A program made the position numbers and the translations under genes. Below, piece after piece: positions 1-64,000 of a stretch of DNA of 64,000 nucleotides. The DNA is from a virus (taxonomy: Duplodnaviria > Heunggongvirae > Uroviricota > Caudoviricetes), in the IMG/VR virus record IMGVR_UViG_3300010412_000010, positions 14,463-78,462 of that record. The stretch is one strand, 5' to 3'. The notes beneath the pieces are model-generated. The model did not search any database and was not told the DNA's origin. It was given only the letters and a program-made list of their open reading frames with translations. How positions within the stretch are numbered: position 1 is the first letter of the stretch; each line of letters begins with the position of its first letter.

Positions 1-1
1 G

Positions 2-193
2 CGATGTAAAAACCGGAGCAATACTGAACGCAAACAATACCGCGCTTGCCCGCGCGCGCGAGGCCAAGTCTCGCACAATGAAAGACAAAAAAAGAATTGC
101 TGCACTAGAAGAAACAGTATCCAAAATAAATAATGATATGGGCGAAATGAAAGATTTACTGAAAACAATAGCTAATTCGATAGGCAACAAATA
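2..193 (+). CDS. 3' end of upstream gene (C-terminal fragment, coiled-coil-like)
   Basis: Open frame entering from the window edge, ending at TAA 191-193 immediately before the next ATG. Confidence 0.35.
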
Positions 194-2158
194 ATGGCCA
201 TTATCACACTACCAATTCCACCGCATGTCCTTAAGTCCGAGTCATTCGATTCGTGGCGCATAAAATTCAATGAAATTATTGATGTGCTGAATAGTATCAG
301 TGGTACAATCAATGCCGAAGACATTGTGTTTGATAATGCGGGCACTTCTTTGGTTGGTGCTGATGTTCAGGCGGTAATCGAGGAATTGGATGATAAGACC
401 CAGCCAGCTACGGCGATAGCACATGGTATTGCCAGACCAACTAACATTTTCGATATCATCACATTGCTAACGACTTCTGGTGCTGCACCATCCGATGTAT
501 TTCTTTCATTGGATGACTTTAAGGCATTGATGTTGGGTACCCAAACAGATGTTCCTTTTGATGGGCCTGGATTTGGACAACTCCCAGGAACTCAGGATTA
601 TTATCTTGATACATCTAAGTATGCACAATTTTCTGGCGGACTTGAACTTAGATGGGGCATTGCAACCATCCCAGCTTCGGTTTCAAACTATCAAGTTCCT
701 TTTGAGAATTTTGTTGTAAATACGGAAATCAAACAATTTGGACAAACAGAAAACCAGAATGTTACCAATGGACAAACAGTCATAACACTACAAGAAATGT
801 TTGTCGAAGAGGGCGTCAATGAAGTAACAATTGTTTTTGTTGACACAACAACTCTTACTCCGGTAACAATGTATAAAGACAGGGATTTTGAAATTACAGG
901 GGAAGCAGAACTTACCCTGATTGGCCCATATACTGCCGGATTTCCAGACAGTGGTACTATTGCCGTAACCAGAGCGAACCTGATTGTTCTTTCTGGCCCT
1001 ACGCACATGCAACTTACTCCATTGATTAATGCAAACAATGCCGCCGGTTCCCTTTATTTAAGAAAATACGATATTTTCAGTTTTTATGTTGAAAATACTT
1101 TCCCATATGATGTGGAATGTCTTTGGTATGCCATTGGCGGACAGGGCGCTCCGTCTCTCGGAACAACAGAGTATTACCATCCGGCGATTGGCGACGATTC
1201 AATTTTTCCAACCACTGCGATGAATGCATTGAACTATGTTCGCATGAGATACTATCAGGATGGGCTTTCTGGTGGATACACAGAACATGTGGTAGGTAAA
1301 TCGCTACAGATTGATGGTCAGCATAAGCTGAGACTAAAATATAACGGTGTTGGTATTAGGGAAAACGAAAGTACGGCTATTGCTGGGGTCAACCCATTAG
1401 TTTCCATGCCAACAATAACAAGCCTTTCTGGGACAACCAATGATGTGTATTATGATGATGGTGTTGTTTCGCCGTATAGATTGAATGAAGGTAGTGATTA
1501 TGAAATCGTGTCTTCTACTGATATTCAGTTTACTGGAACATATGCCGGTACAATTGATGTATATACCTACTGGGTTGAGTTTTTGCCTGGTGGTATTGTA
1601 GACACAGAGGTTATTGCGGTTCTTGCGGCAGACACCTTTGTAACAACTACAACCCTTATATTTGAAGATTCAAATGTATTGGTTGTTACATACGACGATG
1701 GTATTCCTGTCGAATTGGTAGAGAATGTTGACTATACAAAAGATGAACTAACACAGACCATTACTCTTACTGCCGCTGCTTTTGGTGCAACTGGCCAGTT
1801 TCCCAACAACGGAAATGTGACTGTAGAACAACGAGCGGGCGATAATGGTGCTGGTGTCGTGGAGCTTTTGTTTGGTAAAGAAAAGCAACAAGAATATGAT
1901 GTTACTTCTGGACAAACGGCAATTACTGTATACGCATATCCTTTGGCACCGGAACCATACAACATGTCTTATGGCCTTACCGATATCATAGAATTTACCT
2001 ACTATGATAGAGCGGATAATGGTGCTGCTATTAAGTTTGTCGAAGGTGTGGATTTCCAAAGAGAATTGACTGGCGATACCCTAACACTGATAGGAGCATA
2101 TTCTGGCGGATTCCCATCCAACGGAAAAGCAAATATCAAAATAATTAGAATAGAATAA
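194..2158 (+). CDS. virion structural protein (baseplate/tail-fibre region)
   Basis: 654-aa ORF in a co-directional late structural block upstream of the neck genes; rich in Thr/Gly/Val with beta-like repeats; no specific family recognised. Confidence 0.45.
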   Translation: MAIITLPIPPHVLKSESFDSWRIKFNEIIDVLNSISGTINAEDIVFDNAGTSLVGADVQAVIEELDDKTQPATAIAHGIARPTNIFDIITLLTTSGAAPSDVFLSLDDFKALMLGTQTDVPFDGPGFGQLPGTQDYYLDTSKYAQFSGGLELRWGIATIPASVSNYQVPFENFVVNTEIKQFGQTENQNVTNGQTVITLQEMFVEEGVNEVTIVFVDTTTLTPVTMYKDRDFEITGEAELTLIGPYTAGFPDSGTIAVTRANLIVLSGPTHMQLTPLINANNAAGSLYLRKYDIFSFYVENTFPYDVECLWYAIGGQGAPSLGTTEYYHPAIGDDSIFPTTAMNALNYVRMRYYQDGLSGGYTEHVVGKSLQIDGQHKLRLKYNGVGIRENESTAIAGVNPLVSMPTITSLSGTTNDVYYDDGVVSPYRLNEGSDYEIVSSTDIQFTGTYAGTIDVYTYWVEFLPGGIVDTEVIAVLAADTFVTTTTLIFEDSNVLVVTYDDGIPVELVENVDYTKDELTQTITLTAAAFGATGQFPNNGNVTVEQRAGDNGAGVVELLFGKEKQQEYDVTSGQTAITVYAYPLAPEPYNMSYGLTDIIEFTYYDRADNGAAIKFVEGVDFQRELTGDTLTLIGAYSGGFPSNGKANIKIIRIE

Positions 2159-2166
2159 GGTGCCAT

Positions 2167-2724
2167 ATGTTTTATATTTCATACAACCAGACAACCGGAA
2201 AAATTGAAGGTATCCTTCCAAAGTCGGCAACCAAAAATGGAATAAAACCAAAAAAACCATTTGTTGTTGTTGATTCTGATTTTGCTGCGGAAATCAAATC
2301 CGACATACAATCATATCTGGTTGTTAGTGGTGCGGTTGTTTATGTTCCGGTTGTCCAGAGCCTAGAAAGCATAAAGGCGAGAAAAAAAGCCGAAATAAAT
2401 TCGATGGCTGATAACATCATGAATTCCATACTACTGCAATATCCTCGTTCGGAAGTTTTTTCTTGGGACAAACAAGAAGCAGAAGCAATTGCTTGGCAAA
2501 GCGACAATTTAGCCAGCACCCCATTAATTGACCAAATTTCAACAGAACGAAATATCGACAAAACATTGTTGATAACAAAAATTCTGGAAAAGGCTCTTAT
2601 GTTCAAACAGTTTTCTGGGTGCATTTTTGGCCAGCGACAAAAACTAGAAGACTTGGTTGATGCGGCGGCGACTGTGGCGGAAGTGGATGCGATTTCGGTG
2701 GTGATTATTCCGCCAGCCCCTTGA
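2167..2724 (+). CDS. hypothetical protein (structural module)
   Basis: 185-aa ORF tightly packed after the previous gene. Confidence 0.4.
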   Translation: MFYISYNQTTGKIEGILPKSATKNGIKPKKPFVVVDSDFAAEIKSDIQSYLVVSGAVVYVPVVQSLESIKARKKAEINSMADNIMNSILLQYPRSEVFSWDKQEAEAIAWQSDNLASTPLIDQISTERNIDKTLLITKILEKALMFKQFSGCIFGQRQKLEDLVDAAATVAEVDAISVVIIPPAP

Positions 2725-2784
2725 TATGTTTGGGATGAGTTTGTCATAAATAGTTACAAACCATTTTAACAATCAAGGACTGTC

Positions 2785-3099
2785 ATGGTAGACGAAAAAA
2801 CAAAAAAACCGAAACAGGAAGTTCAGCCATCATCGCCAACCGTAAGTAGTGTTGTGCGAGAATTGAGGCTGGATGCTATATGGAATTCTGTGTTACTGAT
2901 TACCATCATAACGCTCCTAATCACGACCAGAGAAGAACTGTCCGCCATGATGACGAAAATGGAGTCATGGGACAAAACGATTCAGAAAATTGAAGCGCGG
3001 TTGCAGGGGATGTCTACCGACATGACAGATTTGCAAGTTCGCGTAAAAATATTGGAAGAAAAAGAGCGAACACACGACAAAAAGAACGGTAATGAATAA
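2785..3099 (+). CDS. hypothetical small protein with one predicted TM helix
   Basis: 104 aa; hydrophobic stretch ILLITIITLLITT; stop overlaps the next start (TAATG). Confidence 0.35.
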   Translation: MVDEKTKKPKQEVQPSSPTVSSVVRELRLDAIWNSVLLITIITLLITTREELSAMMTKMESWDKTIQKIEARLQGMSTDMTDLQVRVKILEEKERTHDKKNGNE

Positions 3100-3818
3100 T
3101 GGCACGAACCAAAAATATTTTTATTGACCAAGGCGCTTCATTCGAAGAGTCTTATATTGCCTATGATAAACTCGACCAAGTAATCGACTTGACTGACTAT
3201 AATATTCGTGCGCAAATGAAGAAAACCTTCATTGCATATCGCGCCATTGATTTTGTAATAGAAGTTGTCGATGCTGTCAATGGACATTTCAAAATAAAGA
3301 TGCTGCCAGAAACATCCGATGTGCTTCGTGGTGGCAGATATCTGTATGATATCGAGCTTGAGCACGGCGTAACCGGCGATGTCATTCGTGTTTACGAAGG
3401 TCTTGCTGTACTCAATCCACAAATCACCGGCGCAAATCCTTTTGCAACGGTTGATGGATTGAATCTACTAGACACGGGGACGCTACACTCTCATGATAAT
3501 TTGGACAGCCTGAATTCCGTATTTGCCAAACCTTGGACGGCTGTTTCTAGCGATTATGCGATGGAAAACGGTGACCGGATTTTTGCGGATACAAGTGCTG
3601 GTATCATCGAACTAACCCTTCCGGCATCACCAGAAATTGGACACACAGTAGAAATTGTTGATATGAAGGGAACATTCGCAACAAACAAGGTAATTTTGAA
3701 AGGCGGTGCGGAAAACATTTCCGGTCAACCACTAGATGTTGATGTTGATGACTCAAACATTAATTTTAGAGCCGTGTATACGGGCGATGTTGCTATCGGC
3801 TGGAAACTATTGTTCTAA
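3099..3818 (+). CDS. hypothetical structural protein
   Basis: 239-aa ORF translationally coupled to its neighbours. Confidence 0.4.
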   Translation: MARTKNIFIDQGASFEESYIAYDKLDQVIDLTDYNIRAQMKKTFIAYRAIDFVIEVVDAVNGHFKIKMLPETSDVLRGGRYLYDIELEHGVTGDVIRVYEGLAVLNPQITGANPFATVDGLNLLDTGTLHSHDNLDSLNSVFAKPWTAVSSDYAMENGDRIFADTSAGIIELTLPASPEIGHTVEIVDMKGTFATNKVILKGGAENISGQPLDVDVDDSNINFRAVYTGDVAIGWKLLF

Positions 3819-3831
3819 TTGGTGAATACAC

Positions 3832-6800
3832 ATGCCTAGCATAAAAGATTTTATTCCAGATATCATGCGGGACGACCAGCGAGCGCTGGAAGTTCCTTAT
3901 GATGGTGGTGCGAGTGGCATTCCTGCTAGCAATGTACAGTCTGCCATTGACAGTTTGGATTCTCGCGTCGACAGTGCTGAGGGTGTATCACATACCCACA
4001 CCAACAAGGCTATCCTTGATGTAATTACGGCTGCTTTCACCACAACAGAAAAAACAAAACTGGCCGGAATCGAATCTGGCGCTACCGCCGACCAAAACGC
4101 AAGTGAGGTTCCATATAACAATACCACATCTGGGTTGGCCGCTACACAAGTTCAGGCAGCTATTGATGAGGTAGAAGATAGAGTTGGTGTGATAGATAGT
4201 ACCATCACATCCCAATCGTCTGCTATTTCCATCTTGCAGGCTGATGTGATTTCTCACGAATCCAGACTAGATACACACGACATTTCAATTGGCTTGCACA
4301 CATCGCAAATTACCAATCTACAAGTCGCCTCTCATACCCATTCCAACAAAGCCATTCTTGATGGTATAACCAGTGTTGGTTCTGGACAAATTATTACCGC
4401 AACCGAAAGAAGTGGTCTGCATACTCATTCCAACAAAGCCATTCTTGATGGTATAACCAGTGTTGGTTCTGGTGCGATTATTACGGTTGCGGAAAGAAAT
4501 AAACTCGCTGCTATTTCTGGAATAAACACCGGAAACCAAACTGCCACACAGGTTCCGTACAGCAATATTACATCTGGATTGGCTGCAACAAATGTTCAGG
4601 CTGCGATTGATGAAATCGACACAACACTTGATACTTTGTCGTCATCGTCGCATGGCCACACAAACAAACCAGTTCTTGATGGCATAACCAATGCCGGTTC
4701 TGGTGCGATTATTACGGTTGCCGAACGAAGTAAGCTTGCTGGTGTAGAAGTTGGCGCTACCGCCGACCAAAATGCAAGCGAGGTTCCTTACAGCAATGTT
4801 GGTTCCGGATTGGTTGCTGTCGATGTCCAAGCCGCCATTGATGAAGTGGAAGGTCGTGTTGATGCCTTGGAATCATCGTCGCATGACCACTCCAACAAAG
4901 TCATTCTTGATGGTATAACCAGTGTTGGTTCTGGTGCAATTATTACGGTTGCGGAAAGAAATCAACTATCTTCGGCAGAACAGACCACAAACAAAGGTGT
5001 TGTTGGTGGGTATGCTTCTCTTGATGGTTCCGGCACTGTTCCGCTTTCTCAGCTTCCCGATGCGGTAAAAAACGGTGATTATAAAGGTGCGTGGAACGCT
5101 TCAACCAATACACCAATACTAGCCGATGGTATTGGTTCTAATGGTGATAACTACAAGGTGTCTGTTGGTGGTACACAGGACTTTGGTTCTGGGCCAATTA
5201 CATTTGCTGCTGGACAGTCTGTTGTGTACAACGGAACATCGTCCTCGTGGGAAAAAATCGGAACGGATGATGCCGTGAATTCAGTAAACGGACAAATCGG
5301 CGCAGTTGTTCTTGATTCGGATGATATTGATGATTCGGCATCCACGACAAATAAATGGATGACACCAACAGAAAAAACAAAACTGGCTGGCATCGAAGAT
5401 GGTGCGGAAGTAAATCCAACCGCGTCCGAAATAAAGACTCTCTATGAGTCAAACGCGAACACAAATGAATTCACGGATTCCGAAAAAACAAAACTTGCTG
5501 GTATAGAAGTTGGTGCTACCGCCGACCAAAATGCAAGTGAGGTTCCTTACAGCAACACCACATCTGGACTAACTGCTACACAAGTACAAGCTGCTATTGA
5601 TGAAGTGGATGGTCGTGTTGATGCACTAGAAACATCATCACATACCCATTCCAACAAGGCCATTCTTGATGGTATAACCAGTGTTGGTTCTGGTGCGATT
5701 ATTACGGCTGCGGAAAGAAGTAAGTTGGCCGGTATCGAATCTGGTGCTACTGCTGACCAAAATGCAAGCGAAGTGCCGTATGACAATGTTGGTTCTGGTT
5801 TGGTGGCGACACAAGTACAAGCTGCTATTGATGAAGTGGATGGTCGTGTTGATGCACTAGAAGCATCATCACACACCCACTCTAACAAAGCAATTCTTGA
5901 TGGTATAACCAGTGTTGGTTCTGGACAAATTATTACCGCAACCGAGCGGTCTAATTTACACACCCACTCTAACAAAGCAATTCTTGATGGTATAACCAGT
6001 GTTGGTTCTGGTGCGATTATTACGGCTGCGGAAAGAAGTGGGTTGCACACCCATTCCAACAAAGCAGTTCTTGATGGTATAACCAGTGTTGGTTCTGGTG
6101 CGATTATTACGGTTGCGGAAAGAAGCGGTCTGCATACTCATGGCAACAAGCCGGTTCTCGATTTAATTACGGACGCTGGGTCTGGCGTGATAATGTCATC
6201 GACAGAAAGAACGAAACTTGGTGGTATTTCTGCTGGTGCAACCGTTGGTGCAACATGGGATGTCAATATTTCCGGACAACCGTCAATCATATCGCAAGCA
6301 GAGGCAGAGGGCGGCGCTGCAACAACTCAACGAATTTGGACTGCGCTGAGAATAGCACAGGCCATTGCCGCATTGACAAGAATCCGAAGTCATGTGTCTA
6401 GGGCAACCGGAAGTATTCCGATTACCACAACAACTGTTATTTCTTATACCGGAGTGGAAATCCCAGACACATCCATCATAACAGTAAGCGGAAGTAATGA
6501 ATTTACTTGTGTGAAATCTGGGAGATATGAATTACATGCGGTATCCAACGGTCAAATGGATTACGCAATTTTTTCGCTAGAAGGCTCACTCGAAACATAC
6601 ATTGAGCGCAGTGATGGTGGTGCATATAGCAGGATAAATAGGTCTACTGGGACTGGTTCTGCCAATAGGGGACAATCCGCATCCGGAGGAAGAAACATTG
6701 GTATGCACTCTTATGTCATCGAAACAGACTGTGTTGCGGCAACCACAAAATTTAGGGTTGTTTGTGACAGACCGTCCGGCAACAACGGAACTTTGTTTGG

Positions 6801-6843
6801 CGCTCAGTGTTCATTTACTATTAAATATTTGGGACCATCATAA
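3832..6843 (+). CDS. tail-fibre-like protein with ~10 internal ~30-aa tandem repeats
   Basis: 1003 aa; repeated motif SHTHSNKAILDGITSVGSGAIITAAERSKLAG...QVQAAIDEVDGRVDALE recurs about 10 times; Gly/Ser-rich C-terminal domain. Confidence 0.55.
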   Translation: MPSIKDFIPDIMRDDQRALEVPYDGGASGIPASNVQSAIDSLDSRVDSAEGVSHTHTNKAILDVITAAFTTTEKTKLAGIESGATADQNASEVPYNNTTSGLAATQVQAAIDEVEDRVGVIDSTITSQSSAISILQADVISHESRLDTHDISIGLHTSQITNLQVASHTHSNKAILDGITSVGSGQIITATERSGLHTHSNKAILDGITSVGSGAIITVAERNKLAAISGINTGNQTATQVPYSNITSGLAATNVQAAIDEIDTTLDTLSSSSHGHTNKPVLDGITNAGSGAIITVAERSKLAGVEVGATADQNASEVPYSNVGSGLVAVDVQAAIDEVEGRVDALESSSHDHSNKVILDGITSVGSGAIITVAERNQLSSAEQTTNKGVVGGYASLDGSGTVPLSQLPDAVKNGDYKGAWNASTNTPILADGIGSNGDNYKVSVGGTQDFGSGPITFAAGQSVVYNGTSSSWEKIGTDDAVNSVNGQIGAVVLDSDDIDDSASTTNKWMTPTEKTKLAGIEDGAEVNPTASEIKTLYESNANTNEFTDSEKTKLAGIEVGATADQNASEVPYSNTTSGLTATQVQAAIDEVDGRVDALETSSHTHSNKAILDGITSVGSGAIITAAERSKLAGIESGATADQNASEVPYDNVGSGLVATQVQAAIDEVDGRVDALEASSHTHSNKAILDGITSVGSGQIITATERSNLHTHSNKAILDGITSVGSGAIITAAERSGLHTHSNKAVLDGITSVGSGAIITVAERSGLHTHGNKPVLDLITDAGSGVIMSSTERTKLGGISAGATVGATWDVNISGQPSIISQAEAEGGAATTQRIWTALRIAQAIAALTRIRSHVSRATGSIPITTTTVISYTGVEIPDTSIITVSGSNEFTCVKSGRYELHAVSNGQMDYAIFSLEGSLETYIERSDGGAYSRINRSTGTGSANRGQSASGGRNIGMHSYVIETDCVAATTKFRVVCDRPSGNNGTLFGAQCSFTIKYLGPS
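4260..6200 (+). repeat. intragenic tandem repeat array (about 10 copies of a ~90-bp / 30-aa unit) inside the tail-fibre gene
   Basis: Recurring DNA block cat acc cat tcc aac aaa gcc att ctt gat ggt ata acc agt gtt ggt tct gg... Confidence 0.8.
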
Positions 6844-7388
6844 TGGCTACATTGGGTCAAATTATTTCACAAAATCCAAACAAACTATTGACTGTTGTTC
6901 GTGGTGACAGCGAATATAAAATCAATCGCATTGTTGGCAACATCGTCTATATGTATGGCGGCCAGCAATTTGACGCGTCCGAATTTTCTGACTGGAATAT
7001 AAAACCAGAACAACAAGCGATGCCAGGAATTTTCCAAGTCCAGTTGGGCGGAAGTGTTATTCAATCGCAGTCGTTTATTGTCATAACAGGGACAACGATG
7101 CAACTGCCTGTCGGTGATTGGGAAATTATTGCTTCTGCAACAATAAACGGAGATAGCCAATCACAGGAGGCTGTGATATCCATTTTCGATGGAAATACGG
7201 ATATCCCACTCAGCAATAGAATATTTTCTTGGCCACAAAACAGAACTTCCACTGGAACATCCGTGCAATTGCACACTATGGCTATTATTTCGTCTGATGG
7301 CAATGTGGAGATATCGCTACGAGCAAAAACATCCGTTGGGGTATTGTCTTTTGTGTCTGGTGTTTTTGTTGTTAGGAGAATACGATGA
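6843..7388 (+). CDS. hypothetical structural protein
   Basis: 181 aa, start overlaps the previous stop (ATAATG). Confidence 0.4.
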   Translation: MATLGQIISQNPNKLLTVVRGDSEYKINRIVGNIVYMYGGQQFDASEFSDWNIKPEQQAMPGIFQVQLGGSVIQSQSFIVITGTTMQLPVGDWEIIASATINGDSQSQEAVISIFDGNTDIPLSNRIFSWPQNRTSTGTSVQLHTMAIISSDGNVEISLRAKTSVGVLSFVSGVFVVRRIR

Positions 7389-8044
7389 GATTGTGCGCAT
7401 ATAAGATTTCTGATAAACCAATTACAGAAATTTCATACAACAATGACCAATTAGCAGGAAGTCCAAAATTTATTGTTGTTGGTACCGGCGACCAAGTTCC
7501 TGTCGGCTATAAAGATGTGTCTAGCATCACAAATTGGCACAAATTCGGAACAACCGCCGGAAAAGATTACAAAGTGATTAGGAAAGAAATTACTATATTG
7601 GCTTCGACGATAGGATGGACAAATCTTTCCGTTGCTGAAAAAAAATTAGCTGCTGAATATTTTGCGGTATCACAAGACAAGCAACTACAAGTGATACCAC
7701 AACAAGAAATACTTCACTATGGGCTGAGGTTTCACCAAAATTCTTCAAAAGCCAGAAAAGCCAGAATGCAATATGTGGAAGCAATTATGTATGCTTTTCT
7801 TGGGGTACAACAAGCATTCATGATTATCAGCGATGTAAAAGACATATCGGAAGCATATGTGAATTATGGTGTTGAGGGTGTTGTGTCTGGTGATGTTGTT
7901 GGATTGTTTGACTATATAGTTAGTACACCAAATACACCGTTTGATAACGATGGGTTTATGCAAAAAGGACTCGTTTCATCTATACCAATCGCAACCATTC
8001 GCGACATGGTTATGGATGTTCTTGTTAATGGTAACTACAAATGA
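7385..8044 (+). CDS. hypothetical structural protein
   Basis: 219 aa, overlapping start/stop coupling. Confidence 0.4.
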   Translation: MRLCAYKISDKPITEISYNNDQLAGSPKFIVVGTGDQVPVGYKDVSSITNWHKFGTTAGKDYKVIRKEITILASTIGWTNLSVAEKKLAAEYFAVSQDKQLQVIPQQEILHYGLRFHQNSSKARKARMQYVEAIMYAFLGVQQAFMIISDVKDISEAYVNYGVEGVVSGDVVGLFDYIVSTPNTPFDNDGFMQKGLVSSIPIATIRDMVMDVLVNGNYK

Positions 8045-8796
8045 CAACTCCATCTGTCTACAGAGAAAATTTTAAGCAATATTGTCTTCGCAAGCTTGGT
8101 GCGCCAGTCATTGAAATCAATGTCGAGGATGTCCAGGTAGAAGACCGCATTGATGACGCATTACTGCTATATGCAGAACACCACTTCGAGGGCACAGAAA
8201 AGGTGTTCATGAAGCATGTTGTCACGCAACAAGACATAAATCGTGGATATATCGTATTACCGGAAACTGTGCAAAGCGTCGTTCGGTTACTACCGTTTAA
8301 TACGACTGGATATTATTCCGACCCATTATTCAATGCCCGATATCAGTTCATGCTGGACGAGGTGTTTGAAATCACCAATGTTGGCACTGCGCTACAAGAT
8401 TGGTATATCGCAAACCAACACATCGACTTGTTTAATTATTTCTTCGACAGAACACCCGTCATTTCTTTCAACAAACACATGAACAGACTGAAAATTGAAA
8501 TGAACTGGGAAGAATTTTGCGCAGATAAAAGTGTGGTTATTATGGAAGCATACCAGTTGGTTGATGTCGAACAACATCCGGATGTTTGGTCTGACCGATG
8601 GCTAAAAGAATATGCAACCGCTCTCATTAAAAAACAATGGGGCATTAATATGAAAAAATTCAACAATGTTTCTTTGCCAGGTGGCATCACGATGAACGGC
8701 AAAGAAATATATGACGAGGCCATAGAAGAAATTCGATTGCTGGAAGAAGAATTGTTGACCGGACACTCGGCACCAATTGAATTCTTTAAGGGGTAA
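8041..8796 (+). CDS. neck protein (gp13-like, by synteny)
   Basis: Sits two genes upstream of gp15 in the conserved T4 order gp13-gp14-gp15-gp16-gp17. Confidence 0.4.
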   Translation: MTTPSVYRENFKQYCLRKLGAPVIEINVEDVQVEDRIDDALLLYAEHHFEGTEKVFMKHVVTQQDINRGYIVLPETVQSVVRLLPFNTTGYYSDPLFNARYQFMLDEVFEITNVGTALQDWYIANQHIDLFNYFFDRTPVISFNKHMNRLKIEMNWEEFCADKSVVIMEAYQLVDVEQHPDVWSDRWLKEYATALIKKQWGINMKKFNNVSLPGGITMNGKEIYDEAIEEIRLLEEELLTGHSAPIEFFKG

Positions 8797-8799
8797 AAT

Positions 8800-9426
8800 A
8801 TGGCGACCAACCCGTGGACTGGATTTCACTCGGCATCACCAGAACAAAACATGTTGATGGACTTAACCATTGAAACAATCAAGTTCAATGGTATGGATAT
8901 ATTGTACTCACACCGTGAGGTTGTGAATCTGGACTCGTTTTATAACGAAGACATTGAGTCTCAATTCAACGACGCCAAAACAATTGAAATGTTAATTGAG
9001 TCTGTTGATGGATTTGAGGGAGACGCAGATTTCTTGTCTCGATTTGGACTATCAATCAAAGACAAGGCAACTTTTGTTGTTGCGCGGCGTCGATTTGCTG
9101 AGGTTTTTCCAAATTTGGAAAGGCCGAGGGAGGGTGATTTGATTTGGCTTCCCATGTCAAAAGGGTTGTTGGAGATTACTCATGTGGAGGACGAAAGTCC
9201 GTTTTATCCTCTTGGTTCATTGACCGTGTTTAAGCTATCTTGTGAAATGTTCAAATATAGCCAAGAGGTATTGGATACTGGATATCCGGAAATCGACTCG
9301 GTTGAAGATATTTTTGAAAATGCGGATGATAGTTCGAAAGACCCGTTCGCCCGAAATGACATTATCGAGCAAGAAGCAAGTAATATTGTCGACTTCACCG
9401 AAGACAACCCATTTGGTAATCTATGA
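8800..9426 (+). CDS. neck protein (gp14-like, by synteny)
   Basis: Immediately upstream of gp15. Confidence 0.4.
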   Translation: MATNPWTGFHSASPEQNMLMDLTIETIKFNGMDILYSHREVVNLDSFYNEDIESQFNDAKTIEMLIESVDGFEGDADFLSRFGLSIKDKATFVVARRRFAEVFPNLERPREGDLIWLPMSKGLLEITHVEDESPFYPLGSLTVFKLSCEMFKYSQEVLDTGYPEIDSVEDIFENADDSSKDPFARNDIIEQEASNIVDFTEDNPFGNL

Positions 9427-10460
9427 TGATTGGGCCGTATTTCTATCACGAAATAACAAGAAAAATATCAATAGCGTTTGGTTCGCTGTTTAATGATATT
9501 TCCATCCAACGACTAGATAACAACGGTGTTGTCGTAGATACCATTGAGGTTCCATTGTCATATGGGCCACACCAAGCATATTTGACCAGATTGCAACAAG
9601 ACAAATCATTGCTTGGTGTTGACACTGGAATTCAAATGGTGCTACCGAGGATTGCGTATGATTTGATTGGTATTACATACGACTCTTCAAGAAAACTACA
9701 ATCCGGCATTAAGCTTCGAAACTGCTCAGACCCATCTAGTTCGGCATATTCATATAACAGAGTTCCTTTTATTTGGGATTTTGATTTGGCAATCATGACA
9801 AAAAACATGGACGACATGTTGCAGATTGCAGAACAAATCCTACCATTTTTTACCCCAACATTGACGGTAACAATAAAGGATTTGGAAGAACTTGGTGTCG
9901 CAACCGATATCAAAATTGAATTGACTGGCGTAACATTAGAAGACACATACGAGTCTGCGTTTGATGATTTGCGCGCATTGACTTGGGTGTTGAGTTTTGC
10001 GGTCAAAGGTTATTTGTATCCAGCAGTATCAAATTCTGGCGGAATCATCGAAACATCCATTGCCAATATTATCGCCGAATCAACCGCCGTCGGTACTGGT
10101 GGAATATCAACAATTACATGTCTATCACAACCACCAATCGGCGCGGTTTATACCAAGACGGATATCACACCAACAGAACAAGTCGTGGTTGATTCGTTTA
10201 GTGTATCCGAAGTAAAGAATGCAAAATATTTTGTTACTGTGCAAGAAAGTGATAATACCGATGTGCAGTCATATGAACTGATTGCTTCACACAGCAACGG
10301 AATTTTGCCGGTTTTTAATAAATACTCGGTGGTTGGTGATTCGATTTCTCATACCATAACGGTTGATATTGTGGATGGTGTGTTTAGGGTATTGATAACA
10401 AACAACGAATTACACCGAATAACGGTACGAACTACGAAAATAGAAACGGTGGTGGCATAA
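9423..10460 (+). CDS. 15: tail sheath stabiliser/completion protein gp15
   Basis: Similar to T4 gp15: FYHEITRKISIAFGSLFNDI / QIAEQILPFFTPTLT resemble T4 FYNSSFRRYATLMGDLFSNI / QIVEQILPYFQPHFN. Confidence 0.7.
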   Translation: MMIGPYFYHEITRKISIAFGSLFNDISIQRLDNNGVVVDTIEVPLSYGPHQAYLTRLQQDKSLLGVDTGIQMVLPRIAYDLIGITYDSSRKLQSGIKLRNCSDPSSSAYSYNRVPFIWDFDLAIMTKNMDDMLQIAEQILPFFTPTLTVTIKDLEELGVATDIKIELTGVTLEDTYESAFDDLRALTWVLSFAVKGYLYPAVSNSGGIIETSIANIIAESTAVGTGGISTITCLSQPPIGAVYTKTDITPTEQVVVDSFSVSEVKNAKYFVTVQESDNTDVQSYELIASHSNGILPVFNKYSVVGDSISHTITVDIVDGVFRVLITNNELHRITVRTTKIETVVA

Positions 10461-10783
10461 TGGCTCAGATAACAGACATAGTATTGGCCGGAACATCGAA
10501 AGTTGTTCTATCCATATCCATTGCGGATTTTAGGGCAATCCAATATCTGGTAACCGTTTCTAACCAGACAGCCGGAACATCCGGTGTATATGAATTCACC
10601 ATTGCCCACAAAAATCCATCTTCGCCAACCGTTTTTTCTGAACAGGGTGCTGTTGTTGGTGATGTGGTTTCGCATGTCATTTCCGCAGAACTGGATTTGA
10701 CTAACAATGTGGAGGTTTCTGTTAATAATACCGAAGCCGATGATGTCACTGTTGATATGGTGGAACTTGCTAGGATAGAATAA
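10460..10783 (+). CDS. hypothetical protein
   Basis: 107-aa ORF between gp15 and gp16. Confidence 0.35.
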   Translation: MAQITDIVLAGTSKVVLSISIADFRAIQYLVTVSNQTAGTSGVYEFTIAHKNPSSPTVFSEQGAVVGDVVSHVISAELDLTNNVEVSVNNTEADDVTVDMVELARIE

Positions 10784-11277
10784 TGTCTATTGATAATAAT
10801 CATGATAAAATTTTGTGTGAAGTTTTTGATATAGACCAAACAAACGAAGACCACGCACAGCCAATTTCCGGCGAAATAATAGAAGCAAACCAAGATACGC
10901 GCGAGCGCGAGAGCGCCCGTGTACCCGCGCGCACGGGGGATTCTCAAATGTCCGCCGATTTGGACGAAGACTATCGTCAGAGCCGTGAAACCATTCGCGC
11001 CACCATTTCGAGAGCCGGTGATGCACTGGAAGATATTTTGGAAATCGCAAAGCTCAGCCAACACCCGCGTGCGTATGAAGTGGCAAACCAACTAATCAAA
11101 AACATTTCTGACATGTCAAAAGACTTGCTGGAAGTACATGCGCGCACAGAAAAAATCAAGAAAGATAAAGAACCCGAACAAGGAAAGAACCCACAAACGG
11201 TCAATAATAATTTATTTGTGGGAAGCACAGCCGACCTACAGAAAATGCTAAAACAACTGAAAGATGGTGGTGAGTAA
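10783..11277 (+). CDS. 16: terminase small subunit gp16
   Basis: 164 aa, the same length as T4 gp16; DEDYRQSRETIRA...AKLSQHPRAYEVANQL resembles T4 EDDYGVVRRNMHF...AKNADSPRHMEVFATL. Confidence 0.75.
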   Translation: MSIDNNHDKILCEVFDIDQTNEDHAQPISGEIIEANQDTRERESARVPARTGDSQMSADLDEDYRQSRETIRATISRAGDALEDILEIAKLSQHPRAYEVANQLIKNISDMSKDLLEVHARTEKIKKDKEPEQGKNPQTVNNNLFVGSTADLQKMLKQLKDGGE

Positions 11278-12923
11278 TGGCCACCAAAGTTACCGATGCT
11301 GCTGGGGTTGAGTATAAGACATACAAAAACAACCCAAACCTAAAGGGCATGTACAACACCGTAGGTTTTACTAAAGAACAAATCGCGGAATATATCAAGT
11401 GCTCAGAAGACCCAATTTACTTCATCGAAAAATATGTAAAAATCATTAACCTAGACCACGGTTTAATGGATTTCAAAATGTTTGATTTCCAGAAAACGAT
11501 GGTTGAAACATATAACAAAAATCGTTTTGCTATTACATTGTGTCCAAGACAGGTTGGAAAGTCGGTCACCGCGATTGCCGGTTTTATGTTGTGGTATGTG
11601 CTGTTCCAAGCGGACAAGAACTGTTGTATCTTGGCAAACAAAGGTTCGCTTGCAAGAGAACAGTTAGGAAGATTGCGCACTGCATATGAAAATCTTCCTT
11701 TATGGATACAACAAGGTGTGCGCACATGGAACAAAGGTAAGATTGAACTCGAAAATGGGTCGTGTGTCGTTGCGGCGTCCACCAGTTCAAGCTCAGTTCG
11801 TGGTAACTCATACAACTTGATTTTCCTTGACGAATTTGCGCATGTTAGTAACAATTTGGCCGAAGAATTTTTTGAGTCCGTTTATCCCACCATTGCTTCT
11901 GGTAAAAACACGAAAGTTATTATTGTTTCTACCCCAAATGGCATGAACCTGTTTTACAAACTATGGACCGATGCAACCGAAGGTAGAAACTCATATGTTC
12001 CGATTCGTGTGCATTGGCAAGATGTTCCTGGTCGTGATGAAGAATGGAAAGAAGAGACTATTGCCAACACTAGCGAAAAGCAGTTTGAACAAGAGCACGA
12101 ATGTCTTTTCTTGGGTAGTGCCAACACTCTTATTTCTGGTCATGTGCTGGCCAGATTGGCATTCCACAATCCATTATCCACTTCAAACAACATAAAATTT
12201 TTCGAAAAACCGGAGCCAGAAAAAAAATACACAATTGTGGTTGATGTGGCGCGCGGTGTTGGATTGGACTACAGTGCGTTTTCTGTTTTTGATGTGACTG
12301 GTTTTCCATACAAACAAGTCGCCGCATACAAAGACAATAAAATTGCACCAATCATGTATCCGCAAATCATCTACAAAGTGGCCAAGATGTTCAACGAGGC
12401 CGATGTGTTGGTTGAGGTGAATGATATCGGTGGCCAAGTTGCCGAAATCTTGTACCATGATTTGGAATACGAAAATGTGTTTTTCACTACCACATCCACA
12501 AAGAAAGGTCAAATTATTGGTGGTGGATTTTCCGGAAATTCCAAGCTTGGGGTAAAAACCAGCCCACAAGTCAAGAACATTGGATGTTCGACCCTAAAGA
12601 CGCTCGTAGAAAGCGATGGATTGATTTTGAACGATTTTGATACGGTGTCCGAGCTAACCACCTTCATTTCCAAAGGAAGCTCATACGCCGCCGAAGAAGG
12701 CAAGAACGACGATATGGCCATGACACTGGTTTTGTTTGCATGGCTAACCACCCAGCAGTTTTTCAAAGATTACATGGAACATGATTTTCGTGAAAAATTG
12801 TTTGAAGACCAAATGAGGATGTTAGAAGAAGAATTGACGCCGGTTGGTATTTTTTCTGATGGAATCAGCGATAGCAGTTTTGTCGATTCTGATGGCACTC
12901 GCTGGACAAGCGCCAAATGGTGA
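11277..12923 (+). CDS. 17: terminase large subunit gp17
   Basis: T4 gp17-type Walker A (CPRQVGKS); C-terminal nuclease-like region. Confidence 0.9.
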   Translation: MATKVTDAAGVEYKTYKNNPNLKGMYNTVGFTKEQIAEYIKCSEDPIYFIEKYVKIINLDHGLMDFKMFDFQKTMVETYNKNRFAITLCPRQVGKSVTAIAGFMLWYVLFQADKNCCILANKGSLAREQLGRLRTAYENLPLWIQQGVRTWNKGKIELENGSCVVAASTSSSSVRGNSYNLIFLDEFAHVSNNLAEEFFESVYPTIASGKNTKVIIVSTPNGMNLFYKLWTDATEGRNSYVPIRVHWQDVPGRDEEWKEETIANTSEKQFEQEHECLFLGSANTLISGHVLARLAFHNPLSTSNNIKFFEKPEPEKKYTIVVDVARGVGLDYSAFSVFDVTGFPYKQVAAYKDNKIAPIMYPQIIYKVAKMFNEADVLVEVNDIGGQVAEILYHDLEYENVFFTTTSTKKGQIIGGGFSGNSKLGVKTSPQVKNIGCSTLKTLVESDGLILNDFDTVSELTTFISKGSSYAAEEGKNDDMAMTLVLFAWLTTQQFFKDYMEHDFREKLFEDQMRMLEEELTPVGIFSDGISDSSFVDSDGTRWTSAKW

Positions 12924-12942
12924 TTTCCCAACAAACCATTTT

Positions 12943-12950
12943 TATAAATA
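12943..12950 (+). promoter_or_regulatory. T4-type late promoter motif TATAAATA upstream of gp18
   Basis: Exact TATAAATA about 60 nt upstream of the gp18 ATG. Confidence 0.5.
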
Positions 12951-13008
12951 CCTGTAGGAACATTCATATACTGAATATTTTTCAGAATTCCTACTAGGGA
13001 GATTTTCG

Positions 13009-15027
13009 ATGGCCTTCTATCTAAGTCCAATTATTGATGTAAATGAGATTGACCTTACCCTTGGGGTTCCGGCAGTTTCAACTTCTATCGGTGCGTTTGC
13101 TGGTCCTTTCGTATGGGGTCCGGTTGAAGAGATTGTAACTATCGCATCCGAAACCGAACTTGCTGCAAGATTCGGCAAGCCAGATAACGACACTGCGGCA
13201 TCATGGTTCAGTGCTGCCAACTTTTTGGCATATTCAAATAACCTGAAAACTGTCCGTGTTGTTGGTTCTCTTGCCGTAAACGCTGGTTCTTCGGGAACAG
13301 GCGTTCTTATCAAAAACGAAACTGATTATGAAAATAAGATTGACGGAATCGTTCTTGATGGCTCAGAATTTTTTGCAAAATATCCTGGTTCTCTTGGAAA
13401 TGGTTTGCAAGTGTATGCCCAAAACTCAGCAAACTATTCTTCATGGACATTCGCTGATGCGTTTGATTCTGCCCCAGCAGCAAACGAAATTCATTTGGTA
13501 GTTGTTGACGGTGACGGTACATGGACTGGTATCGCCGGTAATATTTTGGAAAAATTTGCATTCTTGTCAACTGTTGCTGGTACCCAGTCTTCGGATGGTT
13601 CGAATGTGTACTACAAAGATGTCATCACCCAGCAATCCAGATACATTTGGGTTGGTGGTGGAGCAGACGAAACCGCGTTCACCAATGCAAGCCAAACCAA
13701 TTCAATTTCTTCGGAATCAACTGTTGTTGCTGCACTAGACCCAAGTGTTGTTGCACTGACAACTGACATTTCTGGAACAGATTTGTTGTATGTTACTTTC
13801 GATTCTGGTTCTGGCCCAGTTGAGTTGGTGGAAGGCGTTGACTACACCAAGACAATTAACGCGTCTCCAACACCAGACGAATTGGACTTCACCCTACTGA
13901 ATGGTGGTGCTACCTTCCCAGTTGGCGGAACAATTGCCGTTGTTGTTACCCCAGCAACCATTACGACTACCGCACCTTTCGATGCGGACGATACCTTGGT
14001 TGTTACCATTGGTACTTCTACCCTGGTGGAAGGCACCGAATATAGCAGAACAGCACCAAACATGATTAATATGTTGTTGCCGTTGGAAGTCGCTGGTACG
14101 CTGACAATCAAAAACGAATTCTTTGCAGAATTGTCTGGCGGGGTTGACGATAACATTGGTGTTGATATCACCGATGGATATGAAATGTTCAGAAATGCCG
14201 AAGAGGTTGACATTTCGTTAGTTGTTACAGGCCCAGCCACCCAAGTACAAGCAGAATGGGTTCTGGACAATATCGGCGAATACAGAAAAGACTGTGTGGT
14301 ATTCATTTCCCCAGAAAAATCTGATGTCGTAAACAATCCAGGTGACGAAGTTGCTGATACCGTTGCGTTCAGAAACCAGTTCAATAGCTCTTCATATGGC
14401 TTCATGGACAATAACTGGAAAAAACAATACGACCGATACAACGATACCTTCCGTTGGGTTCCATTGAACGGTGATATTGCTGGCTTGGCCGCATATACCG
14501 ACAATGTTTCCGACCCTTGGTATTCGATTGCTGGTTTTAATCGCGGTCTGGTTAAGAATGTTGTCAAGTTGGCATACAGCCCGAACCAAACTCAGCGCGA
14601 TGAACTGTACAAGAATGGCGTGAATCCAGTGGTTAATTTCTCTGGTCAAGGCACTGTGTTGTATGGCGACAAAACCATGTTGTCTCGCCCAAGCGCGTTC
14701 GACAGAATCAATGTTCGTCGACTGTTTATTGTGTTGGAAAAGGCGATTGCTACAGCAGCAAAATATCAGTTGTTTGAATTCAACGACGAGTTTACTCGCG
14801 CACAGTTCAAGAACATGGTTGAGCCGTTCTTGCGTGATGTTCAAGGCCGTCGTGGTATCTATGACTTCCGAGTTGTTGCCGATACAACAAACAACACACC
14901 GGAAGTGATTGACAGAAACGAGTTTGTTGGTGATATCTATATCAAACCAGCTAGGTCAATTAATTTCATTCGACTGAACTTCATTGCGGTTCGCACTGGC
15001 GTGTCGTTCGAAGAAGTTGGCGCATAA
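13009..15027 (+). CDS. 18: tail sheath protein gp18
   Basis: C-terminal ~200 aa closely match T4 gp18 (KQYDRYNDTFRWVPLNGDIAGL...FDRINVRRLF...RVVADTTNNTPEVIDRNEFVGDIYIKPARSINFIRLNF). Confidence 0.9.
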   Translation: MAFYLSPIIDVNEIDLTLGVPAVSTSIGAFAGPFVWGPVEEIVTIASETELAARFGKPDNDTAASWFSAANFLAYSNNLKTVRVVGSLAVNAGSSGTGVLIKNETDYENKIDGIVLDGSEFFAKYPGSLGNGLQVYAQNSANYSSWTFADAFDSAPAANEIHLVVVDGDGTWTGIAGNILEKFAFLSTVAGTQSSDGSNVYYKDVITQQSRYIWVGGGADETAFTNASQTNSISSESTVVAALDPSVVALTTDISGTDLLYVTFDSGSGPVELVEGVDYTKTINASPTPDELDFTLLNGGATFPVGGTIAVVVTPATITTTAPFDADDTLVVTIGTSTLVEGTEYSRTAPNMINMLLPLEVAGTLTIKNEFFAELSGGVDDNIGVDITDGYEMFRNAEEVDISLVVTGPATQVQAEWVLDNIGEYRKDCVVFISPEKSDVVNNPGDEVADTVAFRNQFNSSSYGFMDNNWKKQYDRYNDTFRWVPLNGDIAGLAAYTDNVSDPWYSIAGFNRGLVKNVVKLAYSPNQTQRDELYKNGVNPVVNFSGQGTVLYGDKTMLSRPSAFDRINVRRLFIVLEKAIATAAKYQLFEFNDEFTRAQFKNMVEPFLRDVQGRRGIYDFRVVADTTNNTPEVIDRNEFVGDIYIKPARSINFIRLNFIAVRTGVSFEEVGA

Positions 15028-15042
15028 TAAAGGAGAAATCGA

Positions 15043-15570
15043 GTGAATATTAATCAATTTAAGGCAGAACTTGTTGGTGGTGGCGCTCGCCCTAACCTAT
15101 ACAAAGTGATTCTTCCGTTCCCTACGGTTGCGCTAACTAGCGGACAAGAAACGAGAAAGATGGCATTCTTGTGTCGTTCTGCCGCACTACCAAGTTCCAC
15201 TATTGGCCCAATCCAAGTTCCATTCCAAGGTCGTGTTCTGCCAGTTCCTGGCGATAGAACATATATTGAATGGTCACTGACAGTATTCAACGATACCGAT
15301 TTCATGCTGAGAGACGCGTTCGAGCGTTGGTCAAATGCAATCAACAGTCATTCAGAAAACTTTAGCTCACTCGATTTGAGCCAGTTGTATGTTGATGGTA
15401 TTGTTCAGCAACTTGGCAGAAAGGGCGAAGTGTTGAAAGAATACAAAATGGAAGGCATTTGGCCGAGTGAAGTTGGTCAGATTGATTTGGCATTTGATAC
15501 AAACGACACCATCGAAGAATTCCCTGTTACATTGCAGGTCACTTCGTGGAGTTCAAACACCACTTCATAA
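15043..15570 (+). CDS. 19: tail tube protein gp19
   Basis: 175 aa; the GGGARPNLYKV N-terminus resembles T4 gp19 GDFARPNLFQV. Confidence 0.85.
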   Translation: MNINQFKAELVGGGARPNLYKVILPFPTVALTSGQETRKMAFLCRSAALPSSTIGPIQVPFQGRVLPVPGDRTYIEWSLTVFNDTDFMLRDAFERWSNAINSHSENFSSLDLSQLYVDGIVQQLGRKGEVLKEYKMEGIWPSEVGQIDLAFDTNDTIEEFPVTLQVTSWSSNTTS

Positions 15571-15637
15571 TGTCCAATAAATATTGACGCACACTGGGGC
15601 GAACAGCCCCAGTGTTTCTTGACAAGGACATATCAAT

Positions 15638-17212
15638 ATGCAAGTTTTCGGATACGACTTTAAGTTTCGAGTATCTAAAAAATCCACCGAAAAACAGGAC
15701 ATCGAATCTGTCAATATTTCTTTTGCTCCACCAAGAAAAGACGATGGTGCAATCGAAGTTCAAACAGACGGCGTTACTGCTGGCGGTGTCGTTTCCTCAT
15801 ATGTAAACATTGATGGCAGTGAGGCCAATAACCAAGACAGTTTGGTTAAGCGATATCGAAAAATGGCGCTTGTTGCTGAGGTGGATGAAGCAATTTCATA
15901 TATTGTAAATGACGCTATTACTATTGGGTCTGTTTTGAAGCCAGTCGACATTGTGCTTGATGGCGTCGATTTGTCGGATGGCGTGAAGAAAAAGATTCGC
16001 GAAGAGCATGATTATATCATGTCATTGCTTGGTTTTTCGTCAAAAGGATATGATATTTTCCGAGAGTTTTACATCGACGGAAGAATTCTTTATCACCAAA
16101 TCAAGGACGAAAAGGGAACAAAACTCGTTGAATTGCGTCGCCTAGACCCACTACACCTTAAGAAGGTTCGTGAAGTTATTAAGAAAAGAACCGAATCTGG
16201 CGTCGAAGTTGTTTCTGGTTATCGCGAATACTACATTTACAACAACCCAACACAGTTCAGATACGGAAGTACCGGACAGGCCGTTATTATTGCACCAGAA
16301 GAGATTATCAATGTTACTTCTGGTTTGATGGATGCCGAAAAGAAACTTGTGTTGAGTCATTTACACAAAGCAATCAAGCCACTGAATAACCTTACCCGAC
16401 TGGAAGACGCCACCGTCATCTATCGCCTCGCGCGCGCGCCTGAGCGAAGATTATTTTATCTGGATGTTGGTAACCTGCCAAAGACAAAGGCAGAGCAATA
16501 TGTGGCCGACATGATGAACAAATACAAGACCAAGATGGTATATAACGCCGTCACTGGTGAGGTTGACAACGACCACGATTACATGTCAATGCTTGAAGAT
16601 TTTTGGTTACCCCGCCGTGAGGGGGGAAAGGGTACTGAGATTTCGACGCTTCAGGGCGGAACCAGTCTTGGTGAAATTGATGATGTGATTTACATGCAGA
16701 AAAAACTGTATAAATCGCTGAATGTACCTATCACAAGATTAGAACCAGAAAACTCAATTTCGTTGGGACGCGCGTCTGACATAACAAGAGACGAACTGAA
16801 ATTTTCAAAATTCATTGACAGGATGCGAAATCGTTTTAATGGACTGTTCTTACACGCGCTTCGCACACAGTTAATATTGAAAAAAATCATTAATGAAAAT
16901 GAGTGGAGCGCCATTTACGATAAGATTCAGTATGACTACATTCAAGATTTTTATATCACAGAAGAGAAAGATGCTGCCATCATGCAGGCTCGATTTGCGT
17001 TGATGGGTGATGCTGAACAATACATTGGCAAGTATTTCTCTGAAGAATGGGCACGGAAGAATGTACTGAGACAAACCGATGATGACATTGAAGAACAAGA
17101 CACAAAAATAGAAGAAGAACGAAAAGCCAAAGAAGCCGCTGGTGTTGCTGATGATAATACCGATGGTGGTTTTGGTGGAGACTCACAACAATTTGGGTTC
17201 GGAAATGAATAA
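15638..17212 (+). CDS. 20: portal vertex protein gp20
   Basis: 524 aa (T4 gp20 is also 524 aa); sits between gp19 and the prohead core/protease genes. Confidence 0.85.
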   Translation: MQVFGYDFKFRVSKKSTEKQDIESVNISFAPPRKDDGAIEVQTDGVTAGGVVSSYVNIDGSEANNQDSLVKRYRKMALVAEVDEAISYIVNDAITIGSVLKPVDIVLDGVDLSDGVKKKIREEHDYIMSLLGFSSKGYDIFREFYIDGRILYHQIKDEKGTKLVELRRLDPLHLKKVREVIKKRTESGVEVVSGYREYYIYNNPTQFRYGSTGQAVIIAPEEIINVTSGLMDAEKKLVLSHLHKAIKPLNNLTRLEDATVIYRLARAPERRLFYLDVGNLPKTKAEQYVADMMNKYKTKMVYNAVTGEVDNDHDYMSMLEDFWLPRREGGKGTEISTLQGGTSLGEIDDVIYMQKKLYKSLNVPITRLEPENSISLGRASDITRDELKFSKFIDRMRNRFNGLFLHALRTQLILKKIINENEWSAIYDKIQYDYIQDFYITEEKDAAIMQARFALMGDAEQYIGKYFSEEWARKNVLRQTDDDIEEQDTKIEEERKAKEAAGVADDNTDGGFGGDSQQFGFGNE

Positions 17213-17579
17213 CGCAATAGAAGAAGTCGCTTCACGGATATCTTGTATGGTTGAAGAAAGCAACCGAAGCAAAATTGAGTCGGATATCATTTTGAAACAG
17301 CTTGGACAAAACAAATTTATCACCATGACCGGCGCTAAACATTTGGCTTATGGTAGCGACAAGCGGGGAAACACCACGCTGAGTATGCAATTGATGCGCG
17401 GAAAAGATGGGATAAATTCATTAACCATTACCTATAACAAGGCAACAGACTCATATGATTTGACCTTTGCCAGAATTCATGGGTCGAACTACACGGTTAA
17501 AAAACAAGTCGATGGTGTGTATGCAGAAGACCTTCGCCGAGCCGTTTCTGATAACACCGGATTGGCACTAAGTCTCTAA
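17205..17579 (+). CDS. prohead core protein (gp67/68-like, by synteny)
   Basis: ATG at 17205 overlaps the portal stop; small protein between portal and prohead protease. Confidence 0.4.
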   Translation: MNNAIEEVASRISCMVEESNRSKIESDIILKQLGQNKFITMTGAKHLAYGSDKRGNTTLSMQLMRGKDGINSLTITYNKATDSYDLTFARIHGSNYTVKKQVDGVYAEDLRRAVSDNTGLALSL

Positions 17580-17582
17580 TTT

Positions 17583-17590
17583 TATAAATA
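17583..17590 (+). promoter_or_regulatory. late promoter motif TATAAATA upstream of the prohead core gene
   Basis: Exact motif 24 nt upstream of ATG 17614. Confidence 0.5.
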
Positions 17591-17613
17591 TTTCGAAACA
17601 CAGGAGAATCGCC

Positions 17614-18099
17614 ATGAGCGAAAAACAACATTCACCAGAATATGAACTCGTGACAAATATTCAGGACGGGAAGGTAGCAGAAAACAAAACACTGTTTTCG
17701 CAGGCTATTTCTACGAAAATTTTCGAAAAACTTGCCGCAAAAAAACAGGAAGTTTCTTCGTATTTTGTCGCCGAAGCCAAATCTACGGAAGATGATGATG
17801 ATGATATGGAAGATGATGATATGGAAGATGGCGAAGATGAGTGTTCTTGCGACGAAATCAGGGAATCCAAAGAAGACCCAATTCTGGCAAAAGTGGCGTC
17901 TGTTATTGGCGATGCCGCAATTGTCGATATGAGAAAACCACTGGAAGCTGCATACAAGAAATCAGCCGTTTCTTTTTCGTTCGAGCCATTTGCTCATTGG
18001 ACAATCAAACACAAAGGCAAAACCATCGTTATCACAAGCAAGAAATATGTTGATAATCCAGATTTGGTTCATGGTGCATTTGCAATCGGTTATCTGTAA
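17614..18099 (+). CDS. prohead core / internal head protein, acidic
   Basis: DDDDMEDDDMEDGEDE acidic stretch; preceded by a TATAAATA late-promoter motif. Confidence 0.4.
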   Translation: MSEKQHSPEYELVTNIQDGKVAENKTLFSQAISTKIFEKLAAKKQEVSSYFVAEAKSTEDDDDDMEDDDMEDGEDECSCDEIRESKEDPILAKVASVIGDAAIVDMRKPLEAAYKKSAVSFSFEPFAHWTIKHKGKTIVITSKKYVDNPDLVHGAFAIGYL

Positions 18100-18113
18100 T
18101 ACAGGAACCAACC

Positions 18114-18554
18114 ATGTCATTTGGGAAAGAATTGATTAAGCACATAGAAGAACGGAATTTCACAGATTTTGCTGACATGTTGTCAGAGAAACTATTTGAT
18201 GAAATTTCCGTGCTTATTGATGAAGAGCGAGAGTTTGAAACAAACAAACTACAGGAAGCAATTCGTCGACTGAATCGCGTAAGAAAGGGAAAAATTCAGC
18301 GCAATGTGAGGGTGTCTGATAAGGCGGGATTTACAATACGGGGCGGAAAGGAAGTTCGACTAAAAGCGACAGAAAGAAGAAAAAGAAGACTGGCTCGAAG
18401 AATAGCAAACAAGAAAATTAAAAGAAAACTTCGCACTGGAACATCGAAAATAAAAAGAAAGCGTTCAGTCATTAAGTCCAGACGCCTATCAAACTCCAGT
18501 GCAACACGCCGCGCATTATCGGCGAAACGAAAAAAACTAAGAGGACGAAGATGA
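18114..18554 (+). CDS. prohead core / internal protein, highly basic C-terminus
   Basis: RRKRRLARRIANKKIKRKLRTGTSKIKRKR tail; lies upstream of gp21. Confidence 0.4.
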   Translation: MSFGKELIKHIEERNFTDFADMLSEKLFDEISVLIDEEREFETNKLQEAIRRLNRVRKGKIQRNVRVSDKAGFTIRGGKEVRLKATERRKRRLARRIANKKIKRKLRTGTSKIKRKRSVIKSRRLSNSSATRRALSAKRKKLRGRR

Positions 18555-19219
18555 TGAAACTTATTACCGAATTAACCGAAGATGTTTCTTATCTAGTAGA
18601 AGAGAAAAACGGCAAAAAGGATTTTTTCATCGAAGGTATTTTCTTGCAGGCCAATATAAAAAATCGCAATGGTCGTATATATCCATCTGCGATTATGGAG
18701 CGTGAAGTAAATAGGTATATCGCCGAACAGGTAAACCAGAATCGCGCTTATGGCGAACTTGGTCACCCAAACACACCAACAATTAACCTAGATAGGGTAT
18801 CCCACCGAATTGTTGAGTTGCGAAAGGACGGCGACAACTATATCGGAAAAGCAAAAATTTCATCATCACCATCCGGCCAAATTGCTCGCGGCTTGATGGA
18901 AGATGGTGGTCGTCTTGGTGTTTCTTCGCGCGGATTGGGTAGCTTAAAAGAGGTTAATGGTGTCCACGAAGTGCAGTCGGATTTCATGCTAAACACCGCT
19001 GGGGATATCGTTGCTGACCCGTCTGCCCCAGATGCATATGTTCGTGGAATCATGGAAGGACGCGAGTGGGTGTGGAATAACGGCTTGCTGAAAGAGGTTG
19101 AAATTGACAATCACCGCAAACAAATCAACGCCGCTGCTGGGTCTGTAAAACCAGCAAAACTCGAAGAAACAATGATACTCGTATTTGAAGATTTTCTTCA
19201 AAAAATACACAAAATTTAA
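18551..19219 (+). CDS. 21: prohead core protein and protease gp21
   Basis: NGKKDFFIEGIFLQANIKNRNGRIYP...GELGHP...RLGVSSRG matches T4 gp21 NGKKNYYIEGVFLQADIKNRNGRIYP...GELDHP...VLGVSSRG. Confidence 0.88.
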   Translation: MMKLITELTEDVSYLVEEKNGKKDFFIEGIFLQANIKNRNGRIYPSAIMEREVNRYIAEQVNQNRAYGELGHPNTPTINLDRVSHRIVELRKDGDNYIGKAKISSSPSGQIARGLMEDGGRLGVSSRGLGSLKEVNGVHEVQSDFMLNTAGDIVADPSAPDAYVRGIMEGREWVWNNGLLKEVEIDNHRKQINAAAGSVKPAKLEETMILVFEDFLQKIHKI

Positions 19220-19223
19220 GATT

Positions 19224-19231
19224 TATAAATA
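19224..19231 (+). promoter_or_regulatory. late promoter motif TATAAATA upstream of gp22
   Basis: Exact motif 11 nt upstream of ATG 19242. Confidence 0.5.
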
Positions 19232-19241
19232 ACTATCATAG

Positions 19242-20099
19242 ATGGCTCTAACCGACTTTAAGTCTTGCAAAGAGGAAATTGAAATGTCAGTAAAAGACGA
19301 AACTCAAATTGAAGAAACCGTTGGTATTACCGCTCTTTTTGACGGTCAAGACCTAACAGAAGAAACCAAGGACAAGATTACTACTATCTTCGAAGCGGTT
19401 GTTTCTGAGAAAGTAAAATCAATCCAAGAGGAAACTGTTGCGCGTCTTGAAGAAGAATATGCAACCAAATTGGAAGAACAAGTCGAGTTAATCCGCGAAA
19501 ATTTGGCAAGTGATGTTGATACCTATACAACATTTGTTGCTGAACAGTGGATGGAACAGAACAAATTGGCTGTTGAGCAAGGCATTCGTACCGAAATTGC
19601 GGAGAGTTTTATTTCTGGCTTGAAGGGCCTGTTCGAACAACACAACATCCAGCTTCCAGAAGAAAAAACCGATGTTATGGTTGAACTTGCAACCAAGATT
19701 GCTGAACTGGAAGATAGCTTGGAAGAACAAATTACTACCAATGCCATTCTGAGCAAAAATTCAAAAGAATTGAAAAAACAACTGAAAATCAACGACCTGA
19801 AAGAAGGCATGGTTGCTACCGATGCGGAACGCCTTGCATCACTTCTTGAAGATGTTGATTTCGAAGATGAAGACAGTTTCATTAAAAAGGCCACCACGAT
19901 TAAAGAGGGGCTTTTTATTGTTTCTTCTGAAACCAATGGTTCGATTGACAGTGAAGTTGACGACTCATTGATTAAGGAAGAAAACGCCGGTTCAGACAAG
20001 CCTTCAAAGATTGAAAGCACTGCATACGACGGCGATATGGCTGCGCTGATTGCTGGGTTCAGCCGAGTTATTGGCAATAGCAAGCAAACCAAAGCGTAA
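19242..20099 (+). CDS. 22: prohead scaffold protein gp22
   Basis: Glu-rich coiled coil; LAVEQGIRTEIAESFISGLKGLFEQHNIQLPEE resembles T4 gp22 LAVDKGIKAELFESMLGGLKELFVEHNVVVPEE. Confidence 0.85.
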   Translation: MALTDFKSCKEEIEMSVKDETQIEETVGITALFDGQDLTEETKDKITTIFEAVVSEKVKSIQEETVARLEEEYATKLEEQVELIRENLASDVDTYTTFVAEQWMEQNKLAVEQGIRTEIAESFISGLKGLFEQHNIQLPEEKTDVMVELATKIAELEDSLEEQITTNAILSKNSKELKKQLKINDLKEGMVATDAERLASLLEDVDFEDEDSFIKKATTIKEGLFIVSSETNGSIDSEVDDSLIKEENAGSDKPSKIESTAYDGDMAALIAGFSRVIGNSKQTKA

Positions 20100-20111
20100 A
20101 AATTTGATTTT

Positions 20112-20119
20112 CATAAATA
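20112..20119 (+). promoter_or_regulatory. late promoter-like motif CATAAATA upstream of gp23
   Basis: Near-consensus motif about 38 nt upstream of the gp23 ATG. Confidence 0.35.
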
Positions 20120-20156
20120 ATTAAAACGGTTAAGAAAACCACTTAAGGAGCAAAAC

Positions 20157-21479
20157 ATGTATCTGTCAGAAGATATCAAGAAAAAATGGCAGCCTATCGT
20201 TGAGCACGAAGCTCTTCCGAAAATTGAAGACCCGTACCGCAAGGCTGTTACCACTATCGTTCTTGAAAACCAAGCACGATTCACCAAAGAAAAAACTGGC
20301 CGCGAGTTGATGGTTGAAGCGACTTCTTCAGACGCTAACAATGTGACCGCTGGTGTTGACAAGTATGACCCAGTATTGGTGTCATTGGTTCGTCGTTCAA
20401 CTCCAAACTTGTTGGCGTTTGATGTTGCTGGTGTACAGCCAATGTCTGGCCCAACTGGTCTGTTGTTCGCTATCCGTGCTCGTTACACCAACCAATCTGG
20501 TGGTGAAGCGCTGTTCGGCGAAGCCAACACAGCACACTCTGGTACTGGCACTCACGCCGGTGACACTTCTGGTTTCCCAGCCGACTTCTTCGGTGTTGGT
20601 GACCCAGCAGTAGGAACCGACAAGGGTGTTGGTATGGATGTGGCTGTTGGTGAAGCAAAAGGTACTGATTCTGGTACCGCGTTCAACCAAATGGCATTCA
20701 CTATTGAAAAAACTTCAGTTGAAGCGAAAACTCGCGCTCTGAAAGCTGAATACACCACTGAACTTGCACAAGACTTGCGCGCTATTCACGGTCTTGACGC
20801 TGAAAACGAATTGGCAAATATTCTGTCTACCGAAATTCTGGCAGAACAGAACCGTGAACTGATTCGTACTATCAACATTTCCGCTAAGTACGGATTTGGT
20901 GGTACTGGTTCATTCGATGCGGCTTCAACCGTATCTGGTGGTGACGCTGATGGTCGTTGGTTCGTAGAACGCTTCAAAGCTGTTCTGTTCCAAATCGAAC
21001 TTGAAGCAAACGAGATTGCCAAATCAACCCGTCGTGGTCGTGGTAACTTCGTAATCACTTCAAGCAATGTGGCTTCTGCTTTGGCAATGGCTGGTATTCT
21101 GGACTACGCTCCGGCAATGTCAACCAACCTGCAAGTAGACGATACTGGCAACCTGTTTGCTGGTGTTATCAACGGCAGAATCAAAGTGTATGTTGACCCA
21201 TACGCGACAATCGACTATGTAACCGTTGGTTACCGTGGTTCGAACCAGTTTGACGCTGGTATCTTCTGGGCACCGTATGTACCGCTTGAAATGGTACGCG
21301 CGGTCGGTGAAGACAGCTTCCAGCCAAAAATTGGTTTCAAAACCCGTTATGGTATCGTGGCCAACCCGTTTGCTACCATTGTTGACCCAATTGCGGGTAC
21401 ACCAGTAGGTGGTCAGAGCGGTCTGGGTGCCGGACAGAACTTCTACTACCGTAAGTTCCGCGTCCTGAACCTAATCTAA
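20157..21479 (+). CDS. 23: major capsid protein gp23
   Basis: KWQPIVEHEALPKI and NLLAFDVAGVQPMSGPTGLLFAIRARY resemble T4 gp23 KWKPLLEGEGLPEI and NLIAFDICGVQPMNSPTGQVFALRAVY; strong terminator downstream. Confidence 0.95.
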   Translation: MYLSEDIKKKWQPIVEHEALPKIEDPYRKAVTTIVLENQARFTKEKTGRELMVEATSSDANNVTAGVDKYDPVLVSLVRRSTPNLLAFDVAGVQPMSGPTGLLFAIRARYTNQSGGEALFGEANTAHSGTGTHAGDTSGFPADFFGVGDPAVGTDKGVGMDVAVGEAKGTDSGTAFNQMAFTIEKTSVEAKTRALKAEYTTELAQDLRAIHGLDAENELANILSTEILAEQNRELIRTINISAKYGFGGTGSFDAASTVSGGDADGRWFVERFKAVLFQIELEANEIAKSTRRGRGNFVITSSNVASALAMAGILDYAPAMSTNLQVDDTGNLFAGVINGRIKVYVDPYATIDYVTVGYRGSNQFDAGIFWAPYVPLEMVRAVGEDSFQPKIGFKTRYGIVANPFATIVDPIAGTPVGGQSGLGAGQNFYYRKFRVLNLI

Positions 21480-21509
21480 TCGAACAATAAGAACGGTTAG
21501 GTGATTTGA

Positions 21510-21536
21510 CCCCCAGCTTCGGCTGGGGGTTTTTTA
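21510..21536 (+). terminator. rho-independent terminator after gp23
   Basis: cccccagc-ttcg-gctggggg followed by tttttt. Confidence 0.8.
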
Positions 21537-21557
21537 TGCGCCTAAATATAATTGTAA

Positions 21558-22061
21558 GTGGAGGTATTCATGTCTACAGATTGCAGAAAAGGATGTCCTA
21601 GAGATTTATTGGACGCCACAAAATTTGGGTTCACTATTGACAAACTGAACTGCACAATTTCGTTGTTGCATGGCGTAGAACTTCCTGGGGTAACCATTGG
21701 TGACACTTTACACCCGACTAGCGTTCTGGACTATGGTATTCCTGGTGAAAAAATCGTATACGATGACCTGACGCTGACCTTTTTGCTCGATGAAAACATG
21801 GACGCGTATGTAGAAATTTACAAGTGGATGTTGGCCATTGCCAACCCAACACGGACAGAATTGAGAGAAACCGGAATAGATAATTGGTATTCTGACGGTT
21901 CGTTGATTACCAGAACCAATAAAGAAAATCCAAACAGGGTAATCCGTTTTTTTGATATGTGGCCATCCAACATTTCTTCCATTTCGTTTGATACACAAAA
22001 CACAGACGAACCTGTTCGTGTGACAGCAACCTTTAGGTACTCATATTTTTTATTTGAATAA
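21558..22061 (+). CDS. tail completion/sheath-terminator-like protein (gp3-like, by position)
   Basis: 167 aa between gp23 and uvsY, as in cyanomyophages; sequence not specifically recognised. Confidence 0.35.
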   Translation: MEVFMSTDCRKGCPRDLLDATKFGFTIDKLNCTISLLHGVELPGVTIGDTLHPTSVLDYGIPGEKIVYDDLTLTFLLDENMDAYVEIYKWMLAIANPTRTELRETGIDNWYSDGSLITRTNKENPNRVIRFFDMWPSNISSISFDTQNTDEPVRVTATFRYSYFLFE

Positions 22062-22063
22062 TC

Positions 22064-22525
22064 ATGGAGATTATTATGACTGGTAATGAAGACTTTGAAA
22101 AAAAGATTGAACAACTACACAAAGACATTGAAAAAGACCTGAAAATTGATGATGTCCAACTTGACTACGAATCACTAAGAACACCGTCGCTACACAACAA
22201 ATATTTTCGTTTGTTGACAGTAGAGGCAATGCGCCTCAAAAAAATAGAGTCCGAATGCAACAAGATTTTCAAAGAGCGCACAGATTACTATTGTGGGCGC
22301 GCGCCTGCGGATGTGTACAAGCAGTCGCCGTTTAATCATAAGGTGCTGAAGCAGGAATTGGATACCTATCTTGATGCAGACGAACAATATTGTGCCGCAA
22401 AAGAAAAATATGAAGAGCAAAAACAGGTAGTGACATATCTGGAAAATACGGTAAAAGAAATAAACCGCCGCAACTGGGCTATCCGGAATGCTATTGAGTG
22501 GAGACGATTTACAAATGGCGGATAA
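22064..22525 (+). CDS. uvsY: recombination mediator UvsY
   Basis: 153 aa; shares the T4 UvsY pattern (...KKIEQLHKDIEKDLKIDDVQLDYE...TDYYCGR...). Confidence 0.6.
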   Translation: MEIIMTGNEDFEKKIEQLHKDIEKDLKIDDVQLDYESLRTPSLHNKYFRLLTVEAMRLKKIESECNKIFKERTDYYCGRAPADVYKQSPFNHKVLKQELDTYLDADEQYCAAKEKYEEQKQVVTYLENTVKEINRRNWAIRNAIEWRRFTNGG

Positions 22526-24020
22526 GCCCGATATCGTTATTACAAAAGTATCTGATGTCCATGCGAAAATCGAATGTGAAAAGTCGGTATTCATGGAACT
22601 ATCTGACTATATGACTTTCATGAGTCCAAACGCCAAGTTCGATAAGCGATATCGTCGTCGCCAATGGGACGGAAAAATTCGGCTGCTAAACGGAAAAAAC
22701 AAAAAAATAGCGGTTGGTCTTGTTCCGAGACTTGCTTCGTTTGCAAAAAAACAAGGATATGTGGTTTCGGTTGACCCAACCATTGCAACGATTGTTGGCG
22801 CGGTTACCCCAGAAAAAATACACCAACTGGTTGTGTCCCAAAACATTTCCAGAAAAGAAGATGACGGAACAATCATCCCACTTGACATGTATGCATATCA
22901 ATATTCTGGTGTGTATTATGCCGCCAAAGAAAGGCGATGTTTGTTGGTGTCTCCGACCGCATCCGGAAAATCGGCAATGATTTATTCGATTGCCAGAATG
23001 CTCATGCAGGTTACAAAAAAACGAACCCTGATTTTGGTATCCACTACCAGTCTTGTAGAACAAATTTTTTCGGATTTCGTTGATTATTCTGGGATTAATG
23101 GCTGGGACACACAAAAACACTGTCAGAAAATTTATTCGTTGTTCGACAAGTCCGTATCCAAGGACATCGTGATTTCCACTTGGCAGTCAATCTATGAATT
23201 TGACGAATCATATTTCCGACAGTTTGACTCAATCATCGTTGATGAGGTGCATCTAGCCGAAGCCGATTCTATTTGTGGAATCATGGAAAAATTAAAAAAA
23301 TGTCCATACAGGATTGGTCTTACTGGTACGCTTAAAGACGCCAAGGTGCACCAATTGGTTTTGGAGGGTATGTTTGGGGCTGTGCATACCTTGGAAAAAA
23401 CAAAAAGCTTGATGGACAAAGGAATCATTACCAAGCTGAAAATCAACATGGTAGAGCTACACCACAAGCAAGCCGACTGTGAAATTGTAAAAAAACTGAA
23501 TTACCAAAAAGAAATGGAATTCATATCCCAGCACGAAAAACGCAACATTTTTATAAAAAACCTTGCCCTGAAACAGAAAAATAACTGTCTGGTGCTGTTC
23601 CAATACATTGAGAAGCATGGAGAGCTTCTTAGGAGCTTATTAGAGCGCGATTCGCCAGAGAATCGACCCGTTTACTATGTGGTAGGAGAAACCGCTGTAA
23701 TCGAACGAGAGAAGGTTAGAGCGCTGTGTGAGGCAAATGATGGCTGTATTATTTTGGCCAGTTATGGCACTTTTTCGACTGGTATCAATGTGAAGAATAT
23801 TCACTCCATTGTTTTTGCCAGTCCGTACAAGTCAAAAATCAAGGTTTTGCAGTCCATTGGTCGTGGGTTAAGAAAATTTTCTGGAAAAGACGAGCTTGTC
23901 TTGTTTGATATTGTGGATGATTTTGGTGGAGATAATTACGCGGTCTCACATGCCAATGCGAGAATAGAAATTTATGACAAGGAAGAATTCGACTATGAAA
24001 TTTTCAAAATAAAATTCTAG
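22515..24020 (+). CDS. uvsW: UvsW RNA-DNA/DNA-DNA helicase
   Basis: The N-terminus aligns with T4 UvsW (WDGKIRLL, CEKSVFMEL); DEVH box and SF2 helicase motifs. Start trimmed to ATG 22515. Confidence 0.9.
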   Translation: MADKPDIVITKVSDVHAKIECEKSVFMELSDYMTFMSPNAKFDKRYRRRQWDGKIRLLNGKNKKIAVGLVPRLASFAKKQGYVVSVDPTIATIVGAVTPEKIHQLVVSQNISRKEDDGTIIPLDMYAYQYSGVYYAAKERRCLLVSPTASGKSAMIYSIARMLMQVTKKRTLILVSTTSLVEQIFSDFVDYSGINGWDTQKHCQKIYSLFDKSVSKDIVISTWQSIYEFDESYFRQFDSIIVDEVHLAEADSICGIMEKLKKCPYRIGLTGTLKDAKVHQLVLEGMFGAVHTLEKTKSLMDKGIITKLKINMVELHHKQADCEIVKKLNYQKEMEFISQHEKRNIFIKNLALKQKNNCLVLFQYIEKHGELLRSLLERDSPENRPVYYVVGETAVIEREKVRALCEANDGCIILASYGTFSTGINVKNIHSIVFASPYKSKIKVLQSIGRGLRKFSGKDELVLFDIVDDFGGDNYAVSHANARIEIYDKEEFDYEIFKIKF

Positions 24021-24071
24021 TAATCATTTTTACAACATAATGTTCGAACCGAGCGAAGCGAGCGTTCGAAT

Positions 24072-24140
24072 AATAAGGTTTAATAAAGTAAATAAGGTTT
24101 AATAAAGTAACTTAAGGTACTTAATATACTTAAGGTATAT
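24072..24140 (+). repeat. intergenic tandem repeats (2 x 19 bp aataaggtttaataaagta, then repeated cttaaggta) in the regulatory region after uvsW
   Basis: Perfect 19-bp tandem duplication at 24072-24109; an adjacent quasi-palindrome ttcgaaccgagcgaagcgagcgttcgaa at 24044-24071. Confidence 0.7.
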
Positions 24141-24270
24141 AACGGACTTCACCGAACTTCGCTGAACGGAGTGTACACACAAAAAACAAGATTGTCAATT
24201 ATATTTTTTAGAAATAACATATTGACTTCAATATTATATTTCTGTATGATAACAAGTTTAGGAGCTAAAA

Positions 24271-24612
24271 ATGCCAGCCAAAAAACTTCCAATAGACCAG
24301 ATTAAAGTATTTTTCGGTGGAAGTATAGACCCAGAACAAAAAAAGTGGCTGGAAGACACAGCCAAAGCCAATCGCGTCTCCAAGAGTAGTATCTTGCGCG
24401 AGGTAGTCCAGTTTGCGCAGGACAACATGGGTGAGATAGGTTCGACTGGAGAAATCGAACCCAAACCAGCCATAAATACACCAGACACGGACAAATACAA
24501 GAAGGCACTGGAAGCCATTATCATTGAGGCTACTAAAGGACAGAACCATCCAGTCAGAATGTATCACATAGCAAACAATGCTATCCACGGAACCCCAGAT
24601 ATCAAATATTGA
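24271..24612 (+). CDS. small putative DNA-binding regulator (ribbon-helix-helix-like)
   Basis: 113 aa; N-terminal segment SKSSILREVVQFAQDN resembles an Arc/CopG fold; follows a repeat-rich regulatory region. Confidence 0.3.
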   Translation: MPAKKLPIDQIKVFFGGSIDPEQKKWLEDTAKANRVSKSSILREVVQFAQDNMGEIGSTGEIEPKPAINTPDTDKYKKALEAIIIEATKGQNHPVRMYHIANNAIHGTPDIKY

Positions 24613-24621
24613 AAATAAAAA

Positions 24622-25200
24622 ATGACATGCATAGTAGCGCTCAAACATCGCGGTAAGGTGTATATGGCGGGAGACAGTTCCGCAGTTGGTGGTCATTTTG
24701 TTTCTAAAGTTACCCGCCCAAAGGTATTCAAATCGCATGGGTTTGTCTATGGCTATGCTGGGTCGTTTAGGGTTGGTCAGGTTATGGAACATGCCTTTGT
24801 TCCGCCAAAGATTCCAGAAACGGTTGGAGTCACACAAGACTCATTTATGAAATACATGGTCACTGATTATGTGAAGTCTCTTAAGCGGTGTCTGAAAGAG
24901 AATGGTTGTATTGTCGAAGTGTCGAATACATCATGTGACGATGAAGAAGATTTTTTTGGAGCGGCCATCATGATTGGTTATGGTGGTCGTTTGTTTGAGA
25001 TTGAATCTGGATTTCATGTTGCTGAATATACTGTTCCATACATGTCAATTGGCGTTGGTCGTGATTTTTCCCTTGGCTCGTTGTATTCAACCACCGATAG
25101 GACTGACTTGAAACCAAAGGAAAAATTAACAATGGCTCTTGATGCTGCGTGTGAATTTTCTGGGTGGGTATCCAAGCCATATCATTTTGTAAATACTTGA
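24622..25200 (+). CDS. HslV/proteasome-beta-like N-terminal-nucleophile peptidase
   Basis: N-terminus MTCIVALKHRGKVYMAGDSSAV resembles E. coli HslV [22 protein letters not shown], with Thr2 as the putative nucleophile. Confidence 0.55.
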   Translation: MTCIVALKHRGKVYMAGDSSAVGGHFVSKVTRPKVFKSHGFVYGYAGSFRVGQVMEHAFVPPKIPETVGVTQDSFMKYMVTDYVKSLKRCLKENGCIVEVSNTSCDDEEDFFGAAIMIGYGGRLFEIESGFHVAEYTVPYMSIGVGRDFSLGSLYSTTDRTDLKPKEKLTMALDAACEFSGWVSKPYHFVNT

Positions 25201-25203
25201 TTT

Positions 25204-25449
25204 ATGGAAGAATTGATTCAGTTTATTATTATGCTTACCGGAATGGGTTCGATTTATTGTGTGAATCACCCAAACACCGAAGTTGTAAAATATGCGTCGA
25301 TAATTGGATTGATTGGTCAGCCATTTTGGTTTTATTCTTCCGCCACTAATGGTCAGTGGGGGGTTTTTTTATTGACCGCCGTTTATACAGCTTGTTGGAT
25401 TCGTGGATTCTTCCGTTTGTGGATTAACAATTATCAAATGAATGAGTAG
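25204..25449 (+). CDS. small membrane protein
   Basis: 81 aa with 2-3 hydrophobic helices. Confidence 0.35.
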   Translation: MEELIQFIIMLTGMGSIYCVNHPNTEVVKYASIIGLIGQPFWFYSSATNGQWGVFLLTAVYTACWIRGFFRLWINNYQMNE

Positions 25450-26059
25450 TGGAATGAAAAAGAAAGAAGATAAAGAACATTATGTCGACAATGAAATGTT
25501 TCTACGCGCTCTTGTAATGTTCAAGAAAGACCAAGAAGAATCAGATTGTCCTGTTAGAATTCCTGAGTATATCGGCGAATGTTTTTTGAAAATTGCCACT
25601 AGGTTGTCGTATAGCCACAAGTTCATAAATTATCCGTTCAGGGAAGACATGATTTGCGATGGCGTAGAAAACTGCGTTACATATGTGTCCAATTTCGACC
25701 CGTCCGTTTCAAAAAATCCATTTGCATATTTCACACAGATAATCTACTACGCATTCTTGCGTCGAATAGAAAAAGAAAAAACCCAGCTATATATAAAGGC
25801 CAAACAAATTGAACAGGCCGGAGTAACAGTGGAGACAAGTTATTCCGATGAAGAAGATGAAACCACGGAAATTGTTGATACCTACATCGAGAGCATAAAA
25901 GACACCACCGACATCATTTCTGATTTTGAAACCAAGATGGTTGATAAAAAAGAAAAGGCCGCCAAGAAGCGCCGTCGGAAAAGATTACCACTTGAAGAAT
26001 TCGAAGATGGTGATGATGAAGACGATGATAACAATGAATATGAAGATGATGACCAATGA
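25442..26059 (+). CDS. 55: late sigma factor gp55
   Basis: YVDNEMFLRALVMFKK resembles T4 gp55 YVNNKELLQAIIDWK; sits immediately upstream of gp47/gp46. Confidence 0.75.
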   Translation: MSSGMKKKEDKEHYVDNEMFLRALVMFKKDQEESDCPVRIPEYIGECFLKIATRLSYSHKFINYPFREDMICDGVENCVTYVSNFDPSVSKNPFAYFTQIIYYAFLRRIEKEKTQLYIKAKQIEQAGVTVETSYSDEEDETTEIVDTYIESIKDTTDIISDFETKMVDKKEKAAKKRRRKRLPLEEFEDGDDEDDDNNEYEDDDQ

Positions 26060-27147
26060 AGATTGCCATTATTACAGACAGACACTACGGTGTCAGAAAT
26101 GACTCTGACATTTTCTATGCCAACCAAAAGCGATTCTACGATTCTGAGTTTTTTCCAGTCCTGAAGAAACTTGGGATAACTACTGTTATTGATGGTGGTG
26201 ACCTAACGGATAAACGCAAGTATGTAACCCAAAAGACACACGAGCGGTTGATTGAATATTATGAGCGAGCCGAATCTGTCGGAATAGTATCACACAACAT
26301 TGTCGGTAACCACGACTGTTTTTGGAAGAACACAAACGACCTTAATTCGCACTCACAGTTTGTGTCTCCACGATTCGATTCTGTTCATGTATACGAGAAA
26401 CCAACCGAAGTAAAGATTGGTGGGTTGTTGTTCTTGTTTGTTCCATGGATAACAGAAGATAACTATGACGCGTGTATGCGCGCGATTGCGGGTACGCGCG
26501 CGCGCGTGTGTGTGGGACATTTTGAGATTTCTGGTTTCAAGATGTATGCCAATTCCATTGAGTGTTCGTCTAGGATTTCTCAGGACATGTTTTCCAAGTT
26601 TGATTTGGTGTTGTCTGGGCATTTCCATCATAAGTCGACCAACGGAAACATCCACTATCTTGGTGCCCCCAGTCAATATACTTGGTCTGATTGTGATGAC
26701 CCTCGCGGTTTCCATATACTGGATACCGAAACACTTGAACTAGAATTTGTCGAAAACCCAAATACAATTTTCGAAAAAATTTATTACGACGATAGCGACT
26801 TTGACATGGAAGATAAAGAAAACATATTAACTCAGTTTGAGTCGCTTCGCGAACAAATTAGCGATAAGTATGTGAAGATTGTTGTTGTTGAAAAGACAGA
26901 TGTCGTTGTGTATGATTCGTTTGTCAAGTTTGTTGAATCATGTAATCCGGTAGACCTAAAAGTTGTCGACAGTTCTTGGGTTGCCGAAAAACAACCACAA
27001 CAGCAAAATATAAACATAGAAGACACGCAACAGTTGTTGTCTTCTTTTGTTGATGAGTCCGTGAACATTCGCGATGATATAAAGAACCAAGTTAAGTCTC
27101 TTATGAAAGTTCTTTATCGAGAGGCTATTAGTGTAGGTGAGTCGTAA
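26056..27147 (+). CDS. 47: recombination endonuclease subunit gp47 (Mre11/SbcD-like)
   Basis: Calcineurin-like phosphoesterase motifs (DRHYG, GGDLTD, GNHD, GHFH); stop overlaps the gp46 start. Confidence 0.85.
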   Translation: MKIAIITDRHYGVRNDSDIFYANQKRFYDSEFFPVLKKLGITTVIDGGDLTDKRKYVTQKTHERLIEYYERAESVGIVSHNIVGNHDCFWKNTNDLNSHSQFVSPRFDSVHVYEKPTEVKIGGLLFLFVPWITEDNYDACMRAIAGTRARVCVGHFEISGFKMYANSIECSSRISQDMFSKFDLVLSGHFHHKSTNGNIHYLGAPSQYTWSDCDDPRGFHILDTETLELEFVENPNTIFEKIYYDDSDFDMEDKENILTQFESLREQISDKYVKIVVVEKTDVVVYDSFVKFVESCNPVDLKVVDSSWVAEKQPQQQNINIEDTQQLLSSFVDESVNIRDDIKNQVKSLMKVLYREAISVGES

Positions 27148-28901
27148 TGGTTGTGTTTAATAAATTGCGCTGGAAAAATTTTCTAGCCACCGGAAACATG
27201 TTCTGTGAGGTTGACTTGGATGGCGACTTTTCGACAACATTGATTATCGGTAAAAACGGTTCTGGCAAAAGTACGATTCTGGACGCACTGACATTTGTAT
27301 TGTTCAATAAGCCATATCGTGATATCAATAAACCACAATTAGTCAACTCCATTAATGGTTCTGAATGTGTGGTTGAAATTGAATTTTCTGTTTTCGGTCG
27401 CGGTTACAAAATTGTTCGTACCATAAAACCGGATTCAGTCTGTGTGTTTGAGGATGATGGTTCTGGGCAATATGTTGAGCGTAACAAAGAAGCGTCCGCC
27501 ACGGACACGCAGGATTACATCGAAAATGTCGTTCTTGGGATGAACTATCGCGCGTTTACCCAAATAGTAACTGTTGGTAGCGCGTCGTTCGTTCCGTTCA
27601 TGCAATTGAAGGCGACAGAAAGGCGCGCCATGATTGAAGATTTGTTGGACATAAAAGTGTTTAGCAAAATGAGTGATGTGCTGAAAGAAAAACGAGCAAC
27701 ACTTAAGGCCAAGATATCAACAAACAACGACAAAATAAATCTGATTGGTGGACAGATATCATCCAAGCAAAAGCATGTGGCGCAGGTTCGGGCAAAATCT
27801 GATGTTTTTATGGAACAGAAAGAAACAGAGTTACAAAAGTTGCTTGTTGAGTATGTAGAAATAGTCGCCGATAGATTGGCTGCGGAAGACGCTCGTGACT
27901 CCATAATAGAAAGGAAATTCCCAAGCCATACTAAGACCATAGAAAACCGGCGGGACATAATATCAAAGGCTGATGCTGCAATTTCAAGAATAAAAAAAGA
28001 AAAGTCGTTTTTTGAAAGCAATTGTGTGTGCCCTTCGTGTTCGCAGGACATATCAGAAACAATGAAGGCCGAAAAGCTGGAATTGCTTGATGCCAAGATA
28101 AACATCGCAACCATAAAGCGGGCGAAAATTGTCGCCGAATATGATTCTCTTCGGGCGGAAGAAGATGGGTATCGGAAGGCGGAGCGCGAATATCAAACCA
28201 AACTAGCTAAAGCGAGTGCGGAAGTTTTTTCTATAAAAAGAGCAGAAGATAGTGTTCGTGATAGAATATTTGCGATACAAAATGACATTGATTCGTTTGC
28301 GTCTGCCGTTGATGTTACTGATGACTTGGAAGAGTTAGAATCATTAACGGCTCAATTACAACAAGAACAGTCCTCTTATGATGAATTGCTTAGGGCGGAA
28401 GAGGTGTGTGGGTGTGCGACAAAGTTGTTGCGAGACGATGGTATCAAATCAAAGGTGGTGTCTTCTTATTTGCCAGCCATGAATTCGTATATCAGTGAGT
28501 ATCTTGATGAGCTTGGTTTTTCGGTTGGGTTTGTTCTTGATGAAAATTTCAAAGAAGAAATATTGTCGAGGCATAGAGACAAATTCTCATACAACAGTTT
28601 TTCCGAAGGTCAGAAAATGCGAATCGACTTGGCGCTGTTGTTTGTGTGGAGAGAGATTGCCAAACTGAAAAATAGCATGAACACAAATGTCCTGTTTCTT
28701 GATGAAGTGTTTGATGGGTCTCTTGATGATGAAGGAACCGATGATGTCATGCGTGTATTGGATAAATTGTGTGCCTGTGGGCAAACAAATGTATTTGTCA
28801 TATCCCACAATCGGGATGCTCTGATTGACAAATTTGACAGGGTGATTAAATACGAAATGTCCAATTCTTTCAGTACAATGGTGGACGCTTTCTCTGAATA
28901 G
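27147..28901 (+). CDS. 46: recombination endonuclease subunit gp46 (Rad50/SbcC-like)
   Basis: Walker A GKNGSGKST; central coiled coil; C-terminal signature/Walker B region. Confidence 0.85.
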   Translation: MVVFNKLRWKNFLATGNMFCEVDLDGDFSTTLIIGKNGSGKSTILDALTFVLFNKPYRDINKPQLVNSINGSECVVEIEFSVFGRGYKIVRTIKPDSVCVFEDDGSGQYVERNKEASATDTQDYIENVVLGMNYRAFTQIVTVGSASFVPFMQLKATERRAMIEDLLDIKVFSKMSDVLKEKRATLKAKISTNNDKINLIGGQISSKQKHVAQVRAKSDVFMEQKETELQKLLVEYVEIVADRLAAEDARDSIIERKFPSHTKTIENRRDIISKADAAISRIKKEKSFFESNCVCPSCSQDISETMKAEKLELLDAKINIATIKRAKIVAEYDSLRAEEDGYRKAEREYQTKLAKASAEVFSIKRAEDSVRDRIFAIQNDIDSFASAVDVTDDLEELESLTAQLQQEQSSYDELLRAEEVCGCATKLLRDDGIKSKVVSSYLPAMNSYISEYLDELGFSVGFVLDENFKEEILSRHRDKFSYNSFSEGQKMRIDLALLFVWREIAKLKNSMNTNVLFLDEVFDGSLDDEGTDDVMRVLDKLCACGQTNVFVISHNRDALIDKFDRVIKYEMSNSFSTMVDAFSE

Positions 28902-28993
28902 AGCATAACTCGTTGATTTTATTGGTTATTTTTGTGCTTGACTCTGGCGGGGTTTTTTTGTGATAATGTGGTTTTCCGTGTGGGGGGAAATCC

Positions 28994-29389
28994 ATGCCAG
29001 AATTGGTTATTATTCGTGGTCTTCCTGGTTCTGGTAAATCCACCATTGCCAAAAAAGACGACTCGTTTGATGGGTATGCCCATTTTGAGGCCGACATGTA
29101 TTTCTTGGACGATACTGGCCAATACTTATTTGACCCAGCCAAGCTAAAAGAAGCACATGAATGGTGTTTCGCTGCCGCACAGTCGTGTTTGATTCACGGT
29201 CGCAATGTTGTCGTGTGTAATACCTTTTCTCGGCTGTGGGAAATGCAGCGATACCTTGACTTGGGGTTTCCTACTAAGGTGATTAAAGCAACGGGTAATT
29301 ACCGGAATGTACACGGCGTTCCGAATCATACAATCGAAAACATGCGCGCGCGGTGGGAAGACTATGACGGTGAAGTCGAATACATTTGA
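28994..29389 (+). CDS. P-loop kinase, polynucleotide-kinase (Pnk) kinase-domain-like
   Basis: VIIRGLPGSGKSTIAKK and overall layout resemble the T4 Pnk N-terminal kinase domain (ILTIGCPGSGKSTWAREF...). Confidence 0.5.
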   Translation: MPELVIIRGLPGSGKSTIAKKDDSFDGYAHFEADMYFLDDTGQYLFDPAKLKEAHEWCFAAAQSCLIHGRNVVVCNTFSRLWEMQRYLDLGFPTKVIKATGNYRNVHGVPNHTIENMRARWEDYDGEVEYI

Positions 29390-29717
29390 TTTTAGGGGCA
29401 GTCATGTGATATGTGATGCTGTATTGGTATCCATTCCAGACAATATTCATGAAATCATCGAGGATGGAATATCACATTCAAAAATGACCGTTGTTGACAA
29501 ATTGTCTTGTTATTTTAGTCCGCAGGGCGAAACCGTTGTGTGGATTTTGGCAGAAAGTCATTTTACCCTACATACATATCCGGAATATGAGTATATCAGC
29601 ATGGACTGTTATACTTGTGGTGAAGAGGGAAATCCGCTCGCTGCCATGGAGCATATTATTGGTGCTCTTGGTGTTGAAAAATATAAGATGACGGAGATTG
29701 GTCGTGGTGAGGTCTGA
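29364..29717 (+). CDS. speD: S-adenosylmethionine decarboxylase proenzyme (SpeD/SpeH class)
   Basis: Hallmark motif ESHFTLHTYPEYEYISMDCYTCG matches SpeH ESHISIHTWPE...VDVFTCG; start trimmed to ATG 29364. Confidence 0.7.
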   Translation: MTVKSNTFDFRGSHVICDAVLVSIPDNIHEIIEDGISHSKMTVVDKLSCYFSPQGETVVWILAESHFTLHTYPEYEYISMDCYTCGEEGNPLAAMEHIIGALGVEKYKMTEIGRGEV

Positions 29718-30531
29718 ATACAACATCGAAGAAAGCCCAAAACTCATGCGGGTTTTTTCTGACCTACATTTGGATTTTTATCCATACGACGATGGCATGT
29801 TTGTTCCGCTGGAAACCGACAGGGACAGTGTGCTAATCATTGCTGGTGATTTGTGTGAACCCCACAAAAAAACCAAGATAGAGAATTTTTTGTCTATTTC
29901 TGCCGACCGATTTGCGTGGGTGATTGTTGTGCTTGGAAATCACGATTATTACAACAGTTCGTTAGAAACCGCCGTCGGTGAGTACCAAAAAATCGCCAAG
30001 GATAATTGTTTGAACAATGTTATTGTCACCGATTGTGCGACTGTGAATTTTGAAAATGTATCTTTTATATGCGCTACTTTGTGGACAGACTACGATAATC
30101 GCGATTGGTTTTCTATGCAAGCAGCGAAGCGCGGAATGTTGGATTACCAGACAATCATGACAATTGGTGATGATGGGCTTTCCCGCCGAATCGTTCCAGA
30201 GGATTTGTTTTGTATTCACCAGACACACAAGAGCTTTATTGACGCTCAGTTGATGGTTCGCGACAACAAGAAAAAAATTGTCGTTACACATCACATACCG
30301 TCGCCTGCTTCCGTCCATGAGAAATATTCAAGAAGCAGTATTAATGGTTGTTTTGCTTCGAATCTGGACTCGTTAATACTAAAACACCAACCAAAATTTT
30401 GGATTCATGGGCACACACATGAGGTGTTTGATTACTATATCGGGGAAACTCGTGTGTATTGTAATCCATATGGATATTACGGACATGAAAACACGGATAA
30501 GTGCGACAAGGCATCTATTTTTTTGTTATAA
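29698..30531 (+). CDS. calcineurin-like metallophosphoesterase
   Basis: Motifs DLHLD, GDL, GNHDYY, HH, GHTHE. Confidence 0.7.
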   Translation: MVVVRSEYNIEESPKLMRVFSDLHLDFYPYDDGMFVPLETDRDSVLIIAGDLCEPHKKTKIENFLSISADRFAWVIVVLGNHDYYNSSLETAVGEYQKIAKDNCLNNVIVTDCATVNFENVSFICATLWTDYDNRDWFSMQAAKRGMLDYQTIMTIGDDGLSRRIVPEDLFCIHQTHKSFIDAQLMVRDNKKKIVVTHHIPSPASVHEKYSRSSINGCFASNLDSLILKHQPKFWIHGHTHEVFDYYIGETRVYCNPYGYYGHENTDKCDKASIFLL

Positions 30532-30543
30532 TTGGAGGTAGTT

Positions 30544-30843
30544 GTGTTTGAGCAATCAGCGGTTTCTTTTTTTGATGTGCATCCTTATGGTATTGTGTTG
30601 TTAATTGGGTTGGTGGTTTTTCCGCGACTGACTATATTTATTGGTTGGTTGGTTGGGTATCTGGCCACTGGTGGTGCTTGGTTTTGGCTTGGGTGGTTTT
30701 TTGTTCCGCGATTCTTGATTGCGTTGATTGCTACCCTGTCGTATTGGAATACCAATCCGGTTTTGGTGGTGTTATCTTGGTTGTTTGCGCTTTCTGGAAC
30801 AACTGCCGAAACGGCCACGGCGGCAAAAAAAATATCCAAATGA
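30544..30843 (+). CDS. small polytopic membrane protein
   Basis: 3-4 predicted TM helices; GTG at 30544 preceded by GGAGG. Confidence 0.35.
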   Translation: MFEQSAVSFFDVHPYGIVLLIGLVVFPRLTIFIGWLVGYLATGGAWFWLGWFFVPRFLIALIATLSYWNTNPVLVVLSWLFALSGTTAETATAAKKISK

Positions 30844-30884
30844 GTTGACAACTTCGTATAAATATGTTTTGATGTTCAAATAAT

Positions 30885-30959
30885 TGGACTGTAACTCAGT
30901 GGTAGAGTCCTCGACTGATAATCGAGTGGTCGGTGGTTCAAATCCACCCAGTCCAACCA
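30885..30959 (+). tRNA. tRNA-Ile (anticodon GAT)
   Basis: Cloverleaf folded by hand: acceptor tggactg/cagtcca, anticodon loop ctGATaa, T-loop ttcaaat, encoded CCA. Confidence 0.8.
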
Positions 30960-31019
30960 TTTATAAAAATTCTGAGGAAAAATGCCGCAGAATGAGGAAA
31001 ATGGACGCAAGAGTCTTAT

Positions 31020-31096
31020 TGGCGCGTAGCACAGTAGGTAGTTGCGGGTGACTGTTAATCACCATGTCGCTGGTTCGACCCCAGCCGCGCCAGCCA
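31020..31096 (+). tRNA. tRNA-Asn (GTT)
   Basis: Anticodon arm ggtga-ctGTTaa-tcacc; T arm gctgg-ttcgacc-ccagc; CCA end. Confidence 0.8.
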
Positions 31097-31102
31097 ATTT
31101 AT

Positions 31103-31178
31103 GGCCACATAACTCAATGGCTAGAGTATCCGCCTGTCTAGCGGAAGGTTAGGGGTTCGAGTCCCCTTGTGGTCGCCA
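31103..31178 (+). tRNA. tRNA-Asp (GTC)
   Basis: Anticodon arm tccgc-ctGTCta-gcgga; T arm agggg-ttcgagt-cccct; CCA. Confidence 0.8.
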
Positions 31179-31187
31179 ATTTGTAAT

Positions 31188-31262
31188 GCCCTGTTCGTCT
31201 ATCGGTTAGGACACCCGGTTTTCAACCGGACAAGAAGAGTTCGATTCTCTTACAGGGTACCA
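31188..31262 (+). tRNA. tRNA-Glu (TTC)
   Basis: Resembles E. coli tRNA-Glu (ttcgtcta...); anticodon loop ttTTCaa; T arm aagag-ttcgatt-ctctt; CCA. Confidence 0.75.
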
Positions 31263-31459
31263 CTTTTTTGGAGTGATGTGATAAACGAATTTGACCGACG
31301 AATTGAAGAAAAACGCCGACGCAGAAACGCCGAAGTTTCGATTATCGTGTCTGGTAAAGAGACTCCATTGTCTCTTGGTCGAAAAAATTTTTGCTTAAAA
31401 GGCGTTGATTTGTCGTCCAAAAGAAGAAGCGCTACCCTGTATGATATTTTTTAATATTT

Positions 31460-31534
31460 GCGTCGATGGCCGAATGTTTAGGCAGCGGATTGCAAATCCG
31501 TTTTATATCGGTTAGAATCCGGTTCGGCGCTCCA
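31460..31534 (+). tRNA. tRNA-Cys (GCA)
   Basis: Anticodon loop ttGCAaa; acceptor gcgtcga/tcggcgc; CCA. Confidence 0.8.
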
Positions 31535-31580
31535 ATTTTTTGTGTGTGTTGTTATTAATAAGCCAAAGGAGGCTATTGAA

Positions 31581-32522
31581 ATGAAAAAATTGTTATATGG
31601 TGTATTTGCATTGATTTCGCTCACGCTTGTTGCGTGTGGTGCGAAAGTTGAAGTTCCACCTGCACATGTGGGTAAAGTGCTAACCAAAAATGGCTATGCG
31701 CCGGAAACCATCACTCCAAGTAAATTCCGTCTTCCGCCGTGTTGGGTATATTGCGACAAGCTTGTGTTGTTGCAGGCCAATGATGCCGGTATCAAGGAAG
31801 AATTTGAATTATTCATGCCGAAAGACAAGCTGAACCTTCATGTCGAGGTTCGTGGTACGCTGTCAATTCAAAGTGACCCAAAAACTGTTGATGCTCTGTA
31901 TTCGAGAATCGTAGCAACTGAAGATGCGAAAACCGATGTATCGACTATTACGGTATCCCAGATTTATGGCGTATATGGTCAACAAGCGCTGCGCGGTATC
32001 GTTCGAAGTGAATTGGTGAAATATACAATTTCCGAAATTCTGGAAAACCGCGATACTGTTGGTGAATCAATTCATGCGGCACTGACGAAAAAACTACAGG
32101 AAACACATACACCAATTGTGGTGAGTCGATTTGAGTTGGCCGATATCCAACCACCGGCAATTATCGTGAAGGCACAGGAAGCGGCCAAGAAGCGAGAAAT
32201 TGATATCCAGACCGCCGAGGCAAACGCCCAAGTACAACTGGTAGAAGCAGAACGCGCACTGGAAGTCGCCAAAAAAGACCGATTGGTTGAGCGCGAAAAA
32301 GCGGAAGCTATTGCGGAACAGAACCGTATTGCTGCACAAAGTATCACTCCACAATTGCTTGCATATCGCCGATTGGAAGTTGCCGAACGGATTTATTCTG
32401 AATTGGCTAAGTCCAATAATGTGGTAATCGTTCCTGCTGACGCAAGTTCGTTTTCAACTATTACCGATGATGCAGTCCTTGCGAAAATGCTTGGACAGGA
32501 ATTCAAGGGAGTTAAGAAATAA
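31581..32522 (+). CDS. SPFH/band-7 (prohibitin/HflKC-like) domain lipoprotein
   Basis: RBS AAGGAGG; signal peptide with lipobox LVAC; SPFH core and C-terminal coiled coil (AAQSITPQLLAYRRLEVAERIYSELAKSNNVVIVP). Confidence 0.6.
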   Translation: MKKLLYGVFALISLTLVACGAKVEVPPAHVGKVLTKNGYAPETITPSKFRLPPCWVYCDKLVLLQANDAGIKEEFELFMPKDKLNLHVEVRGTLSIQSDPKTVDALYSRIVATEDAKTDVSTITVSQIYGVYGQQALRGIVRSELVKYTISEILENRDTVGESIHAALTKKLQETHTPIVVSRFELADIQPPAIIVKAQEAAKKREIDIQTAEANAQVQLVEAERALEVAKKDRLVEREKAEAIAEQNRIAAQSITPQLLAYRRLEVAERIYSELAKSNNVVIVPADASSFSTITDDAVLAKMLGQEFKGVKK

Positions 32523-32863
32523 TGAACGCGCTGTTTAACCTGTTCCTGTTTGCTACAACTGCTGTTGGGTTGTGTTTGGTGTACTGGGTATTGCCGTCTG
32601 AATTTTGGGCGGCTCTTCCAGAACCCGTAGCGAAGAATCGGAAAAAAATTCTTGGTTTCTTTGTGTTGATTGTGTTGATTATCGGTGGATATTCGTCTCT
32701 GAACACATATGGAATCCGGAATAATGTTTCTGTTTCTGGTGGAACCTATGTTCCTGAACAACAAGAAGTACCAGAAACAAAAGACATTTTTTCAAAAGAA
32801 AAAGACCGCTCTTCGGTGTTTAGTGACCGATTGGATGATGAGAAGGTTGATGGCACATTATGA
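32522..32863 (+). CDS. small membrane protein, possible NfeD-like partner of the SPFH protein
   Basis: Two TM helices followed by a soluble C-terminal domain; start overlaps the SPFH stop (TAATG). Confidence 0.35.
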   Translation: MNALFNLFLFATTAVGLCLVYWVLPSEFWAALPEPVAKNRKKILGFFVLIVLIIGGYSSLNTYGIRNNVSVSGGTYVPEQQEVPETKDIFSKEKDRSSVFSDRLDDEKVDGTL

Positions 32864-33789
32864 TTCCGGTGGATGCTCGCCCAGAGCAATACAAACAAGA
32901 GCACTGTTGGCAATATGATATTAGGCTCAATAATCTGAAAGAAGACATGTTGCGTGATGGTATTTCGGAAGAAGACCTGTCCAACATGTCGATTTCAGAT
33001 TTTGAGTTTTCGTTTGTCGACAAATCAAACAAAGTTGTTTTTGCGGAAGTTGTTGGGTTTATCGAGCGACACGAATGGCTTGGAAAAATGTCTTTGTATC
33101 CAACCCATTTGTTTGTGGCAAGATATAAACACAGAATTGTTCCGGGTTCTCTTTCAAAAAATGTTCTTGCTGGCGTAATCGTAATGGACATGCCAGCATC
33201 ATTCTCAAATCTTCTTGGCAAAGACACCAGAAAAATCGAACGGTTGGTTTCTCGTGGAGCATGTATTTCTTGGTCTCCAAAAAATTTGGCCAGTTCGTTG
33301 TTGATGTATTCAATCAAGTGGATGGTCGCCAATACCCAGTATCGACTTTTTACCGCATATTCCGACCCAGAAGCAAGAGAGCTTGGAACGATTTATCAAG
33401 CTTGTAATTTTACTTACATTGGCCAGAATTTTGGTGTCGGTAAAAAATATAGATACCCAAATACAGACCGATGGATTAGTGACCGTAGCTTTCGGTCTCG
33501 TTCGGCATATCGTCGCTACGCAAAGGCTCTAGGAATCGCTTGGCAGGATTCTTGGCAGCTTGCCGGTAAGGATACTATTGATTGGACAAAAGTTCCTGAT
33601 GATGTCGAGGATGCGCTACGAGCAGAATCCAAGAGACAATACCAGATATGTGATGTCAGAGAGACGCCAAGCAAGCATAAATATTGCTACATTTTAGGTA
33701 GAACCAAGAAAGAGACAAAAATTCTCAAAAAAAGATTTGCCGAATTGAACCCAAACCTGATAAATTTACCATATCCAAAATCAAGATAA
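32860..33789 (+). CDS. hypothetical protein
   Basis: 309-aa ORF, no family recognised. Confidence 0.4.
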   Translation: MIPVDARPEQYKQEHCWQYDIRLNNLKEDMLRDGISEEDLSNMSISDFEFSFVDKSNKVVFAEVVGFIERHEWLGKMSLYPTHLFVARYKHRIVPGSLSKNVLAGVIVMDMPASFSNLLGKDTRKIERLVSRGACISWSPKNLASSLLMYSIKWMVANTQYRLFTAYSDPEARELGTIYQACNFTYIGQNFGVGKKYRYPNTDRWISDRSFRSRSAYRRYAKALGIAWQDSWQLAGKDTIDWTKVPDDVEDALRAESKRQYQICDVRETPSKHKYCYILGRTKKETKILKKRFAELNPNLINLPYPKSR

Positions 33790-34077
33790 ATGTTGAATAC
33801 TTTGACTGATTGTCCGAGAGTTCTCAACAAGAATACGGATGACATTCCCGCCGATGCGGTATACATAGGAAGACCAAGTAAGTTTGGAAATCCATATGTA
33901 ATTGGCAGGGATGGAACCAGAAAAGAAGTTGTTGAAAAGTACAGGATGTATTTGCTTTCCAATCAACAGTTGGTTATAATGGCCAAGTTGGAGTTGAAGG
34001 GAAAGGATTTGGTTTGTCATTGTAGTCCGCAATTGTGTCATGGACATGTGTTGTTGGCTGTTGTGAATGACCAATGA
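33790..34077 (+). CDS. small Cys/His-motif protein (DUF4326-like)
   Basis: YIGRPSKFGNPY...CHCSPQLCHGH pattern. Confidence 0.4.
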   Translation: MLNTLTDCPRVLNKNTDDIPADAVYIGRPSKFGNPYVIGRDGTRKEVVEKYRMYLLSNQQLVIMAKLELKGKDLVCHCSPQLCHGHVLLAVVNDQ

Positions 34078-34277
34078 AGTCTGCCAGAGATAACCGTCTG
34101 GCTAGTCGGGGTGGTGGCCGATGAACTGAAAGCTGGCGTGGTGCCAGTACAAACCACTGGCGTGGCATGGCCAGAACATGCTCGGCACTGGCTTGTCGTG
34201 AGTTGGTATGGGATGGAGCGCACATTTCCCCCCAGTTATGGCGCTGGGAAGTTACCGCCAACATGCCTAATATTTTG

Positions 34278-34353
34278 AGCCTTTAGCTCAGTTGGTTAGA
34301 GCAGTCCGCTCATAACGGATAGGTCGTAGGTTCAAGTCCTACAAGGCTCACCA
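34278..34353 (+). tRNA. tRNA-Met (CAT)
   Basis: Canonical D arm tagctcagttggttagagc; anticodon loop ctCATaa; T arm gtagg-ttcaagt-cctac; CCA. Confidence 0.8.
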
Positions 34354-34513
34354 GAACTGGTGATAGTCCAGATACCGAAACCAGAAATGGACGACCATGT
34401 GCTATGGTGGTAGTAAGAAGTACAATGAACCCACCGTCGGGATATACAACACCGACCACCATATATGCGGCAATATAAATACATGATATCGTCCATTAGA
34501 AGGATTTAATATC

Positions 34514-35386
34514 GTGTGTATTGTTGCCGCAAAATATTTCAAAGGAACGGGTTGGGTTGGTGTAAAAAACCGAGACCGTAACTATAAGCCTACGGTAAAA
34601 ATTCGCCAAAGTTTCAAAAAAGATATAGAACGCCTGTATATTTGGGACGAAAAGACCAAATATACAGAAGGGTTGAACGAGTTCGGAGTCTGCATTTTGT
34701 CTGCTGCCGTGGCGGTAAAGGATGACGAAAAGGAAGGTTCGAAGGAAGAAGAAAATCCTGATAAGGTGTTTTATTCGCCAGACGGAAAAAAGGTAAGAAC
34801 CGCTCTTTTTGAAAAAACAGTAGACAAAGCACTGAAGAAATTGATTGAGTTGGAAATTGCCGGAAACACACTGGTGTTTGATACAGAAACTCTTTATTTG
34901 TTGGAAGGCGCGTTTGACGAAGATGATAACTATCAACATGTCGTGAAGAAGATTCCAAAGACGGAAACGATTGTTCGCACAAATCATGGCGTGTTGATTC
35001 CTTGGGCCGGTTATCAAAACGACGAAGAATCCGATGACCACGAACGGGCGGCACGAATTTCTTCGGAGTCGAGACTGAAAAAAGTTCGAGAGGATATCAA
35101 AAAAATTACGGTTCCGGAAAACATGTTTGATTGTGTTTCTGATACCAGTAACAAAGACCCACAGTTGAATCCGATTCGGTTGGAAAAAACTCACGGAAAA
35201 ACAATCATGCGCACCACTGGCCAATTGATGATTGTTTCTTCAGAAAAAACTCTTCACTACAGACCGATTTGGTCGGAAGTTGAGTTTGATTTTGGAAAAA
35301 TTGACCACCCATCGAAGAAGACATCGTTTGAGGTGGTATCCAGCAAGCGACTATTGTCGTTCAAGGAATGTGTAGAAAAAGCTTGA
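34514..35386 (+). CDS. N-terminal-nucleophile hydrolase, choloylglycine hydrolase/penicillin V acylase family-like
   Basis: GTG start; N-terminus fM-C2-IVAA with K18-N19-R20-D21 resembles the CGH catalytic signature C2...R18-N19-x-D21. Confidence 0.35.
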   Translation: MCIVAAKYFKGTGWVGVKNRDRNYKPTVKIRQSFKKDIERLYIWDEKTKYTEGLNEFGVCILSAAVAVKDDEKEGSKEEENPDKVFYSPDGKKVRTALFEKTVDKALKKLIELEIAGNTLVFDTETLYLLEGAFDEDDNYQHVVKKIPKTETIVRTNHGVLIPWAGYQNDEESDDHERAARISSESRLKKVREDIKKITVPENMFDCVSDTSNKDPQLNPIRLEKTHGKTIMRTTGQLMIVSSEKTLHYRPIWSEVEFDFGKIDHPSKKTSFEVVSSKRLLSFKECVEKA

Positions 35387-35420
35387 CATTGGTTGATTTG
35401 GTGGGTTAGAATTTGCGGAT

Positions 35421-35497
35421 GCGTCCTTAGCTCAGTTGAATAGAGCAATTGCCTTCGAAGCAATCGGTCGCTGGTTTGAGTCCAGCAGGGCGCACCA
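35421..35497 (+). tRNA. tRNA-Arg (TCG)
   Basis: Anticodon arm attgc-ctTCGaa-gcaat; T arm gctgg-tttgagt-ccagc; CCA. Confidence 0.75.
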
Positions 35498-35526
35498 GAT
35501 TTTTAATGTGTTGATGAGGAAATATC

Positions 35527-35862
35527 ATGGCAAAGTTGAAGGCCAGTGCGGCTAAAAAAAATCGTCATAATGTGTACAAGACTGCCAATGTGGCGTCAAA
35601 AAACAAGGCAAAAAAACTAAAGCGTCATTTGAAGCAGAATCCGAATGACGCTGTTGCCAAAAGTGCACTTGACAATCCGAAGCCGTATGCCAAGAAAAAA
35701 CCGAAGACCCATAAGTGGACTGCCCCACTGTCTGCGTTTTTTGCTGAGTATGCGCGGGTATGTCGTGCGTTGAATGCTGATGCGTATGCTTCTGGCACAT
35801 TCAAGGAAAAGGCCGTTCCGTATTTTCCAAAGCCAGAAGAAAAGAAAAAGCGCACTGACTAA
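35527..35862 (+). CDS. small lysine-rich basic protein
   Basis: 111 aa, roughly 25% Lys/Arg, N-terminus MAKLKASAAKKNRHNVYK; possibly a nucleic-acid-binding or ribosomal-protein-like protein. Confidence 0.4.
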   Translation: MAKLKASAAKKNRHNVYKTANVASKNKAKKLKRHLKQNPNDAVAKSALDNPKPYAKKKPKTHKWTAPLSAFFAEYARVCRALNADAYASGTFKEKAVPYFPKPEEKKKRTD

Positions 35863-35909
35863 AACTCAGATAAATAAACACACATTGTGTTGATATGAAC
35901 ACATTTTGT

Positions 35910-35983
35910 GGCCGGTTAGTTCAATGGGAGAACGCCGCTCTTACAAGGCGGGTACGATAGTTCGATTCTATCACCGGCTACCA
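35910..35983 (+). tRNA. tRNA-Val (TAC)
   Basis: Anticodon arm ccgct-ctTACaa-ggcgg; T arm gatag-ttcgatt-ctatc; CCA. Confidence 0.75.
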
Positions 35984-36000
35984 TTTTTGGGTGATTTTGT

Positions 36001-36348
36001 ATGTCAAAAGATGTTTCTGATTTTTTACAAAATGCCAAGACCGAGGGTGAAACTCTTCGGTCGTTGGATAAACAACAAAAAAAGACAGAAAAGACGGTTG
36101 TTGCGTGTGAGGTTGAAATTGCGAAGATGATATCGTCGCTGGTTTCTTCTGGGTGTACCAATCTAACCGTTGAGTTGGTGTCTGTTGTTAGTGCGTTGGT
36201 TGTTTCTGTTTGTCACCGATACACCGAAACACCGGAAGATTTTGAGCGAATGGTTTCGGTAATGACGAGCAATATCAATGACCTGTCATCGTTTATGCTG
36301 GCGCAAATACGCGAAATCGAAGCCGAAACGATTGTTGGCGATGAATAA
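36001..36348 (+). CDS. hypothetical protein
   Basis: 115-aa ORF between tRNA genes. Confidence 0.35.
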   Translation: MSKDVSDFLQNAKTEGETLRSLDKQQKKTEKTVVACEVEIAKMISSLVSSGCTNLTVELVSVVSALVVSVCHRYTETPEDFERMVSVMTSNINDLSSFMLAQIREIEAETIVGDE

Positions 36349-36369
36349 TAAATTCACATAATATTGATG

Positions 36370-36448
36370 GGGGCTAGGGACTGCTAGGAGTGGTCGCCTC
36401 TCTTGCACAGAGGATAACAGTTCAGTTCGAATCTGAATAGCTCCACCA
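36370..36448 (+). tRNA. tRNA-Ala (TGC), atypical (9-nt D-loop, 7-nt variable loop)
   Basis: Acceptor ggggcta/tagctcc; anticodon arm cctct-ctTGCac-agagg; T arm ttcag-ttcgaat-ctgaa; CCA. Confidence 0.5.
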
Positions 36449-36452
36449 TTTT

Positions 36453-36529
36453 GCGGTTGTAGCTCAGTAGAATAGAGCATTTGTCTACGAAACAAAAGGC
36501 CGCAGGTTTGAGTCCTGCCAACCGCACCA
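36453..36529 (+). tRNA. tRNA-Arg (ACG)
   Basis: Anticodon arm tttgt-ctACGaa-acaaa; T arm gcagg-tttgagt-cctgc; CCA. Confidence 0.75.
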
Positions 36530-36543
36530 GTTGAGGAATTGTC

Positions 36544-36888
36544 GTGTACGAATATAGGGCAACATTAGACAGAGTAGTCGATGGTGACACAATAGATGTC
36601 ATCATGGATTTGGGATTTGGTGTTTATAGCAAACAACGAATTCGTCTTGCTGTTATTGATTGTCCAGAAATGAATTCGTCCGATGAATCACAACGAGCAC
36701 TTGCAAAACAAGCAAAAGAGTTTGTTGAGCAATTGATTGCCAAGCACGGAACTGAGCTTGTTATCCGTACCGCAAAGTCGGATAAATATGGTCGATATAT
36801 CGGCTATGTTCGGTTTTACGATGACCACCAGATATCCATTCACGAAGAATTGTTGAAGTCTGGGTTGGCTGCTGTATATTCCAAGTAA
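36544..36888 (+). CDS. staphylococcal-nuclease (SNase/thermonuclease)-like nuclease
   Basis: VVDGDTIDV...RIRLAVIDCPE...DKYGRYIGYV...ELLKSGLA pattern of an SNase fold. Confidence 0.6.
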   Translation: MYEYRATLDRVVDGDTIDVIMDLGFGVYSKQRIRLAVIDCPEMNSSDESQRALAKQAKEFVEQLIAKHGTELVIRTAKSDKYGRYIGYVRFYDDHQISIHEELLKSGLAAVYSK

Positions 36889-37376
36889 TGGGAAATTACA
36901 ATTTTCGACAAGATTTGGATTTCGCGAAAAATACAGAAACGGTGGTTTCTGATATTTTGAAATCAAGAAATTTCAAAATAATTGATTTCTGTGACACCAA
37001 AGATTTTGACTTGTTGGTGGAGCATCCAACCAATGGCAAGACATATTCCATCGAAATCAAAGAAGATTTCATGGCCGCAGATACCGGAAATGTGGCCGTT
37101 GAGTATGAATGCAGGGGCAAATCTTCTGGTATTGCGTCTACGCGCGCGGACGCGTGGGCGTATGTGCTGCATGAGCGCGCGCGTGTGGGCGTATATTTGA
37201 TTTCTACGATAGACCTGATGTCGGCTATTAGGCAAGACAAACACCACAGGGAAGTCATTGGAGGCGATTTTGGAAGCAACACCAAAATGTGCCTGTTCAG
37301 GGTGGAATCGTTTAAGTCTATGTGTTTTTGTTTAGAATCCGACATTTCCGCTAAATATGGTATTGACAGTAAATAA
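36888..37376 (+). CDS. hypothetical protein, possible PD-(D/E)xK-type nuclease
   Basis: D...IEIKED / VAVEYE motifs; assignment weak. Confidence 0.3.
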   Translation: MGNYNFRQDLDFAKNTETVVSDILKSRNFKIIDFCDTKDFDLLVEHPTNGKTYSIEIKEDFMAADTGNVAVEYECRGKSSGIASTRADAWAYVLHERARVGVYLISTIDLMSAIRQDKHHREVIGGDFGSNTKMCLFRVESFKSMCFCLESDISAKYGIDSK

Positions 37377-37398
37377 CACGCTGTTATAATCGAGGTTT

Positions 37399-37488
37399 TG
37401 GAAGGGTGTCCGAGCGGCTTAAGGAACTGGTCTTGAAAACCAGCGAAGGAGAAATCCTTCCGTGAGTTCAAATCTCACCCCTTCCGCC
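37399..37488 (+). tRNA. tRNA-Ser (TGA)
   Basis: Type II, 90 nt; anticodon arm ctggt-ctTGAaa-accag; long variable arm; G73; CCA. Confidence 0.8.
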
Positions 37489-37507
37489 AATTATGGGTTG
37501 TTAAATA

Positions 37508-37592
37508 ATGGAGCGTAACCGAGTGGTCAAAGGTATCAGACTTTTAATCTGACGCGAAATGCTTCGGGGGTTCGAATCCCCCCGCTCCAACC
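37508..37592 (+). tRNA. type-II (long-variable-arm) tRNA with apparent anticodon TTT; identity uncertain (Leu-like body, A73)
   Basis: Acceptor tggagcg/cgctcca; 3-bp D stem; anticodon arm tcaga-cTTTTaa-tctga; 14-nt variable arm; T arm ggggg-ttcgaat-ccccc; CCA. Confidence 0.5.
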
Positions 37593-37611
37593 ACTTTATC
37601 AAGAGGATGTT

Positions 37612-38172
37612 ATGTCTCAGGCGTCTATTGCATATTGGATTGACCCCAAGGGTAAGCTTGTATCTGGTGGGTTGAAACGACACATCGAATTGGTTGCGGC
37701 TTCGCCAACCAAATTCTTAATTTCTAAAAAAGAAGTCGAATCCATCTATAACAAACACAATGAAGTTGTTGGAACAGAAGGTAAGGCGCGGGAAGAAATT
37801 ATCAAAAAAATCCTTAGCGTTGGTTTTATTCGCCTACGCATTTATCCAAACGATTATTGGAGTGTGACTGTCGATACATTCAATCGTCGAGCAAAGGTTG
37901 CGTTACAGAAATGGGCACAACAGGAAGGCGGACTGATGCCTGTGAAAATTTCACAATCAGGAAAGCCATCCGCAAAAACGATTGAATATACCGTAGATGA
38001 ACTTGCAAATGGCGACCATTTGTTTGAGCAAGCAGACTATGAGCTTGCAAAAACATTTACCATTGAGGTTGTCGATATTGAACATTTTGGTTTTGATGTT
38101 GATGATAACGCGGTGATTTTCAATCGAAACCTAGTGATTGAAACTTTGAAGAAATGTGGGCGATTAGTTTAA
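37612..38172 (+). CDS. hypothetical protein
   Basis: 186-aa ORF; its last 15 nt overlap the acceptor stem of the following tRNA-like gene. Confidence 0.4.
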   Translation: MSQASIAYWIDPKGKLVSGGLKRHIELVAASPTKFLISKKEVESIYNKHNEVVGTEGKAREEIIKKILSVGFIRLRIYPNDYWSVTVDTFNRRAKVALQKWAQQEGGLMPVKISQSGKPSAKTIEYTVDELANGDHLFEQADYELAKTFTIEVVDIEHFGFDVDDNAVIFNRNLVIETLKKCGRLV

Positions 38173-38252
38173 TTGGTAAAACACCAAGCTTATACCTTGG
38201 CATGGCACCAGATTAGTGCAAGTTGTCCGTTCGAATCGGACATCGCCCACCA
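38158..38252 (+). tRNA. atypical 95-nt tRNA, anticodon TAT (Ile-AUA?), ~24-nt variable arm
   Basis: Perfect acceptor gggcgat/atcgccc; D stem gttt/aaac; anticodon arm ccaag-ctTATac-cttgg; T arm gtccg-ttcgaat-cggac; CCA. Overlaps the CDS 3' end. Confidence 0.4.
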
Positions 38253-38269
38253 TAACACGGATTTATATT

Positions 38270-38779
38270 ATGCCCATGAAAGAAGTTGATTTTGATGTTG
38301 CAGAAATCAGAAAGGCGATTGAAGAAAGCACTGAAACCACTTCGATATATGTTGGTGCCGATTCAAAAAAATGTAGGGACAATGTTGTTTATGCGACAGT
38401 TGTTGTTTTGCATTTTGACTCCAAGCATGGTGGAAAGATTTTCAAGGACATTAAAATCGAACCGTATTATGGAAGCGTTCGGCAGAAATTGATGTTCGAA
38501 GTATACAAGGCTGCTGATATCGCATATAAAATCATGGATGTTGTTGGTGCTCGCAGGTTTCAGATTCATTTGGATTTGAACCCAAACAAAGACCAGTTAA
38601 GCAACATTGTTGTGAAAGAGGCGACTGGTTATATTCTGGGTACTGTTGGGTTTGCGCCAACATTGAAACCGGACGCGTTTGCTGCATCCACTGCTGCTGA
38701 TGAATTTGCAGTAAAGAATGCTAAATTTGGTAGGAAGTTTTTCAGGAAAAGGCGAAATAAAAAAAATCATGGTGGTTGA
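38270..38779 (+). CDS. hypothetical protein
   Basis: Start trimmed to ATG 38270 to clear the tRNA; basic C-terminus. Confidence 0.4.
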   Translation: MPMKEVDFDVAEIRKAIEESTETTSIYVGADSKKCRDNVVYATVVVLHFDSKHGGKIFKDIKIEPYYGSVRQKLMFEVYKAADIAYKIMDVVGARRFQIHLDLNPNKDQLSNIVVKEATGYILGTVGFAPTLKPDAFAASTAADEFAVKNAKFGRKFFRKRRNKKNHGG

Positions 38780-38785
38780 TATTAT

Positions 38786-40420
38786 ATGAGCAAAAAACGA
38801 CCAAATCATTGCGGAAAGCCGATGCATTTGCACGATACAAACAAACATGGTAGACAACGATACCGTTGTGCTGTTTGTAAAACGAGCATGATTGAGAACC
38901 GAAGCGAAGAGCATACTCATGGTTATGATGTTGATTTGGCCAATGACAATGCCAAGAAGATTCAGTTGCTTGTTAAGAAAAACAAGCACAATAAGTTCGT
39001 CATTACTTCCGCGATAAACAATACCGAGGCTTGGCAGGATTATCTGCTATCCCTACAGAAATATTGCGACCACAACAATGCAACTCTTATTATTGTTCCT
39101 GTTCCATACAAAAATGTAACCGCATTCTCCAGCAACAAAGAAAGAAAAAAGTGGTGGGATGATTCCATCGTTCCTTTCTTCGTTGACGATGACATCTATC
39201 TTGGTGGTAATATCATGCTCATGGCCGGTACCAGAATTGGTGCTACTATGGCCAATCCGTTGTCGGGGAAGGCCGCTATTGGTGGACACAGGTGGACTAT
39301 TTTTGCGCATCCGCAGTTGGCGTTGGAGCCGGTTGCTACTCCTATAAACACCATGCCAAAAAAGATGTATACGACTGGCGCGGTTACTGTTAAGAATTAT
39401 TCGCGAACAAACGAGGGCAAAAAGGCCGAGTTTCATCATGTGATGGGTGCAATTGTTGTTGAGACAATTGGTGATTCACATTCGTTTGTTCGTCAATTGA
39501 ATGCTGGTGATGATGGTAGTTTTTATGATTTGGAATATCACTACACCCCAAGAGGTGCCAAGAAATACGACCATATTGAAGTGTTGGCGCCTGGAGACGA
39601 ACATGCAAAGTTCGTGTTGGATTCTGTAAAGCGAGCCACATATTCAAATAGAGATAGTATCGTTAATACGCTAAAACCAAGAATGATTGTTCGAAATGAT
39701 ATTTTGGATGGGTATGCCGGAAGCCACCATCACGCGAAAGACCCGATGTTGCAATTCAAAAAGTTTCACAATGATGATGATAACTATCGGAAAGAACTTG
39801 ACCAGTGCGTCGCGTATGTGAATGAGACGACGCCGAATTATGCGGTTTCTGTTTTTGTTGCATCCAACCACCACGACCATTTAACAAAATGGCTTAATAC
39901 TGTCGACCCAAATAAAGACCACAAAAATGCACTATTAATATCGGAATTGAATGTTGCTGTAAGACAGGCGATTCTGGAAGATAGAGACTACGACCCATTC
40001 AGGTTGTATTTGGAACCAAGGCTGACATGCAAAAATAAGTTTTTGAGTCGGAATGAGCGGTTTGTTGTTGGTGAGGTTGATTACTCTCAACACGGCGATG
40101 TTGGGGTAAATGGCGCAAAAGGTAACGCGCGCGGTTTGGCAAACACATGCGCTAAGATGGTTATTGGGCATTCGCATGGCGCGAGAATCGTGAAAGGTGT
40201 GTATCAGACAGGAACCAGTACCGGAAGCTTGGAATATGAAAAGGGGTTGGGTGACCATTCCAACACACATTGCATCCAATACCCAAATGGCAAGCGATGT
40301 TTGATTGATATTATTGATGGGCAATGGCGACACACCAAACGAACCGAGACACAAAGAAAGAATAAAATCAAAAAAAAGACGATTGACAGGCGAAAAAAAG
40401 TCGCTACAATACATAAATAA
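38786..40420 (+). CDS. N-terminal zinc-ribbon protein with C-terminal calcineurin-like metallophosphoesterase-like motifs
   Basis: CGKPMHLH...RYRCAVCKT zinc ribbon; downstream APGDEH, ASNHHDH, IGHSHG motifs resemble MPE motifs I-V. Confidence 0.45.
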   Translation: MSKKRPNHCGKPMHLHDTNKHGRQRYRCAVCKTSMIENRSEEHTHGYDVDLANDNAKKIQLLVKKNKHNKFVITSAINNTEAWQDYLLSLQKYCDHNNATLIIVPVPYKNVTAFSSNKERKKWWDDSIVPFFVDDDIYLGGNIMLMAGTRIGATMANPLSGKAAIGGHRWTIFAHPQLALEPVATPINTMPKKMYTTGAVTVKNYSRTNEGKKAEFHHVMGAIVVETIGDSHSFVRQLNAGDDGSFYDLEYHYTPRGAKKYDHIEVLAPGDEHAKFVLDSVKRATYSNRDSIVNTLKPRMIVRNDILDGYAGSHHHAKDPMLQFKKFHNDDDNYRKELDQCVAYVNETTPNYAVSVFVASNHHDHLTKWLNTVDPNKDHKNALLISELNVAVRQAILEDRDYDPFRLYLEPRLTCKNKFLSRNERFVVGEVDYSQHGDVGVNGAKGNARGLANTCAKMVIGHSHGARIVKGVYQTGTSTGSLEYEKGLGDHSNTHCIQYPNGKRCLIDIIDGQWRHTKRTETQRKNKIKKKTIDRRKKVATIHK

Positions 40421-40431
40421 TTTTTGTTTGT

Positions 40432-40507
40432 GGGTAGGTAGCTCAGTAGGTAGAGCACTTGTTTGAAGCACAAGGTGTCGACAGTTCAATTCTGTCCCTG
40501 CCCACCA
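40432..40507 (+). tRNA. tRNA-Phe (GAA)
   Basis: Canonical D arm; anticodon arm cttgt-ttGAAgc-acaag; T arm gacag-ttcaatt-ctgtc; CCA. Confidence 0.8.
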
Positions 40508-40512
40508 ATTAT

Positions 40513-40589
40513 GTCGCTGTAGCTCAGTTGAATAGAGCAATTGCCTTCTAAGCAATCGGTCGTAGGTTTGAGTCCTACCAGCGACGCCA
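40513..40589 (+). tRNA. tRNA-Arg (TCT)
   Basis: Near-duplicate of the Arg(TCG) gene body; anticodon loop ctTCTaa; CCA. Confidence 0.8.
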
Positions 40590-40596
40590 TATTAAT

Positions 40597-40673
40597 GGGC
40601 AGGTGATGGAATTGGCATACATGTTGCGCTTAGAACGCAAATTTTAAGGGTTCGAGTCCCTTCTTGCCCACCA
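40597..40673 (+). tRNA. class-I tRNA with anticodon TAG (Leu codon CUA), irregular D arm
   Basis: Acceptor gggcagg/cttgccc; anticodon arm ttgcg-ctTAGaa-cgcaa; T arm aaggg-ttcgagt-ccctt; CCA; D stem poorly paired. Confidence 0.5.
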
Positions 40674-40690
40674 TTTATATCATCTATGTC

Positions 40691-40768
40691 GTCTAGTTGA
40701 TGGGAATTGGTATACCTCCTTTCCTCAAAAGTAAGGGCTTCTTGGTTCGAGTCCAAGACTAGACACCA
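40691..40768 (+). tRNA. tRNA-like gene with aberrant 11-nt anticodon loop (possible pseudo-tRNA)
   Basis: Perfect acceptor gtctagt/actagac and T arm cttgg-ttcgagt-ccaag with CCA, but anticodon stem tcctt/aaggg encloses tcctcaaaagt. Confidence 0.35.
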
Positions 40769-40772
40769 TTTT

Positions 40773-40850
40773 GGGCTGGTAGAGAATTGGAATATCGGTC
40801 AGACTTAAAATTTGGCGTCATTGTGGGTTCGATGCCCACCCAGCCTACCA
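40773..40850 (+). tRNA. class-I tRNA with anticodon TAA (Leu codon UUA), 7-nt variable loop
   Basis: Acceptor gggctgg/ccagcct; anticodon arm tcaga-ctTAAaa-tttgg (two G-U pairs); T arm gtggg-ttcgatg-cccac; CCA. Confidence 0.5.
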
Positions 40851-40880
40851 TTGTTGTTGTACTATTATTTGGAGATTTTT

Positions 40881-41282
40881 ATGAATGACAAACATGCTGA
40901 ACATGTAAATGTTGATGAAAAAGAGGCTGATGAACTTTCATATGAAGGCGGGCGAAGAAGCGCTCAATTTGTTGGCGGATTCAGACAGGCGATAAAAACT
41001 CAAACATATTACATGGGCGATTTGAATGCCCAAGCAAAATTGCTGGTTTCTCAGTTGGATGAATACAACATGCTTGCTTCATATCACGGTGCTCCAACTG
41101 TTGATGTGCGAAAGGCGTTGGTTTTTTTGGAAAATCGGGTTGCGCGGTTTTATGGATTGAAAAATAAATACAACGGTAACGGAAGTCTTCGTGAGCGAGT
41201 TGAGAGTGTGTTGTTGAAAAGTATTGACGAAGAAATCGAAAGAACACAGCAGGAAATGGCCGACATTGAGTCGGATGTTTGA
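40881..41282 (+). CDS. hypothetical protein
   Basis: ATG 40881 preceded by GGAG; the upstream in-frame extension would overlap a tRNA. Confidence 0.4.
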   Translation: MNDKHAEHVNVDEKEADELSYEGGRRSAQFVGGFRQAIKTQTYYMGDLNAQAKLLVSQLDEYNMLASYHGAPTVDVRKALVFLENRVARFYGLKNKYNGNGSLRERVESVLLKSIDEEIERTQQEMADIESDV

Positions 41283-41290
41283 AATAATTT

Positions 41291-41375
41291 GGGGGTTCGT
41301 CGGAGTGGGAGAGCCGAGTCGGACTGTAAATTCGATGTGAAAGCTGAGTAGGTTCGAATCCTACAGCCCCCACCA
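41291..41375 (+). tRNA. tRNA-Tyr (GTA)
   Basis: Type II, 85 nt; anticodon arm tcgga-ctGTAaa-ttcga; T arm gtagg-ttcgaat-cctac; CCA. Confidence 0.8.
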
Positions 41376-41390
41376 AAAAAGGTATATAGC

Positions 41391-41636
41391 ATGAACGAGT
41401 CGTTGATTGTTGACTTGGAAAAGGCGGTTAGGGTTGTTCATTCGTGCGATACGGAAGAACAATGCATGGTTGCTGCAAGATGGATTAGTAGATTCATTGA
41501 CAAATGCAAATTGCTCAATCTTGATTATAATGACAGGACATATGTTGATTTTTTTGTTTATTCTTTGCGAGACCAGTTGTCCGATAGAATCACGACATTT
41601 CGGATTAAAGCCGGACAAACAAATTTCTCCGAATAG
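41391..41636 (+). CDS. hypothetical protein
   Basis: 81-aa ORF between tRNAs. Confidence 0.35.
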   Translation: MNESLIVDLEKAVRVVHSCDTEEQCMVAARWISRFIDKCKLLNLDYNDRTYVDFFVYSLRDQLSDRITTFRIKAGQTNFSE

Positions 41637-41724
41637 GAAGCGTGGTAGAGTGGTTAATACAATGGATTGCTAATCCATGAACCTGTATGGGTTCCGACGG
41701 TTCGAATCCGTCCGCTTCCGCCAC
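41637..41724 (+). tRNA. tRNA-Ser (GCT)
   Basis: Type II, 88 nt; anticodon arm atgga-ttGCTaa-tccat; T arm cgacg-gttcgaat-ccgtc; G73; CCA. Confidence 0.8.
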
Positions 41725-41739
41725 ATAAATACAAATATG

Positions 41740-41813
41740 CGGGCTAGCCCAAGGTGGGTCACCGGCCTTCCAAGCCGTGTAGGGTGGGTTTCGATTACCC
41801 CAGTCCGCTCCAG
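41740..41813 (+). tRNA. tRNA-Gly (TCC)
   Basis: 74 nt; acceptor gcgggct/agtccgc resembles E. coli Gly2; anticodon loop ctTCCaa; short D arm; CCA. Confidence 0.65.
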
Positions 41814-41818
41814 TTTTG

Positions 41819-41894
41819 CCCGTGTAGCTCAGTTGTTAGAGCATCCCATTGGTATTGGGAAGGTCGTAGGTTAGACTCCTATCATGGGCACCAG
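41819..41894 (+). tRNA. tRNA-Thr (GGT), unusual T-loop (ttagact)
   Basis: Canonical D arm tagctcagttgttagagca; anticodon arm tccca-ttGGTat-tggga; CCA. Confidence 0.65.
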
Positions 41895-41899
41895 TTATG

Positions 41900-41976
41900 C
41901 GGGTATATCTCAGTTGGCTAGAGCGATTGCTTGCCAAGCAATAGGTCGTGAGTTCGAGTCTCACTACCCGCTCCAA
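41900..41976 (+). tRNA. tRNA-Gly (GCC)
   Basis: Anticodon arm attgc-ttGCCaa-gcaat; T arm gtgag-ttcgagt-ctcac; CCA. Confidence 0.8.
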
Positions 41977-41977
41977 A

Positions 41978-42811
41978 TCACCGATACATGATTGTAGTTT
42001 TCGCCTTATTGAATTTACCAGCACCACGACGAAGGTCTTTGATATTTTTATTCTTGTTTCTGTTTTTTGATGCGTTTGCTAAGTTAAAAATCTTCTTGCT
42101 GTATTCCAAGTCTCGTTTTTTGATGTCCGCGTCATAGTCTTTCAGTGAACGATATTTCGTGTAGATTTTGTGTGCTTCTTCTTTCCATGCCCATAGTTTT
42201 TTTGTCATCACCTGTACTTCTGCGATGATATCACCCACAACAATTTTGAAATGATGTGAGCCACGATAGCCATATTCTGGGTCTGCTTTTTCGTCTTTGT
42301 ATTCATATGATTGAACAACCGCGCGTTTTTTTAGACGCTTTACCACATCCAGCACATCGTGTTTTTCTGGAACAAGAATGGCACCACGCAACACATCGTG
42401 AATTTGTTTTGGGTCTTTTCCGCGATTAACCGCTTTGTCAATAAACGAATCGAGTGATTTGAAATCGACGAGAATTTTCGTGTTGTTTGGTGAAACTGCT
42501 TTCAATAGCCGCGAATATGTTTTTTCGGCTTCTAGTGCCTTTTCATGCGCTTGTAACCATGCGGATTCCGCAGACGAACGCCTTTCCTCTTCGGTGTCGC
42601 CACTAATTCCTTGCCATGGCTGATATCCCGCTAATCTGGCTGGGTCTGTTGATGTGCGCTGTGCTGCACCAGAAACTTCGTCCAGTTCATATTGTTCCAC
42701 GACATGTTCCACGGAGTCTAGCCCGACGATAAAGTCCAATTCCTCGGTCAAATCGAACATATCGGTCAATATTTTCTTATTAATATCAATTACTTGCGAT
42801 AATGATTTCAT
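41978..42811 (-). CDS. RelA/SpoT-homologue small alarmone synthetase (SAS / toxSAS-like nucleotidyltransferase)
   Basis: Synthetase motifs IHDVLRGAILV and GYRGSHHFKIVVGDIIAEVQVMTKKLWAWKEEAHKIY (compare GYRSLH...EVQIRT...W); start trimmed to ATG 42811. One of only two minus-strand genes. Confidence 0.7.
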   Translation of the reverse strand: MKSLSQVIDINKKILTDMFDLTEELDFIVGLDSVEHVVEQYELDEVSGAAQRTSTDPARLAGYQPWQGISGDTEEERRSSAESAWLQAHEKALEAEKTYSRLLKAVSPNNTKILVDFKSLDSFIDKAVNRGKDPKQIHDVLRGAILVPEKHDVLDVVKRLKKRAVVQSYEYKDEKADPEYGYRGSHHFKIVVGDIIAEVQVMTKKLWAWKEEAHKIYTKYRSLKDYDADIKKRDLEYSKKIFNLANASKNRNKNKNIKDLRRGAGKFNKAKTTIMYR

Positions 42812-42845
42812 TTTATTGTCTCGAATAAATACCAACGGTCTATTT

Positions 42846-42853
42846 TATTTATA
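42846..42853 (-). promoter_or_regulatory. T4-type late promoter motif TATAAATA on the minus strand, upstream of the SAS gene
   Basis: Reverse complement of tatttata at 42846-42853, about 35 nt upstream of the SAS ATG. Confidence 0.35.
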
Positions 42854-42855
42854 GG

Positions 42856-42884
42856 TTGACTTTATTAGAACTATTCTGTATATT
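42856..42884 (+). promoter_or_regulatory. sigma70-like promoter (TTGACT-17-TATATT) for the alarmone hydrolase gene
   Basis: Near-consensus -35 and -10 elements with a 17-bp spacer, about 25 nt upstream of the RBS GGAG and ATG 42909. Confidence 0.55.
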
Positions 42885-42908
42885 TATTCGTGGTTGTTGG
42901 AGAAAAAG

Positions 42909-43391
42909 ATGAATAAGTTGATTGGTTCAAATCTTGTGTTCGATGAGGCGATGTATCTTGCTGCCATAGCGCATAACGGAAGTGTTGATTTGGGTGGTGC
43001 GCCGTACATTCTTCACCCGATTCGCGTCGCGGCCAGTTTGTTGGTCGTTTGGCCGTATGATTACGAACTGGCCGCAATCGGGTTGTTGCATGATGTTGTT
43101 GAAGACACCAATATGACCTTTGAGGATTTGGAAAAAATTGGGTTTTCTCCCCGTGTTGTCGATGCTCTTCGTGCGTTGACCCACAAAAAAGGTGTTCCGT
43201 ATGATGCCTACATTGACGACCTGATTGCTACCAAGAACTGGTCTGCGATTGCGGTAAAACTGGCTGATTTGAAAGATAATGCCAATTTGAGCCGTCTTGG
43301 GAATAATGTTGGTGCCGCTGATATCAAGCGTACTGAGAAATATATTCGTGCGATTGCGAAAATCGAAGCATTGGATATTGTCGATATGTAA
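42909..43391 (+). CDS. HD-domain (p)ppGpp hydrolase (small alarmone hydrolase, SpoT/Mesh1-like)
   Basis: YILHPIRVAASLL...AAIGLLHDVVEDT...FSPRVVDALRALT matches the SpoT hydrolase HD signature (HP..VA.IL...AALLHDVIEDT). Confidence 0.8.
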   Translation: MNKLIGSNLVFDEAMYLAAIAHNGSVDLGGAPYILHPIRVAASLLVVWPYDYELAAIGLLHDVVEDTNMTFEDLEKIGFSPRVVDALRALTHKKGVPYDAYIDDLIATKNWSAIAVKLADLKDNANLSRLGNNVGAADIKRTEKYIRAIAKIEALDIVDM

Positions 43392-43421
43392 AAAAAAATC
43401 ATATTTGATGAAAAAAAACCA

Positions 43422-43450
43422 TTGACAATCGTATAAATAGCACTTAGAAT
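43422..43450 (+). promoter_or_regulatory. strong sigma70-like promoter (TTGACA-17-TAGAAT); a late motif TATAAATA is embedded in the spacer (43432-43439)
   Basis: Consensus -35 and near-consensus -10; no CDS follows for about 0.9 kb. Confidence 0.55.
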
Positions 43451-43457
43451 GTGCGAA

Positions 43458-44357
43458 TGTTTTTGGGGCATAGCCCAGATAACCAATCGTAAGGTTGGGA
43501 AAGGTGTGAAGTCAACATAACACCACCTTCGCAAGAAGGCCAATCTATGCAAGCCGAGGAAGTAGTACCTAGTGTGCCATGCATACTAGGAACGGATGAA
43601 ACAAGAGGTAAAAGTCAGTGCAATAATCAAAGACTGGCCAGCAAAGAATGGGGACATTTGATGCTACCTGTATCCAACTTGTGAACCGTATTTCCGAAGG
43701 GTAGGGTGGATAGTGAGAGTTTTAGCGGACAATTGCACCATCCAGTTTACGAGGTTGCTTTGTCATATCGACAAAGAATCTTGAAAAACGGTATGAGTAT
43801 TCTTAGCGGAAGAAAATACAGGGGGCGCGTTGTATTTTGTGGTTCAAAAGACCATGAAGCAACCGGAAGCGCGCGTCCTAGTTGATACGATATAGCCGAA
43901 TGGTACGGCATCAGCCTTCTAAGCTGACGATTGGTGGTTCGATTCCATCTATTGTTTACAAAAGCAAAGACGCTTCCGGTGTCAGATGAAAATGACTTAA
44001 GCCCGTGCGCGCAAGCGAACGCGGGAAGTCCAAGGCTCGCAAGGCTGCGGATTTTTAAGGTGTAGTTGCACGGAACCGAAGCACGGTTTGTAGCCCGCAA
44101 GGCTGACGGTAAACGAAACTTTGAGAAGTCTGGCACGACAAGAGAACCGCCACTCTTCAAAAAAGGCAGTCATGGAGAAATAGATATTTGGGCGAAAGCT
44201 GGGTATCTGGATAAGACTTTAACACTGGCAGCAACCAGTTGGTACGGAGTCGAAAGTTTCTTCAAGTGAGGGTGTAATCTCAGCCCAAACCAAATATTCG
44301 CATGGTGATTGGAAAACTGGATTACTGAATAGTACCGACAGTCACCAGCCGAATATT
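43458..44357 (+). ncRNA. promoter-driven structured non-coding region (candidate stable RNA(s); RNase P RNA-like motifs in 43981-44357)
   Basis: No plausible + strand ORF; multiple GNRA-type hairpins; contains a tRNA-like element. Motifs gggaagtccaaggctcgc, gacggtaaacg, cacgacaagagaaccgcc, agcccaaaccaaata and acagtcaccagccgaata resemble RNase P RNA conserved regions I, III, IV and V in the correct order. Confidence 0.3.
43886..43957 (+). tRNA. tRNA-like element (Arg TCT-type anticodon), no encoded CCA, 1:72 mismatch
   Basis: D arm gccg-aatggta-cggc; anticodon arm tcagc-ctTCTaa-gctga; T arm ggtgg-ttcgatt-ccatc; flanked by 10-bp inverted repeats accggaagcg (43862-71) and cgcttccggt (43971-80). 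Confidence 0.35.
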
Positions 44358-44358
44358 T

Positions 44359-44435
44359 GCCCTAGAAACTTTTAGTTGGATGAAGCAGTGCCTTGTAAGC
44401 ACTGGAAGCAGGTTCGATTCCTGACTGGGGCACCA
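44359..44435 (+). tRNA. tRNA-Thr (TGT)
   Basis: Acceptor gccctag/ctggggc; anticodon arm agtgc-ctTGTaa-gcact; T-loop ttcgatt; CCA. Confidence 0.7.
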
Positions 44436-44449
44436 ACTAAATAATATTG

Positions 44450-44528
44450 TGGTAGGTATATTTTAATTGGCGAAAAATCCGGAATGTGACTCCGGCCATT
44501 GTCGGTTCGAATCCGACTACCTACCCCA
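44450..44528 (+). tRNA. tRNA-His (GTG) with encoded G-1
   Basis: G-1 opposite C73; D arm tttt-aattggcg-aaaa; anticodon arm ccgga-atGTGac-tccgg; T arm gtcgg-ttcgaat-ccgac; CCA. Confidence 0.8.
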
Positions 44529-44534
44529 CAACTC

Positions 44535-44609
44535 CAGTCGGTAGCTCCAATGGTAGAGCGGCGGTCTCCAAAACCGCATGTTGTAGGTTCGAGTCCTACC
44601 CGGCTGGCC
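44535..44609 (+). tRNA. tRNA-Trp (CCA)
   Basis: Anticodon arm gcggt-ctCCAaa-accgc; T arm gtagg-ttcgagt-cctac; CCA. Confidence 0.8.
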
Positions 44610-44616
44610 AAATGAA

Positions 44617-44693
44617 TAGCCCCGTAGCTCAACTGGCTAGAGCATCGGCCTTTGAAGTCGTGTGTTATTGGTTCGAATCCAATCGGGGTTGCC
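44617..44693 (+). tRNA. tRNA-Gln (TTG)
   Basis: Canonical D arm; anticodon loop ctTTGaa (4-bp stem with a G-U pair); T arm attgg-ttcgaat-ccaat; CCA. Confidence 0.7.
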
Positions 44694-44698
44694 AGTTT

Positions 44699-44776
44699 TC
44701 GGGGTGTAGCACAGTCTGGCCAGTGCGCTTGCTTTGGGAGTAAGATGTCGGGAGTTCGAATCTCTCCACCCCGACC
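44699..44776 (+). tRNA. tRNA-Pro (TGG)
   Basis: Anticodon arm cttgc-ttTGGga-gtaag; T arm gggag-ttcgaat-ctctc; CCA. Confidence 0.8.
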
Positions 44777-44969
44777 AATTTGTTGTAACAGTAGTAATAG
44801 TATTGAGTGGAAATGAATGGTTTTTTCAGAACAGTCAAATACAAATCGTTGCGAACAATTGTCAGATATAACAATCTTGACAGCTATGCTCGTTCCGATT
44901 TGTATCATGTAATCGGAATATTTGTTGGTTCCGTTGCGTTGATTTGTCTTGCGTTTATGGTGTGATTTT

Positions 44970-45045
44970 GCGGGGTAGTTCAGTGGTCAGAATAGTTGGC
45001 TCATAACCAAAAGGCCGGTGGTTCGAATCCACCCTCCGCAACCAG
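44970..45045 (+). tRNA. tRNA with CAT anticodon (second Met, or Ile2 after lysidine modification)
   Basis: Acceptor tgcgggg/ctccgca; anticodon arm gttgg-ctCATaa-ccaaa; T arm ggtgg-ttcgaat-ccacc; CCA. Confidence 0.7.
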
Positions 45046-45092
45046 AATTGAAATGTTTGTCATGATTATGTTTAACTCATGAGGAAATTGAA

Positions 45093-45326
45093 ATGAAACA
45101 TCGTACCCTAGCAGAAATGCGAAATCTCGAAACCGAAACGAAGCGCGTCGAAGCTTATCTGAGCATTCGTAAGTGTGGTTTGACCAAACACGAAGCTGAA
45201 GACAAGTTGGAAGTGAACGACCTGAATTCTGCAATCCGCAACTTGAAGAAACAAGGCGTGAAGATTGTTGATGAGTGGGATGCCACTTCTGGTATTCGAA
45301 TGAAGCGTTATCGTATTGCTGCGTAA
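45093..45326 (+). CDS. small hypothetical protein (possible HTH/winged-helix)
   Basis: 77 aa, followed by a terminator. Confidence 0.35.
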   Translation: MKHRTLAEMRNLETETKRVEAYLSIRKCGLTKHEAEDKLEVNDLNSAIRNLKKQGVKIVDEWDATSGIRMKRYRIAA

Positions 45327-45347
45327 TCGCTGATTTTGGCACATGAA

Positions 45348-45379
45348 GCCCAGTTCAGTGATTTGGACTGGGCTTTTTT
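45348..45379 (+). terminator. rho-independent terminator
   Basis: Hairpin gcccagt...actgggc followed by a T-run. Confidence 0.7.
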
Positions 45380-45400
45380 GTTGATAAATAGTGATATGGG

Positions 45401-46156
45401 TTGGAGGTTCATATGAGAACATTGCGGGAAGTAAAAAATACACCACAAGAGTTGGCAGAAGAGTTTGGTGCTCTTTTGGAAGCGTCATTTTCTCGATTAT
45501 TTCAGCATTTCCAAGAGCGTCCGATTGGTATTATTACTGCATTCCGTCGTTGTAACACGCGGGAAAAAAACCGTGAGCGGAATCGGGTTCTTGCAAAAGA
45601 ATTGCGCGCTGCTGGGTATGGGTTTATCCGAGCGCATGGCTATTATCCGGAAACTGGCGATGATGGCGAAAAGAAAAAGCGCGAAGAGGTTTTTATTGTT
45701 GTTGGTGATGTTGAAGACGCGGATGGTTCCAAACTACAAAAAAAACTAACCCATCTTGGGTATAAATGGAACCAAGATTCTGTATTCATAAAGCCAGCCA
45801 ATAGCGACAATGCCAAGCTGGTTGGTACCCAAGACATTGACAGGGATTGTAAAGTTGGTGAGCCTGTGTGGCCAGGACGAAACAAGGTCGCTAGGCTTGG
45901 GAAATGGGAACCAAATAAAATCGGCCTGTTCTATTCCAAAATGACCGGCAGGACTTTCGTGTTTACTTTGTTGGATGATGGTGAGGTGGTTGAGGAATTG
46001 GATTTGACTGGTCGTGTATATTCCGATTCGTCCATGTTTGGTGCGTGGGCAAAACACCTTATTGAGAATTGCGGACATAAGGTATACACGGAAGAAGAAT
46101 ATGACGCAATTCTAGCCAAGGAAAGGGCGGAAAAGCAGAAACACCAGAGCGGTTAA
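45401..46156 (+). CDS. hypothetical protein
   Basis: 251-aa ORF, no family recognised. Confidence 0.4.
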   Translation: MEVHMRTLREVKNTPQELAEEFGALLEASFSRLFQHFQERPIGIITAFRRCNTREKNRERNRVLAKELRAAGYGFIRAHGYYPETGDDGEKKKREEVFIVVGDVEDADGSKLQKKLTHLGYKWNQDSVFIKPANSDNAKLVGTQDIDRDCKVGEPVWPGRNKVARLGKWEPNKIGLFYSKMTGRTFVFTLLDDGEVVEELDLTGRVYSDSSMFGAWAKHLIENCGHKVYTEEEYDAILAKERAEKQKHQSG

Positions 46157-46860
46157 ATGTTTTCGTATTCTGGTGTTATCTCTTTTTCGATTGACGCTAT
46201 GTTTTGGTGTAACTTTTGTTTCTTTGGCGACGAACCAAATACTGAGTCAACTTTTTGTTTCAAAAAAGAAACCGCGTCTCCTAGCGTTTTGACCAATTGG
46301 CCTTTTGATTGTGCTGTTTGTTTGTGAATGTTTGCCCATAATTCCCAGCCAGTAATTGCGTCAATGACATGTATTGGGCCAGTGATGATGTGTGCTGTTG
46401 CTTGGTCGAGTTTTAGCAAAAAATCAATAACATCTTCTTTGCGTACTTGTTTTGCGATTGAGCGAACCTGTTCCTTGTCGCCTTTGATTGCAGCAATAAA
46501 CATTTTTGCGATGTTTGGTGTTGCTATTTTCAGATATTGTATTAACCCCTTGCCTTTGTGTGCAGTTATTCCAAGTTTTTCCAAAAAATCTTTGGCGTTA
46601 TCGAGAACCCCTTCGGTCAAGTCTGTTTGTTCTGTTAATACAATTTCTTCTTGTGTCAAATACAACATTTCGGCAATGGTTTGTGTTTCGGAAAAATCAA
46701 CTGCACATTCACTTGCGCGCGCGTTTGTATACGGGGTATATACATCCAGTGATTCAAGCAGGTCTGATATTTTTTCGCATACCATTGCAGAAAACATTTT
46801 TTCAATAGAATGAAATTCTCTGTTTTCTATGGCAGTGACAATTTTTAATTCAGTTTGCAT
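46153..46860 (-). CDS. hypothetical protein (minus strand)
   Basis: 235-aa ORF; second of only two minus-strand genes; divergent from the CobT-like gene across an AT-rich 270-bp intergenic region. Confidence 0.45.
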   Translation of the reverse strand: MQTELKIVTAIENREFHSIEKMFSAMVCEKISDLLESLDVYTPYTNARASECAVDFSETQTIAEMLYLTQEEIVLTEQTDLTEGVLDNAKDFLEKLGITAHKGKGLIQYLKIATPNIAKMFIAAIKGDKEQVRSIAKQVRKEDVIDFLLKLDQATAHIITGPIHVIDAITGWELWANIHKQTAQSKGQLVKTLGDAVSFLKQKVDSVFGSSPKKQKLHQNIASIEKEITPEYENI

Positions 46861-47127
46861 TGCGACATCCTTTTTTTGGTACCTAATATTTATGTGTATT
46901 GGAATTGGTGTTTTTGCTGTATATGTATACAGTGGTTTTTTGTTAAAACCTATGATATGCTGTATGTTTATGTTGTTGGGTTGGTCGGTTTGCGCATTCC
47001 CCGACCATTAAAAAAATAGTAAATTTTGATTTACTATATGTAAGTTGTTGATTTTATTAGCATTTTTTGTTGATTTGGGTATTGCTTTTTTGTTTCGTAT
47101 CGGCGACAATATCCATGTTGATTGTGA

Positions 47128-49410
47128 ATGAGTAAGGTATTTGTAATGAGTAATGTGAATATTGACCTGTTAGCAAAACTGCTCGCGACGGAAGACATTT
47201 CCGTTGTGCATTCAAATGTCAAAACCGCCACTTTTGACACTCGCAATCGAATCCTGACCCTTCCGATTTTCAAAGAGGGTTTGTTTTCGCGCAATGTGAC
47301 CGACATGTTTATTGGCCACGAAGTTGGCCATGCCCTGTTCACTCCGATAGAAACCGATGCGGACATTAATGCCCGAAAAGACATTCCACATGCCATTGTG
47401 AATATCGTTGAGGATGCGCGGATTGAGCGATTGATAAAGCGTAGATACGCTGGGTTGGCGCGGATTTTTAATAAGGCATACACCGAAATTCACGAAGATG
47501 CGGATTTCTTCGGGTTGCGAGAAAATAATATTGATGTTGGGTCATTGTCGTTTCCCGACCGAATTAACCTGAGCGCCAAACTCGGCGCGATGTTTCTTGT
47601 TCCGTTTAGCGACAAGGAACTGGTTGTCAAGAAATTGGTGGATGATGCTGAAACCTTCGACGATGTTATTTTCGCTGCTCGTGCGGTTAATGAGTTGTAT
47701 GAAGAAGAAAACAAAAACAACGAAGAAGAAAACAACGAAGAAGAAAACAACGAAGAAGAAAACGCCGGTAAGTCTGGTTCAAACGGCGACGGTGATGATT
47801 CCGACGGTGATGCCGATGCCGACGGTGATGATGACGGTGATGATGACGGTGATGCCGATGCCGACGGCGATGATGACGGTGATGCCGATGCCGACGGCGA
47901 TGATGATTCCGACGGTGATGCCGATGCCGACGGCGATGATGATTCCGACGGTGATGATGACGGTGATGCCGATGCCGACGGCGATGATGATTCCGACGGT
48001 GATGCCGATGCCGACGGCGATGATGATTCCGACGGTGATGATGATTCCGACGGTGATGCCGAAACCAAAAAAAGCAAAGAAATTACTACCACCAATAACG
48101 AAAGTTCGTTTTTCGAATCGTTGGTTGATGTTGGTGCAAAAACACGAAGCACCGTTACTATTCCAGCAAAAGACAAAGACGGCCCGACCATCATATCTTA
48201 TGATGTGCTTGCTGCGGAAATCAAAGCGGCGATTGAATACATCGACTGTGGCACATATGCCGTTGGTTCGGTAGCCGACCACTATAACAACGAATGGAAG
48301 GCTTTCCAGAAGGAAAACTCCAATGTCGTTAATTATTTGGCAAAAGAGTTTGACCGTAAAAAGGCAGCAGATACGGCTCGTCGTGTATCGGTGAGTAAAA
48401 CTGGGGTGATTGATACGAATCTTCTGCACAAATATAAAATTTGTGAAGATGTGTTTCGGTCAAAATCCACAACAAAAGACGGCAAGAGTCATGGTATGGT
48501 GATGTATATTGACCTGTCTGGGTCAATGTATGACAAGATTAAAGATACATTCGAGCAAATTGTTGTTCTCGTGATGTTCTGTGAACGAGTTGGTATTCCG
48601 TATGAAGTATATGGATTCAGTTCTTCCCGAATTTCCACTGGTGTTAATGCGTTTTCGAGTGCCAAGGTTGGTACTGATATCGAGTTTAACAAAAAAATGT
48701 TTTTGATAAACTTTATCAGTAGTGCAATGTCTCCAAAACAAAAGCGCGACGCCACGAAGAATTTGTTTATCGCCGGTCGCCTGTTTGGCAAAACTCATAG
48801 TTCCATTCTGCACTTGTCGTCAACGCCGCTCAACGAGGCAATTTTCAGTGCCGATTATGTGGTTCGGGATTTCATTAATCGCACTCGCGTCACCAACACA
48901 ACGGTCGTGTTTTTGACCGATGGTGATGGTGATGAGTGTTGCACTAAAGACTCATACCTTGGTGTTAGTGGTAGTATTAACTTGGTAGACAAACAAACAA
49001 ACACCACCGTGTTTGTTGATGGCAAAAAGTCTCGTCGGTCTCTTACGACGGCGTTGCTGATTCGCATGAAAAAAATCTTCAATGTGAATGTTGTTGGGTT
49101 TTTTACTTGCAGTAGCGTTAATGATGTTGTTGCTGCGATTGGTTCGAATGGCGACACTAGCAACAACGAGCTTATGAATAAACGCTTTGAAATTGGACGG
49201 GAAATTAAGAGTAGCGGTTCTGGGCGAATTGATTCTGTTGGTTATGACGATTTCAACATTATCTTTTCTCGTTCCGCCACCAGCGATTCTTTCGATGGCA
49301 TTGCTGGTAACTCAACCGTTACTGGAGCCACCAACAAATTCAAGCGTGCCATGGCCAGTCGCCGGAAAAACCGTGCCGTTTTGGACGGTTTTATTGACCG
49401 AATCTGCTAA
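47128..49410 (+). CDS. CobT-like protein: N-terminal HExxH motif, central acidic D/G repeat tract, C-terminal von Willebrand A domain
   Basis: IGHEVGHAL (HExxH); about 120-aa D/G/A/S acidic low-complexity tract; MIDAS-like motif YIDLSGSM; partner AAA+ gene immediately downstream. Confidence 0.55.
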   Translation: MSKVFVMSNVNIDLLAKLLATEDISVVHSNVKTATFDTRNRILTLPIFKEGLFSRNVTDMFIGHEVGHALFTPIETDADINARKDIPHAIVNIVEDARIERLIKRRYAGLARIFNKAYTEIHEDADFFGLRENNIDVGSLSFPDRINLSAKLGAMFLVPFSDKELVVKKLVDDAETFDDVIFAARAVNELYEEENKNNEEENNEEENNEEENAGKSGSNGDGDDSDGDADADGDDDGDDDGDADADGDDDGDADADGDDDSDGDADADGDDDSDGDDDGDADADGDDDSDGDADADGDDDSDGDDDSDGDAETKKSKEITTTNNESSFFESLVDVGAKTRSTVTIPAKDKDGPTIISYDVLAAEIKAAIEYIDCGTYAVGSVADHYNNEWKAFQKENSNVVNYLAKEFDRKKAADTARRVSVSKTGVIDTNLLHKYKICEDVFRSKSTTKDGKSHGMVMYIDLSGSMYDKIKDTFEQIVVLVMFCERVGIPYEVYGFSSSRISTGVNAFSSAKVGTDIEFNKKMFLINFISSAMSPKQKRDATKNLFIAGRLFGKTHSSILHLSSTPLNEAIFSADYVVRDFINRTRVTNTTVVFLTDGDGDECCTKDSYLGVSGSINLVDKQTNTTVFVDGKKSRRSLTTALLIRMKKIFNVNVVGFFTCSSVNDVVAAIGSNGDTSNNELMNKRFEIGREIKSSGSGRIDSVGYDDFNIIFSRSATSDSFDGIAGNSTVTGATNKFKRAMASRRKNRAVLDGFIDRIC
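47711..48062 (+). repeat. in-frame tandem DNA repeats encoding (NEEEN)n and (DGDADADGDDDS)n acidic tracts
   Basis: Reiterated gaagaagaaaacaac and gacggtgatgccgatgccgacggcgatgatgattcc units. Confidence 0.8.
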
Positions 49411-49538
49411 GTTATTGAAAAATAACACAAAAAAATGTTGTTTTTATGTTGTTTTTGTGTTGATTTTGGTTGTGTTATTTGATAGACTGTCCATGTTGGT
49501 TGATGATTTTAGTGTTTTTAAGTGAAGGAGTTTATATT

Positions 49539-50768
49539 ATGGGTGTTCGTAATGATGCAAAAATCGCTTCGGTTGTTGCGTTGGTTGAGCGGTACGGTGT
49601 TGGTACTGTGACCAAGGTACAACTGAATGAATTGTCAAATGAGTTGTATGGAACGCCGCACAAATATGTGTGGATTGAGCGCGATGCGGAATTGCGAGTA
49701 AGTCGCGGGGTGTATAAGATTCCGGCATGGATTGCGTATCCGGATTCTACTGAATACGCGGTTGGTGAAGCGGTTGCTCCGGCTCCGAAAGTTGATGCTC
49801 CGGTAGAATCCAGCTATTCCAATGTGGCCACGGTTGTTCCGTTCAAAAACAACAACGGCGAAGAAGTGTATATTCCGGAAGCCATTCCGAATTTCGTGCC
49901 TTTTGGTAATTACGACAAAATCAAAAAGGTGATGTCTTCTGGATTGTTTTATCCGCTGTATGTGACTGGTCTGTCTGGTAATGGCAAGACCACCACCATC
50001 ATTGAAGTTGCCGCTGAATTGAAGCGCGAACTGTTCCGTGTGAACCTGAACGCCGAAACCGACGAAGATGATTTGCTTGGTGGATTCCGGTTGGTGAATG
50101 GTGAAACTGTTTGGGAAGACGGTCCTGTTATTCGTGCCATGGAGCGCGGTGGTGTGTTGTTGTTGGATGAAATCGACTTGGCCACCAACAAGGTGCTGTG
50201 TTTGATGCCGGTGCTTGAAGGCAAGTCAATTTACTTGAAAAAAATCAACCGCGTGGTGAAGCCGAAAGCTGGATTCACTGTGATGGCCACGGCAAACACA
50301 AAAGGTAAGGGTGACAATGCTGGTGGTTTTATCGGCACCAATGTCATGAACGAGGCGTTCTTAGACCGCTTCCCAGTGACCATGTTCAACGACTACCCAC
50401 CAGCAAAAACCGAACGCATGATTCTTAAGAAAACCTTCGAATCACTGAATATGGACTGTGTGCGTGGTTCTGACAATGCTGGGTTCGCGAAGCGGCTGGT
50501 GGATTGGGCAAATGTTGTTCGCGCAACATACCTTGATGGGGCGATTGATGAAATCATCACCACCCGTCGCCTAGTCAATATTGTCGAAGCGTTTTCGATT
50601 TTCTCCGACAAGAAAGAAGCGATTGCGTTGTGTATTGAACGATTCGACACCGAAACCCGCGATACCCTGTTGGACTTGTACACCAAGATGGATGACACAA
50701 TCGACGATGATGATTCCGACAAGAAGCCGGATGACACCACAACATCTACGGCGGTAATTGACTGGTAG
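49539..50768 (+). CDS. cobS: CobS-like / MoxR-family AAA+ ATPase
   Basis: Walker A GLSGNGKTT; Walker B VLLLDEID; sensor motifs; RBS GAAGGAG before ATG 49539. Confidence 0.75.
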   Translation: MGVRNDAKIASVVALVERYGVGTVTKVQLNELSNELYGTPHKYVWIERDAELRVSRGVYKIPAWIAYPDSTEYAVGEAVAPAPKVDAPVESSYSNVATVVPFKNNNGEEVYIPEAIPNFVPFGNYDKIKKVMSSGLFYPLYVTGLSGNGKTTTIIEVAAELKRELFRVNLNAETDEDDLLGGFRLVNGETVWEDGPVIRAMERGGVLLLDEIDLATNKVLCLMPVLEGKSIYLKKINRVVKPKAGFTVMATANTKGKGDNAGGFIGTNVMNEAFLDRFPVTMFNDYPPAKTERMILKKTFESLNMDCVRGSDNAGFAKRLVDWANVVRATYLDGAIDEIITTRRLVNIVEAFSIFSDKKEAIALCIERFDTETRDTLLDLYTKMDDTIDDDDSDKKPDDTTTSTAVIDW

Positions 50769-50837
50769 CTGTAACTGAATTGTTGTTCTTGTTGGGGGAA
50801 GGAACTCCTTCCCCCGTTTTTCATATATGAGGGTTGT

Positions 50838-51395
50838 ATGTCAAATAAAAAAACAAATTTGATTGGGCTGTCTGGTAAAGCGCGAGTTGGTAAAGACACT
50901 TCTGCTGATTACTTGGTTGGGCTAACTGGTTACCAAAAATATTCATTTGCCAGACCAATCAAAGATGCTTGTAATCATATTTTCATGTGGGACGAACGAC
51001 ATTCGGATGGTGAACTGAAAGAATGCGTCGACCCGTTCTGGGGCATTTCCCCGCGCTATGCGTATCAGACTCTTGGAACCGAATGGGGTCGGGATATTAT
51101 CAACAAGGACATTTGGCTTATGCGCGCGATACGCGTAGCAGAACAATGCAATGGGCTAATCATCCCTGATGTTCGTTTTGAAAACGAAGCGTCTTTTATC
51201 AGAACCAATGGCGGCATATTGATTCATATCGAGCGCGATGGTGCGGAAAAAGTTCTGCAACACGCCAGCGAAGCCGGTATAAAAAAAGAAAAAACAGATT
51301 TTGTTGTATTTAATAATGGTTCCGTTGATGAATTGTGGTCAGCACTGGACGCCATATTTTTATCCCACATCGTTAAACGCAATATCGAGGTATAA
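50838..51395 (+). CDS. 1: deoxynucleoside monophosphate kinase (T4 gp1-like)
   Basis: LIGLSGKARVGKDTSADYL...ARPIKDA resembles T4 gp1 LIFLSGVKRSGKDTTADFI...AGPIKDA. Confidence 0.75.
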   Translation: MSNKKTNLIGLSGKARVGKDTSADYLVGLTGYQKYSFARPIKDACNHIFMWDERHSDGELKECVDPFWGISPRYAYQTLGTEWGRDIINKDIWLMRAIRVAEQCNGLIIPDVRFENEASFIRTNGGILIHIERDGAEKVLQHASEAGIKKEKTDFVVFNNGSVDELWSALDAIFLSHIVKRNIEV

Positions 51396-51397
51396 CT

Positions 51398-52075
51398 ATG
51401 AAACTGTCAAGCGAAGCTCTCCAAGTATTGAAAAATTTTTCAACAATCTGCAAAGGACTTTCTGTCTCTAAAGGAAATGTCTTGCGCACAACCAATCCCG
51501 GACGAACCGTGCTGGCCGAAGCTACTCTGGAAGAAGATTTTCCGAAATCATTTTCCGTATATGACTTGACAGAATTGCTTGGTGTGTTGTCCCTGTTCAA
51601 GTCGCCCATATTTGATTTTGATGTTGATGATTCATTTGTTGTTATCCGCGAAGAAGATGGTCGTTCCAACTTGCGGTTTAATTTCTGTGACCCGACATTT
51701 GTTGATTCTCCAAAAAAAGAAATCATTATGCCGGATGAGAAAATCAAGTTCGTCATTTCCGCCGATGAACTGGCGCAGACCATTCGTGCCGCTTCTATTC
51801 TTCAGGCACCAAACATCGTGTTCAGTAGTGACGGTCAAGATATTTTCGTTGAGGCGACAGACGAAAAAAATTCTTCTGTCAATAATTTCAAATTGAAGGT
51901 TGCTGATGGCAATGGTGATAAATATCGAATTGTATTATTGGCCGCAAACTTCAAGATGCTCCCAAACACATACAATGTGAGTATTTCGTCCAAGCCGATT
52001 TGTCGGTTTGAGAGTGATGATGGCAGTGTTCGGTACTATGCCGCACTGGAAACAACAACCACATATGGTGAGTAA
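51398..52075 (+). CDS. 45: sliding clamp gp45
   Basis: MKLSSEALQVLKNFSTI...LLGVLSL resembles T4 gp45 MKLSKDTTALLKNFATI...FLGILSL; 225 aa. Confidence 0.85.
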   Translation: MKLSSEALQVLKNFSTICKGLSVSKGNVLRTTNPGRTVLAEATLEEDFPKSFSVYDLTELLGVLSLFKSPIFDFDVDDSFVVIREEDGRSNLRFNFCDPTFVDSPKKEIIMPDEKIKFVISADELAQTIRAASILQAPNIVFSSDGQDIFVEATDEKNSSVNNFKLKVADGNGDKYRIVLLAANFKMLPNTYNVSISSKPICRFESDDGSVRYYAALETTTTYGE

Positions 52076-52076
52076 T

Positions 52077-53033
52077 ATGTCATTGATTGATGAACTGTGG
52101 TGGGCGGAAAAATATCGTCCAAAAACTGTGTCCGAATGTATCCTACCAGAAGAAACCAAACAGATTTTTCAGAAAATGGTTTCGTCTGGCACGCTGTCTA
52201 TGCATTTGTTGTTGCACGGAAGCGCAGGAACCGGCAAGACCGCCGTGGCAAAGGCAATGTGTGAAGAACTTGGTGTTGATTACTTGTTTGTGAACGCAAG
52301 CAACGAAAGAAACATCGACACACTACGAACAAAGATTGCCCAGTTTGCAAGTTCGGTTTCTATCGGTGGTGGAATCAAAGTGGTGATTCTGGACGAGGCC
52401 GATTACCTGAACAAAGATAGTACACAGCCAGCACTCCGTGCCTTTATGGAAGAGTTTTCTTCAAATTGTAAATTCATATTGACCTGCAATTTTCCGAATA
52501 GGCTGATTGATGCGATTCGGTCTCGTTGCACCGAAATACAATTCAGGGTTCCGGATGAAGAGAAAAAACACCTTATGGGGATGTTACTGAAACGGGTTGT
52601 TTCGATTCTGGATTCAGAAGGTGTTGCTTACGATAAGCGTGTTGTTGCGACTATTATTACAAAATTCTTCCCAGACAATCGACGAATTTTGAACATACTT
52701 CAAAAATTCCATACACTTGGTTCGCCAATTGATTCTGGAGTATTGTCTAGTCTGGTGTCCGTTGATTTCGAAGACTTATTGAATGCTCTTCGCCACAAGA
52801 ATTTCACCGACATGCGAAAGTGGGTTGCCTTCTATGGTGATAATGACCCCGCCGTTGTTTTCCGTAGGTTTTATGATGAGTCATATACCATTTTCAAAAA
52901 GGAAAGTATACCGGAAGTGGTGTTGTTAATTGCTCGGTATCAGGAAGCCGCGTCCGTCGTGGCCGACCAAGAGATTAACTTGGCTGCGTTCCTGACAGAG
53001 ATAATGATGAATGTGGAGTTTGTTGATGCCTGA
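52077..53033 (+). CDS. 44: clamp loader large subunit gp44 (AAA+, RFC-like)
   Basis: WAEKYRP...LLLHGSAGTGKT Walker A; DEAD box ILDEAD; start trimmed to ATG 52077. Confidence 0.85.
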   Translation: MSLIDELWWAEKYRPKTVSECILPEETKQIFQKMVSSGTLSMHLLLHGSAGTGKTAVAKAMCEELGVDYLFVNASNERNIDTLRTKIAQFASSVSIGGGIKVVILDEADYLNKDSTQPALRAFMEEFSSNCKFILTCNFPNRLIDAIRSRCTEIQFRVPDEEKKHLMGMLLKRVVSILDSEGVAYDKRVVATIITKFFPDNRRILNILQKFHTLGSPIDSGVLSSLVSVDFEDLLNALRHKNFTDMRKWVAFYGDNDPAVVFRRFYDESYTIFKKESIPEVVLLIARYQEAASVVADQEINLAAFLTEIMMNVEFVDA

Positions 53034-53418
53034 GTTGAGAGACTTTCTTCGTGCGGTGAACGAGACGAAAACAGATTTGTTCTTGGAAAACGGTGACCCC
53101 GAAGCTGTCGAATCGGCATATGTTCCATTTGTGATGAACAAGTGCATGAGTTATTTCATTGATACTGTGTTGATTGCCAACGAGCTAAACAAACATCCAT
53201 CACTTGGTAAGAAACCGCAATTTCATTTTCTTCTAAATACTGTTAGGGTCAGAAAGCGATTCAGCAAATGGATTAAGCCGGATGACCTAGACCTGATTGA
53301 GGCTGTTTGTGAATATCATTCTTGTAGCAAAAGAAAGGCACTAGAAATCTTAGATGTCCTGCCTCAGTCAGATATTGACAATATAATAAGAAAAACGGAA
53401 AAAGGCGGCAAAAAATGA
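53026..53418 (+). CDS. 62: clamp loader small subunit gp62 (by synteny)
   Basis: Overlaps the gp44 stop (ATGCCTGA); sits between gp44 and regA. Confidence 0.55.
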   Translation: MPELRDFLRAVNETKTDLFLENGDPEAVESAYVPFVMNKCMSYFIDTVLIANELNKHPSLGKKPQFHFLLNTVRVRKRFSKWIKPDDLDLIEAVCEYHSCSKRKALEILDVLPQSDIDNIIRKTEKGGKK

Positions 53419-53840
53419 ACAGAGCCAATGTTGTAATTGGAGTTGATACCATGCTTGAAGTGAAACTGAATGATGCGGAAAATTTTTTGAAAATAAAAGA
53501 GACACTAACCAGAATTGGTATCGCGTCCGAAAAAACAAAAATTTTGTACCAGTCGTGCCACATACTACACAAACGCGGGCGTTATTTTATTGTTCATTTC
53601 AAAGAACTGTTTGCTCTTGATGGTAAGCCTGTAGATTTTTCAGAAAACGATATTGCTCGCCGAAATAAAATCGCCGCATTGCTGGAAGAGTGGGGGTTGG
53701 TTGAAATCGTCAACAAACAAGCATTCCAATCGCCGATGGCGACGGTTTCGCAAATAAAAATTCTTCCGTATGGCGAAAAGGAACAGTGGAACCTAGAAGC
53801 CAAATACGAAATGCGTGTTAAAAAAACCGAGGATAAGTAA
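53415..53840 (+). CDS. regA: translational repressor RegA
   Basis: NFLKIKETLTRIGIASEKTKILYQSCHILHKRGRYFIVHFKEL matches T4 RegA DFLKVKETLTRMGIANNKDKVLYQSCHILQKKGLYYIVHFKEM. Confidence 0.88.
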   Translation: MNRANVVIGVDTMLEVKLNDAENFLKIKETLTRIGIASEKTKILYQSCHILHKRGRYFIVHFKELFALDGKPVDFSENDIARRNKIAALLEEWGLVEIVNKQAFQSPMATVSQIKILPYGEKEQWNLEAKYEMRVKKTEDK

Positions 53841-54316
53841 TGCTGCTTAAATATTATCGAGTTTCTGGAAATAGCATTGAGCACCCAAAACGCGCCACCG
53901 CGTCTAGTGCGTGTTTTGATTTGGTTGCTGATATCAAAGGGCGAAAAGTCAAAAAAATGACGCGCAATGGAATACCGCGCGAAATCGAATGTGAAGATGA
54001 AATTATCATTGGACACGGCGAACGCGTTCTGGTACCATGCGGTCTAATTTTTGATATACCTGCTGGACACTCTCTTCGAATTCACAAACATGGCATCACA
54101 ATGGCAAACGCCGAAGGCGTTGTCGACGAGGATTATGTCGAAGAAACTATGGTGCTGCTGATGAACACCAGCGACAGTCCTTACTACATTAAGCACGGTG
54201 ACCGTATCGCACAAGCGGAAATTGTGGTTGATTGTCGAATGGGTATGATGGAAATTGAATCCCGCCCAACACAAAAAACGGATAGAAATGGGGGGTTTGG
54301 TTCCACTGGTAAATAA
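53840..54316 (+). CDS. dUTPase/dCTP-deaminase superfamily protein
   Basis: Motif EGVVDEDYVEE resembles dUTPase motif 3 GVIDSDYRGE; 158 aa. Confidence 0.5.
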   Translation: MLLKYYRVSGNSIEHPKRATASSACFDLVADIKGRKVKKMTRNGIPREIECEDEIIIGHGERVLVPCGLIFDIPAGHSLRIHKHGITMANAEGVVDEDYVEETMVLLMNTSDSPYYIKHGDRIAQAEIVVDCRMGMMEIESRPTQKTDRNGGFGSTGK

Positions 54317-54338
54317 TGATAATTAATGTGAGGTGTGA

Positions 54339-56900
54339 ATGAAGTTTTATACGAATGTTAAAACATACGGCAATTCGATTCTTGTTCGTGAAGTCGAAAA
54401 CGGAACCAAACGACAGTATAGGATAAAGGATTTTTCTCCGTCTCTGTATCTTCTGTCAAACAAACAAACAACTCCTGATGCGGTTACCTTGGATGGTAGA
54501 CCGTTGTCTGTGGTCAACCCTGGAAAAATTTCAGACTGTAAAGAGTTCCTAGAGCGATATTCCGATGTTTCTAATTTTGAAATTTTTGGGAACACCAATT
54601 GGACATATCAATTCATTGCGAACGAGTATCCGCAAACTCCGATTGAGTATGACTCGTCGCTAGTTACTGTGTGTAATATCGACATCGAAGTTGATAGCAG
54701 GAACGGCTTTCCGAAACCAGAATATGCGTCGGACAAAATTACTGCGGTGTGTATGCGTATTGGTAAGACATCTTATCTGTTTGGATGTGGTGATTTTGTT
54801 GTTCCAGAAAACAGAACACATGATGTTGTGTATACAAAATGCAACAATGAACCGCATTTGTTGCGGCAAGTTCTGGCTCGGTGGTGTGATAAACACCCAG
54901 ATATTGTTACCGGCTGGAATGTCGAGGGGTTTGATATTCCGTACTTGGTCAATCGCATGACCAAGATTATCGGTGAAGACGAAACAAAAACGCTGTCCCC
55001 ATGGAACCTTCTTTCCACCAAAGACACATTTGTCAATGGCCGCGAATCAGTTGTTCATTCTATTGGCGGTGTGGCTGTGCTGGACTATTACAATCTGTAC
55101 AAGAAATTTCGTCTGGTTCCGAGAGAATCATATAAACTGGATTTCATTGCAAAGGAAGAGCTTGGCGAATCGAAGCTAGAATATGACGGTCCATTGTGGC
55201 AGTTGTGTGATAATGATTTCCAGACTTTCATGGAATATAACCTGCGCGATGTTGACTTGGTTGACCGACTGGACGCCAAACTAAAAATGATTGATTTGGC
55301 GATGGTGCTCGCATACCAGTCAAAGTGCAACTACGAAGATGTGTTTTTTCAGGTGCGCATGTGGGATTGTTTGATTTACAACCACCTTCTTGCGCGAGGC
55401 ATAGCAGTTCCGCAAAAAGACAAACTTGTCGTGTCGTCGTCATATGATGGTGCGTATGTGAAAGACCCAGTATGTGGTATGCATGAGTGGGCGGTGTCGT
55501 TTGACTTGGACAGCCTGTACCCACACTTGGTTATTCAATACAACATTTCCCCAGAAAAATTTGTTCCCGTCGAATATGTTCCGGAAGAAGTGAAAGAACA
55601 CATCGACATCGGGGCAATATCGGTCGATTACATTTTGTCGGAAGAGCATGATTTTTCTATTTTGAAAAAACACCAATTGACCATGACCCCAAATGGACAG
55701 TTTTTCAAAACAGATTCACAGGGCTTTCTTGGTGAAATCATGGAAACCATGTACGCCGAACGAAAGCGATACAAGTCCATGGCAAAGGAATCCAAGAAAA
55801 AACTGGAATCCATTGACAAAGACACGCGCGCGCACGACGAAGAAACAAAACGCATGGAGCGATATTCGCTGTTGGAGCGTGGACTGAAAACAACATTGAA
55901 CAGTGGATATGGCGCTCTTGGTAATCAGTATTTTCGTTTTTATGACCATCGGCAAGCGGCAGCAATCACATCATCCGGTCAATTGTCGATTCGGTGGATT
56001 GAAAAGCGGTTCAATGAGTTGTTTAATAAGGTTCTTGGTACCAACAATGTTGATTATGTCATCTATATCGACACAGATTCCAACTACATCACGGTAAAGG
56101 ATTTCGTTGAAAAAAAATTTGGTGATGATGCTTCTGTTAGTATTTTAGAAAAAGTCAATTTTATTAATGCATTGTGCGAGAAAAAATTAATTCCTCATAT
56201 TGACAAGTCATATACCGAACTGGCAGAATATGTTTGCGCGTATTCACAGGCAATGCGCATGAAGCGTGAGGTAATTGCCAATCGTGGAATATGGACTGGG
56301 AAAAAACGCTATGTGTTGTCTGTGTGCGACGAGGAAGGCATTCGTTACGATACACCAGAATTGAAAATTACTGGGTTGGAAACAAAACGGTCTTCGGTTC
56401 CAGAACCATGTAGAACCGCCCTACAAAAATCGTATGAGATTGCGCTGAATGGAACCGAATCGGATATGATTGAATTTGTGGTCGGATTCAGAAAAGAATT
56501 TGAAGAACTGCCAATTGAGTCGATTGCGTTTCCGAGGGGGGTGAGCGACATTGAGAAATATCAAGAGGCAAATTTCTCTTTCAGGAAAGGAACTCCAATT
56601 CATGTTCGTGCGGCAATACTGCACAACAAACAGATAGATAAGCTGAATCTTGGAAATGAAATTCAGCCGATACGAAGCGGTGACAAATTGAAATTCGTAT
56701 ATTTGAAAATGCCGAATCCGCTCGGCGAAAATGTGATTGGGTTTTCCGACGCCACGCCAGATAGGATTGGTGTTGACCGGAAATACATTGATTATGATTT
56801 GCAATTCGATAAGAGTTTTTTGCAGCCACTAAAGGCGATAACAACTCTTATCAAGTGGAACACGGAAAAAACTTCAACACTAGACGACTTTTTTGGGTGA
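54339..56900 (+). CDS. 43: DNA polymerase gp43 (family B)
   Basis: Exo I motif CNIDIEVDS; polymerase motif A DLDSLYP; motif C YIDTDS; 853 aa. Confidence 0.9.
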   Translation: MKFYTNVKTYGNSILVREVENGTKRQYRIKDFSPSLYLLSNKQTTPDAVTLDGRPLSVVNPGKISDCKEFLERYSDVSNFEIFGNTNWTYQFIANEYPQTPIEYDSSLVTVCNIDIEVDSRNGFPKPEYASDKITAVCMRIGKTSYLFGCGDFVVPENRTHDVVYTKCNNEPHLLRQVLARWCDKHPDIVTGWNVEGFDIPYLVNRMTKIIGEDETKTLSPWNLLSTKDTFVNGRESVVHSIGGVAVLDYYNLYKKFRLVPRESYKLDFIAKEELGESKLEYDGPLWQLCDNDFQTFMEYNLRDVDLVDRLDAKLKMIDLAMVLAYQSKCNYEDVFFQVRMWDCLIYNHLLARGIAVPQKDKLVVSSSYDGAYVKDPVCGMHEWAVSFDLDSLYPHLVIQYNISPEKFVPVEYVPEEVKEHIDIGAISVDYILSEEHDFSILKKHQLTMTPNGQFFKTDSQGFLGEIMETMYAERKRYKSMAKESKKKLESIDKDTRAHDEETKRMERYSLLERGLKTTLNSGYGALGNQYFRFYDHRQAAAITSSGQLSIRWIEKRFNELFNKVLGTNNVDYVIYIDTDSNYITVKDFVEKKFGDDASVSILEKVNFINALCEKKLIPHIDKSYTELAEYVCAYSQAMRMKREVIANRGIWTGKKRYVLSVCDEEGIRYDTPELKITGLETKRSSVPEPCRTALQKSYEIALNGTESDMIEFVVGFRKEFEELPIESIAFPRGVSDIEKYQEANFSFRKGTPIHVRAAILHNKQIDKLNLGNEIQPIRSGDKLKFVYLKMPNPLGENVIGFSDATPDRIGVDRKYIDYDLQFDKSFLQPLKAITTLIKWNTEKTSTLDDFFG

Positions 56901-56904
56901 TAAT

Positions 56905-57963
56905 ATGGCACTAGATTTTTTGCAGGAATTGGTTGACGCAACACAAAACGAATATGCTGGTATAGCAACAAATGAAGAATTATTCAAGACAATGGGATTT
57001 GTTGACACCGGCTCATATGCGCTGAACGCATTGTTGTCTGGTAGTATTCACAAAGGTGCACCAAACAACAAGATTGTTGGGTTTGCTGGCGAACATGCTA
57101 CTGGTAAAACATTCTTTGTGTTGGCATGTATTAAACAGTGGCTTGACCAGAACCCAGATTCCATGGTGGCGTTCTTTGAAACCGAATCTGCGGTAGACCG
57201 TTCGACTTTTGAGTCGCGTGGTATTGACCCGAAACGGGTTGCGATTATTCCATGTGACACGATTGAAAATTTTCGAACCGCAGCGGTTCGTGTATTGGAT
57301 GGATATGCAGCAAAACCAGAAAAAGACCGTCCGCCGATTATGTTCGCACTGGACTCTCTTGGTATGTTGTCATCGACAAAAGAAGTAACTGATATTGCTG
57401 ATGGTAGTGACAAGCGTGATATGACCAAACAACAGTTGATTCGTGGCGCGTTTCGAGTGTTGACGCTAAAGCTGGGCAAGCTTCGTGTTCCAATGTATGT
57501 CACCAACCACATTTACCTGAAACAAGGTATGGCATTTGGTGACCCGCGTGAAATGGGTGGCGGTGGTGGATTGAAATACGCCGCATCCATTATCGTGTTC
57601 TTGTCAAAGGCTGGGTTCAAGGAATCCGATGAACTGTCTGGTGCTATTATTACTTGTACCATTGACAAGGGCAGGTTTACCAGAGAAAAACTGAAAGTTA
57701 AAGTGTTGTTGCACCATAGAACTGGCCTTGACCGTTATTATGGGTTATTGGACATTGCAAACAATGCCAATATCGTCAAAAAAGTCGGGAACAAGTTTGA
57801 GTTTCCTGACGGAACAAAAGCATTCGAATCCAAGATTATCAAAGAGCCAGAGACATTCTTTACCGAAGAGGTGTTGGCGTTGATTGATGATTACTGCCAA
57901 AAGAACTTTGTTTATGGCGGTGGCATGGACGAAGCGGTTGAGTCGGAAGACGATTCTGAATAA
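56905..57963 (+). CDS. uvsX: UvsX RecA-like recombinase
   Basis: Walker A GEHATGKT; RecA fold; start trimmed to ATG 56905 (the upstream TTG is in frame). Confidence 0.85.
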   Translation: MALDFLQELVDATQNEYAGIATNEELFKTMGFVDTGSYALNALLSGSIHKGAPNNKIVGFAGEHATGKTFFVLACIKQWLDQNPDSMVAFFETESAVDRSTFESRGIDPKRVAIIPCDTIENFRTAAVRVLDGYAAKPEKDRPPIMFALDSLGMLSSTKEVTDIADGSDKRDMTKQQLIRGAFRVLTLKLGKLRVPMYVTNHIYLKQGMAFGDPREMGGGGGLKYAASIIVFLSKAGFKESDELSGAIITCTIDKGRFTREKLKVKVLLHHRTGLDRYYGLLDIANNANIVKKVGNKFEFPDGTKAFESKIIKEPETFFTEEVLALIDDYCQKNFVYGGGMDEAVESEDDSE

Positions 57964-57984
57964 TAACAACCAATGGGGTGATGT

Positions 57985-58272
57985 ATGTTTGATATAGAAT
58001 ATGGCGGTAAAATTTTATCCGTCGAGGTGAATAACTTTGATTTTGATGCCGCGACCGAATCAACCGATGATGCTGGTAATGTTGTTGCACTGGATGTGCC
58101 GTTTACCATGGAAGTTTTCGAAGATGGAAATCGGGCTGCACATTACGAAACCGACCGCGACTTTATTGATGCTATATGTTCATATATTCTCACTGCGCTT
58201 GAATCGTTTATTGATTATGAACAAAATACCAATTACGAAGAGTATGCTTCCCAATGTCAAAAAGAAAATTGA
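57985..58272 (+). CDS. small acidic hypothetical protein
   Basis: 95-aa ORF. Confidence 0.35.
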   Translation: MFDIEYGGKILSVEVNNFDFDAATESTDDAGNVVALDVPFTMEVFEDGNRAAHYETDRDFIDAICSYILTALESFIDYEQNTNYEEYASQCQKEN

Positions 58273-58640
58273 GTGCGCTGTTTCACCCGCGCCAGTTTTT
58301 TTCTGACAGGAAAATGCGGAAAAGTTTTCGGCTTGATTATGAATGTGGCGTTGACCCAGTTCCGGTTGAAATTCTTTGCGGAAAATATGCTGGGGTAAAG
58401 TACCAATACGGCAAGGTGGGCATAACCCCAAGCGACCCACCAATCCTGCATTTTGTGTACCACATATTAGAAAACCCATCTGGCGTTGATACCGATACGG
58501 CGGATTTCATTGGTGTTGCTGGCGATACACTGAGCTTCATTATGAAGAATGATATGTATGATGAATTGTCGACCACGAAATCATCCGATGATTTGCTTGG
58601 GATGTTGGATGGAGTTGACCTTGATTTGGATATTAGTTAA
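58254..58640 (+). CDS. hypothetical protein
   Basis: 128-aa ORF; the true start may be the internal ATG near 58314; stop overlaps the gp41 start (TAATG). Confidence 0.35.
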   Translation: MSKRKLSALFHPRQFFSDRKMRKSFRLDYECGVDPVPVEILCGKYAGVKYQYGKVGITPSDPPILHFVYHILENPSGVDTDTADFIGVAGDTLSFIMKNDMYDELSTTKSSDDLLGMLDGVDLDLDIS

Positions 58641-60091
58641 TGACAGACAGAATAGAAAATACGATTCTTCGGAATGTCCTGTTCAACCAGAATTTTTCGA
58701 GACAAGTCATTCCATTTTTGAAATCGGACTATTTCAAGGAAAGAACTGATTCGATTATCATCGACGGCATTCTTGATTATGCGGCAAAATTCAATAACAT
58801 CCCAACAACAGAGGCGATTATCATTGAGTTGTCCGACTCAAACGATATCACCGAACAAGAATACACGGAATGTTGTGAGTTGGTGTCGTACCTTAAGGAT
58901 ACAGTCGATGCGGCGGAACAACCAGACATAGAATGGTTGATGAGTACAACCGAAAAATTCTGCCAAGATGCAGCAATCTATAACGCGGTTAGTAAATCAA
59001 TTCGGATTATCAATGGTGATGATACAACTACTCCAAAAACAGCAATTCCGGAATTGCTGTCCGATGCAATAAGCGTTTGTTTTGACACGCACATTGGACA
59101 TGACTACTTGGAAGATGTTGATGAACGATTTGAGTTTTATCATCGAACCGATGAGCGGATTCCGTTTGACTTGGCATATTTCAACAAGATGACAAAGGGT
59201 GGTCTTCCACGAAAAAGTCTGTCGATTATCTTGGGCGGTACAAATGTCGGGAAAAGTTTGGTAATGTGTCATTTCGCTTCTGCTAATTTGATGGCTGGAA
59301 AAAATGTGTTGTATGTAACTGCCGAAATGGCAGAAGAGCGAATTTCTGAGCGCATTGATGCTAACCTTCTTAACATTGCCCTTGATGATTTGGAGAGCAC
59401 TCCAAGAGAAATTTACATGGAGAAATTTAGTAATCGAGTACAAAAACGAGCAAGTGGTAAACTCATTGTGAAAGAGTTTCCGACCGCTTCGGCTCATTCT
59501 GGACACATCCGGCATTTACTGCGCGAACTGAAACTGAAAAAGAAGTTTGTTCCTGACATTATCTATCTGGACTACTTGAACATTTTTGCCAGTTCCAGAA
59601 TGAAGATGGGTGGTTCTATTAACACAAACACCTTCGTGAAGTCTATTGCGGAAGAAATGCGCGGATTGGCCGTCGAGTTTGATGTTCCGATTGTGAGTGC
59701 TACCCAGACAAACCGAACTGGGTTCACCAATTCTGACCCCGGTATGGAAGACACTGCGGAAAGTTTCGGGTTGCCCCAAACTGCCGATTTCATGGTAGCG
59801 ATTGTGTCTACGGAAGAACTGGACGAAATGGGACAGTACATGGTCAAGCAGTTGAAAAACCGCTGGGCGGATAAGCGTGGTTTGTTCCGGAAGTTTGTGG
59901 TTGGGGTCGACAAACCACACATGCGGCTCTATGACCTTGATGAAAGCGCCCAGCAGGCATCCTTGGGGGCAAGCATGGGTAGGGGCAAATCTTCGCAGGA
60001 AGACGCTCCTGTGGCTGATAACGGTGCTTTTGGTGAAGATTGGCGGGGTCGTAGGAAGCCGGTTGGTAGCACCGAAGGGTTCAATTTCTAA
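58640..60091 (+). CDS. 41: replicative DNA helicase gp41 (DnaB-like)
   Basis: Walker A GGTNVGKSL; DnaB C-terminal fold motifs; 483 aa (T4 gp41 is 475 aa). Confidence 0.85.
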   Translation: MTDRIENTILRNVLFNQNFSRQVIPFLKSDYFKERTDSIIIDGILDYAAKFNNIPTTEAIIIELSDSNDITEQEYTECCELVSYLKDTVDAAEQPDIEWLMSTTEKFCQDAAIYNAVSKSIRIINGDDTTTPKTAIPELLSDAISVCFDTHIGHDYLEDVDERFEFYHRTDERIPFDLAYFNKMTKGGLPRKSLSIILGGTNVGKSLVMCHFASANLMAGKNVLYVTAEMAEERISERIDANLLNIALDDLESTPREIYMEKFSNRVQKRASGKLIVKEFPTASAHSGHIRHLLRELKLKKKFVPDIIYLDYLNIFASSRMKMGGSINTNTFVKSIAEEMRGLAVEFDVPIVSATQTNRTGFTNSDPGMEDTAESFGLPQTADFMVAIVSTEELDEMGQYMVKQLKNRWADKRGLFRKFVVGVDKPHMRLYDLDESAQQASLGASMGRGKSSQEDAPVADNGAFGEDWRGRRKPVGSTEGFNF

Positions 60092-60182
60092 GTTGTTGAT
60101 TTTTTGATGTTTTGTTTAGTTGATGTTTTGTTTTGTGTGTGTTATGCTGGTGGTACCGAAATTACATTATGTGGGGGATATT

Positions 60183-60635
60183 ATGGCGAAGGGTGAAGAG
60201 CATGAAGTTGGCGATTCGGTTGTCATTATGGCCGGACGCCAAATCGGATTGATTGGTGAGGTGGTCAAGGTTGCTTATGGCACATATATTGTCGAGCCAT
60301 ACAACTACCCATATTTCAACAGTCCAAGCCATTTGACCAAAATTGGCCCATTTTCTGCTACTGACTTGGTGCCGGTTGAAAAGCCGGATGGTGCTAGTCT
60401 GGAATACAACCAAGAGAAATATGGGAAAAATTTTATCAACCAAAAGGACGAGCATGGCAATTCAATTTATCCGACCGGCATATATGCTGCCGGATATGAA
60501 CCAGCGGTGAAGGTGCGAGATAAAACTTGGTCTTCCGTCAAAACCAAAAAACGGAACGGGCGGAAACCAAAGAAAGTCGAAAGTGTTGGTATCGACGATA
60601 TCAAAACGGCATTTTCGAATCCTCTGGCTGTCTGA
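60183..60635 (+). CDS. hypothetical protein
   Basis: ATG 60183 preceded by GGGGGA; followed by a terminator. Confidence 0.4.
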   Translation: MAKGEEHEVGDSVVIMAGRQIGLIGEVVKVAYGTYIVEPYNYPYFNSPSHLTKIGPFSATDLVPVEKPDGASLEYNQEKYGKNFINQKDEHGNSIYPTGIYAAGYEPAVKVRDKTWSSVKTKKRNGRKPKKVESVGIDDIKTAFSNPLAV

Positions 60636-60664
60636 CGGCATCTACTTTAGTGTTGCAATAACAC

Positions 60665-60688
60665 AACCCCGCTTCGGCGGGGTTTTTA
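60665..60688 (+). terminator. rho-independent terminator
   Basis: ccccgc-ttcg-gcgggg followed by tttttatttg. Confidence 0.75.
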
Positions 60689-60733
60689 TTTGTCATAAAT
60701 ACTTGTACTGTTTATAAATTGCATGGAGTTTTT

Positions 60734-61441
60734 ATGAAGTCTTTTCGTCAAGTAATTCAAGAAGCTGGTGGAGAAGCGGCTGGAAAAATCGTTGTCCACA
60801 AGACACCGCTGGACAAGGCGCGCGCGTATGCGGAAAAGGAATTTCAAAAAATCGGAAAAACCCTCGACGAAGAAGTTCCGAATTTTGATGAAAACTATAA
60901 GCTGCTCCAGAAAAAACTTGCCCAGTCAAAAGGTGTCCGTCGGGTCGATATGCCAGTAATTGACCCAGAACAGATTGGTGATTTTGTGAAGCATTTGGAT
61001 GATGGCCGAATCGACATCTTCAAACCATATGCCGAAGGTAAGTTTGTAACCCAACAGGAATTAGGCAAGCTGGAACCGGGCGAGCGGTGGATTGATTTGG
61101 GTTATAAAGATGGAAACAAGAAAGATGATGTTGTCAAGGCAAAGTACACAACCGTTCCGGTAAAAGACCTGAAGCCAATCCAAGAAGAAGTATACTTTGA
61201 CAAAATCGTCGCGCCACTGGTTAAATTTGGAAAAATCACCCAGTCTGGTCCAGTAACCAAGCTAACCCTCATCACATCATCCGATAACTATATCATTGAT
61301 GGCCATCATAGATTTTCTGGCATGATTTTATCCGACCCAGACCTGAAAGCCAGTGTAGTGAAAGTTCCTCTGAAGATTGATGACTTGCTGAAGGTAACAT
61401 TGTCGTATGGTGATTCCGTTGGAAACGAGCGAAACAAATAA
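60734..61441 (+). CDS. hypothetical protein with a ParB/sulfiredoxin-like DGHHR motif
   Basis: IIDGHHRFSG motif; RBS GGAG; two late-promoter-like motifs upstream (cataaata, tataaatt). Confidence 0.35.
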   Translation: MKSFRQVIQEAGGEAAGKIVVHKTPLDKARAYAEKEFQKIGKTLDEEVPNFDENYKLLQKKLAQSKGVRRVDMPVIDPEQIGDFVKHLDDGRIDIFKPYAEGKFVTQQELGKLEPGERWIDLGYKDGNKKDDVVKAKYTTVPVKDLKPIQEEVYFDKIVAPLVKFGKITQSGPVTKLTLITSSDNYIIDGHHRFSGMILSDPDLKASVVKVPLKIDDLLKVTLSYGDSVGNERNK

Positions 61442-61458
61442 CACATAAATATTAAAAA

Positions 61459-62223
61459 ATGGATGACAATATGAAATCACTATTATCACATATCGACGAT
61501 TTTAACACGCAGTATGCGCCATACATGTGTGATTTGGCCGAAGAAGCGGATGACTTGTCTGGTGTGCTTGGGTTGGATTCATTTCATGTTCGCGGTGGGA
61601 AATTTGTTCCTGGCGATTCGAGCTTGGAATTGGTGATGACAGTAGAGGACATGGAAGAAGATTATCTGTCCGATGTTGTTATTCAAGAAGAGTGTTTGAA
61701 CGAAGAGTCTCCACCAGACGAAAAGTTAAAGAAGTGGCTGGAAGACCCAAAAGTACAAGCGTCGTTCAAGTCTCAATATGGTGATGAATGGAAAGAGGTG
61801 ATGTTCGCGCGCGCGTGGGCGCTGTACAACAAGAAAGAGAAATCGGCCAACGAACAGACTGAACATCTTTCTGAATCACTATCTGGTGCCGTTATTCTTG
61901 GTGCCAAGTTGGCGTTGGTGATTTATGCAATTGGCGAGATATACACTAATGCTAACTCATTCAATGCAAACAAGAAAGGATTGTTCGCGCGGGCGGTAGA
62001 ATCCGTCAAAGCAAAATCTTTGTTGAAAAAACTTCAACAGGATGAAAATATTTCAAAATTTTTGTCAGATAAATCTAATTTTGATGACAAAGGTGCTCTG
62101 AAGAAACAAAAAGCTTCAGATTTTAGGCAGTTGGTTCGCAAGACAGTAAGTATTAGCGAATATGGACTGTTTGAGCGATTGGTAAAGGAACTTGTTTCCG
62201 CTGCCAAAAAAGATGAGCAATAA
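61459..62223 (+). CDS. hypothetical acidic protein
   Basis: 254-aa ORF. Confidence 0.4.
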   Translation: MDDNMKSLLSHIDDFNTQYAPYMCDLAEEADDLSGVLGLDSFHVRGGKFVPGDSSLELVMTVEDMEEDYLSDVVIQEECLNEESPPDEKLKKWLEDPKVQASFKSQYGDEWKEVMFARAWALYNKKEKSANEQTEHLSESLSGAVILGAKLALVIYAIGEIYTNANSFNANKKGLFARAVESVKAKSLLKKLQQDENISKFLSDKSNFDDKGALKKQKASDFRQLVRKTVSISEYGLFERLVKELVSAAKKDEQ

Positions 62224-62236
62224 AAAGGAGAAAACA

Positions 62237-62506
62237 ATGAGCAAGGTTCCAGAATGGGCAACCCCCCCAATGGCCGGATGTATTGCAACCGACGCTGGTT
62301 GGCTTCACCCGAATTACGGGTTGGTTCGTGGCCACAAAGGTCTGAAGGCAAAGATTGATTCTTTGTATGCAGAAGAAACAAAACAGGTTAAGGTCTCTAT
62401 CGAAGAAACTGTAGAAGCTGGTCCTGTGTTGCTACAAGAAGAAGAACAGTCAGAAGAAAAGAAAAAGCCTCGCAAGAAAAAATCAAAAAAGAGCGACGCT
62501 GAGTGA
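62237..62506 (+). CDS. small hypothetical protein, Lys/Glu-rich C-terminus
   Basis: ATG 62237 preceded by AAGGAG. Confidence 0.35.
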   Translation: MSKVPEWATPPMAGCIATDAGWLHPNYGLVRGHKGLKAKIDSLYAEETKQVKVSIEETVEAGPVLLQEEEQSEEKKKPRKKKSKKSDAE

Positions 62507-62943
62507 GCACTGGTTATTTTGATTTAATGGAACGATTGGAGGTAGGTGCTGCCTCCACTTCGTTTATTCCCGATGACGCTCCAATCACAAAGCGTGATTT
62601 GATGTCGCTGGAACATTTGTTAGACCAGTTGTATGCTGCAATCGGAATGGATATCGGATTCACCAAACATTTTCTTGACCGCGTGAACGATGTTAGAAAC
62701 CGAAAGCAAATAACGATTGGTGAACTGAAACAGTTGTTTGTTGATGCGTTCCGCCAGTACAAAGGCCAGTTCGAAAAAATGAAAATCGACTTTGAGGCCG
62801 TGCTTACTGATTTGCGAAGTGATATCAATATTCCGTTTGCTATCACTTGGAATAACAAGCAAGGAGAGCTTGAAATAATCAGCAAAACGATTATGAGAAA
62901 CAAAAACTTCAGAACAAGCAACAAAAAGTTGTATGTTAGGTAG
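62503..62943 (+). CDS. hypothetical protein
   Basis: 146-aa ORF, overlapping start/stop. Confidence 0.35.
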   Translation: MSTGYFDLMERLEVGAASTSFIPDDAPITKRDLMSLEHLLDQLYAAIGMDIGFTKHFLDRVNDVRNRKQITIGELKQLFVDAFRQYKGQFEKMKIDFEAVLTDLRSDINIPFAITWNNKQGELEIISKTIMRNKNFRTSNKKLYVR

Positions 62944-62951
62944 GGATAAAT

Positions 62952-63296
62952 ATGTTAGAAGCACTCGAAAAAATGAAAGAAAATTATCCAAAAGTAATAT
63001 CAGCCGTTGTTGGGTTGATTACTACTGTGCTTACTTGTGTGTTCCTAATCGAAGACCGCTATGCGAATGCTGCTGATTTGGAAGAATCGACACAACGACT
63101 GGAACAACAGATTCAGGAAAAGATTGCCCCGCTAGAACAACAACTTCAGCGAACAAATGACAAAACCGACGCAATCATTCGCTACATGGAAGCAGACAGA
63201 CAGACAAGAATCACCGTGTTGCGCATGAAGGCACAGAACGGAACAATCACAAACGAAGAACGGGTTGAGCTTGAAAACCTACTTGATTTACACTGA
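62952..63296 (+). CDS. small membrane-anchored coiled-coil protein
   Basis: N-terminal TM helix VISAVVGLITTVLTCVFLI followed by a coiled-coil region. Confidence 0.35.
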   Translation: MLEALEKMKENYPKVISAVVGLITTVLTCVFLIEDRYANAADLEESTQRLEQQIQEKIAPLEQQLQRTNDKTDAIIRYMEADRQTRITVLRMKAQNGTITNEERVELENLLDLH

Positions 63297-63308
63297 GGAA
63301 ATACTGCT

Positions 63309-64000
63309 ATGACTGGCACAAAACAATTCAAAAAATTCGTCAATGAACTAATCGAAAACCGACTTTCCTATGCTACTCGCGGTAGTATGAGAATGGGCAT
63401 TGTTGGCAGCGGTGCGGTTGATGACGGTACGCTGAATGTACAAGACCTGACCGACGGCGAAAACATTCGTCGTCTGAATGCGTTTATCAAGTCTGTCAAT
63501 AAAACAAGCCACATGGACATTGAAAGCATTATTTCAAACATCCGCACCAAACTGTATGTGGTTGGGCTGACCTTCCCACAATTTGATGTGGAAGGCGACG
63601 CTGGTGGCGTGACTGTTACCGTTGACCAATATGGACACGACCTGAGCGATGTCGTTGATGGTGGGTTGTATCTTGATTTCAATTGGGAAACCGAGGCCGA
63701 TGGTCTGGTTCGTTTGGATGCGCGTTTGGTGAGCGGTGCCGAACTGGACATGGAAGCACAGGAAGATGGTGAAGATGTGTCTGATGACATGTCGGATGAC
63801 GATGATGAAGATGAATATGCGTCTGTGTCGGATGAGATTTCTGATTATGACGATGATGCTCTTCCGATATCAGAAAGTGAACTGGATGGTTTGTGCCTAG
63901 AAGATTTCTTGGTTCTGTTCGAAGAAACCGGCGACAAAGAAGAATTCCAGAAGTTCTTCAATTCTGTTTTGAAAAAATTCGGCGTTGAGTCTCCAAAAGA
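63309..64000 (+). CDS. hypothetical protein with acidic C-terminal tail (5' partial; runs off the window)
   Basis: ATG 63309; frame open to the window end; DDMSDDDDEDEY...DYDDD acidic tract. The antisense ORF 63368-63790 is likely spurious. Confidence 0.4.
   Translation, partial: MTGTKQFKKFVNELIENRLSYATRGSMRMGIVGSGAVDDGTLNVQDLTDGENIRRLNAFIKSVNKTSHMDIESIISNIRTKLYVVGLTFPQFDVEGDAGGVTVTVDQYGHDLSDVVDGGLYLDFNWETEADGLVRLDARLVSGAELDMEAQEDGEDVSDDMSDDDDEDEYASVSDEISDYDDDALPISESELDGLCLEDFLVLFEETGDKEEFQKFFNSVLKKFGVESPK

Follow-up and report, generated by a model that had tools for sequence, protein, structure and literature searches.

A GOLLD RNA with a tRNA-like cloverleaf in its linker, from the tRNA island of a T4-like phage

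GOLLD RNAs rank among the largest and most elaborate RNAs of bacteria and phages, and to our knowledge no biological function has been assigned to them in the literature. Phages and tRNA islands are their reported habitat, and the structure of the GOLLD cage was solved in 2025, when the env-38 GOLLD from a marine metagenome was resolved by cryo-EM as a 14-mer, PDB 9MEE (Kretsch et al. 2025, PMC12286853). The GOLLD of Streptococcus agalactiae was seen by cryo-EM as a 12-mer (9L0R), and its 3′ domain alone as a 10-mer (9LMF), according to the summary of that work given in a later paper (Wang et al. 2025, summarised in PMC12990946). A tRNA within the GOLLD linker is a placement already described: in Mycolicibacterium/Mycobacterium, a tRNA-Phe is placed in J13/15 by a study cited in the same paper (Morgado et al. 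2020, cited in PMC12990946). ROOL RNA is comparable in being a large phage or prophage RNA found near tRNA islands, with an RNA-only cage and a disordered internal linker, but it is unrelated to GOLLD in sequence and fold. The tRNA cluster of T4 itself yields two small stable RNAs, species 1 and 2 (~140 nt), that are co-transcribed and co-processed with tRNAs and for which we know of no relation to GOLLD.

The window examined here (the whole 64-kb stretch of DNA analysed) comes from a phage with a G+C content of ~42% that carries T4-type portal, sheath and PolB genes. ARAGORN finds 29 tRNAs forming an island, one fewer than the 30 counted in a first-pass annotation of the same DNA. A non-coding stretch of ~0.83 kb in this setting is a GOLLD RNA. 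The Rfam GOLLD model (RF02032), which represents only the 3′ half of the RNA, matches positions 43822–44286 on the + strand end to end (model positions 1–416 of 416) with a score of 190.5 bits, above its gathering score (150), and an E-value of 4.3e-52; the ROOL model gave no match in the window in the Rfam scan. Besides this full-model score, the locus shows covarying 3′ helices, a large 5′ domain bringing the total into the ~700–850 nt expected of the family, no evident coding content and the phage and tRNA surroundings typical of the family. The best explanation of the region is a full-length GOLLD RNA of ~830 nt (~43457–44286) in a T4-like myovirus, with a probability of about 0.92. As one more member of a family already known, the RNA adds little.

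Compared with env-38 (833 nt), the RNA is of nearly the same length and has the same 3′-domain architecture, as judged by the full-length Rfam match. The two have in common a P14 hairpin with an A-rich loop, a linker-closing helix and a long-range pairing, and both adjoin a tRNA. They differ in the linker, which in env-38 (497–538) is 42 nt long, disordered and tRNA-less, whereas here it holds a 72-nt cloverleaf, and in the 5′ domain, which is 421 nt in env-38 and ~365 nt here. The S. agalactiae GOLLD, as far as the published summary describes it, is alike in combining a conserved 3′ domain (P14–P27) with a variable 5′ cap that determines the stoichiometry. Unlike the ~830-nt phage RNA, it comes from a prophage or chromosomal locus of a Firmicute, measures ~700 nt and is missing several helices. 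As cited in that paper, the Mycolicibacterium/Mycobacterium loci likewise lie in tRNA arrays and carry their tRNA at the equivalent place, the single-stranded linker of the 3′ domain, but the arrays are actinobacterial and the tRNA is tRNA-Phe, whereas the anticodon here is UCU and the genome that of a T4-like phage. T4 species 1 and 2 share the location in the tRNA cluster of a T4-type phage, and are much smaller.

The features of the 3′ domain and its linker are as follows.

43822–43879, + strand: first hairpin of the GOLLD 3′ domain (P14 of env-38), from the Rfam alignment, model positions 1–62
43822–43828/43873–43879, + strand: outer stem of P14, 94.8% canonical in 41 relatives, with compensatory changes
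43845–43849, + strand: apical loop of P14, CAAAA
43862–43871, + strand: 5′ arm of the linker-closing helix, ACCGGAAGCG, the core of which (43865–43871) pairs with 43971–43977
43864–43872, + strand: 9-nt internal loop of P14
43886–43957, + strand: tRNA-like cloverleaf in the linker, Arg(tct) by ARAGORN, 63.3 bits with the Rfam tRNA model
43971–43980, + strand: 3′ arm of the linker-closing helix, CGCTTCCGGT, overlapping the next pairing strand by 2–3 nt
43979–43987/44128–44136, + strand: long-range pairing, a pseudoknot according to the Rfam structure line
43988–44286, + strand: rest of the conserved 3′ domain, aligned by Rfam up to model position 416
44160–44174, + strand: 15-mer AAAAAGGCAGTCATG, unchanged among close relatives
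within 43988–44286, + strand: terminal hairpin of the 3′ domain, GGGTGTAATCTCAGCCC

In the loop of P14, C43845 and A43846–43849 are nearly invariant among the relatives; the A-run of L14 is the inter-subunit A-minor bridge B6 (Kretsch et al. 2025, PMC12286853). Another published intermolecular bridge, B7, links L20 with J13/15. The linker-closing helix is 93.4% canonical in the 41 relatives, with three to six pair types per position and all seven core pairs changed on both sides, and it is equivalent to the covarying pairs 467–471/555–559 of env-38 (Supplementary Table 3 of the same study). The pseudoknot pairing, equivalent to env-38 pairs 562–569/709–716, is 86.5% canonical over ten aligned pairs (43978–43987/44128–44137), and 9/9 tested pairs of 43979–43987/44128–44136 are changed on both sides. 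Published covarying pairs 422–481 of env-38 are likewise matched by 3′-domain pairs here. When these two helices and the outer stem of P14 were tested as a set of 23 pairs, 91.7% of cells were paired, against 70.1% in shuffles (0/500 reached the observed value) and 30–50% in slid controls, and 20 of the 23 pairs were changed on both sides.

The two arms of the linker-closing helix had been described as a 10-bp inverted repeat precisely flanking the cloverleaf and possibly forming a tRNA processing stem. The repeat exists, but it does not abut the cloverleaf, each arm lying 14 nt from it. The helix shows covariation throughout the family and persists in GOLLD relatives that have no linker tRNA, so it is no processing stem specific to a tRNA. 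The GNRA hairpins pointed out in the same region are real and correspond to GOLLD helices. The loop AAGCA at 44079–44083 has a central GC that is CG at the aligned place in the related locus L116; with the mapping made by eye, this is compatible with the published GC/CG kissing loop L21a.

Upstream of P14 lies a lineage-specific domain that falls outside the Rfam model.

43457–43821, + strand: 5′ domain, ~365 nt, defined by homology and covariation
43468–43473/43545–43550, + strand: covarying helix
43484–43488/43493–43497, + strand: covarying helix with a GNRA loop
43553–43556/43699–43702, + strand: covarying helix
43566–43573/43591–43598, + strand: covarying helix
43704–43708/43739–43743, + strand: covarying helix

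Homology to four related loci (L116, L240, L186 and L196), detected by nhmmer, reaches back to 43463–43482, and the domain measures 345–414 nt in the 41 relatives. As MAFFT aligns without regard to structure, the RNAalifold consensus was fragmentary, and covariation was assessed instead by a helix-by-helix scan with column-shuffle controls. This recovered 8 covarying helices (40 bp) compared to a mean of 0.63 and a maximum of 3 in 30 column shuffles. By sequence HMM, 107 further GOLLD loci showed no similarity to the domain in their 5′ regions, so equivalence to P1–P13 of the solved GOLLD structures is an assumption.

The first-pass annotation had read 43981–44357 as an M1-like phage RNase P RNA that would process the many pre-tRNAs of the phage, pointing to a ~377-nt segment within the tRNA cluster and to four short strings loosely like CR-I, CR-III, CR-IV and CR-V. 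Models of bacterial (A and B), archaeal and nuclear RNase P RNA gave no match in 43300–44500 at E ≤ 10 with permissive filters, and none reached its gathering score anywhere in the window; the tmRNA, 6S and intron models, which the annotation had also named, were without a match even at E ≤ 10. The strings do exist, but two of them lie on GOLLD helices, and the other two, ‘CR-IV’ and ‘CR-V’, are the 5′ and 3′ arms of a separate hairpin at 44291–44359. Since ‘CR-I’ is paired in adjacent GOLLD hairpins and ‘CR-V’ in the separate hairpin, no P4-type pairing is left; neither P4 nor the closing helix P1 was found, nor had the annotation located them. The bases proposed for RNase P RNA align fully to GOLLD helices, the pairings of which covary, and GOLLD accounts for 43822–44286 helix by helix. 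Only the tRNA association and the length of the 3′ segment are in common with M1 RNA, and the agreement in length is a coincidence. The RNase P RNA identity is rejected and effectively refuted, its chance of being right being negligible, and the fallback offered alongside it, a different stable RNA with its own promoter in the tRNA cluster, proved correct, that RNA being GOLLD. A functionless transcribed leader or spacer of the tRNA operon, with fortuitous hairpins, would suit a region placed between a promoter and six tRNAs, the more so as the promoter match taken alone is non-significant, but it is very improbable given the GOLLD match, the extensive covariation seen for both domains in more than 40 loci and the occurrence of the clade motif in bacterial MAGs. 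ORFs of a size to encode a small protein are present: the longest on the + strand are 45–67 aa (the 67-aa ORF at 44066–44269), and a minus-strand ORF of 137 aa with a TTG start occupies 43747–44160. None of the ORFs of 43422–44357 has a Pfam match at E ≤ 0.1, which bears out the earlier statement that no credible + strand ORF is present. The 137-aa ORF lies antisense to covarying RNA helices and the tRNA-like element, and almost all of the other large ORFs in the window have the opposite, + strand orientation. Substitutions among relatives preserve base pairing; a protein product is exceedingly improbable.

The cloverleaf in the linker raises a different question, whether it is an ordinary decoding tRNA-Arg(UCU) for which GOLLD is a flanking precursor or storage form. 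It would then be excised by RNase P and RNase Z, receive its CCA from a host enzyme and be used in translation. The high tRNA score is in keeping with this, as is an encoded CCA in 15 of the 58 linker cloverleaves of the clade, and an ‘inhibited storage’ of embedded tRNAs has been speculated upon in the literature (PMC12990946). The element has a UCU anticodon in a 7-nt loop and, as first described, a U1·U72 mismatch and no encoded CCA, the bases that follow being ACA; it thus differs from the other tRNAs of the phage, with their fully paired acceptor stems and encoded CCA, and is the sole one to lack CCA among 26 tRNAs in the window, the other 25 of which encode it. A canonical, CCA-bearing tRNA-Arg(UCU), unrelated to it in sequence, is already present at 40513–40589. 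The same pattern extends across the clade. A linker cloverleaf is present in 58/74 loci (78%), and CCA is encoded far more rarely in these (15/58) than in neighbouring tRNAs (546/593; Fisher p = 2e-29). Anticodon calls are many and varied; 10/58 cloverleaves have anticodon loops of 6 or 8 nt, some carry A34 anticodons (e.g., ATT and ATA), and near-identical bodies may bear unlike anticodons (GAT in L253, GAA in L254 and L305). These points weigh against a decoding role, which is doubtful here but retains an appreciable chance.

What is new is that linker cloverleaves are frequent in this clade, for the most part lack CCA and vary in anticodon. One tentative and rather unlikely interpretation is that the element serves the GOLLD cage as a dedicated tRNA-like module instead of being a spare decoding tRNA. 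A conserved body with a freely changing or malformed anticodon and a missing CCA would fit 10–14 caged tRNA mimics per particle. If this were true, such mimics could act as bait or decoys for anticodon nucleases, or for tRNA-modifying or CCA-adding host enzymes; alternatively, RNase P could use the cloverleaf as a handle for opening or splitting the cage at a late stage of infection.

The elements that would govern expression of the GOLLD RNA are listed below.

43422–43450, + strand: sigma70-like promoter TTGACA-17-TAGAAT, 11/12 consensus positions matched (TTGACA at 43422–43427, 17-nt spacer, TAGAAT at 43445–43450)
43432–43439, + strand: T4-type late-promoter-like motif TATAAATA, overlapping the spacer of the sigma70-like site
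44291–44359, + strand: additional hairpin of 69 nt, separating the end of GOLLD from tRNA-Thr
44359–45044, + strand: six co-oriented tRNA genes, Thr, His, Trp, Gln, Pro and Met (ARAGORN)
45345–45376, + strand: intrinsic terminator, a 14-bp stem followed by a T run, the first strong one downstream

Both promoter elements had been noted previously and are present. The sigma70-like site is the only one of its quality (11/12) in the 64-kb window, but 47/100 shuffles yield one equal match; as the match is non-significant alone, its support comes from its position and from its conservation in L116 and L196, which have TTGACA...TATAAT at the equivalent place. The motif TATAAATA, which by analogy with T4 we take to be a late promoter, occurs seven times in the window against 1.9 expected, a count reached in 0/100 shuffles. 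All seven copies lie 11–60 nt 5′ of gene starts, and the genes downstream of them include the sheath gene, the first tRNA, a RelA_SpoT-like ORF and GOLLD. Transcription of GOLLD is predicted to start at ~43457. No strong terminator was found between GOLLD and the six tRNA genes, which are probably co-transcribed with it, and the terminator at 45345–45376 is the likely end of this transcription unit. The hairpin at 44291–44359 has a folding energy of −25.9 kcal/mol (z = −5.7; 0/200 shuffles fold equally well) and is not conserved in L116.

In the mechanism proposed, GOLLD would be transcribed from its own promoter, the sigma70-like site with its overlapping late-type motif, as the first gene of a unit running through the six tRNAs to the terminator at 45345. 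RNase P, cutting at the 5′ end of tRNA-Thr (G44359), would probably free the 3′ end of GOLLD and leave the 44291–44359 hairpin as a stable, protective 3′ terminus. By homology with the solved GOLLD RNAs, the RNA may be expected to fold into a 5′ domain and the conserved 3′ domain, and its copies to assemble into a hollow, RNA-only cage. By the same analogy, the linker, closed by 43865–43871/43971–43977, would point the CCA-less UCU cloverleaf into the cavity. If the cloverleaf were cut out by RNase P and RNase Z, the RNA would fall into two halves, which would have to stay paired for the cage model to hold. The best guess as to function is that the translation or tRNA machinery is the target of GOLLD at a late stage of infection, and that the caged cloverleaf is a stored or sequestered tRNA-like cargo.

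The setting is genetically legible, a T4-like phage in which the RNA has what appears to be its own promoter with a late-type motif and a putative operon of six tRNAs, and the canonical tRNA-Arg(UCU) elsewhere in the phage provides an internal control; together these make it a reasonable system for studying the role of a caged linker tRNA. The pattern of cloverleaves across the clade offers a concrete, testable handle on GOLLD function, and the reading of the region as a phage RNase P RNA, tempting but wrong, is corrected.

Relatives of the locus were sought in several ways. A nucleotide search of 43400–44360 against the phage collection gave no match in either near or distant mode; the closest relatives of the phage in that collection share only ~33% amino acid identity. 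The exact sequence of the upstream HD protein matched no public contig, and no GOLLD was found at six loci with relatives of this protein (L120–L125), so its synteny was of no help. Three loci obtained with the pattern TGACGGTANANGAAACTTTGA (L126–L128) were dropped, as they did not align to the window at E ≤ 10; four matches to the clade anchor (L262, L288, L296 and L306) were judged to be chance and excluded, and L298, which is without a 5′ domain, was set aside. A scan with a bare 14-mer returned mostly chance matches and recovered five true relatives. The more than 40 loci across which both domains covary come from viral contigs and metagenomes.

Across the whole window, the only non-tRNA match at curated Rfam thresholds is the GOLLD RNA (RF02032), at 43822–44286 on the plus strand (190.5 bits, gathering score 150, E 4.3e-52, model positions 1–416 of 416). 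A permissive scan of 43300–44500 (E<=10) gave five matches in total: GOLLD, the embedded tRNA (63.3 bits), a weak, incomplete tRNA hit where tRNA-Thr begins, and two eukaryotic snoRNA matches that are below threshold and attributable to chance. None of the RNase P, tmRNA, 6S or group I intron families was matched in this interval at that cutoff. The first-pass annotation had proposed a phage RNase P RNA at 43981–44357, and the Rfam scan it had called for refutes this reading and identifies the RNA as GOLLD. Of the strings taken for RNase P motifs, 'CR-I' and 'CR-III' map to GOLLD hairpins and to the 3′ strand of a long-range pairing, and 'CR-IV' and 'CR-V' are the two arms of a separate hairpin:

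44291–44359: hairpin of 69 nt, stable (-25.9 kcal/mol, z = -5.7), filling the interval from the GOLLD 3′ end to tRNA-Thr

All testable features of RNase P RNA are lacking, and all testable features of the GOLLD family are present. A structured stable RNA had been correctly expected here, and its identity as GOLLD is secure. Nucleotide searches of the phage collection found no close relative of the region, and it is therefore a new member of a known family; GOLLD in a tRNA-rich environmental myovirus will not surprise a specialist. For this identity together with the steps of transcription, processing and assembly proposed below, the probability is put at about 0.92.

The Rfam model spans the conserved 3′ domain only. 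In published GOLLD RNAs the 5′ domain (~420 nt) is less conserved than the 3′ domain (~410 nt), and the variable linker, which is disordered, points into the cage (Kretsch et al. 2025, PMC12286853). Relatives were collected to test 43457–43821 as the 5′ domain. A generic 3′-domain motif was found in >119 viral contigs, with whole-element alignment from L116, the closest relative, alone. A clade-specific anchor, GCCACN{5,7}AAAAAGGCAGTCATG (44149–44174 in the window), matched 61 metagenome, 15 viral and 31 genome stretches, the last mostly Gammaproteobacteria MAGs. The viral and metagenome stretches provided 53 full-length candidates, corresponding to 46 unique sequences (window included), and leaving out four chance matches and the related locus L298 gave 41. 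In these, the stretch that precedes the modelled part measures 345–414 nt (375 nt in the window). Islands of conservation are shared along it, and it has 8 helices, together 40 bp, in which >=85% of pairs are canonical and variation is compensatory; after column shuffling, such helices averaged 0.63 and never exceeded 3. The element has two covarying domains. A sequence HMM of the 5′ domain matched L116 alone among 108 other GOLLD loci, which fits the reported divergence of GOLLD 5′ domains. Position and covariation indicate that 43457–43821 is probably the GOLLD 5′ domain, with correspondence to the solved helices P1–P13 assumed. If transcription begins near 43457, as is probable, and the RNA ends with the model at 44286, its length would be ~830 nt; that of env-38, a solved GOLLD RNA from a marine metagenome, is 833 nt. 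L298 (1751–2740) carries the 3′-domain anchor and has four tRNA genes in place of the 5′ domain, and its tRNA-His is placed 3′ of where the linker normally lies; possibly the locus represents a GOLLD variant that lacks the 5′ domain.

A 10-bp inverted repeat had been described as precisely flanking the tRNA-like element and as a possible processing stem. The repeat exists, but 14 nt intervene between the cloverleaf and either arm:

43862–43871: 5′ arm of the inverted repeat, ACCGGAAGCG
43971–43980: 3′ arm of the inverted repeat, CGCTTCCGGT

The pairing is 93.4% canonical across the 41 relatives, where each of positions 43865–43870 shows three to six types of pair, and is retained where the linker is without a tRNA (e.g., locus L252). 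The conserved 9-nt internal loop of P14, the first 3′-domain hairpin, provides the 5′ arm of the pairing, and the 3′ arm lies just ahead of strand 43979–43987, which pairs with 44128–44136. In a joint pair-counting test on alignment A3, combining this helix with the P14 outer stem and the Rfam pseudoknot, 91.7% of cells were paired, against 70.1% when shuffled (0/500 reaching the observed value) and 30–50% with partners slid. The covariation score was 0.679, against 0.257 (shuffled) and <=0.147 (slid), and both-side changes were seen in 7/7 core pairs of the linker-closing helix. Covarying positions 467–471/555–559 of env-38 are reported as compatible additions to the annotated structure, in a table that also lists 562–569/709–716 beside them (Kretsch et al., Supplementary Table 3, PMC12286853). 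The former are the same pairs as those of the window's helix, which is therefore a known architectural element. The inverted repeat is this linker-closing GOLLD helix rather than a stem for processing of the tRNA.

Two kinds of promoter-like sequence are found just ahead of the element, the second also elsewhere in the window:

43422–43450, plus strand: sigma70-like site, TTGACA-17-TAGAAT (11/12 matches)
12943, 17583, 19224, 30857, 34474, 42846 (minus strand) and 43432: copies of TATAAATA, each 11–60 nt upstream of a gene start

The sigma70-like site is as first described, and the 64-kb window has no second one as good; at least one site of equal quality occurred in 47/100 shuffles. It is credible because of its position, between the upstream ORF, whose stop at 43391 it closely follows, and the first conserved GOLLD helix, which comes a few bases later, and because L116 and another related locus, L196, have a TTGACA...TATAAT pair at the matching aligned place. 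The embedded late motif, also noted at first pass, is present at 43432–43439; its 7 copies in the window compare with 1.9 expected, and 7 were reached in 0/100 shuffles. Downstream genes include the tail sheath gene, the island's first tRNA and a minus-strand RelA_SpoT-like ORF. Since the window encodes a T4-type portal (E 6e-159), sheath and family B polymerase, these copies are, by analogy with T4, plausibly T4-type late promoters. The region was rightly judged to contain no credible plus-strand ORF: those on this strand are all <=67 aa, and no ORF, including one of 137 aa on the minus strand, has a Pfam match.

Transcription would start near 43457, from the sigma70-like and/or late-type promoter, and would read through into tRNA-Thr, His, Trp, Gln, Pro and Met up to a strong terminator at 45345–45376. 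The last pair of hairpin 44291–44359 includes G1 of tRNA-Thr, and an RNase P cut at G44359 would free the GOLLD 3′ end, with 44291–44358 staying as a 3′ cap. This hairpin is not kept in L116, and many relatives have a tRNA-Asp within ~17 nt after GOLLD, or a terminator-like hairpin instead. Solved cages are a 14-mer for env-38 (PMC12286853) and a 12-mer for S. agalactiae GOLLD (PMC12990946), and by extension the window RNA may assemble into a homo-oligomeric cage with the cloverleaf inside. The A-run of L14 (the P14 loop) is nearly invariant, and loop 44079–44083 has a central GC that is CG at the aligned place in L116; both fit published inter-subunit contacts, the GC loop as mapped by eye. 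Late expression of such a cage, with a tRNA-like cargo and from within a tRNA operon, would suggest a link with translation or the tRNA machinery.

The cloverleaf recognised at 43886–43957 lies in the linker and has anticodon UCU, a U1.U72 mismatch, and ACA next instead of CCA. tRNAs inside the GOLLD linker are already documented, and a review from 2026 mentions a Mycolicibacterium tRNA-Phe in J13/15 and, as speculation, raises 'inhibited storage' (PMC12990946). Within the clade (74 unique loci, L116 and L171–L348, genome-derived loci included), 58/74 carry a cloverleaf at the same linker position, ~230–330 nt upstream of AAAAAGGCAGTCATG. These have 28 different anticodon calls, some with A34 (ATT, ATA), and 10/58 have 6- or 8-nt anticodon loops. 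CCA is encoded by 15/58, against 546/593 other same-strand tRNAs of the same loci (Fisher p = 2e-29); the figures are approximate, as the criterion was lenient (CCA <=3 bases from the ARAGORN end) and the ARAGORN calls uncurated, but the contrast is large. Near-identical bodies occur with different anticodons (L253, GAT, and L254/L305, GAA; L266, TAT, and L273, TAG), and the linker anticodon is TCT in the window and CTA in L116. CCA is encoded by 25/26 tRNAs of the window, the embedded cloverleaf being the sole exception, and a canonical tRNA-Arg(UCU) with CCA at 40513–40589 is unrelated to it. In our estimate, the caged cloverleaf is unlikely to be a dedicated tRNA mimic as opposed to a spare tRNA. 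As far as the literature consulted shows, the properties of the linker cloverleaf at clade level are undescribed, and they are the only part with some novelty.

The linker cloverleaf is present in 22/25 unique genome-derived loci. The genome stretches with the clade anchor (L318–L348) come from chromosomes and contigs of uncultured Gammaproteobacteria (Woeseiaceae, Rariloculaceae, Pseudomonadales, Granulosicoccus, sponge-associated bins) and a few other MAGs. The linker cloverleaf of L116 (2644–2718, minus strand) has the amber-reading anticodon CTA, and another tRNA with this anticodon is located 1.3 kb downstream (1291–1368, minus strand); the two hint at stop-codon suppression or recoding in that phage. 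In the window, tRNA-Thr(tgt) at 44359–44435 is called by ARAGORN with a CCA end, but its low score with the Rfam tRNA model (17.8 bits) suggests that its D arm is unusual. tRNA-Lys(ttt) (37509–37593, 85 nt) and tRNA-Ile(tat) (38158–38252, 95 nt) are unusually long for their identity, suggesting a long variable arm or an insertion.

Three nearby protein-coding genes were also annotated:

41978–42835, minus strand: RelA_SpoT synthetase-like ORF, 285 aa (PF04607, E 7e-9; phrog_37685)
42894–43391, plus strand: HD_4 phosphohydrolase, 165 aa (PF13328; phrog_990, E 6e-42)
45401–46156: S-adenosylmethionine lyase family ORF (PF23780, E 3.6e-11)

The first two form a divergent pair directly upstream of the GOLLD promoter, within the tRNA island, and neither was matched by PADLOC. 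They resemble a small alarmone synthetase and hydrolase, or a toxSAS-like tRNA pyrophosphokinase with its hydrolase. The third lies just past the GOLLD-tRNA unit's terminator, and its product may be a SAM lyase that counters restriction.
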